A stretch of DNA of 37,008 nt from an uncultured Chthonomonadaceae bacterium (GCA_963835065.1 CAWIEK010000031.1:1-37008); one strand, 5' to 3'. Numbered from the stretch's first letter, positions 1-37,008 are shown. A program made the numbers and translations. The notes: generated from the sequence alone by a model not told the origin.

Positions 1-30
1 CAAAGGAGAGGGGAATGGCGATAGATTCAT

Positions 31-59
31 TTGACTCCGGTTTGCCCACAAGGGATAAT
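31..59 (+). promoter_or_regulatory. sigma70-type promoter of hflX (TTGACT-N17-GATAAT), probably leaderless
   Basis: TTGACT at 31-36, a 17-nt spacer, GATAAT at 54-59. The ATG at 65 lies at the expected start-site distance and has no SD sequence. Confidence 0.5.
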
Positions 60-64
60 ATACT

Positions 65-1333
65 ATGACTAAACAACCTATGATTGAGATGAATGATACG
101 GAGCGCGCCGTGCTGGTTTCTGTGGAACCGGATACGGAACTGCGCCCTTATGCGATTGAAGAATTGACCGCGCTGACCGAAACGGCGGGTGCGGTTGTCG
201 TCGGCGAGTTTCACCAGAACCGCTCCCACCCGGATGCCGCGTATTTCATCGGGTCGGGCAAAACGCAGGAGTTGTTCGCGGGCGTTCAGGATATGGGCGC
301 GAACCTGGTGATCGTGGACAGCGAACTGACGTCCGTGCAGGCGCGGAACCTGGAAGAAGCCGTGAAGGTGCGCGTGATTGACCGGACGCAGCTGATTCTC
401 GACATCTTTGCGCAGCGGGCGCAAACGCGGGAAGGTAAATTGCAGGTCAGCCTGGCGCAATTGACCTATTTGTTGCCGCGCCTGGGCAATCTGTATACCA
501 AGTTTGAGCGGCAGCAGGGTGGTATCGGCGTGCGCGGCGGGCAGGGTGAAACCAAACTGGAAACAGACCGACGCAAAGTGCGCGATATGATCAAAAACCT
601 GGAAGGCCAGCTTGCCGAAGTGCGCAGTACGCGGACGCAGCAGCGTTTGCACCGCAAGCGCCTGCCGTTCCCGACGGCAGCGCTTGTGGGCTATACCAGC
701 GCGGGCAAGTCCACGCTGATGAACACGCTTTCCGGGGCGCATGTTCTGGCCGATCCCAAGCTGTTCGCCACGCTGGACCCGACCACGCGCCGAGTCGTTT
801 TGCCTGACGGCTGGGCCATGCTGCTGACGGACACGGTAGGCTTTATTCGCAACCTGCCCACCAACCTTGTCGCCGCGTTCCGGGCGACACTGGAAGAGAC
901 GATTGAAGCGGACTTTCTGATTCATGTGGTGGATGCCGCGCACCCGCACCGCGATGTGCAGATGCAGGCCGTGCAGGAGGTTTTGGAGGAACTCGGCGCG
1001 GCGGACAAGCCCATGCTGACCGTATTCAATAAATCCGATCTGGTGGAAGATCAGTACAGCCTGCGCGAGCTGGTTTCCAACACGCCCAATTCGGTGTACA
1101 TTTCGGCACTGACCGCTGAAGGCATGCCGCAGTTGATGGACAAGGTGGTGCAGACATTGGAAAGCCTGCTCGTGTCCGTGACGCTGCGGGTTCCGTATGA
1201 CCGCAGTGACGTGGTGGCGCAGTGCTACGAGTACGGGCGCGTCCTCAAAGCCGATTACCGCGAGGACGGCATTTACGTAGACGCCCGCATCACGCACTAT
1301 CTGGCTGGCCGGGTGTATCCTTACTGCGTTTGA
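65..1333 (+). CDS. hflX: GTPase HflX (ribosome-splitting factor)
   Basis: Motifs LILDIFAQRAQTREGKLQV, GETKLETDRR, G1 GYTSAGKS, G2 LFATLDPTTR, G3 DTVGFI, G4 NKSD. Confidence 0.97.
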   Translation: MTKQPMIEMNDTERAVLVSVEPDTELRPYAIEELTALTETAGAVVVGEFHQNRSHPDAAYFIGSGKTQELFAGVQDMGANLVIVDSELTSVQARNLEEAVKVRVIDRTQLILDIFAQRAQTREGKLQVSLAQLTYLLPRLGNLYTKFERQQGGIGVRGGQGETKLETDRRKVRDMIKNLEGQLAEVRSTRTQQRLHRKRLPFPTAALVGYTSAGKSTLMNTLSGAHVLADPKLFATLDPTTRRVVLPDGWAMLLTDTVGFIRNLPTNLVAAFRATLEETIEADFLIHVVDAAHPHRDVQMQAVQEVLEELGAADKPMLTVFNKSDLVEDQYSLRELVSNTPNSVYISALTAEGMPQLMDKVVQTLESLLVSVTLRVPYDRSDVVAQCYEYGRVLKADYREDGIYVDARITHYLAGRVYPYCV

Positions 1334-1335
1334 GT

Positions 1336-1437
1336 TTTCACCACCCGCTGCGCTAGAGGCACAGAGACACAGAGGCTTCACAGAGAAAAGGAGAAGAGGA
1401 GAGATGGAAACCGCGAAACACACGAAATAAACGAAAA
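1336..1437. repeat. 9-mer-periodic intergenic repeats (CACAGAGA/CACAGAGG and CGCGAAA/CACGAAA types)
   Basis: ttttcaccac...gcacagagacacagaggcttcacagag followed by aaccgcgaaacacacgaaataaacgaaa. Related units occur at 5969, 6116 and 10516. Confidence 0.7.
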
Positions 1438-1471
1438 GGAAATGCGAAAAGAAGAAAAGGAAAAGACGGGG

Positions 1472-1916
1472 ATGGAACCGAAACAGGCGGGCAAGCGAAT
1501 CGTGAGCAAGGGCGCTTATGTTCAAGCGCAGGCCAGGCGGCTTACTCTGGCGGTGTCCGCGCTATTTCTGCTGCATTTGACGGGACTGTTTATTCTTTTG
1601 GCGGTGATAGGAGTGTTGTGGGGCTTCCTGTGGAACCGCGTTACAGCGATTGCATTGGCCCCGTGTTTTGCCGTAGCCGCTTATGTCTCCAGCTTAGGGT
1701 TGCGTTTTTCACTCGCAGCAGCTTGTCGCATAAACCCCGGTGTTCCGCTTACGCGCGTCAAGAACCGCTGATTTGCCCACCCCCGACACTCTGGTACGCG
1801 CCAGCAGTGAACCGGCGCATCTCCAGGAAACCGTGCTGCTCCGCGCCGCTAAGGAAGGACTTGCGACGCCGCCGGAGCAGCTTGTACGCGCCATTTCAGA
1901 AACGGAACAGGATTGA
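1472..1916 (+). CDS. two-TM membrane protein, paralog of 1929..2474, with a +1 frameshift near 1762
   Basis: Shares VSKGAYVQAQ and PGVP(L/F)TR with the next gene. After removing one base at gtcaagaacc it continues TADLPTPDTLVRASSEP...LLRA...EQLVRA to TGA 1914-1916, matching the paralog C-terminus. An alternative start exists at 1442. Confidence 0.75.
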
Positions 1917-1928
1917 GGAGTCACCATT

Positions 1929-2474
1929 ATGCAGACGCTTCACGAGCAGGAGCCGCCAAAAACAGTTCTGCGGCCTGAAGTTCAGACGCTGCACCCTGAA
2001 CAAACGGCAACAATTGAACGCCGAACCCTTCCAAAATCAAAGAACAAGCGTCTCGTAAGCAAGGGCGCTTATGTTCAAGCGCAAACGGATCGGGCGTTTA
2101 TGGGAATTGTGGGCGTGGGATTATGGGCAGCGATGGCTTTGGTGGCCTTGCTGATTGTCGGTTGTTCCGTTATCTTCTGCCTTTTGCTGGCGGATAAATC
2201 TTTTCTCGTGGCGGGCGGATGCCTGCTTGCTATCATCGGTTTGGCGCTGCTGGCTCGTATGTGTGGACGCATGGGACTGGAAGCGATGCAGGAGGTGAAC
2301 GCGATTGACCCCGGCGTTCCCTTCACTCGCGCCAATACCGCCGATTTGCCTGCTCCTGACACGCTGGTACGCGCCAGCGCCGAGCCAATAGAGACACAAG
2401 CGACGGTACTGCTTCGCGCCGTAACAGCAGGGCAGGAGAAGGATGAAGAGCAGCTTTTAAGGGCGTCAGAATGA
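1929..2474 (+). CDS. hypothetical two-TM membrane protein
   Basis: GAGGAG SD before the ATG, two hydrophobic helices, and the C-terminal motif NTADLPAPDTLVRAS...LLRA shared with the upstream paralog. Confidence 0.85.
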   Translation: MQTLHEQEPPKTVLRPEVQTLHPEQTATIERRTLPKSKNKRLVSKGAYVQAQTDRAFMGIVGVGLWAAMALVALLIVGCSVIFCLLLADKSFLVAGGCLLAIIGLALLARMCGRMGLEAMQEVNAIDPGVPFTRANTADLPAPDTLVRASAEPIETQATVLLRAVTAGQEKDEEQLLRASE

Positions 2475-2649
2475 CAGGATGAGCAACAGAATGAGAACAC
2501 AGCTAATGATTTTATTGCGGCACTGGTAAGAGAAAAGAGGACTTCACTATTTGCGCGTTGAACGTTAGAAGTGAACTGGCGAGGTCGTTGCGCTGCAACC
2601 CTGCTGAGACGTGTTCTCGCAGCCAGAATTGAGTGATGAGGATACCAAT

Positions 2650-3064
2650 ATGCCTGAAACCTTAGACGCGCAGCAAGCATTTGAACCATTACTGAATGTA
2701 CCTTCCAATAACATTTCGGCAGATAGCGAGCCGAAGATTGATAGCGCTGTTCTGCCGTTACTTCAGCAATCGCAAACCTCTCGTTGACCACCTGATGAAC
2801 CTGATAACGCGCGAGCGATTGCGCTATAATATCCCTCCACATCTGATGGAAATCAAGCTGCATGTAGATTCCGAAACCGGTCAAAAACTCATTCACATCA
2901 AGCAAACCGTTGTGACTGACGCAAAGACGGCTCTGGAGTATTGGGATAAAGTCAGCGCGCCCGTTGATCAATGGATAAGCACACTTCCGGAAAATCAGGC
3001 AGACATAGTGCGCGATGAGATACACTTGACGATCCACTGGAAACCCAATGTTTCAGGCCAATGA
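2650..3064 (+). CDS. hypothetical protein, probably frameshifted near 2775
   Basis: GAGGA SD and ATG 2650 (MPETLDAQQAF...LPLLQQSQ). Removing one A from tcgcaaacct joins it to the 2696..3064 frame (PLVDHLMNL...ALEYWDKV...IHWK). Confidence 0.55.
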
Positions 3065-3158
3065 TGCCGATGCGCTTCTTGCTATCGCTAATTGGGAGGT
3101 TGTAAGCGCTAAATCTGCTTCCCTCGTCGCCACCTTCAAGCGCTGGTAAATACACATT

Positions 3159-3665
3159 ATGTTCAAGCCCTTCCCAAAAATGCAGCAAACCCGGCGCGTA
3201 TCGGAATTAGCCCGATCCGTTCTGTCCTGCACCCTGCTGCTCGGTATGGGAATGCTTCCTACTGCCGGTATGGGGCAGGGCAGAGCGCATAACAGGTCTG
3301 CGCGCTCGATTGCCTCCTCACATAATTTGTCGCGCCTTACCGGAACCTACACGCGCATCAAGCGCCGCAAGGATGAAAATCAAAGCGCGACGCTCGACAT
3401 CAAGCAGATTGGCGACAGCAGAATCAAGTTTGACCTGACGGCGCTGTGGTGGGTGGTGAGCAGTAGAAATTCGCCGCACAATGGAGAGATTACAGCGACC
3501 ATCGCGCTGCGCAATCAAGTCGCTGTTTACAAGGCTGGCGACTATCGCCTGACGATGCAATTTCGTGGACACAGGGTTGTGCTGACGGAACGGGGCAGCA
3601 ATCCTGAATTCGGCGTGAATGTCAGCGCGGCAGGAACGTATCGGCGCACAGGACGAGACAGATAA
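3159..3665 (+). CDS. hypothetical secreted protein
   Basis: Signal-peptide-like N-terminus (SVLSCTLLLGMGMLPTAGMG) followed by a small beta-rich domain ending GVNVSAAGTYRR. The start could be 3180. Confidence 0.7.
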   Translation: MFKPFPKMQQTRRVSELARSVLSCTLLLGMGMLPTAGMGQGRAHNRSARSIASSHNLSRLTGTYTRIKRRKDENQSATLDIKQIGDSRIKFDLTALWWVVSSRNSPHNGEITATIALRNQVAVYKAGDYRLTMQFRGHRVVLTERGSNPEFGVNVSAAGTYRRTGRDR

Positions 3666-3695
3666 AGCCGGAGCGTAAAAATCGCGCGTAAAAAC

Positions 3696-4739
3696 CTATG
3701 CACTCAGGCGTCGCCAATCGCTGATGTGTTCGCGCGCCGTTTCTGCGCTGATTTCTCCCGTTTGGAAGGCGGCGAGAACAGCGGCGTCTATCGTCTGCAT
3801 CCCGTGTTCATGCCCCGCTTCCATTGCCAGCGTAAAGTCGGTTTGCCCCTCGTGGAGCATCTGCCGGACGCGGGGCGTGTTGAGCAGAATCTCTACAATG
3901 GGGATACGCCCCCCTTCGGCGCGGCGAAGCAAGCGCTGCGCGACCACGCCAATCAGCGTTTGCGCCAGCAATTGCCGAATGGTATTGCCCTGCGCGCCGA
4001 ACACATCTATGAGCCGTCCAATCGCTGCCGACGCGCTGCCGACGCCCATTACAGCCATCACCGTATGCCCCGTTTCCGCAAGCGTGAGCGCAAGCTGCAC
4101 GGCTTCCAGACTGCGCAGTTCGCTGACATACACAATGTCTACGTCGGCATCCCCGGCGGACTGTAACCCCGCCTCGAAACCGGCCACATCGCGCCCGATC
4201 TGGCGCTGCGTAATCAACGCCTGCCTGCTTGTCATCTCGTACCCGATGGGGGCTTCCAGCGTCCAGATACGCGCCCCGATTTCGGCATTGACGCTTTCCA
4301 ATAAGGACGCGCACAGCGTTTGCTTGCCGCTCCCCGTTTCGCCCGTCACGAGCAGCAGGCCGCGCGGCTTGCAAATCAGCGCATTCAGCGTTGTCAGGAC
4401 TGCGGGAGAATAGCGCAAAATGTCGAGTGGCGGAACATGGTTCGGGATGATGCGAATCGAAAGCGCTGGCTTGCCGTCGCTTTGCAGGACGCGGCATTGA
4501 AACAAGCGCCCCGCATGGCGACAGGGAACGCTGACATCCTGCCCCTGCTCCAACCGCTCCCGCTGTGTTTCGTTTAACAGCGTTTCCACAAACACTTGCA
4601 GTTCCTCGGCCTGTGCTTCTGTGCCGTCCGCCCGTACCAGCGCGCCCTCCACGCGAAACACCGGCGGCTGCCCTGCCACCAGATGCAAATCAGACGCATT
4701 GCGTTCGATTATCTCTTCCAAAAGCGCGTATGCTTCCAC
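3696..4739 (-). CDS. PilT/PilU-family (type IV pilus retraction ATPase-like) protein with degenerate motifs
   Basis: Motifs ASDLHLVAGQPPVFRVEG, Walker A-like GETGSGKQT, AETGH, IGVVAQRL and GMQT. A GTG at 4739 follows an AGGAG SD and is in frame with ORF 3696..4871. Confidence 0.88.
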   Translation of the reverse strand: MEAYALLEEIIERNASDLHLVAGQPPVFRVEGALVRADGTEAQAEELQVFVETLLNETQRERLEQGQDVSVPCRHAGRLFQCRVLQSDGKPALSIRIIPNHVPPLDILRYSPAVLTTLNALICKPRGLLLVTGETGSGKQTLCASLLESVNAEIGARIWTLEAPIGYEMTSRQALITQRQIGRDVAGFEAGLQSAGDADVDIVYVSELRSLEAVQLALTLAETGHTVMAVMGVGSASAAIGRLIDVFGAQGNTIRQLLAQTLIGVVAQRLLRRAEGGRIPIVEILLNTPRVRQMLHEGQTDFTLAMEAGHEHGMQTIDAAVLAAFQTGEISAETAREHISDWRRLSA

Positions 4740-4861
4740 AGTCTTCTCCTTTGCGTACTTAGAACCACTACCAATAGGCCGGGGATTAAAAATCCCCGGC
4801 AGGAAAGTGCAAGCGTCCTGCGGACGCAAATGCAACACCTGTTGGGACAGGCTCTTAGTTT

Positions 4862-4904
4862 CGTCTACCATCTACTGTCTACCGTCTACCGTCTTCTGTC
4901 TTCT
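4862..4904. repeat. heptamer tandem repeats (TCTACCG/TCTACTG/TCTTCTG)
   Basis: cgtctaccatctactgtctaccgtctaccgtcttctgtcttct between the anti-sigma and PilT-like genes. Confidence 0.8.
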
Positions 4905-4907
4905 TCC

Positions 4908-5351
4908 TTACAGTAGCGAACGCAGATTTGTAGACTGGCTGAGTGGCTGCGTTCCCGGCATCAGCGCGTCGAAACGGCTGCTTTTCTGTTGTGGCGACAT
5001 GGCTGCTTGTCGCCGCAGGTCGCGGACTTCCCGTTGCAGCGCATGTACCATTTGCCGCATTTGTTCCAATTCCTGACGCAAGGCCGCGCTTTCTTCCGCC
5101 TGGATTTGCAGTTGAACGTTTTGCCACAGGGTTGTGTCGTTTTGCGCTCCTTCCAGAATTTCTCTCTCCAGAATTTCTCTCTGCGCGGCTTCTTCGGTGT
5201 GAAACATCTGCTGCATGTCCCGGTAGGAGTTTACAACCCTGCCGCACTCGCCACAACCGGCAACATGCGCTTCCACTTCCCGGCTTGTTTCCCGCGCCAA
5301 CTCGCCGTCCAGCCATGCCGCCAGCAACGGGCGCATTTCTTCGCAACTCAT
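4908..5351 (-). CDS. zinc-binding anti-sigma factor (zf-HC2/ZAS) with a coiled-coil C-terminus
   Basis: MSCEE...LDGEL...HVAGCGEC (HxxxCxxC), directly downstream of the ECF sigma gene. No TM helix. A 15-bp tandem duplication at 5153-5182 gives REILE twice. Confidence 0.9.
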   Translation of the reverse strand: MSCEEMRPLLAAWLDGELARETSREVEAHVAGCGECGRVVNSYRDMQQMFHTEEAAQREILEREILEGAQNDTTLWQNVQLQIQAEESAALRQELEQMRQMVHALQREVRDLRRQAAMSPQQKSSRFDALMPGTQPLSQSTNLRSLL

Positions 5352-5354
5352 ACT

Positions 5355-5906
5355 CTACTCCTCATTCCAGCGGTACAGGCGGCGGCGCAGGGTTTCCAGC
5401 GCCAATGCTTTGCGGGAAGCGACCGTTCCCAACGGACACTCCAGCACGTCCGCGATCTCTTTGTACGACAAGCCTTCGCAGCAGCTTAACACGAACACAA
5501 GCCGCTGCAATTCCGGCAGGGTTGCCACAGCCGTTTGTATGTCTTGAAGCAGAATTTGTCCTTCGGCCTGACGCGCTATATCCGGTGAGCGGTTTGCTTC
5601 CACGTCGCGTCCTTGTTCCTGCCGCGCGTCCAGCGAGTCACAGGCGGCGTGGGCGCGAACATAATCCAGACAGGCATGATGCGCAATGCGCAGCAGGTAC
5701 GCGCGGAATTTGCCTTCGGCGCGGTATTGCCGCCGCGCCCGCCACACGCGCGCAAAGGTTTCCTGCGCGGCATCCTGCGCGGCTTCGTGGTCACGGAGCA
5801 GATGGCCGGCAAACCGGGTCACGTCCGCCTGATACTTTTTCACCAGCCGCCCGAACGCCCTGCTGTCCCCGTCTGCGGCCTGCCGCATCAGCACATCCTC
5901 CTCCAT
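5355..5906 (-). CDS. ECF (group 4) RNA polymerase sigma factor
   Basis: Region 2 DAAQETFARVW...FRAYLLRIA and region 4 LPELQRLVFVL...GLSYKEIADVLECPLGTVASR. GGAGG SD. Confidence 0.95.
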   Translation of the reverse strand: MEEDVLMRQAADGDSRAFGRLVKKYQADVTRFAGHLLRDHEAAQDAAQETFARVWRARRQYRAEGKFRAYLLRIAHHACLDYVRAHAACDSLDARQEQGRDVEANRSPDIARQAEGQILLQDIQTAVATLPELQRLVFVLSCCEGLSYKEIADVLECPLGTVASRKALALETLRRRLYRWNEE

Positions 5907-5968
5907 GCCGCCTCCCTTCTCATCCTCTGTGATTTTGGTACTGCCGCAGCACAGACGTCAGTAAGAAA

Positions 5969-5999
5969 TAGCCGCGAATGAACGCGAATGAACGCAAAT
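5969..5999. repeat. 9-mer tandem repeat (CGCGAATGA type)
   Basis: tagccgcgaatgaacgcgaatgaacgcaaat. The first 21 nt are identical to 10516-10536. Confidence 0.8.
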
Positions 6000-6065
6000 A
6001 CAGGGAACGCCGACACGATGAACACCCTTCCATACAAAGAACGCCAATTGCAGCCGTTTGATTCA
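5998..6065 (-). promoter_or_regulatory. two tandem ECF-type promoter candidates upstream of the ECF sigma gene
   Basis: Minus strand TGAATC-N16-CGTTCTTTGTAT and GGAAGG-N16-CGTTCCCTGTAT. On the plus strand these include a 14-nt direct repeat (ATACAGGGAACGCC at 5998, ATACAAAGAACGCC at 6032). Confidence 0.45.
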
Positions 6066-6115
6066 GCCTATTTTTCCCAATACCGCATGACGACATATTA
6101 AGGTAACAGTACACC

Positions 6116-6263
6116 AACTTTTCACCACCAAGCCACTAAGAACACCAAGCAGAACGAGAAGAACAAGAAGAAATTGCAGGAGAGAACGAACCTGTCTTCA
6201 ATTCTGCGTCTTTTGGTCGCCAATTTTCTCTTGGTGTTCTTGGCGTCTTGGTGGTGAAAAGTT
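6116..6263. repeat. MITE/REPIN-like element with 34-bp imperfect terminal inverted repeats
   Basis: aacttttcaccaccaagccactaagaacaccaag (6116-6149) versus cttggtgttcttggcgtcttggtggtgaaaagtt (6230-6263), 3 mismatches. The arms are built of 9-mer units. Confidence 0.75.
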
Positions 6264-6528
6264 ATCGGGACGCGCAAGTTTTTTCGCGCGAATAAGGAAA
6301 AACGACAGGGCGCGTCGAATACTATCCTTGCCACACGCAAACCCCTGAAGTTGAACGAGGTTTGATGCTACCTGCGATACACTCCAGCCTGACGACGAGA
6401 AACTTTGTCCACAGGATACTGAGCCAACAAAACAGTCAAAGCCAGCCGGTCATTACGATGTGGCCTGCCAATAACGCGCTTGATTGCGCGTAAGCAGTGA
6501 GAGTTACGAGAAAGACGAGGACAGGCGC

Positions 6529-7464
6529 ATGAGGAACGAGGAACGCGAAACGACGCGCGAAGCGGAACACGAAGCGAGTTTTCACAACGGCGGCTCGGCC
6601 ATTCACCAATGTTTGCATACCATGCGGAGCCGGATTACTCTATGGGGCAAACAGTTGGCAGGCCGGGCGGGACAAACAATGGGGTTGTGCGGGGCAGGCG
6701 TGTTGCTGTTGACAGGAAGCGTTACGCCCTCCAACGCCGGCAGCATCGGACTATCGCGGGGCATGTCGGCAGGCGTTCCCGTCATGGTGCTGACGGTTGA
6801 TCTCAATGACCCGAATGTCAAGGTGACGGGCATCATGGCGCAGTATGGGCGGGGACACGCGGAAAAGTTCGCCGATATGATCCACCGCTCGCACCCCACT
6901 GCCGCGTTCACGGGAACCTACTTTTGTGAGCGTTCTTTAATTCCTATCGGGGATATCGTCGTCAACGGCAAATTGGCGCATCGGGGCGGGGTGGGCACGG
7001 CGCTTTGCCTGACGGATGACAACCAGTGCAATTTCGTGCATCCGCCGCACAATTATGCCTGGATGGATTGGAGCCAGTACGATTTCGTCTGCTGCGCCGG
7101 GCCGCGCCTCGTCACCGAAGGCGTCGCGGCAGTGCATCCCGGCCCCGAAGGGTTTCACGACCCGCATCTGCTCGGCTCGGCCACGCGCCTCGCCGTCGGC
7201 TTAACCTCCCACAACAAACTGCTGTTCGTCACTACGCGCAGTCAGGTCCAACTGGGTAAAATGGCGAAGGTCATGAAGCGGCTTGGCTGCGTGGACGCCA
7301 TGAATCTGGACGCGGGCGGTTCCCTCGGCTTTTACGATCACGCCAAAATGCGTATCACGCCCTCGCGCAAACTCACCAACGCCATTCTCGTGTACGATGA
7401 CCGCGAACGCTTCGCTCGCTTCAAGCATCGCCTCGCGCCCGGCGTGGAAATGGCGCGGAAGTAG
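6529..7464 (+). CDS. phosphodiester glycosidase family (NAGPA/DUF2233) exported protein
   Basis: AGPRLV, R-x-AVG (TRLAVG) and AMNLDAGGS motifs, plus a signal-like segment GLCGAGVLLLTGSVTPSNA. The start is uncertain (6529, 6622 or 6679). Confidence 0.85.
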   Translation: MRNEERETTREAEHEASFHNGGSAIHQCLHTMRSRITLWGKQLAGRAGQTMGLCGAGVLLLTGSVTPSNAGSIGLSRGMSAGVPVMVLTVDLNDPNVKVTGIMAQYGRGHAEKFADMIHRSHPTAAFTGTYFCERSLIPIGDIVVNGKLAHRGGVGTALCLTDDNQCNFVHPPHNYAWMDWSQYDFVCCAGPRLVTEGVAAVHPGPEGFHDPHLLGSATRLAVGLTSHNKLLFVTTRSQVQLGKMAKVMKRLGCVDAMNLDAGGSLGFYDHAKMRITPSRKLTNAILVYDDRERFARFKHRLAPGVEMARK

Positions 7465-7472
7465 AGGAAAGG

Positions 7473-7573
7473 GATTAGGCATCAGGCATTAGGCATTAGA
7501 AAAAGCACGGATAGCCGTTTGTTTTGCAGGCCATTGCAGGAATGTACTTGCCTACTCCCTACTCCCTAACCCT
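7473..7573. repeat. heptamer tandem repeats (TTAGGCA and CCTACTC blocks)
   Basis: gattaggcatcaggcattaggcattag and gcctactccctactccctaaccct. Confidence 0.7.
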
Positions 7574-7589
7574 CACCTGGAGTGTCCAA

Positions 7590-8792
<1,203 letters not shown>

Positions 8793-8954
8793 TTAAGCGT
8801 CGAAACGGAGCAGTTCGATTTTTGATACCTGCGGCAGTGGTCATGCCACTTATCGCAAGCGTAAGTTTGCTGAAACCGTCCTTTTTGCCCTTTTTCGCTT
8901 GCAGAATGGAGAAAAATGAAAATTTTTTATGTTTGTGGCGGAAAACGGAACTAT

Positions 8955-8970
8955 TGGCACGTTTCTTGCA
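8955..8970 (+). promoter_or_regulatory. sigma54 (RpoN) -24/-12 promoter
   Basis: TGGCACG-TTTC-TTGCA is an exact match to TGGCACG-N4-TTGCW, with GG-N10-GC spacing. An AT-rich tract lies upstream (8912-8934). Confidence 0.75.
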
Positions 8971-8980
8971 ATAAGGATAT

Positions 8981-9150
8981 TGTGAGGAGAGCGTTCTAAA
9001 ATCGCAGCCCCTTTAAGCGCCGTGCTGCTGGGCCAGGCAACTCTGAGGAAAGGTTCCGGACTTTCTTCCGCCCCGCTCCGCCTATCGGCGCTTATTGAAT
9101 GCAAGGACGGTCAGTGGCGCAGCGTTGCCCTGACCGTCCCTCCTTATTCC
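8981..9150 (+). ncRNA. candidate sigma54-dependent small RNA
   Basis: Lies between the sigma54 promoter and a strong hairpin. Internal stems GAGGAAAG/CTTTCTTC (9045-9068) and CGCC/GGCG (9079-9090). No convincing ORF. Confidence 0.45.
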
Positions 9151-9157
9151 CCTTTTC
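9105..9157 (+). terminator. GC-rich hairpin followed by a pyrimidine tract
   Basis: GGACGGTCAG (9105-9114) and CTGACCGTCC (9130-9139) form a perfect 10-bp stem, followed by ctccttattcccctttt. Confidence 0.55.
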
Positions 9158-9190
9158 CGCCTCCTTTCTTCCTGCCTCACATTCAAGTCA

Positions 9191-9231
9191 CCCAACACCA
9201 GAATACCCGAACACCTGAACACCCAACACCC
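9191..9231. repeat. degenerate octamer tandem repeat (CCGAACAC-like)
   Basis: cccaacac cagaatac ccgaacac ctgaacac ccaacac. Confidence 0.65.
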
Positions 9232-9459
9232 ACTTCCTCAAAGCCGGTACTTTTTGCAGCGTGAAGTTTGCCGGGAAATGCGGAACAATGTTGGTGGAGG
9301 CATGGAAGCCAGAAGCGCAACCGGATTGCAAAATGTCGTTTTGGCCCGCTTTCCCTTAAATCCTGTAACCATGCGAAGGTTGAAGTTCCGATTCCGGTCC
9401 CGAAAGGGAAATGCCCAGGCAGATAAATCGGGAACGCGCCCGCGCATGTTCATATAATA

Positions 9460-9527
9460 AAGTGGTAAGGGATAAGGGATAAGGGGTAAGCAGGAGGGGA
9501 GTGTACTTATCCCTTACCACTTATCCC
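9460..9527. repeat. inverted pair of heptamer (GGGATAA) repeat blocks
   Basis: AAGTGGTAAGGGATAAG (9460-9476) and CTTATCCCTTACCACTT (9506-9522) form a perfect 17-bp inverted repeat. Confidence 0.8.
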
Positions 9528-9632
9528 TTTTTTCCTTGTCTACCTAGCATCGGCGCAAGCAGAAGAGGTACAATATTCGCTGACCTGACAAGCCGGGAGT
9601 TTTCCTCCGGCATTTCGCTGTGGAGCGCGACT

Positions 9633-10496
9633 ATGCCTGCCGCCCGTAAAAACGCTGATTCGACGCCGAGCGCCGCCAATGCAAATACAGCCGGCGGGCG
9701 CAAGCCTACGCTCAGTCCCACGCGCATTGAAATTTATCTGGCCTGCGCCGTCAAGTACCGGTACATCTATCAGGATAAAATCGGGCGCTTTTACACGAAA
9801 GCGCGCGCCGGTTTTAGTTTTGGCAGTACGCTGCACCATGTCCTGCAGGATTTCCACGAGCAGGGAGCCACGCATACGCCCGAAGCGCTGGTGGAAGAAT
9901 TAGAGCAGAAATGGATCGGCGCGGGCTATCAAGACGCGCAGCAGGAAGCCGCGCACCGCGAAGCCGGGCAGCAGATCGTGCAGGCGTACCATGCCGCGCA
10001 TCAGGAGCGGGTTGTGGCGCAGGTGGAAACATTTGCGACCGAAAAAACCATTTCGTGCGATATGGGACGCTTCAAGCTGACGGGCCGCGTGGATCGCATT
10101 GACCGCCATGCTGATGGGCGACTGGAAATCATTGACTATAAAAGCGGGCGATGGGATACCAGCGCGGAAGAAGTCGCCAACAGCCTGGCGATGTGCTGCT
10201 ATCAGTTGATTGTCAAGCGTATGTACCCCGGTACGCCGGTTTTGGGAACCATTTATTGCCTGCGTTCGGGCAATCAGGCGACGGTGGAATTGGACAGCGA
10301 CACGCTGGAAGAATTCGCGCGCGAACTGACGCTGCTGGGCGATCAGATTCTGGATGAGGATTACAACGCCCTGCGCCCCGTACCGCTCGACATTTGCCCC
10401 GACTGCGATTTCCTGCCCCGCTGCTCCCGCTACTGGCGCGAACAGGAGCGGCGCGACAACATTCCCGCTGACGCGCCCTTTTCCGAAGATGCGTGA
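9633..10496 (+). CDS. PD-(D/E)xK nuclease family protein (RecB/AddB/Cas4-like, PDDEXK_1) with an Fe-S cysteine staple
   Basis: LSPTRI...C..KY, FGSTLH, LTGRVDRID, IIDYKSG, a QL motif and C-terminal CPDCDFLPRC. ATG 9633 follows GGAG. Confidence 0.9.
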   Translation: MPAARKNADSTPSAANANTAGGRKPTLSPTRIEIYLACAVKYRYIYQDKIGRFYTKARAGFSFGSTLHHVLQDFHEQGATHTPEALVEELEQKWIGAGYQDAQQEAAHREAGQQIVQAYHAAHQERVVAQVETFATEKTISCDMGRFKLTGRVDRIDRHADGRLEIIDYKSGRWDTSAEEVANSLAMCCYQLIVKRMYPGTPVLGTIYCLRSGNQATVELDSDTLEEFARELTLLGDQILDEDYNALRPVPLDICPDCDFLPRCSRYWREQERRDNIPADAPFSEDA

Positions 10497-10515
10497 CAAA
10501 TGGGAGTGATGGAAG

Positions 10516-10580
10516 TAGCCGCGAATGAACGCGAATATAAGTTCACCACAGAGACACCGAGACACAGAGGGGTCACAGAG
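10516..10580. repeat. composite 9-mer repeats (CGCGAATGA and CACAGAGA types)
   Basis: tagccgcgaatgaacgcgaat...ttcaccacagagacaccgagacacagaggggtcacagag. Confidence 0.75.
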
Positions 10581-10734
10581 AAATCGTGTTTAAGGGACTT
10601 TTACCAAGATGAGTGTTCCGGTCGCAGACCGGTTGGCGGAGCGCCCTGTAGACAGGGCGTTCACGACTCGGTCAGGTGGAATAGTTGCGACAAACCACGC
10701 TGTGGCTCGAAGGGAAATGATTTGGAAATGATTT

Positions 10735-11652
10735 ATGAACGGTGAAGCGCATGACAATTCCGCTGTGGGCGCGACTGTGGAGGGGAAAGCCGAAGGGAAA
10801 ACGCCCCGCCGGGAGCGCATGACCGTTCCGGGTGTGCGGGCGCGGAAGGCGGCGAACCGACAGGCGGAGGGACAGGCAACCGGACAGGCCGGGGAGAAAT
10901 CGGGCGCTAAACTGGTGATGCTGACGGCTTATGATTATCCTTCGGCGCAGTTAGCGGACCGGGCGGGCGTGGATATGGTGCTGGTAGGCGATTCGCTCGG
11001 CGCGGTTGTTTTGGGCTATAAGAACGTGGTTCCCGTTACGCTGGACGAGATTGTGCATCATGTGCGGGCGGTTCGGCGCGGCCTGAAAAACGCGCTGTTG
11101 GTTGCGGATTTACCGTTCGGCACGTATCAGGCCAGCATTGAGGACGCGGTTCGCAACGCGGCTATCTTACTCAAGGAAGGCGCGGAGGCCGTGAAACTGG
11201 AAGGCGGCGCGGCCATGCTGCCTACCGTGCAGCGCCTGACGGACGTAGGTATTCCGGTTATGGGGCATTTAGGATTGACGCCGCAGGCGATTTATCAGTT
11301 CGGGGGGCATCGGGCGCAGGGCGTGACGCCCGACAGCGCCGCGCAGTTACGGCAGGACGCGCTTGGCCTGGAACAAGCGGGCGCGTTCGGCATGGTGCTG
11401 GAAACCATTCCCGCAGTTCTGGCCGCGCAAATTACGGCTGAAGTAAATATCCCCACCATCGGCATCGGGGCGGGAGCGGGCTGTGACGGGCAGGTACAGG
11501 TGTGGCATGACATTCTTGGCCTGTCTTCGGGGCGCATTTTCAAACATACCAAGCATTACGCCGAAATCGGCCAACTGATCGAAGCCGCGCTCCGCGCTTA
11601 TGCGGACGAGGTGCGCGACAGCCGGTTTCCCACAGGGGAGCATAGTCTGTAA
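10735..11652 (+). CDS. panB: 3-methyl-2-oxobutanoate hydroxymethyltransferase
   Basis: Motifs [36 protein letters not shown] and [15 protein letters not shown]. Confidence 0.97.
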
Positions 11653-11654
11653 TA

Positions 11655-12542
11655 ATGCGAACGTTTCAGCAAGTCGGGCCGCTGCGCGCGTATCTGCGCA
11701 CCATCCGCCAAGAAGGTAAGACGATTGGTTTCGTGCCCACGATGGGGGCGCTGCACGAGGGGCATTTAACGCTTGCGCGGCGGGCAAGAGGGGATTGCGA
11801 CCTCGTTATCATGTCCATTTTCGTCAACCCCACGCAGTTCGGCCCCGGGGAAGATTTCGCCAGTTATCCTCGTGACCTGCACCGCGATCAGAGCATGGCG
11901 GCGCAGGCGGAAGTAGACGCGCTGTTTTCCCCCGAACTGGAAGAGATTTATCCGCCGGGAAGTGACACGATTGTGGATGTGCCGCAGATCGGCGCGCTAC
12001 TGGAAGGCGCGTCGCGTCCCGGCCATTTTCGGGGCGTGGCAACGGTTGTCACCAAGTTGCTCAACATCATACAGCCGGAACGGGCGTACTTCGGGCAGAA
12101 AGACTATCAGCAATTGCTCGTCATTGAGCGGCTGACCCGCGACCTGCATCTGCAAACGAAGATCGTGATGGTTCCCATTGTGCGCGAGGCGGATGGATTG
12201 GCGCTTTCATCCCGTAACGTCAATTTGTCGCCGGAGCAGCGACAGGCGGCAACGGTTTTGCATCGCTGCCTGACGCGGGCGCAGGCGCTGCTATCCGACG
12301 GCATTACCGATGCGCGGCAGGTGCGGCAGGAAGTGGAAAACTTGCTGGCGCAGGAACCTCTAGCGGCGTGTGATTACATAGCGCTGGTGGACTCGGAAAC
12401 CTTACAGCCCGTCGCCTCCTTGCAGGATCGGGTAACGCTGCTCGCCCTCGCCGCCCGCTTCGGCAAAACGCGCCTCATAGACAACTGCCTGCTCGCCCCC
12501 GAAGGCGTCACCGTTCCCAAACATTTGTTAGGCAGGGTTTGA
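11655..12542 (+). CDS. panC: pantoate--beta-alanine ligase
   Basis: Motifs GFVPTMGALHEGH, SIFVNPTQF, RPGHFRGV, FGQKDYQQ, DGLALSSRN and RLIDN. Confidence 0.97.
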   Translation: MRTFQQVGPLRAYLRTIRQEGKTIGFVPTMGALHEGHLTLARRARGDCDLVIMSIFVNPTQFGPGEDFASYPRDLHRDQSMAAQAEVDALFSPELEEIYPPGSDTIVDVPQIGALLEGASRPGHFRGVATVVTKLLNIIQPERAYFGQKDYQQLLVIERLTRDLHLQTKIVMVPIVREADGLALSSRNVNLSPEQRQAATVLHRCLTRAQALLSDGITDARQVRQEVENLLAQEPLAACDYIALVDSETLQPVASLQDRVTLLALAARFGKTRLIDNCLLAPEGVTVPKHLLGRV

Positions 12543-12578
12543 TTATCTTGTTTTAGAATGTCTTATTTTGAGTGTCTT

Positions 12579-13510
12579 TCAACGCGCGTCGGCCCAATTC
12601 GACTTTTCAAGCAGGCGGCGGATGGCAGGCGAACCATAACGCCGCGCCATTTTCAGCGCCGGCGCTCTGTATTTGTTGAAATGATCTATGTCCGCGCCAT
12701 GAGACAACAGTTCCCGAACATGGCAAGGTTATTGCGCGGCGGCGAGCCTGCATACTTTGGCGAGCGGCTATATCCCATTTCTACCGCAGCCATCAGCGCG
12801 CTTGGCGGGTCAGCGTTGGCCTTGTCTATAGCATCGCCGCGCAGATCGCCGTCAAGAAGTTTGTGCACAGCCTGGACATCGTTGCGGCGAATAGCGCGGA
12901 ACAGCGCGGCGGAAGCCGTTCGCTCATACTGCGCCCCTGCCTGCCGCAGCATCTTCACGATTTCGCCCTGATGTGACTCCTGCGCATAATCAAGAGCGGT
13001 TGTATCGTATTCATCTCCCCTGTTGACCTCTGCTTTGTAGCGCAGCAACGCCTGCACATTGGCTTTTTGTCTCGCCGAAATCGCCGCCATCAACGGAGTA
13101 ATCGCCTCGTGCCCCGCGCGATCATCGGTATATGCGCCATGCGTGAGCAGCAGTTCGACGATATGGGTATTGTTTTGCTGTGCAGCGCGGAATAGTGGTG
13201 TAAATCTGCGCATACCGCAGGCATCCGGGTCAGCTCCTTTTGCCAGCAGTTCCTCTACAAGTTCGGGCTGTTGATATTCCACTGCTTTAATTAGCGGCGA
13301 ATTGTTTTGCGCCTGATCGCTTGACTTATTCGGGTCAGGCACGTCTTTCACAGTCGCGCCGTGTGCCAGCAGCAACAGAGCGATCTGCCCGCTGCGCTGT
13401 TTGTCGTAGGAAGAAAGCGGCTCGTCATCCATGCCGCGCGGCGTCAGGGCGACCATCAAGGCCGGGTACGCAGGCGTAGGTTCCTCGTTGTTCTGGGTTA
13501 CAGAAGGCTT
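12579..13510 (-). pseudogene. ankyrin repeat protein, 5'-truncated and IS-interrupted, with a frameshift near 12717
   Basis: Ankyrin motifs (SPLIKA, TPLFRAA, TPLMAA, TALDYA, LL..GA). Restoring one G in atg(g)tt gives VRELLSHGADID...RRLLEK to TGA 12579-12581. The frame stays open up to the IS junction and has no good start. Confidence 0.8.
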
Positions 13511-13511
13511 A

Positions 13512-14476
13512 GAATCTATCTCAAAATAAGCGAGTGGCCTGCCGATGATAAAGTTACGACTACTTTTTTGGAGTGACTTATGGCGCAGACACCCTCTTTA
13601 CCGACGATCTGGCGTGTTCCCGACGAGTTATGGGAACACATTCAGGCGTTGATCAACCAGTACGATCCCCCTTGCAAACGCGGACGCAAGCGCATTGATG
13701 CCCGTCTTGCTCTCAACGGCATTATCTACCGAGCGCGTACCGGCTGCCAATGGAACCAACTCCCCAAGGAGTTTGGCGACGATGCCAGCATCCACCGCAC
13801 CTTGCAGCGGTGGGAGAAGCTGGACTTGTTCGGCAAGTTGTGGGCGGTCCTTCTGCGCAATTGCGACTTCTTGGGCGGCGTAGAGTGGGACTGGCAATCT
13901 GCCGATGCCTGCCTGAGCAAAGCGCGCGGTGTGCCTAAAAAGGGGCACAAGACGACGCCTGTGTCGGTCCCAATCCCACGGATCGTGGGAAGCAAGGCGT
14001 CAAAAAGAGCCTTTTAGTGGAAGGCGACGGCGGGCCGACGCGGCATTTGTATCAGCAGCGCCAACACCAATGACGCGCATCTGCTCGCGGCCACGATCAG
14101 CGCGGTGGTGGTGTACCGTCCGCAGCCCACGCCCGAAGAACCTCAAAACCTGTGCCTGGACAAAGGCTATGACAATCCGCGTGGGGAAGAAGCCGCTAAG
14201 AAAGCAGGCTATACGCCCCACATTCGCCGCATTGGCGAAGAAAAGAAAGACGAAGCGGGCGAGAAAACGCATCCGGCGCGGCGTTGGGTGGTGGAGCGCA
14301 CGTTTGCTTGGCTGTCGCGTTGGCGCGGCATCCTCATCCGGTGGGACAAAAAGCCCAGCAACTACCTGGCAACCTGCAAACTCGCCTGTGCCCTCCTGTG
14401 GTTCCGCAAGTTGCACGTATTAAAGCAAGAGGTCATCTTGCCCGTTGCAGAGCCACTTTCGTTTTGAGATAAATTC
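13512..14476 (+). mobile_element. IS5-family insertion sequence (965 bp) with a TTA target duplication
   Basis: Inverted repeats GAATCTATCTCAAAA (13512-13526) and TTTTGAGATAAATTC (14462-14476), one mismatch. TTA on both flanks (13509-13511 and 14477-14479). Confidence 0.93.
13580..14467 (+). CDS. IS5-family transposase (orfA/orfB joined by a -1 frameshift, plus an extra indel near 14040)
   Basis: OrfA has W..I..L.....GR.R...NGI.Y...TGCQW..LP. The slippery site is AAAAAGGGG near 13937. OrfB has GPNPTDRGK, LCLDKGYD and RWVVERTFAWL. Confidence 0.9.
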
Positions 14477-14502
14477 TTAGCGTCTGTGGGTGCAGGGACA
14501 GA

Positions 14503-15633
14503 TTATTTCAGAATGAACAGAACATCTGTGTAACTCTGGTAAGCGCGATTATCAACGGACCAGTTAAGCAGAAGGTCTTCTTGCGTGAAAGAGCGCGTAT
14601 CCAGATAAGAGCCAATCTCCTTCTGGAGAAGAGGATAGTCGCGCTTGAGTTTCCAACTCTCCTCAAGATTGTCCTGATTGACCAGTATCAGGAACAGCCG
14701 GTTGCTGGCGTCAAAGCGCTGTGCGCCCTGATTTTCATACAGCCATTGCAGCAAGGGACGCGGGTTGGCAACCGTGTCGGCAATAATCTCTTTCCGCTTC
14801 GCTACAAACTCCTTGTAAACCTGCTGAACCGCAGGATTGGAATTCTCGGAAAGCGCCGTGATGATGTCAAGCATCAGGTCAGGCGCAGGACGGCTATTAT
14901 CGAATGGGATTTGAAAGTGGCGGCAAGCGCGTTGCAGTTCGGAGAGTTCCTGTTGCACCAAACCTCGCTGCCGACGCTGTTCCTTGAGAAACTCCGCAGG
15001 GAAGTAGGTAACTTTGAGATCAAAAGGAATGTTGTCCACAAAAAAGTCTACCTGTTTGATTTGGCCGACCGTTGGCAGGACGCGCGGATGGTCTTTGAAA
15101 ATGTCTTCAATAAGAATGGACGTCCAGTTGTTGTACCAGGAACACAGGACAAAGCCCTTCAAACTTTGCAGCACTTCGGTTTCAATTTTGTTCACAAGTT
15201 CGTCGAAACGGGTGATCTTCTTGACATAGTTATTTACGAGATGCCTGTTAATGTCGTTTTGATGTATGCCGCCCCAATCAAAGATGCGCAATTTGAACAA
15301 TTCGGCAAGCAACGCTGTTTCACCGGCTTTGCGCTCGGCGCGTTCACCAGCGTACAAGTTTTGGATCGCTGTTTGCAGGACGGTCAGCGTCAACGGGGAT
15401 GTGTACAGCACACGAGGCAATTCTCTTACGGGTACAGCAGTCGTGTCTATGCCAATCTGTTCACACACATACAGCAAGTTCTCTCTTCTTGCCAGTGAGC
15501 GCAGTGTCAGGTAGAAAATACCGTCTTCCGTCGCCGTAAGCGACTGAAAATCGCCAGTTCTATACAGGTTCTCAAAGCGGCTGAAATCTTCGTTGAGACG
15601 TGATGGCACGAGGGAAGGACTCCTTACTGGCAT
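14503..15633 (-). CDS. putative type II restriction endonuclease (PD-(D/E)xK fold)
   Basis: VDFF...FDLK catalytic-like motif. It lies 6 bp downstream of a DNA methyltransferase in the same orientation and has lower GC. Confidence 0.65.
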   Translation of the reverse strand: MPVRSPSLVPSRLNEDFSRFENLYRTGDFQSLTATEDGIFYLTLRSLARRENLLYVCEQIGIDTTAVPVRELPRVLYTSPLTLTVLQTAIQNLYAGERAERKAGETALLAELFKLRIFDWGGIHQNDINRHLVNNYVKKITRFDELVNKIETEVLQSLKGFVLCSWYNNWTSILIEDIFKDHPRVLPTVGQIKQVDFFVDNIPFDLKVTYFPAEFLKEQRRQRGLVQQELSELQRACRHFQIPFDNSRPAPDLMLDIITALSENSNPAVQQVYKEFVAKRKEIIADTVANPRPLLQWLYENQGAQRFDASNRLFLILVNQDNLEESWKLKRDYPLLQKEIGSYLDTRSFTQEDLLLNWSVDNRAYQSYTDVLFILK

Positions 15634-15639
15634 CTGTCT

Positions 15640-17142
15640 TTAGCCCATTGGAAAGCGTTCCGACCATTCCGGCAATTGCTGTAACGCTAACGGCAATGCT
15701 GCTGTATCCGCCCCGCCTTTCTGGTAAAGCAGTACAAAATCCGTTTTGAGGCTGCCGTTGCGATTATCCTGAACGACGGAATTGGCGGAATAGTTAAGGG
15801 GAAAGCAGCCGCGATAACAAAGGTTTTGTGAGAGGGAAACCTTTGCGGAAAGGGCATTCCAGCTTTCCGTATCACGCGCATTGAATAATACTGCCAGATA
15901 TTTGCCGGGTTTCAGCACTCTGGCTACCTGCTCAAATACGGCTTCCATATCGGCGGAGTAGAGGGCTTTGGTCTTGTTCCGATTGCGGGCATTCGAGACG
16001 ACGATTTCACGTTCCAAGCACGGTTCCTTGCCGAGCAGAGCGTTCCACATCGCGCTGAGTTCCAGATAGGGAATCCGGTCGCTGTGCGGCGGATCGGTAA
16101 GGATGAGTGAAGCGCACTCCGAAGGCAATGCAGTTAAAATATCTCTGGCATCCGCTTCCACGATAGCCGCCTGCGCCCGATGGTTGAGTACGTCCTCCAT
16201 TGTTCCTGAAAGGCAGCGTCGTTCCTCTGTTGAAAGACGCGACAGGGCTTTCATCAAGACGCAAACCCGATGCTGAAAGCAGTTCCATACATTGATCTCG
16301 AAATGGAGTTCAGGACGCCAGTAACCAATGACCCAACTTCCGACTTCGATTTTGCTGGAGACGGCTCCGCTGGTTTTGCCGCGTCCTGTAATAGCGAAGA
16401 CCATCCGTGACATCTGCCCAGACGCCGACGTGAGCGCTAATCGCAGAGCGTCCTGAACTTCTTCCGGTTGCTGCGAAATGGCTTGCAGCAGCAAATCTAT
16501 GTTATGGCGGGCGCGTCCGGTAAACAGGTCATTCAGCGTGAGGTGTTCGGAAGTGTTGATGCGGGAATTGTGAAAGCTGCGCAGGGGTCGGGGGCATTGG
16601 AAAGCGTAGTCTTCATAATGCAGGAACAGGTCATTATCGTGTGTGGTAGGCGAGCGCTCGTCTCTGCCGCCTTTGCCGCGCGTCACCCGCCACACGGATT
16701 GAAGCGTTTCGCCGCTCCATAAATAATGTGTCGCAATGCCGCTGTCCGCCATACAGTATGTTTTGTCTATCGGTTCGCGCGCCTGATGTTCTATCGCGGC
16801 AACAGCGGTTCGGAATGTCGCCACATCCGGTAAATTCAACAGCAGGCGCGACAATTCAACAGCAATAGGATTGATGTCTATCCCAAGAAAGCGTCGGCCT
16901 CGCAGCACCGCTTCCCGTCCGACAAACCCGGAACCAACGAAGGGGTCAATAATGACATCCCCCGGTTGGGTCAGCGTTTCCATCAGGAACGCCAGACACT
17001 CCACAGGCTTCTTGCCCCAATACTTGTGAAAAGCCGCCAGACCTTTATAGCCCTCCGGCAACTCAATTTGATTTGCCGTCACCGCAACAGGCGCAGTCGG
17101 CAGGAAGGCATAGTCCAGCGTCAATTGAGTATCAAGCGTCAT
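15640..17142 (-). CDS. DNA amino-methyltransferase (m6A/m4C, alpha-type motif order)
   Basis: FHKYWGKKP, motif I IIDPFVGSG, GIDINP, motif IV variant ILTDPPH, and RVLKPG. Confidence 0.9.
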   Translation of the reverse strand: MTLDTQLTLDYAFLPTAPVAVTANQIELPEGYKGLAAFHKYWGKKPVECLAFLMETLTQPGDVIIDPFVGSGFVGREAVLRGRRFLGIDINPIAVELSRLLLNLPDVATFRTAVAAIEHQAREPIDKTYCMADSGIATHYLWSGETLQSVWRVTRGKGGRDERSPTTHDNDLFLHYEDYAFQCPRPLRSFHNSRINTSEHLTLNDLFTGRARHNIDLLLQAISQQPEEVQDALRLALTSASGQMSRMVFAITGRGKTSGAVSSKIEVGSWVIGYWRPELHFEINVWNCFQHRVCVLMKALSRLSTEERRCLSGTMEDVLNHRAQAAIVEADARDILTALPSECASLILTDPPHSDRIPYLELSAMWNALLGKEPCLEREIVVSNARNRNKTKALYSADMEAVFEQVARVLKPGKYLAVLFNARDTESWNALSAKVSLSQNLCYRGCFPLNYSANSVVQDNRNGSLKTDFVLLYQKGGADTAALPLALQQLPEWSERFPMG

Positions 17143-17307
17143 ATAGTTCTGTCTCAGCCAATACTTCTCTCATTGTACCTCGAAAGAACAGGGTAGCAGG
17201 AACAGCTGCCGCGTGTCGAACAAAGCGCGGCACACCGTTCTTGCCACAGTGTACCGCGCTCATACAGAGGAGGCTGTTTTATCGGTTTAAGGAAGTTTGC
17301 AGTCTTG

Positions 17308-17771
17308 TCACTTGACCTTCACGTCCATGCCTTTGTTCTTTTCTTGGTCGAACAAATGAATGCGTGGGCGATTTCTGTGATCAACATCAAGCTTCATGCG
17401 TATGTCTCTTCCTTGCACACCATAAAAGTAAAGGAAGGGGCTATCAAAGTAGGAAGTCTCATCCTTATCTGGCATCTGCCCCGCTACCATTTGATGGTCA
17501 TAATCGCTGATGCCCATATCCAAGCGTTTTCCCCCAAGTACGCCATAAAAAGTTAAGCGCATCATATCATTCTGGTCGGGACCAATTTCCACTCGCTGCT
17601 TCCCCTATTGCCGTATACAATGAGACGCCTCGTGTGAACCACATCTTGAATTTTGGCTTGTGTTTCCTTGTCGTATTGGTCTTGCCGTTTCGGTTCTGCC
17701 TTAGCCCAGATAAGCACTCCAATAGTTAGGAGTACGATAAGTTCTGCGGCAAAACGTTGGTTGCTGGTCAT
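17308..17771 (-). CDS. hypothetical membrane-anchored or secreted protein, split by a frameshift near 17602
   Basis: AGGAG SD and an N-terminal hydrophobic helix (ORF 17562..17771). Adding one G to aggggaag gives NRGKQRVEIG and joins ORF 17308..17592. Confidence 0.6.
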
Positions 17772-17958
17772 ATTTTCTCCTTTCAGTAAGCAGCCACATT
17801 AACAGGTAGCCGTACCATATGCCTTTCTCCCATCGTGAAAGAGAAGCATTTCTGCATCGTTCTAAGCCATTACGAGTAAGATACATGCCTATTCACACTG
17901 GCAATAGGCAAATTCCTTCTTCGTTCGAAAAATAAAAAGCATTTTTGAAAATCACTTC

Positions 17959-18186
17959 TTAACGCGCAACATTGCCACCACCTTGCAGCAGTTGTTCCAC
18001 CATCAGGAAATCCTCATCGGAGGCTTGTTCAAAAGCGTCGAATTCCGCTTGCAGTTCGGCGGCAATGGGCGGAAAGTGAAGGCGCAGAACATTCAGCAAC
18101 AGGCTGTCTTTGGATTGGCCGGAACGTTGCGCCATTTCTTCGGCGGCTTCGGCAATATCGTCCGGCACGGCTAATGTGTAACTCAT
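17959..18186 (-). CDS. small antitoxin-like protein (RHH/CopG-like N-terminus, acidic C-terminus)
   Basis: MSYTLAVPDDIAEAAEEMAQRSGQSKDSLLLNVL shows a beta-alpha-alpha pattern, with an acidic tail EQASDEDF. AAGGA SD. Confidence 0.65.
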   Translation of the reverse strand: MSYTLAVPDDIAEAAEEMAQRSGQSKDSLLLNVLRLHFPPIAAELQAEFDAFEQASDEDFLMVEQLLQGGGNVAR

Positions 18187-18236
18187 GGAAAATGTTCCTT
18201 TCTCAGTTTGCTAAACCGCGTGAACCTTCCATCCAC

Positions 18237-18632
18237 TCATGCTGCCGATTGCATAGGATGCCCGTAGGCTTGCAGAGCATCTCGCTGCTGCTGGCGCAGT
18301 CGTGCCGCCCATAGTATGGCATAGCCCTTGTATTGACCCGGCGAGTTTTTCTCCCAACTCAATGCGTCAAACAGTTTCAGCGCGTGCCGCAGACTGCCCG
18401 ATTTGGCATAACATATTCCTGCGCTGAACCCGTGCCGCGCCGCCATGTCTTTCTCACCTGCGCGGGCATAATACCGAGCAATTCGCGCTTCCATCGGGGC
18501 GGCAAGCGCATACCGCTCAATCGCCTGTTCTAATTCGCCCGTGCCAATCAACACAGAGGCTTCCAGCAACAGGTTCGACTTGTTCACGATCAACTCGGCT
18601 ATCGTTTCCGGCATATCGTGTTTTTTGCTCAT
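18237..18632 (-). CDS. hypothetical helical (TPR-like) protein
   Basis: GGAGG SD before ATG 18632. Ala-rich helical pattern (EQAIERYALAA...SAGICYAKSG.LRHAL). Confidence 0.7.
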   Translation of the reverse strand: MSKKHDMPETIAELIVNKSNLLLEASVLIGTGELEQAIERYALAAPMEARIARYYARAGEKDMAARHGFSAGICYAKSGSLRHALKLFDALSWEKNSPGQYKGYAILWAARLRQQQRDALQAYGHPMQSAA

Positions 18633-19126
18633 GGCATTGCCTCCTCTGGCGCCTAACGCGAAAGCCAAATCTTGCGCCGCGCAGAACCAACGATTACGAC
18701 ATAACCGCCCCTCGTTTTGGATTAGCCTGCAACCCGGCAAGCAAACCCATGCCGTTCCCTGCGCGTCACAAAAATACTGAAAAAAGAGCAAAATAATGTG
18801 GAAAAGATGAACCTTTTGCCCGTCTCAGACTGTCTAAACAGTGGTACAAACGTCTAAAGATGTAATACAGATGTTATTCATACAGGAAGGGAGGTGCAAA
18901 GCCTATGTTTCACCCCTCCCGTTCGCCCTGATGCTGCTGAGGCCACGACGCCTCTCTCCTACAACCTGACACAACGAGACATCGGGCTGGAAGCGCTGCA
19001 TTGCCAAGATTTCGACGATGACTCTACATATTGCCTTCTTTTTCGGCCTGTTACCTCCCAGGCATTGCGCCCATGTACACGCGGTTCCACGTTTTGAAAG
19101 CCTGCACCCCGGCAGGGGTATCGCTG

Positions 19127-19397
19127 CTATCCGCAGACAGTGCCGGAACCCAAACACTTTTGCAGGTACTGCCCGGTATAACTTTGCTTTACCTGCGCGA
19201 CTTGTTCCGGCGTTCCTTCCGCAATCAGCCTGCCGCCGCCATCGCCACCCTCCGGCCCCATGTCCAGTATCCAGTCACAGGTTTTGATCACGTCCAGATT
19301 GTGTTCGATGACAAGGACGCTGTTGCCTGCCGTCACTAAGCGGTTGAGGACGCCGATGAGTTTCTCCACGTCCGCAAAGTGCAGCCCCGTTGTCGGC
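19127..19397 (-). pseudogene. uvrA: duplicated 3' fragment of uvrA (direct repeat of 20159-20429)
   Basis: Encodes [10 protein letters not shown]...[10 protein letters not shown]. My manual alignment gives 28 nt differences in 271 and only 2 aa changes. Confidence 0.95.
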
Positions 19398-19401
19398 GCG
19401 T

Positions 19402-19845
19402 TCACGGCGTATCCGGGTAATCCTGTAGATGCTTCACGTAGGACAGTTCGCTGTGAACCGCGTCATAAAAGCGCGTGTCGGCTGTCCAGAACTCACAACC
19501 GCGCAGTTCGGCAAGCGCGGCGTACAGCGAGTCGTAAATGCGCTCCTGATCATAGCGACGCGCAATTTGCCGCGCCCGTACAATCATGTCAGGATGAGTG
19601 ACAATCTCAATGTTGAGGGCGGCCAGGCGAGCAAGCGCGGCATCGGCTTGTGGCGAAAGCAGAGTGCCTGTGTAAAGGTACTTCTGTACGACGCTTTCCA
19701 TCTCGTACTCAAAAAGTGGCGGCGCGATAAATTGAATGTCGGCATCAACCGCGTCATTCAGCAAACGGCGAGCTTTCTGCTGCCAGCGTTGGTTCGGCAC
19801 GATCCATCTGACAGCGATGCTTGCGTCTATGCAGATTTCGTCCAT
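19402..19845 (-). CDS. vapC: PIN-domain toxin, VapC family
   Basis: Acidic PIN residues in [19 protein letters not shown] and WTADTR. The ATG overlaps the antitoxin stop (TAATG). Confidence 0.9.
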
Positions 19846-20117
19846 TAGCAAATATCTCGCTCTTCACGCATCTGGCAAATCGTTTCCGTCGCGTCAAGCA
19901 TCCCCGGTTCGTCATCCGGCAAACCTTCCACTTCAGCCAGAATTTGCCGTGCCAGTTGTACCCGCTTTGCATGATCCGCGCTCTGCTCTGAAGGGTTAAC
20001 CGGCGCGTCAGGCGAAAAAACATGCAGTTTTACGCCGAGACGCTGAAGCAAGGCTTTCTGGTCTTGCTCGGAAAGTTGATGTGCCAGTTGCTCGACCGCT
20101 TCCAATGTTGGCGTCAT
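19845..20117 (-). CDS. putative antitoxin of the VapC module
   Basis: AGGAGG SD, a 90-aa product MTPTLEAVEQLAHQLS...DATETICQMREER, translationally coupled to vapC. Confidence 0.8.
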   Translation of the reverse strand: MTPTLEAVEQLAHQLSEQDQKALLQRLGVKLHVFSPDAPVNPSEQSADHAKRVQLARQILAEVEGLPDDEPGMLDATETICQMREERDIC

Positions 20118-20158
20118 AAGTCCTCCTGTGTTGAAATCTTCAAATCTGTTATTTGCGT

Positions 20159-23100
20159 TTACCCGCAGACCGTACCACTTCCGAGACACTTTTGGAGGTA
20201 CTGCCCGGTGTAACTTTGCTTCACGAGTGCCACTTGTTCGGGCGTACCCTGCGCAATGAGTCTGCCGCCGCCATCGCCGCCCTCCGGCCCCATGTCCAGT
20301 ATCCAGTCACAGGTTTTGATCACGTCCAGGTTGTGTTCGATGACAAGCACGCTGTTGCCTGCCGTCACTAGACGGTTGAGGACGCCGATGAGTTTCTCCA
20401 CGTCCGCAAAGTGCAGCCCCGTTGTCGGCTCGTCCAGGATGTAGATCGTTCTTCCCGTCGGGCGCTTGGCGAGTTCGGACGCGAGTTTCACGCGCTGCGC
20501 TTCCCCGCCCGAAAGCGTGGTGGCGGGCTGTCCCAGCCGGATGTAGTCCAGTCCCACATCATGGAGGGTGCGGAACTTGCGGGCGATGTTGGGCAGCGCC
20601 TCGAAGAACTCGACGGCTTCCGAAACCGTCATGTCCAGCACATCGGCGATGTTCTTGCCCTTGAACTTCACTTCCAGCGTTTCGCGGTTGTAGCGCTTGC
20701 CCTTGCACACCTCGCACGGCACGTACACATCCGGCAAAAACTGCATCTCGATCTTCAAGATGCCGTCGCCCTTGCAGCTCTCGCACCGCCCGCCCTTCAC
20801 ATTGAACGAAAACCGCCCCGGCTCATACCCCCGTACCCGCGCATCCTGCGTTTTGCTGAACAGGACGCGGATCAAATCGAACGTGCCGGTATACGTGGCG
20901 GGATTGGAGCGCGGCGTCCGGCCAATGGGCGATTGGTCAATGTCAATGATCTTGTCCAGATGCTCCAGCCCGCGTATCTCCTCGTGCGCCCCCCACACCG
21001 TATGCGTTTTGTTGATGCGGTTTTGCAGGATCGGGTACAGCGTTTCCTGTATCAACGTGGACTTGCCCGACCCGGATACGCCCGTCACCGCCACAAACAG
21101 GCCGAGCGGAATCTTCACATCCACGTTTTTGAGGTTGTGCTGCTTCGCGCCGATCAGTTCGATGCACTTGTCACCGGGAGCGCGGCGCACTTGCGGCACT
21201 TCGATTTTGCGCCTGCCGCTCAGGAACTCGCCCGTAATGCTGTTCGGGTTGGCCTTGACTTCGGCAACCGTGCCTTCGCGCAACCACATGCCCGCCATGC
21301 TCGCCCGCGCCCGGCCCGATGTCAATGAGCCAGTCCGCCGACTCCATCGTTTCTTCGTCATGCTCCACGACCAGAACCGTGTTGCCCAATTCGCGCAGGT
21401 GTTCCAGCGTCTTAATCAGTTTCGTATTGTCGCGCTGATGCAGGCCGATGCTCGGCTCGTCCAGAATGTAAAGGACACCCATCAGCCCCGACCCGATCTG
21501 CGTCGCCAATCGAATACGCTGCGCTTCCCCGCCCGCAAGCGTTCGCGCCGAGCGATCCAGCGTCAGATAGTTCAGGCCGACATTGAGCAGAAAGCCGACG
21601 CGCGTTCGTATCTCCTTGACGACCTGCCGCCCGATCATCATTTCTCTGTCCGTCAATTTCAAGTCGTTAAAGAACGCGCCGATTTTTTCCAGCGACAGGG
21701 CGCACAAATCGGAAATGTTGGTTTTGCCGACTAGCACGGCCAGCGCTTCCGGTTTCAGCCGCTTGCCCTTGCACACGGGGCAGGGACGCTCGCTCTGGTA
21801 CTGCGCCAAATCTTCCTTCACGTAATCACTCGTAGACTCTTTGAACGAGCGCTCCATGATTTCAAGCACACCCGCGTATTCCGAATCGAAGTGGCGCGTC
21901 CGGCCCCACTTGTTGCGAAATTCGACGGTGACATTGCCCTTGATGCCGTTCATCAGCGAATCGTACTGCGCTTTCGTCAAATCTTTGATAGGCGTATCCA
22001 GCGTAAAACCCAGTTTCTTCGCCACCGCCCGGAACATGGCCGTGCGATGGTCCGACATAATATCCTTGCCGGACTTGTACACGAAATAGCGGATGGCCCC
22101 CTGCGCGATGCTCAAACTCTTGTCGGGAATAATGAGCGCGGGGTCGAACTCGGTTTTGGTTCCCAAACCGTGACAGTCGGGGCACGCGCCATATGGACTA
22201 GTTGAACGAAAACAGGCGCGGCTCGATCTCGTCGTAATTGAATTCGCTGTCGTCCGAAGCGTAATTTTCCGTAAAATGCAGTTCCTGAGCGGGATTGTCG
22301 CCCAATGCGTGAACATCCACGCTCGCCACGCCCTTCGCCCGCTTCAGCGCCTGTTCCAGCGCGTCCGTAATGCGCGTTCGGCTGATGTCTTCCTTCATCA
22401 CAAGGCGGTCAATGACGATTTCGATGGTATGCTGCTTGTAGCGCTCCAGGTCGGGGATGTTTTCGCTCAGGTCTACCATTTCGCCGTCTACCCTTGCGCG
22501 GACATAGCCCTCCTTGAGAATGTCCTCCATCTCCTTTTTGTACTCGCCCTTGCGTCCGCGTATCACGGGCGACAAAATCAGGAAGCGGGTTCCCATCGGC
22601 AGTTCCAAAATCCGGTCTACCATGCTCTCAATGTTTTGCTTGGTCAGGGGCAGGCCGGTTTTGGGGTCGTGCGGAACGCCCACGCGGGCATACAGCAGGC
22701 GCAGGTAGTCGTAGATTTCGGTGACAGTTCCAACCGTAGAGCGGGGGTTTTTGCTGGTGCTTTTCTGGTCAATGGAAACGGCGGGGGAAAGGCCGTCAAT
22801 CTGATCCACGTCCGGCTTGTCGTGCAGTCCCAAAAACTGGCGGGCATACGCGGACAGGCTTTCCACATAGCGGCGCTGTCCCTCCGCGTACAGCGTATCA
22901 AAGGCAAGCGAGGATTTGCCCGACCCGCTCAGGCCGGTAATCACAACCAATTTATCGCGGGGAATGTCCAGACTGATGTTTTTAAGGTTGTTCTGCCGCG
23001 CCCCCCGGATGCGGATCACGCCATGACACGGCGCGTCGTCGGGATCGTTCAGGCGCTCGGCAGCGGCTTGCAGTGTCTTTTCCTCCTGCTCCGCTATATG

Positions 23101-23208
23101 CGCGAAATCGTCCTGACCGTTCGCCCGATGCCCGTTGCCCTCACTGTCTGCCTTGCCGTGTCCAATTTTCGTTTCTTTTGCCCGTCCTGCCGTCTTCGCC
23201 TGTGCCAT
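20159..23208 (-). CDS. uvrA: excinuclease ABC subunit A, split into three ORFs by single-base insertions near 22199 and 21278
   Basis: [51 protein letters not shown], zinc finger CESC...[12 protein letters not shown] and LDEPTTGLH. The N-terminal extension may start at 23329 if there is a third indel. Confidence 0.95.
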
Positions 23209-23368
23209 AGTGCCCCGCTTCCTGTGTGCTGATACCTCATCCGGCTTGTCGCGCAGTCCCATGTTCTTCCTGTGCCGCTTCGTCCGCCATAACGCCGTTG
23301 TCTCGGTTTGTCGCTGTCTTTTTCGCCATGATGGGGGTCTGCCTTTGGATACCAATGCGCCAATAAAT

Positions 23369-23397
23369 ATGCCGACAGGATTCTACCCTGTCGGCAT
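23369..23397 (-). terminator. 11-bp hairpin, probable terminator of the upstream gene pair
   Basis: ATGCCGACAGG / CCTGTCGGCAT, followed on the minus strand by ATTTATT. Confidence 0.55.
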
Positions 23398-23435
23398 CAC
23401 TCAGAAATAGTAGACACGCCCAAATCCATGAAGAT

Positions 23436-23801
23436 TCAGCGCGGATTTTGTTCTGCGAGGCGGCGTTTGAGTTCGGCGACTTCTGTTTCCAATACGGCGA
23501 TCCGCGCTTCCAGATCAGAGAGATTTGGCGTCGAAGCGCCGGGCGGTAAAGCGCGTTGGTCTCCGCTTCTCAGCAAAACATTCTCCAAACGCAGCAGCAA
23601 ATTCTCCCGGTCTCGCTCCGCCAACTGCCTGTCCCTGTCAAACTCGTGGAGAACTTTGAGCAGGGTTTCTTTGGCGTCATTCAGATCGTCGTCGTGTTTG
23701 TCGGAGCGTATCTGAAGTTTCTTGATCTGTTCTTCTGTGTGCGTGAGACGGCGGTAGACGGTGGCGATGGATTTGGTAAAGTCAACAATCTGCTTCAACA
23801 T
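23436..23801 (-). CDS. hypothetical coiled-coil protein
   Basis: Heptad-rich (RENLLLRLENVLLR, LEARIAVLETEVAELKRRL). ATG 23801 follows the stop of the upstream gene. Confidence 0.75.
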   Translation of the reverse strand: MLKQIVDFTKSIATVYRRLTHTEEQIKKLQIRSDKHDDDLNDAKETLLKVLHEFDRDRQLAERDRENLLLRLENVLLRSGDQRALPPGASTPNLSDLEARIAVLETEVAELKRRLAEQNPR

Positions 23802-23805
23802 CAGA

Positions 23806-24027
23806 TTATGGTGACTCCCATATCGTTTTGATTTGCCGGTCAATTTCTTGCTGGAGGGCATCCCCTCTTGCCGCTTTTCGCTCTGCGGCTTGCTGCATCA
23901 CTTCAATTTCCGTCTGGAGTTTGTCGAATCGCGCTTCGTACTGCCGTATCTCTGCCATGACTTCTTCAAATTCGGCCATGTATTCAGTGTCGGTCTTTGT
24001 GCCGGTTTCGGAAACAATGTTGCTCAT
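23806..24027 (-). CDS. small hypothetical coiled-coil protein
   Basis: GGAGGT SD and an extended -10 upstream. Amphipathic helical sequence. Confidence 0.75.
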   Translation of the reverse strand: MSNIVSETGTKTDTEYMAEFEEVMAEIRQYEARFDKLQTEIEVMQQAAERKAARGDALQQEIDRQIKTIWESP

Positions 24028-24048
24028 GGTTTACATACCTCCGAGATG

Positions 24049-24057
24049 ATTATATCA
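24049..24057 (-). promoter_or_regulatory. extended -10 promoter (TGnTATAAT)
   Basis: Minus strand TGATATAAT just upstream of the SD of 23806..24027. Confidence 0.55.
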
Positions 24058-24159
24058 TAACTACGGGCGGGGTATCTTGAAGTGTTTCGCGCCTTTTTCA
24101 ACGCGAATGACAAAACAACAACAAAGGCGGTTTTTTGCGCGTAGGTTGACGAGAGGGTT

Positions 24160-25119
24160 TCAGGCATTGGCATTGAGCCATTGTGTCAGTTCGTCTTGCG
24201 TCTCGAAATCGAACAAAGCAAGCGCCATCTCTTCGATTTTTGGTGTCGGCAATGCGGTGATGCGCTGGCGCAAGGCGTCGCTCAATATCCCGAAACGCTT
24301 CTCGGTCTGGCGCAGTGTCAGGTTAATTGCCGCGCTACGCTCCCCGCGCTCGTAAGCGGCAACCTCGAAATTCTCCATAATCGCGGTGTACTGTTGTTTT
24401 GTTTGTGCAGGCATGGCGGCTTCCATCTCCTCTCGAATTTGATCATACTGTGCAGCAGTCAGTTTCAAATACGACTTCATGAACTCATTGATGATACGTG
24501 TCTGTTGGACATTCAGTTTGCCTGTTGAGAACAGGGTATAGAACTCCTTTCTCACGGTGCCGCGGTCTTCGGGCTTGACATTCATTTTTGCCATCGGCGC
24601 GACAGCGACGGGATTGTTGCTTCCGATGTAATCCTGCCATTTCAGACGATTGAGTTGAATGGTTTGGAACTGATAGCGGACAACGTCCATGCCAAACTCA
24701 GTTTCAATGTAAGTCTCCTGCTCGGCTTTCCTGGGCCTGTCATAAGAGAACAGAGCGATGGGATAAATCCGCAGTCCGAACTTTGCGCGAACGACGACAA
24801 AATAATTGAACATTCTGCCGCCAAATCCGCTCTGCTTTTTGGCCTGGTTTTCGATATGAATGAGGACAAAGCGTTCTTCTCCGGCAATTTTGCACTTGAC
24901 GAGAATATCTACCTCGTACTCTTGGGACTGAAGAAACGGCGCGAACATTTCCTTGTCCACGAATTCGATGCTGTCCGGGTCAATCAAAGCGGCGATATTA
25001 GGGGCGAACAGTTGCAGGAATTCAATGAACAGCAGCGTGATGAGTTCCTTGAACAAACGGTCATGGTCGGGATGGATGATGCCCGTCTTTTGGTTTGTTT
25101 GTGAGGAAGATTTTTTCAT
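24160..25119 (-). CDS. Rpn-family recombination-promoting nuclease/putative transposase with a DUF4351-like C-terminus
   Basis: DHDRLFKELI, VDILVK...LIHIENQ, F..RMF.Y, and C-terminal LRQ.EKRFG.L......I..L....IEEMA.ALFDF....L..WL. Confidence 0.88.
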   Translation of the reverse strand: MKKSSSQTNQKTGIIHPDHDRLFKELITLLFIEFLQLFAPNIAALIDPDSIEFVDKEMFAPFLQSQEYEVDILVKCKIAGEERFVLIHIENQAKKQSGFGGRMFNYFVVVRAKFGLRIYPIALFSYDRPRKAEQETYIETEFGMDVVRYQFQTIQLNRLKWQDYIGSNNPVAVAPMAKMNVKPEDRGTVRKEFYTLFSTGKLNVQQTRIINEFMKSYLKLTAAQYDQIREEMEAAMPAQTKQQYTAIMENFEVAAYERGERSAAINLTLRQTEKRFGILSDALRQRITALPTPKIEEMALALFDFETQDELTQWLNANA

Positions 25120-25151
25120 AAGAGGACGGTTCGCCTTTTCGCCTTCTTTCT

Positions 25152-25745
25152 CTACAGAGCCGACTGAAGCACAAAGTCAATCGCGCCGAACAACTGAGCG
25201 GTGTTATCCGTTGTGTACTTTCCTGTGTCCTGAGTGAAAACTTTTGCCGTCAATTTGCCAATGCGCCAAAGCAAACCGTCGGTCACAATGCCATAAACGG
25301 GCTTTGCCGTTGCTTTGTTGATGATCTGCGCGGCGACCAATTCCGCGAGGCATTGCCCCCAACCCTGCTCGAAATCGTTCTTTTTGGCTTCGACGATGAG
25401 GACCAGCGGCGTTCCCAAAACTTTGATGCCCAACGGTGATTTTGTGCCGAAAATGTAATCCGGAACGCCCGACAGCAAGGGGTCGGCGCTTAACGGTTTC
25501 TGAACCCAAAACGCCAGCGTTTCGACGTAATTCTTGTAGAGTTCGCGCAGAATAGGCGAAATGATCAGTTCTGTTCGCGCTCCCTCCGAAGAATACACAT
25601 CAATGTTTTCAATATTGAAGCGAAGTTCACTGAGAAAAAAGGCGCTTGGAGCCGTTGAGGTCGGGATGACAAAGGCGGCATCCTCATATTTGATGCTATA
25701 CGCTTCCAACACCTCAGAAATGGATTGGTAGTTGCTGAATGCCAT
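25152..25745 (-). CDS. PD-(D/E)xK-like hypothetical protein (HsdR N-terminal-like)
   Basis: Motifs SEGART..I.PIL, SGVPDY, IVEAKK, GQCLAEL.AAQ and VYGIVTDG..W. Confidence 0.8.
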   Translation of the reverse strand: MAFSNYQSISEVLEAYSIKYEDAAFVIPTSTAPSAFFLSELRFNIENIDVYSSEGARTELIISPILRELYKNYVETLAFWVQKPLSADPLLSGVPDYIFGTKSPLGIKVLGTPLVLIVEAKKNDFEQGWGQCLAELVAAQIINKATAKPVYGIVTDGLLWRIGKLTAKVFTQDTGKYTTDNTAQLFGAIDFVLQSAL

Positions 25746-26005
25746 GATGAACTCACCTCACAATTTGTATTGTTGGGAAGTTTACCAGATGCTTGATTTA
25801 ATGCCCCTAGATTTATCTGCCCGACAACGTGAAAAGAACGGAAAGCGCCTGTCCGAGTTACGCGGGATTTGCGTCAGCAACAGACGGGAAGCGCAGGGAC
25901 GCTATAGGTTTGAATTGTGCCACGACGCCGCAAAAAGGTTTGTATTGGTCAATCAAAATCGCGTGAAAACAGGCAGGGGAAATGTTTGCCAACGGCTGGA
26001 AAGCG

Positions 26006-26890
26006 TTAATACAGGCTGTCGTCGGGGCGCTGTTGTTTTTCCAGACGCTTAAGTTGGCGCAATAGTTCGGAGTGCTGGGCTTCCACTTTGACGTGGAGGG
26101 CGCGTATCTCTTTTTCCGCGATGATGTTGGCTTCGTACTCGGTTTTGCTCAGGGCGCGTTCCTGTACGGCGGTGCGGTGCTGGCTGTTGAGGACGAAGTT
26201 GCCGATGACGATTTGCAGGGCCGACAGCGCCAGTCCAAGCCATTCCAGTCCGCCCGCCATCTGTTCCCAGCGCGTCAGCAGAATCCACGCGCACAAAAAC
26301 ACGCCGAAAATAATAAGAAAGCCGCCGCTGCCCAAAAACTCCGTCAGGCGGGTCATGCGCCGGGTTTGCGCCGTCAGTTCCTCGTCGGCAACCTCGTTGG
26401 CGTTGCGAATCGTCGCGTAGCGCAGTTGCTGCCCGGAGCGGCTCAAACGCTGCGCCATGCCGGCCATCAGCAGGCGGGCAACATGCGGGTGGCTTTGAAT
26501 CACGGCGTCGAGTTCTTCGCCGTGGAGTTCCAGCAGGCCGGTGGCTTCCATCGCCTGCGCCGAAGCCGTGCGCTTGCCGCTGTGAAGCATGGCGACTTCG
26601 CCAAAGAAACTCCCTGTGCCCGCTTCCTCCAGCGTGAATTCTTCGCCTGTCGGCGTGACATGAAAAAAGCGCACCTTGCCGGAAACAATAAAGTAAACCG
26701 TGTCGCCGGGATCGCCAAAATGGAAAATAGGCTGTCCGGCCTCGTAGCCGATGAGGGGCAGGACGGCTTGCAGCGCGCGCAGGTCGGCGTCGCTCAGGCG
26801 CGGCATGTCTGCGGCGGCAGTGATAGTTCCCTGTGCCTGTGGGGGTTCCACCGGCGCATGATGAAGCTGCATATAGTCCTCGCTATGCAA
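26006..26890 (-). CDS. cyclic-nucleotide-binding domain plus DUF1003-like membrane protein
   Basis: cNMP motifs IFHFGDPGD.VYFIVSG.V, FFGE.A and RTASA. Then RNAN...LT...F.GS..F, two TM helices, SQ.R and EI..LH.K. Confidence 0.85.
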   Translation of the reverse strand: MHSEDYMQLHHAPVEPPQAQGTITAAADMPRLSDADLRALQAVLPLIGYEAGQPIFHFGDPGDTVYFIVSGKVRFFHVTPTGEEFTLEEAGTGSFFGEVAMLHSGKRTASAQAMEATGLLELHGEELDAVIQSHPHVARLLMAGMAQRLSRSGQQLRYATIRNANEVADEELTAQTRRMTRLTEFLGSGGFLIIFGVFLCAWILLTRWEQMAGGLEWLGLALSALQIVIGNFVLNSQHRTAVQERALSKTEYEANIIAEKEIRALHVKVEAQHSELLRQLKRLEKQQRPDDSLY

Positions 26891-26984
26891 ACAGCGCGTG
26901 GGAAGCGTCAGGTATGTTCAAAAAAGTGTTGGGGCGCAGTCCCTTCCTAAGCGGACGGCCAATGAAAGTTCGCCGCTTCTGCAT

Positions 26985-27009
26985 CCCTATCAACTATCAA
27001 CTGCCTACT
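26985..27009. repeat. heptamer repeats (CTATCAA)
   Basis: ccctatcaactatcaactgcctact at the stop codon of the M16 gene. Confidence 0.55.
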
Positions 27010-28465
27010 TGGATGGCTGGAGGTGAATGTTTGCCCGCACTCCCAGATACGTCTTAGCAGTACGCAGAATATCCGCGCGGGTTACATCCGCCAGTCGGCG
27101 CGGCAATTCCGTGTCGTAGGTATAGCCTTTGCCGACGGCTTCGTACCAGCCCAAAAGAAAAGCGCGGTCACGGCATCGCTCGTGCCGCAGCGCGTCCTGT
27201 CCGATGGCAAAATTGCGGGCGCGCGCGAGTTCTTCGTCTGTGGGAGGGTTAGCGCTTATGCCATCCAATTGGGCGTTAAGCAATCGGCGCGCGGTTTCCC
27301 AGGTGGCATCCTTTTTCGCGCCGCCATCCCGTTGGGTATTCCATTGCAGATACGCGACAAGCGTGAGAGACTGCTCCGGCGCATACAGCGCCCCGACTTC
27401 ATAGCCAAGCCCGAGCGTTTCGCGGGACTGCCGGAACAAGCGGGACGCATGGCCGCCGCCGAGCAGCGCCTGCAGCACCGTAAACGCAGGATAATCCGCG
27501 CTGGCAGAAGAGGGCGCGGGCGTGCCGACAAACATAGTGTCGGACGACCCTGAAACGGATATGTAAAAGGGCTGTGGGTTGTCATTTAAGGGTTGGGGAG
27601 GATCGGCAGCGACAAAGAAAGCGCCGCGTCGGTTGTAATCGGCAGTAAAAGCGGTGAGCAGACCCTGAACGCGCGGCATGTCAAAACGGCCTGCGAGGGA
27701 GATGACGGTTTGCGCAGGCGCGTAATGGCGCTGAAAGTAGGCTTGCGCCTGTGCCTGCGTGACGCGGCGCAGTTGGCTTTCTTCCGGTTCGGCCTCCCCA
27801 AGCATTAGCCTGACCGCCGCATAACCGCGCTTGAAATTTGTTTCGCTTGGCCCGGTTGCGCGTTCCTCATGAATGGCTTGCAGGGCGCGCTGCAGACTCT
27901 CCGGGGCGAACGCGGCGTTTTTCAGGCAATCGCACAGCAGATGCAGGGCTTCGGGCAGTTGCGCGGGAACGGTGACATAGTTAAGGGCAACCAGTTCCCC
28001 GGTACGCAGCACGTCCAGACTGCCGCCCACTTCCCCGGCAAGCGCCTGAATACTGTTCTGCGTCCGGTTGGCGTTGCCATAAAACAGCGTTCGCGCCACC
28101 ATTTCCCCAATGGCTGCGGAATCCGGCGAAGCGTCCGCGCCGACGCGAATGAACACGGAAACAGCCACCCGATCCGCTTCCGCCTCCGGCTTCAAAATCA
28201 GCCGAACGCCGTCCGGCAAAACCACCCGGAACGGCTGCACGGCAGGCGCAACATCTGCATGAGCAGAAACGCCCATCCAGCACAGCAACCCGTAAAGAAT
28301 CATAATAAAGACAAGCCTGCTACAATGCGGTATAAATACGCTGGTAGTTGTTTCGTCCGTAGGACGATTGGCCGCAGGCCTGCGTAACCGGCATTTTATA
28401 TGCCGGTTATTACGGGCAGTCTTACGGCATTCAAAATGGCGTCGAAAATAATGAAGAACAATCAT
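27005..28465 (-). CDS. M16 family peptidase-like subunit, non-catalytic (no HxxEH)
   Basis: LPDGVRLI, Y.P....I..AG.FD, LLGGG.ASRLF..RE..GL.Y and VT..DI...A..YL. It overlaps the upstream M16 gene by ATGA. An alternative start is 28303. Confidence 0.88.
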   Translation of the reverse strand: MIVLHYFRRHFECRKTARNNRHIKCRLRRPAANRPTDETTTSVFIPHCSRLVFIMILYGLLCWMGVSAHADVAPAVQPFRVVLPDGVRLILKPEAEADRVAVSVFIRVGADASPDSAAIGEMVARTLFYGNANRTQNSIQALAGEVGGSLDVLRTGELVALNYVTVPAQLPEALHLLCDCLKNAAFAPESLQRALQAIHEERATGPSETNFKRGYAAVRLMLGEAEPEESQLRRVTQAQAQAYFQRHYAPAQTVISLAGRFDMPRVQGLLTAFTADYNRRGAFFVAADPPQPLNDNPQPFYISVSGSSDTMFVGTPAPSSASADYPAFTVLQALLGGGHASRLFRQSRETLGLGYEVGALYAPEQSLTLVAYLQWNTQRDGGAKKDATWETARRLLNAQLDGISANPPTDEELARARNFAIGQDALRHERCRDRAFLLGWYEAVGKGYTYDTELPRRLADVTRADILRTAKTYLGVRANIHLQPSK

Positions 28466-30081
28466 GGGCGGCGTTCCGGGACGGGCGCGGCGGGCGCAAG
28501 ATGAACGGTCACGCTGGGCTGTGAAAGCAGATAGGAACTGACAAATCGCTGAACGTCACCGGCAGTTATCGCCTGTAACCGGGCGCGCAAGGCTTCCGGT
28601 TCCAAATCTCCGACGACATCCGCGTAGCCGATGGCATAGGCAAGGCCGGCGTTAGTTTCCATATCGGCCTGCATCCGGCCAAGAATGTGGCTGCGCGCGG
28701 CTTGCAGTTCCCTTTGTGTCGGCGGATGGGCGCGTAAATCCGCCACAAGCGCGCGCAGTTGGGCGAGGCGATTCGTCGTTGGGCGCGGGTTTGTTTCCTG
28801 TAATGTGAGCATCCACAGGCTGCCGTCCAGTCGGGGCGTATAACGCGCGGTGGCGTGGGCAGAAACGAATTCGGCGGCGCGCACACGTCCGTACTCGCGG
28901 GAATCGCCTATCATTTCCGCCACCATCCGCGCCGCCAATGTCATGGTGTGGTCGCGTGCAGGCGGGCCGGGAAACGCCAGCCCGATCAGATCATCAGGAA
29001 AGGCGCTTGTTTCCTCGACGCTCACAAGGGGAAGCCGGGGAACGGCAAAAGTTTGTTCTTTATCCTGCGCGGCTTCAAGAGTTTGCGGCAATTGTCGTTG
29101 CTGTTCGGCAGACGAGCGCGGCGTGGAAGGCTCAAGCGGCCCGGAAGGAAGCAGGGGCGCAATGGGCAAGGGCTGCCAATCCCCGAACGCTTCACGGGCA
29201 ATCTGCCGCGCCTGCGCACTGGAAATATCCCCGGCCAGCACAAGAGTACAGCGCTCCGGGCGATACGCGCGGGCGTAAAAAGCGGCCAGTGTGTCGCGCC
29301 CGCGCAGGCGGATGGCCGCGCCGGAACCGCCGGGCGAGCGTCCGTAAGGCTGCGTGGGGAAAGCGCGTACATACAGCAAATCTATCAAATGCGCCGTCGG
29401 GTCGCTGTCATGGGCGGCGAGTTCGTCCAAAATCACGCCTCGTTCGCGTTCCACTTCCATTGCGGGCAGTGTGGCATTGCGGGCGACATCGGCCAGAATG
29501 TGTAAGGCTTCCGAGACATGCGTGGCTGCCACAGTGGTATAAAAATGGGCGTAATCAGGGCCGGTTGCCGCCGTCAGGGATGCGCCCAGGTTTTCTATAT
29601 CCATGTCCGCCTGCCCCGCCGCGCGATTGCTCGTGCCCTTGAACAGCGTATGCTCCAGAAAGTGGGCGCACCCATCCTCGCCTTCCCTCTCCTCCCGCGC
29701 TCCCGCCCGCACCCACAGGTCAATGGCGACTAAGGGGCTGAGATGGCGTTCGCGCGACAAAACGCGCAGGCCATTGGGAAGCGCAAAGGCGGACGATGTG
29801 TTCGCAGGGTTGGCAGTTTGGGCAGAAACGGATGTACACAAAACACTCACGCAGCAAAGGATTGCGAACTGTTGCGCGACGCACTGAAGCGCTTCGCTGA
29901 TGAGCCTGCGGCTGTTCGTCGGCCTGCGCCGACGAGCGCCATTCACAAGAAGCAACTCGTCCACGCAGGTGGACGAACGGCGGAACGCCCTGTAGCGACG
30001 GAATGAATTCCGTCGCGCCAGCAGACAGGCCAAAAGAAAAATGAGATCAGCGATTTTCACAGTTTTATATTTCGCTTCCAT
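28462..30081 (-). CDS. M16 family zinc peptidase (insulinase-like), catalytic subunit
   Basis: LPNGLRV, G.AHFLEH.LFKGT, ERERGVILDE and Y.P....LV.AGD. Signal-like segment ending SVSAQ. The start is uncertain. Confidence 0.9.
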   Translation of the reverse strand: MEAKYKTVKIADLIFLLACLLARRNSFRRYRAFRRSSTCVDELLLVNGARRRRPTNSRRLISEALQCVAQQFAILCCVSVLCTSVSAQTANPANTSSAFALPNGLRVLSRERHLSPLVAIDLWVRAGAREEREGEDGCAHFLEHTLFKGTSNRAAGQADMDIENLGASLTAATGPDYAHFYTTVAATHVSEALHILADVARNATLPAMEVERERGVILDELAAHDSDPTAHLIDLLYVRAFPTQPYGRSPGGSGAAIRLRGRDTLAAFYARAYRPERCTLVLAGDISSAQARQIAREAFGDWQPLPIAPLLPSGPLEPSTPRSSAEQQRQLPQTLEAAQDKEQTFAVPRLPLVSVEETSAFPDDLIGLAFPGPPARDHTMTLAARMVAEMIGDSREYGRVRAAEFVSAHATARYTPRLDGSLWMLTLQETNPRPTTNRLAQLRALVADLRAHPPTQRELQAARSHILGRMQADMETNAGLAYAIGYADVVGDLEPEALRARLQAITAGDVQRFVSSYLLSQPSVTVHLAPAAPVPERRP

Positions 30082-30231
30082 GCAGCCTGAATCCTGCCGC
30101 AAGCCTGTGTTCGCGTAATCGCATGGAATAACAGCCTTGCCGCAGGAACAAAAAGAAAACAACGCAGTATTGAGAAACAGGACGCTTCCATTGGCGTCTA
30201 ACAGATAGCAACCCTCATTCTAACACAAGCA

Positions 30232-33200
30232 ATGCTCGCTCTGGAGATATGGAAACCTATGCAACGCACTCGCAAACAGCAGCGCCATCCGGCCCTCCCC
30301 TGCTTTTCCGGCAGGTCTACGAATGGTTTGAACGTTCTGCCTTTGTCGCGGCTGGCTGCCGGGGGCATGCTGACGCTGCTGTCCGCGCTGCCCCTGTCGG
30401 CGACGGCGCAGAACCGCCCGTCCGGCAGAAATACGCCCCCGCAGCCCGGTATCCGGGCGAATGTACAGCGGCCCGCATTTGAGACTCCCCCAGTCGGCAG
30501 AACCGGATTGGCGCTGAACATTTCCGCGGAAAGCGCCCCGTACCATCTGGATTGGAACGGAACATCGGGCACGCTCACGCGGCGAGCGCTCGGCGCGCAG
30601 CCCGAAGTGCGCCTGCCCCTGACCTATATCCATTCGGAACCCGGCCCCAAAGGGTACTCCAAATATCTCGCGTGGTTTCTCGCCCGTGACAAAGACCATT
30701 TCAGCATCGTGTGGGCGTATCTCAACGACGGCGGGCGCGAATTTTTCTGTTGGGTGTACCAGTACCCCTCCAACCAACTGACCAGTTTGCGCTTTACGGG
30801 CGATTACCGCTTCGCGCCCCTGCCGGAACCCGTCGCGCCCACCCAATTTACGGAACTGTCCAATCAGGTCATCCCCTCCTACACCGGCCCGGATTTCAAA
30901 TACCGCGACTGGACCCGGCGCAGCGGCCTGCTCGATACCCTGCAATTGCAGCCCGCCGGCGTCACTTCCTTCGCCGCGCCGCTTGAGCAGCCGGGGATAG
31001 GCAACAGGGGACAGGGAGCAGGGAACAGTCAATCCCCAATCCCCAATCCTCAATCGGCAATCGGCAATCGGCAATCGCCAATCGCCAATTCCTCCAAAAG
31101 CGTGTCGGGATTGCGCGTGTATCCCCTGCACGAGATACAGGTGGCGAAGGGGAACGGGTGGCGGGACGGTGGATGGCGCGAACTGCATGCCCTTGCGTAT
31201 GACAGCGCCAGTGACCCGTACTACCTCATCCTGTACAGCAACGCCACAAAGGGCTATGTGGTAGACCTGAAGCGGGCGCAAACCTACGTGGCGGATTTCG
31301 GGGCAACCGTTGTCTTTTCCAATGACAATACCGTGTTCGGCTCCAAAGAAGAAACGGTTGTCGGGCCGCCGGACGCGCGGATTCGCCGCTACGCCCGCGT
31401 GGAACTCCCGCTTGTCACCACCCAAAAGTACGCCAATCCTTATAGCAACGTGGATGTGTACATGGATTTTCGCGGCCCGGACGGGAAAACCGTGACCGTG
31501 CCCGGCTATTGGGATGGCGGGCAGACGTGGCGCGTCCGCTTTACGCCCACGCTGGCAGGCCGGTATTCATGGCGCAGTTATTCGACGGATACCGAACTGG
31601 GCGATCAGGTCGGCTCGTTTACCTGCGTGGCCGATGACACCAACAGCAGGGGCTTCGTGACCGTCAACGCGCAGCGCTTTTACCCGCATAGTTTTGCGTC
31701 CGCGAACGGCCTGCCCTTCTTCCCCGTCTTCCTGCGCGATCCGGTACACTATTTCCCCGCGCCGGATACGTCTCCCGCGCCTGCCGCTGCGCCGAAAGTT
31801 CCGGCAAAAGCGCCCGCAAGCGCGGCGGGAGAAGTAAGCCTGACAATCCCCCTGCAAGACAACGGCGGTTTGCCAAGTCAGAACAACCGCGCCTTGCCGG
31901 GGCAGAGCAACCCGCTTGCGCCGATGCAGGACAAGAGTACGGGAACAGGCTCACCCCTCGACACGCCTCTTGACGACCCGACGCTGCTGGATTTGAACTC
32001 TCAGAACACGCCGCGCACGTTTACCGCGTTTACCCGGCGCGTGGACGATGCCGCAGCGGTTGGCTTCAATCGCTTTTGGGGCGGCTGGCTGCTTGACCCG
32101 ACCCTGTTTTCGCAGCACAAGCAGGCGAATGAGGGCGGCGCTCCGTTCGTGAATTACGATCTGGACACTATCAACCCGGAGTATTTTCAGTGGATGGACC
32201 GGCGCATCGCGTACTGCAACGAGCGCGGCATCGTGCCCGACATCGGTATTACCGATATTGGCGCGCCGCTGCTGCAGGAAGCGTCGCCCATACAGATAAG
32301 CCGCCTGTGGAAGTACGCGCTGGCCCGCTACTCCGCTTTCAACGTCAACTGGAATCTGTTCGGCAAAGCGCCCAACAACCCGTATCCGCCGGACGTGAAC
32401 TCGTGGGTAGAGCCATTGGCGACCTTGACGGACCATTATGACCCGATAGGGCATCCTCTAACATTGGTGGTTCCCAATTCCGCGCCGCAAGCCAACGTTG
32501 TTCGCCCGGCGGGAGCGCCCACAGGCCCGCCCACAATCATACGGCCCGATAACCCCGTGATTATTCGCCCGGATGTGCCGGGAAATGGCGGCGCGGGTTC
32601 CAATCCGACTGTGATTACGCCACAAACGCCCGTGCCGAACACGCCACAGGCAGGAACGCCCGGAAACGCGGGAACATCCCGAAGCGCGGGCACACCGGGA
32701 ACTCCGGGAACGCCCAACGCCCCGCAAATACCCGGCAGCAACAACCGGCGTAACGGCAATCGCGGCAACAACGGCGCTAACAACAGCGGCAACAACGGAG
32801 GGCAGAATCCGGGACGCAGCGCGACAGGCGCGAATCGGCGCGGGGCAAACGCCAATGGCCGCGCGACTGGCGCGGGAACGCAAGTGCCGAACGCGCCCGG
32901 TACGACTTCGGGCGGTCAGCCCGTTCCGGGTTCGCCTGCCAATGGCTTCCCACAAAATCAAGGCACGCCCAACGGCTTTCCTTCCAATGGCGATCCCGCG
33001 AACGGCTTTCCGGCGAACGGCTTTCCGGCGAATGGATTTCCCGCCAATGGATTCCCTGCCAACGGATTTCCTTCCGGCGGGCAGTTCCCCAACCGCTCCG
33101 CAGGCGCGAATATGGGCGCGGCGCAAGGAATGGGGGGAGACCCGCGTATGCAGGGACGGGGCAGCCGTCAGCGCGGCGGACGCGGGCGCAATGGCTTTGG

Positions 33201-34296
33201 CGGCTTCGGGGGCGCGAATGGCAGCGGCGGCGCTCTCGGCGCAACTGAAGTTACGGGCAATACCACGTCAAACGATTACATAACGAATGTAGACCCGGAT
33301 GTGGCTGCCGCCTTGCGCTCAGACCGCGCCGCGCAGCATGGCCCTGCGCAACCGACTTCCATACCCCTCGTGCGCTATGCCCACGCCGACTGGCTGGATG
33401 TGATTACCCTTGCCGGCGGCGATTTGAGTACGCTGAAATACGACTACAATCTGAACAAGCCGCTGGTCGTGCAGGACATTACCGGGGTGGACGCGACGGA
33501 CGCCACGCGGCATCGGCTGTGGCAAACCGTGATGCAGGGCGGCTTCTGGCAGGGGGCGGCGACCGCCAATACAGGCGTTGCCGATCCGCTCAACAGCGCC
33601 CTTGCGCGGTGGCAGCTTGCCTGCGCCCGCCTGTTCAAGCAGACGCAGTACACGCGCCTGATTCCCCATCAGGATATGATCGGCGGGCCGGAAGAAAGCC
33701 CGTTCGAGCGGCGGCGGCGGAAGCGGGCGCAGGCGGAATTGGCTTTTGAAAACGCGCAGCCGGGGTCCGGCGCGTCCACGACAGACCCCGGCAATGCGAC
33801 CGGCAGAGGAACCAATGCCCCGAACGCGCCGGGCAATCCGAACTTTCCGGGCCGCGCAAGCGATACGGGCGGGCAGAACGCGCCGGGTACGCCCAATGGC
33901 AGCGGGCAGCCGTTGCCCGGTCTGAATGGCGGCGGTGACGAGTTCGGGAATGACTTTCCCGGCGGGTTCCCATCGCCCAACATGCCTGCCGTTCCGGCGA
34001 AGGCCACGCCGGGGGCGATTTACGTGCTTGCCGATCCCGGATGGGAGTACGTCGTGTACTTTGAAAGCGGCGGCGCGATCACCCTCGACCTGCTGGAATC
34101 CATTGGAACCATCCGCCAATCATGGTTCAACCCGCGCACGGGCGAATACGCCAGCCAGGAAACGATGAAGGGCGGCATTTACAAAACCTTCACCGCCCCA
34201 GACAGCAATGACTGGGTGCTGCTGCTGTCCCGTCGTCCCGAAGCGCAGCCGCAAAGGAACACAGGCACGGTCAGGACAGCCAGTGACATCCGTTAA
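30232..34296 (+). CDS. large secreted protein with DUF5060, DUF4038 (GH140 apiosidase-like) and putative collagen-binding domains, carrying low-complexity inserts
   Basis: Signal peptide (LSATAQ). NPY..V...F.GPDG....VPGYWDG..TWRVRFTP...G.Y.W (DUF5060). INPEYFQ.MDRRI and LARYSAFNV.W (DUF4038). Y.LA.PG.EYVVY...WFNPRTG...P...DWVLLL at the C-terminus. Confidence 0.8.
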   Translation: MLALEIWKPMQRTRKQQRHPALPCFSGRSTNGLNVLPLSRLAAGGMLTLLSALPLSATAQNRPSGRNTPPQPGIRANVQRPAFETPPVGRTGLALNISAESAPYHLDWNGTSGTLTRRALGAQPEVRLPLTYIHSEPGPKGYSKYLAWFLARDKDHFSIVWAYLNDGGREFFCWVYQYPSNQLTSLRFTGDYRFAPLPEPVAPTQFTELSNQVIPSYTGPDFKYRDWTRRSGLLDTLQLQPAGVTSFAAPLEQPGIGNRGQGAGNSQSPIPNPQSAIGNRQSPIANSSKSVSGLRVYPLHEIQVAKGNGWRDGGWRELHALAYDSASDPYYLILYSNATKGYVVDLKRAQTYVADFGATVVFSNDNTVFGSKEETVVGPPDARIRRYARVELPLVTTQKYANPYSNVDVYMDFRGPDGKTVTVPGYWDGGQTWRVRFTPTLAGRYSWRSYSTDTELGDQVGSFTCVADDTNSRGFVTVNAQRFYPHSFASANGLPFFPVFLRDPVHYFPAPDTSPAPAAAPKVPAKAPASAAGEVSLTIPLQDNGGLPSQNNRALPGQSNPLAPMQDKSTGTGSPLDTPLDDPTLLDLNSQNTPRTFTAFTRRVDDAAAVGFNRFWGGWLLDPTLFSQHKQANEGGAPFVNYDLDTINPEYFQWMDRRIAYCNERGIVPDIGITDIGAPLLQEASPIQISRLWKYALARYSAFNVNWNLFGKAPNNPYPPDVNSWVEPLATLTDHYDPIGHPLTLVVPNSAPQANVVRPAGAPTGPPTIIRPDNPVIIRPDVPGNGGAGSNPTVITPQTPVPNTPQAGTPGNAGTSRSAGTPGTPGTPNAPQIPGSNNRRNGNRGNNGANNSGNNGGQNPGRSATGANRRGANANGRATGAGTQVPNAPGTTSGGQPVPGSPANGFPQNQGTPNGFPSNGDPANGFPANGFPANGFPANGFPANGFPSGGQFPNRSAGANMGAAQGMGGDPRMQGRGSRQRGGRGRNGFGGFGGANGSGGALGATEVTGNTTSNDYITNVDPDVAAALRSDRAAQHGPAQPTSIPLVRYAHADWLDVITLAGGDLSTLKYDYNLNKPLVVQDITGVDATDATRHRLWQTVMQGGFWQGAATANTGVADPLNSALARWQLACARLFKQTQYTRLIPHQDMIGGPEESPFERRRRKRAQAELAFENAQPGSGASTTDPGNATGRGTNAPNAPGNPNFPGRASDTGGQNAPGTPNGSGQPLPGLNGGGDEFGNDFPGGFPSPNMPAVPAKATPGAIYVLADPGWEYVVYFESGGAITLDLLESIGTIRQSWFNPRTGEYASQETMKGGIYKTFTAPDSNDWVLLLSRRPEAQPQRNTGTVRTASDIR
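30993..31089 (+). repeat. in-frame heptamer repeat module (GGGAACA-type x5, CAATCCC/CAATCGG-type x8) inside a CDS
   Basis: Encodes GIGNRGQGAGNSQSPIPNPQSAIGNRQSPIAN. Confidence 0.9.
32971..33075 (+). repeat. 15-bp coding tandem repeat (NGFPA-type x7)
   Basis: NGFPS NGDPA NGFPA NGFPA NGFPA NGFPA NGFPS with synonymous codon variation. Confidence 0.9.
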
Positions 34297-34300
34297 ACGT

Positions 34301-34352
34301 CCGTAGGGACACAACATTGCCCATGCGGACACAACATGTTGTGTCCCTACGG
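34301..34352. repeat. GTAG-type REP-like inverted repeat
   Basis: CCGTAGGGACACAACAT (34301-34317) and ATGTTGTGTCCCTACGG (34336-34352) form a perfect 17-bp IR immediately after the stop codon. Confidence 0.75.
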
Positions 34353-34373
34353 GGTTGTTTTTGAGGTTGATTT

Positions 34374-34433
34374 AAGCGTTGGAACGCGCCATGATTCGGC
34401 AACAGCCGAACAATGTGGCGCGTTCCAACGCTT
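34374..34433. repeat. long hairpin (18-bp perfect IR with an inner stem)
   Basis: AAGCGTTGGAACGCGCCA / TGGCGCGTTCCAACGCTT enclosing TTCGGC-AACA-GCCGAA. Confidence 0.75.
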
Positions 34434-34626
34434 TTCCAATGCAAGGCAGGTTCAAAATCGCAAAAGTATGTTAAAGTATAAAAGAGGGATTCGTTCGTAG
34501 TACGTATTTAAGAATAGGAAACGCATTGGCAGTCTGCCGCGCTCTTGCCTGTGGCAATTGAATTTTGCCTGTGGCAGATGAAGCGGCAGGAATTGGCGAT
34601 GCTGGAAAAGCAGGGGAGAAGAGCGC

Positions 34627-36463
34627 ATGGCGTTTGCACCAATGCAGCCGGGCACATTGCTGAACCAACGCTACGAGATACTCGCAGTCGTGGGGCAGGG
34701 GGGCATGGGAACCGTTTACAAAGCGGAGCATGTTCGCCTCCATTCGATTGTGGCCGTCAAGGAGATACGCGGCACGGGCGCGGAAGGCGCGGAAAAGCGG
34801 CAGGAACTGGAGGCTTGCGAACACGAGGCGCAGTTTCTGGTACGCCTGAACCATACGCACCTGCCCAAAGTGACGGATGCGTTCATCGAAAACGACAACT
34901 TTTATCTCATCATGGAGTTTATCGAGGGCGTCACGCTGGACAGCCGATTGGCGTCGGCGGGGGGAGCGCCCGTAGATGTGCTGCAGGGCGTGGAATGGGG
35001 GCTGCAAATCGCCGATGTGCTGGCGTACCTGCACAGTCAGGAACCACCGATTATTTTCCGGGATTTGAAGCCGTCCAATGTGATGGTTCAGCCGGACGGC
35101 GCGATCAAATTGATTGACTTCGGCATCGCCCGCCATTTTCAAGAAGGCGCGTCCAAAGACACGTCGCTGTTGGGCAGCGTGGGCTATTCGCCGCCCGAAC
35201 AATTCGGCAAGGGGCAAACGGATCAGCGCTCGGACGTGTATGCGTTCGGAGCCACGCTGCACCATTTGATTACAGGCCGCGACCCCGCGCTCACACCGTT
35301 CAAATTCGCGCCCGCCAACAAACTGAATCTACAGGTTCCCGACTCGCTGGCGAATCTGCTGGAAATGTGCCTTTCCATTGAGCCGAAAGACCGCCCGCAA
35401 AGCATCAATGTCGCGGCGGTTCAATTGCTGCGGGCGCGGGAAGAACTGGTGCAGCGCCGGGCGCAGGCTGTCGCGCAGCAAGCCGCGCTCAATGCGGTCG
35501 GGCGTTCCCTCGCCGACAGCATGGAACACGCGCCAGCAGGGACGGATTGCGGGCGTTGCCAATCCTGAAGCCTCCGGCGCGTCACAGCGCAAGGAGGGTG
35601 CGAACGGGGAGCGGATTCAGGCCAATCAGGAGACCGGTAAGCCTGCCATCAAGGTGACAACCGCGTCTACGGCCAAAGCGAAAACGGCAAAAACAGCCAC
35701 CTCAAAAACGGCAAACGCAAATACCATGCGGCAGGCGGCATGGCCGATCTTGCTTTTTGTGCTGCTGGCGGGAAGTGGGGCGGCGGTGGTGTATGCCCGA
35801 CACGCCAACGCGAACAAGGTTACAACGCTGACGCCCATTGTCGCGCCGTCCGTGACCGTTAATCCCGTTTCACCTGATCCAAACACGCCGGATACAGTCT
35901 CAAACCCAAATCCAACGCCAACGCCAACCCCGACGCCGACGCCCACTGTGCCGACAACGACAAGCGGGCCGGCGGTTGCGCCCAACACGCCGATTCAGCC
36001 GCCTCCCAACGACAATGTAAGCCTGCAAACGGCGCTGATGGCTCCCGCCAATGACATGCTGCCCATCGTGGTTTCAGGAACCGTGAAGGGGCAAATGGGC
36101 GCGTCCATCCAGTTAGGCGTGTACTTTTTCGACGCCAAAGGCATGCCCATCAACGCAACGGACGCCAATCCCATGTACATCAACGCGCAGCATTATCTGT
36201 GCGCGTACAAAACCCTGACCGTCAACGACGCGGAATACCCCGTGCTGGAAACGCTTTCGATTCCCACGCATCTGCTGGCTTCGATAACACAGCCCGGCCC
36301 CCTAACCTATCAGGCAATCCTGTTTATGAACAACAAGCCCATAGGCGAAACTCCCCGCGCTCCGCTGCCTGCCGCTTCCTACAGCAGCGCGTCCGCCACG
36401 CCGCCCCCATCCCTGAACAAACCCGTTTCGCATGGCGTCGGCATGAGCGAAGGTGGACGCTAA
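34627..36463 (+). CDS. Hanks-type Ser/Thr protein kinase with a TM helix and extracytoplasmic domain (frameshift near 35549)
   Basis: GQGGMGTVY, VAVKE, IIFRDLKPSN, IDFG, GYSPPEQ and SDVYAFG. Removing one T in gattgcgggc joins ORF 35378..36463 (TM WPILLFVLLAGSGAAVVY, PT linker). Confidence 0.88.
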
Positions 36464-36887
36464 ACATTGGTATTATTGTGGGGCAGCACGGCATCTGATA
36501 AATGATGCAGATTTGATAGGTCTAGAGGCCAAAAGGTATGTCCTACAGATGGATGCAATAATGGTATCAAACAACGAGTGGCACCCCTTTTCTTCACTAC
36601 ATGGTTTTATTCGTTTGATTTTGTTAGTAGATTGGGATCCAATCGGCATATTTGGATTTCCTGGTACCCTCAGCCAATATGATCGGTATGCTAATGATGT
36701 GTATAAACTCGTCACTGAACATGCCAGTAGGTATGATGTTATAAGCTACTTGGTACAGGTGCAAACTGAACGCATTGGCATGGCCGTTCGCCAGGAAATC
36801 TTGGAAGATGTCGTAGATAAAATTTTTTATGTTGTAGACACGGTTGAAAAAATCAGCCGACGATTACGCAGGATAAATAAAAGCTAG
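36453..36887 (+). CDS. hypothetical low-GC protein, DUF1871-like (WDPIG...YD.Y)
   Basis: LVDWDPIG...SQYDRYA..V..L motif. The true start may be 36549. Confidence 0.6.
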   Translation: MDAKHWYYCGAARHLINDADLIGLEAKRYVLQMDAIMVSNNEWHPFSSLHGFIRLILLVDWDPIGIFGFPGTLSQYDRYANDVYKLVTEHASRYDVISYLVQVQTERIGMAVRQEILEDVVDKIFYVVDTVEKISRRLRRINKS

Positions 36888-37008
36888 TATTTTTACACTT
36901 TTTGAAGCATGTGAAAAATATGGAGGAACAGTCAAGCTAATCAGCAAGATGAAGATGAGGAGTAGTTACCTATGAATAAGTCACCTGCGGACACGCTGAA
37001 ACACAGTC

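Follow-up and report, generated by a model that had tools for sequence, protein, structure and literature searches.

Two alleles of a uvrA 3' end bracket a VapC-like toxin gene, a probable product of host homologous recombination in an uncultured Chthonomonadaceae bacterium

How chromosomal toxin–antitoxin (TA) islets that carry no mobility gene enter a genome is an open question; the available text of one study of such islets proposes erosion of a carrier and exchange via the flanking core genes (PMC13617665). The lineage studied here, to which an uncultured Chthonomonadaceae bacterium belongs (GCA_963835065.1, designated as G000; 8.0 Mb in 71 contigs), records one route. In its contig C31 (CAWIEK010000031.1), whose 37,008 nt are the window analyzed here, a PIN-domain toxin gene lies behind uvrA and is followed by a second copy of the uvrA 3' end, referred to below as an orphan. 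The features of the locus are as follows.

20159..23208, minus strand: uvrA (start approximate), in three ORF pieces with NCBIfam UvrA matches
20159..20429, minus strand: working 3' end of uvrA, repeat copy 1 (repeat alignment)
20118..20158, minus strand: spacer of 41 nt with an AGGAGG ribosome site (sequence, promoter/terminator scan)
19845..20117, minus strand: predicted antitoxin gene, 90 aa, TAATG-coupled to vapC
19402..19845, minus strand: gene for a VapC-like PIN toxin, 147 aa (PF01850, E 3.4e-12)
19398..19410, minus strand: junction between cargo and orphan (alignment, sequence)
19127..19397, minus strand: orphan uvrA 3' end, repeat copy 2 (repeat alignment, tree)
17959..18186, minus strand: 75-aa ORF with a homologue immediately behind uvrA in G002, a genome of the same genus; a marker of empty-site-like context

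No direct repeat in the window is longer than the uvrA 3'-end pair. Its copies align over 271 nt without a gap at an offset of 1032 nt and enclose an insert of 761 bp; the uvrA frame is restored at the gene end, and the fragment lies downstream. They differ at 28 of the 271 positions, 5 of them in the first 166 nt (97% identity) and 23 in the last 105 nt. Among the 23 codons that differ, only two change the residue (Q/E and L/Q), while a Ser codon is switched (AGT/TCC) and the stop codon is TAA in one copy and TAG in the other. The alignment thus reproduces what a preliminary description of this DNA had counted by hand, namely 28 nucleotide differences and two amino acid changes between copies 1032 bp apart, the clustering of the differences toward the 3' end, and the exchanged Ser and stop codons. 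The same description regarded the tail CLGSGTVCG as one that would not normally be conserved. This tail is identical in G002 and reads CLDSDTVCG in G001; it is conserved in the genus and is therefore no special feature. By the Nei–Gojobori method, dS is 0.44 and dN is 0.03 between gene and orphan (dN/dS = 0.06), with a dS of 0.13 in the 5' 165 nt and one close to saturation (approximately 1.8) in the 3' 102 nt. This synonymous bias would mean that both alleles once worked, hence that one was transferred between lineages. The assembly contains two frameshifts in uvrA, and each of the resulting three pieces has an NCBIfam UvrA match. Both are likely assembly errors, because 12 of 77 orthologues tested across the genome are also split (0.12 frameshifts per kb) and a relative's contig lacks a base at one of the two places.

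Between the repeats, the 147-aa product matches PF01850 with 47.5 bits (cut-off 23.6), scores far under the cut-off of TIGR00028, and by inspection has four acidic active-site positions. The order and overlap of the two genes are as in VapBC. Because neither Pfam nor NCBIfam matches the 90-aa ORF, we regard it as a predicted antitoxin gene only; of the pair announced in the preliminary description, the PIN-domain protein agrees with its profile match and the antitoxin is a matter of prediction. Five homologues of the 90-aa protein were found in a large protein set, and VapC homologues in G159, G185, and G009 have a similar small ORF just upstream, as judged by eye. Structure prediction of the 90-aa protein with VapC gave a binding score of 0.60 (best control, 0.00), a contact agreement of at least 73%, and a partner pLDDT of at least 68. 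In calibration, 51 of 78 solved pairs and 2 of 108 mismatched pairs reached the mark, and a score of 0.60 or less was seen in only 5 of the 78 solved pairs versus all 4 passing mismatches; the model thus speaks weakly for binding. The best matches in the ESM Atlas (0.89) are unnamed proteins and serve as a lead only. The spacer contains neither a sigma-70-like promoter nor a terminator according to the scan, in which promoter-like sites numbered 2 versus 1.5 expected. The vapC stop codon lies 4 nt ahead of the uvrA repeat, the junction has a short imperfect match to uvrA sequence upstream of PTTGLH, and a GTG overlapping the vapC stop opens an orphan ORF of 92 codons.

Searches with Pfam and NCBIfam profiles and inspection of the sequence found no recombinase or other mobile-element gene in the cassette, in agreement with the preliminary description. 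Rfam gave two matches in 17500-20500, both far below the gathering score. The JGI metagenomes scanned with VapC and with a degenerate uvrA-tail pattern gave no match, nor did a plasmid collection searched with the cassette, and in phage records the orphan has only uvrA-like matches of 69-76%. An attC-like site was weighed for the repeat of approximately 270 nt at 18767-19040 and discarded, since this repeat falls outside the direct repeats and has copies across the whole genome.

A genome scan for duplicated gene ends, akin to the scan for TA modules flanked by such ends that the preliminary description had proposed, revealed that the uvrA locus is one of many. A simple dicodon model called 6925 genes, and the 4979 genes of at least 120 aa were scanned for low-copy partial repeats within 10 kb. 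Orphans ending at a gene boundary comprised 25 downstream and 4 upstream copies of 3' ends and 1 and 1 copies of 5' ends, and adding repeats that stop short or run past gave 42, 16, 6, and 11 in the same order; the 5'-end classes are under-detected, as starts are less certain than stops. The 25 rows represent 24 distinct repeats (one on C35 was counted twice) with unrelated cargo; they include two sister copies of one lactate-permease locus and a tyrosine recombinase as a host, and one row may be a remnant FHA domain. Among the hosts are uvrA, recA, dnaA, recJ, pyrH, ppdK, galT, kdpD, and acrB-like genes, and ppdK carries two serial orphans. Together with four further cases with diverging tails, the bracketed intervals number 28 and total 68 kb (median, approximately 2 kb; repeats, 45-284 nt), and their cargo includes PIN, ParDE, Gp49-HTH, HNH, AAA_21, and methyltransferase genes. 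The 175 ORFs scanned in hosts, cargo, and flanks gave a single integrase match, which was a host gene; some cargo DNA is without called ORFs. One IS occurs in one cargo and is absent from the sister copy of that cargo.

The pooled dN/dS of 22 gene–orphan pairs, leaving out C35:34928, C44:424158, and C44:30075, was 0.086 (138 synonymous and 42 non-synonymous changes), a sequence pattern that points to two once-functional alleles under purifying selection and not to a decayed copy; a few other orphans exhibit non-synonymous decay. Orphan starts are sharp, and no common motif was seen by eye. Repeats of a similar kind were also seen between genes and, in one instance, at a 5' end together with the region upstream of it. 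In whole-genome family searches, which missed at least three toxins present in cargo ORFs, only 2 of 43 PIN/ParE matches lay inside the 28 intervals; most TA modules of G000 have therefore left no such scar, which speaks against a route specific to TA genes. Random 20-kb tiles contained 8 scars for G000 (2.42 Mb), as against 1 for G001 (0.78 Mb) and none for G013, G159, and G005 (0.8 Mb) or for the outgroup loci (1.08 Mb). These counts are rough, as the tile scanner is model-free and noisier and shadow ORFs misassign some cases (ppdK was scored as 5'-up). G000 looks richest in scars, at low power.

Comparison with relatives indicated the direction of exchange at ppdK. In G002, another species of the genus, the single ppdK end is followed directly by the DNA that in G000 lies behind the distal orphan (85% over 423 nt), so that the distal orphan is, on this sequence comparison, the displaced resident end. 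By analogy, the incoming allele at uvrA would likely be copy 1, or at any rate its 3' portion, and the displaced resident end would likely be copy 2. A clean empty site was found for ppdK only. The G002 uvrA is present in one copy, and its next gene is a homologue of the gene 940 nt past the orphan in G000, where other inserts intervene; it shares the two residues and the stop codon of the orphan and differs from the gene copy at 37 and from the orphan at 44 of 267 nt. Orphans with other cargo are present at ppdK of G001 and kdpD of G002, and in G171 a related VapBC is bracketed by a methyltransferase tail. For recA, DUF1501, DUF3500, dnaA, and TPR genes, G001 and G002 had no orphan within 1.5-kb flanks, and their downstream neighbors did not match those of G000, so these genes are neutral as to direction.

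The uvrA end has been struck repeatedly. In the 42 genomes of the family, uvrA was examined in 35, and at least 1.1 kb of downstream sequence was available in 31. Nine of these 31 loci (G000, G001, G003, G013, G015, G159, G185, G187, and G189) have a uvrA orphan, two of them cut by contig ends. Both the empty-site-like allele of G002 and alleles with other cargo, which the preliminary description had suggested seeking, are thus present. The orphans start 114 to 809 nt before the stop codon, and their junctions differ. The cargo, assigned partly by eye, comprises the PIN pair of G000, PIN pairs of a second family in four genera and of a third family in G185, and, in G003 and G159, respectively, an HNH pair and a 6.5-kb block. 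The distance from the toxin stop codon to the orphan is only approximately 4-40 nt in five cases, and serial orphans are present in G013 and, outside the family, in G152. In a tree of 21 rows, from which orphans under 150 nt were left out, four of five orphans pair with the gene of their own genome, and the fifth lies within its genus, in a clade that is not resolved; the events are therefore taken to be independent, with close kin as donors. TA-like genes follow uvrA with no orphan in G002, G170, G178, and G179 (by eye), which would be donor-like states. G121 and G152, of the same phylum but outside the family, also have uvrA orphans; they were chosen among 151 for extra matches within the matches listed, beyond which there were 233 more, and therefore give no rate. 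In other taxa, no orphan was found at 80 uvrA loci, which were the best 80 of 600 in one 64th of the collection and of which 68 had 3 kb or more of downstream sequence. The 9/31 and 0/80 are plain counts, as kin are not independent. The hotspot likely arises because the end of this ABC-ATPase is conserved almost to the stop codon.

We consider it probable that the PIN gene and its likely antitoxin gene were spliced behind uvrA by host homologous recombination and not by an integrase. One site-specific recombinase is excluded because the junctions are variable and the targets are many. Since the junctions vary, the orphans in the tree group with the uvrA of their own genome or genus, and unrelated cargo lies at approximately 24 sites, the uvrA end is most simply a homology handle that came with the cargo. 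Of two ideas combined in the preliminary description, a single-crossover product fits the repeat anatomy and the two diverged functional alleles, whereas a dedicated element that maintains its own replacement 3' end does not fit the free variation of the uvrA junctions and the other sites with their unrelated cargo. In the proposed course of events, the pair would already have resided behind uvrA, a permissive operon end, in a close relative. A fragment with the last ~270 nt of the relative's uvrA and the pair would have entered the lineage and been trimmed, and its closure into a circle by a non-homologous join would have produced the vapC–orphan junction; the absence of a Ku gene from 5/5 genomes counts against this closure. 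One RecA-type crossover in the shared uvrA sequence would then integrate the circle, keep the uvrA frame whole, and strand the resident end downstream. Selection would set the polarity, as integration of an internal fragment would break the gene and a 5' fragment would depend on a promoter; in insertion-duplication mutagenesis, too, polarity comes from selection. Finally, the toxin would slow loss through recombination between the repeats. The process itself would favor no particular cargo or target. That the toxin penalizes excision and that transcription reads through from uvrA, both raised in the preliminary description, are plausible proposals. The toxin stops lie closer to the orphans than random trimming would place them, which counts against this account and may stem from a later deletion or from repeated use of one junction.

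A stronger version, to which we give distinctly less credence, is that the orphan serves as a second homology arm and that TA pairs of this kind are self-propagating elements targeted to gene tails without a mobility gene. Both arms would match the uvrA end of a relative; the pair would exit as a circle and, by homologous exchange, reach a strain with an empty site irrespective of the DNA behind its uvrA, and the orphan would be refreshed with a working allele at each transfer. This version fits the occurrence of the same junction in a relative that is approximately 10% diverged (run X13, see below), the open frame of the orphan, the mosaic divergence, and the presence in four genera, each time behind uvrA but with different orphans, of a single PIN-pair family.

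Among the alternatives to circle integration, homology-facilitated illegitimate recombination of linear DNA would yield the same product without a circle: homologous exchange would take place upstream in uvrA, the far end of the donor would be joined by microhomology inside the resident end, and the whole orphan would be resident sequence. ComEC is present in 5/5 genomes, and uptake of single-stranded DNA through it would favor this linear route rather than a circle; the short imperfect match at the cargo–orphan junction suits it as well, and the available text on displaced T6SS effector ends invokes it (PMC9711863). However, according to the available text of PMC3240628, this route is described as giving deletions of about the size of the insert and the duplications in E. 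coli came from circles, and many other junctions lack an upstream match. We therefore judge it rather unlikely.

It is less likely still that the scars descend from elements of a phage or ICE type that used the gene end as their attachment site and have lost everything but the addictive pair. The anatomy is the same as that of icd/icdC in the available text of PMC13626634, erosion to TA-only islets is proposed for Photorhabdus in that of PMC13617665, and one host gene in G000 is itself a tyrosine recombinase. On the other hand, this explanation needs approximately 24 specificities in one genome with every integrase lost, the uvrA junctions are spread over approximately 700 nt, orphan junctions across the genome have no common motif, and the scanned cargo ORFs include no integrase. 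A tandem duplication of the uvrA end that arose in place and received its cargo afterward, while the spare copy decayed, would suit the near-identity of the 5' 166 nt and the few decayed orphans elsewhere, but it is very improbable in view of the low dN/dS at uvrA and in the pooled pairs and of repeats that end at the stop codon and not at random. Least credible of all is an assembly chimera of two strains, a worry voiced in the preliminary description: the assembly carries indel errors and no contig among those listed spans both uvrA copies, but contigs from other runs cross both junctions, and eight other family genomes have the same layout. Specifically, a 318-nt contig of run X13 spans the vapC–orphan junction without a gap (30 differences; ~154 and ~161 nt on the two sides), X13 also covers the vapC–antitoxin join, and contigs span the uvrA–spacer junction in X1, which is near-identical and may be the source campaign, and in X2, which comes from another study and is ~84% identical. 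The X2 contig (1635 nt) holds the uvrA tail, the antitoxin gene, and part of vapC, with no orphan piece among the matches listed, and X2 also contains a second uvrA allele with different downstream DNA. At the low depth of these contigs (2-6), any single difference may be an error. No excised circle or excised allele was seen in these low-depth contigs of other samples; an apparent 1032-nt back-joint contig was rejected as a circle joint because it lies wholly at 20128-20358.

If the preferred account of single-crossover integration holds, a genome of this family can carry dozens of dated, oriented scars, with the uvrA hotspot struck independently in about three in ten relatives, and the C-terminal codons of uvrA, recA, dnaA, recJ, and pyrH would have been swapped as a by-product of cargo uptake. 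The two-armed version, if true, would amount to mobility without a mobility gene, a 'virus-like cycle' for TA pairs.

Several known systems resemble these scars. Unconventional circularizable structures are defined by observed circles and resistance cargo. They share with the uvrA cassette recombinase-free cargo between long direct repeats, but the cassette is known from sequence and no circle joint was seen. In its PIN-domain toxin and small upstream coupled gene, the cassette would resemble type II VapBC. The prophage e14 spans 15 kb and encodes a site-specific integrase. The available text of PMC13626634 describes icdC as a downstream C-terminal fragment with synonymous changes and two altered residues, and excision of e14 as giving a chimeric gene. 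The uvrA locus likewise combines a working end with a downstream fragment with two residue changes; it differs in having neither an integrase nor a fixed crossover site (114 to 809 nt). At T6SS effector–immunity loci, according to the available text, integrase-free stacking with orphans downstream is attributed to homology-facilitated illegitimate recombination (PMC9711863). Serial orphans occur here too (ppdK, and uvrA in G013 and G152), but there the resident effector is replaced, whereas at the G000 scars the housekeeping gene stays whole and acts as a handle only.

The closest experimental parallel is E. coli lacZ with one-sided end homology (Amarir-Bouhram 2011), where the available text reports trimmed, recircularized, single-crossover products with duplications of 109-950 bp that were RecA-dependent, approximately 10 times more frequent than the linear illegitimate route, and obtained at ~4e-9 per recipient; 56 of 60 clones gave a duplication PCR product, and 14 were sequenced (PMC3240628). 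There, too, one-sided gene-end homology led to partial duplications around an insert, but from an engineered plasmid with identical homology and at very low frequency, whereas the G000 scars are natural and join diverged alleles; the rarity of the event weighs against the circle account. The closest natural parallel is the insertion of restriction-modification genes, which are addictive, with long target duplication (Furuta, Abe, and Kobayashi 2010; PMC2853133), for which the available text gives variable repeats of 24-423 bp (Table 3) that often span a start or stop codon, names no other mobile genes, refers mostly to competent species, and leaves the mechanism open. For such genes a 'virus-like cycle' has been proposed without demonstration. 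The uvrA locus agrees in its 271-bp repeat (>30 bp), its 761-bp insert (<20 kb), and the lack of other mobile-element genes, but its insert is a PIN pair and not restriction and modification genes, which places it outside that class. G000 further differs in its cargo of toxin–antitoxin, HNH, and other small genes, in copies that are two alleles with strong synonymous bias, in the number (approximately 24) and 3' polarity of the cases, and in one gene, uvrA, struck repeatedly across the family. The part of the literature covered yielded no account of such scars with TA cargo or at uvrA. Thus, while the anatomy of the scar is known, the TA cargo, the scale, the 3' polarity, and the recurrent uvrA hotspot are new.

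The same small genes move among gene-end sites. The features of the window considered here are as follows.

1492-1530/2045-2083: short direct repeat, first
1764-1805/2337-2378: short direct repeat, second
13580-14467: IS5-type element
14503-17142: DNA methyltransferase (500 aa) and 376-aa unannotated partner
17959-18186: 75-aa antitoxin-like gene
18237-18638: 133-aa gene
18767-19040: intergenic repeat present in high copy number, with 184 BLAST matches genome-wide

The antitoxin-like gene also occurs at L017:5550-5997. In G002, a relative of the same genus, it is followed by a truncated MazF-like gene, of which only the first codons seem to be left in the window. At the G002 locus L016:2993-4176, atpC is followed by the first 38 codons of the antitoxin-like gene, carrying a stop codon; beyond these lie an ORF of 205 aa and a gene homologous to the window's 133-aa gene. 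The presence of this antitoxin piece and homologue behind atpC indicates that the same small genes shuffle between gene-end sites.

Relatives also carry extra copies of the uvrA 3' end (orphans). Two are stacked in G013 (L019:3100-3426), with 37 nt left over from the end of another gene between them, and reflect serial insertion followed by deletion. In G159, the 6.5-kb cargo behind uvrA (L066:3558-9750) encodes a 1587-aa sacsin-like protein, an HTH gene product and a small toxin-antitoxin-like pair adjoining a 708-nt orphan, beyond which lie more defence-like genes and a VapBC homologue. The source genome has a second, more distant uvrA paralogue (C44:443617-444543, 69% DNA identity).

The window orphan forms a 92-codon ORF (19127-19405) opened by a GTG overlapping the vapC stop; it possibly yields a translated UvrA C-terminal peptide, or the ORF may be due to chance. 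The neighboring intergenic repeat has a conserved core of ~145 nt that ends sharply and, on the + strand, a ribosome site and micro-ORF; an Rfam search gave no match, and predicted folding did not exceed that of shuffled sequences.

The methyltransferase and its partner, adjoined by the IS5-type element, are probably a restriction-modification pair. The two short direct repeats, with copies 553-573 nt apart, probably represent tandem paralogous small genes. Exact head-to-tail duplications elsewhere in the genome (C37:154696-160353, C41:109882-116750 and C41:163419-173689; 2.8-5.1 kb, 98-99.7% identity) are either true amplifications or artefacts of long-read assembly.
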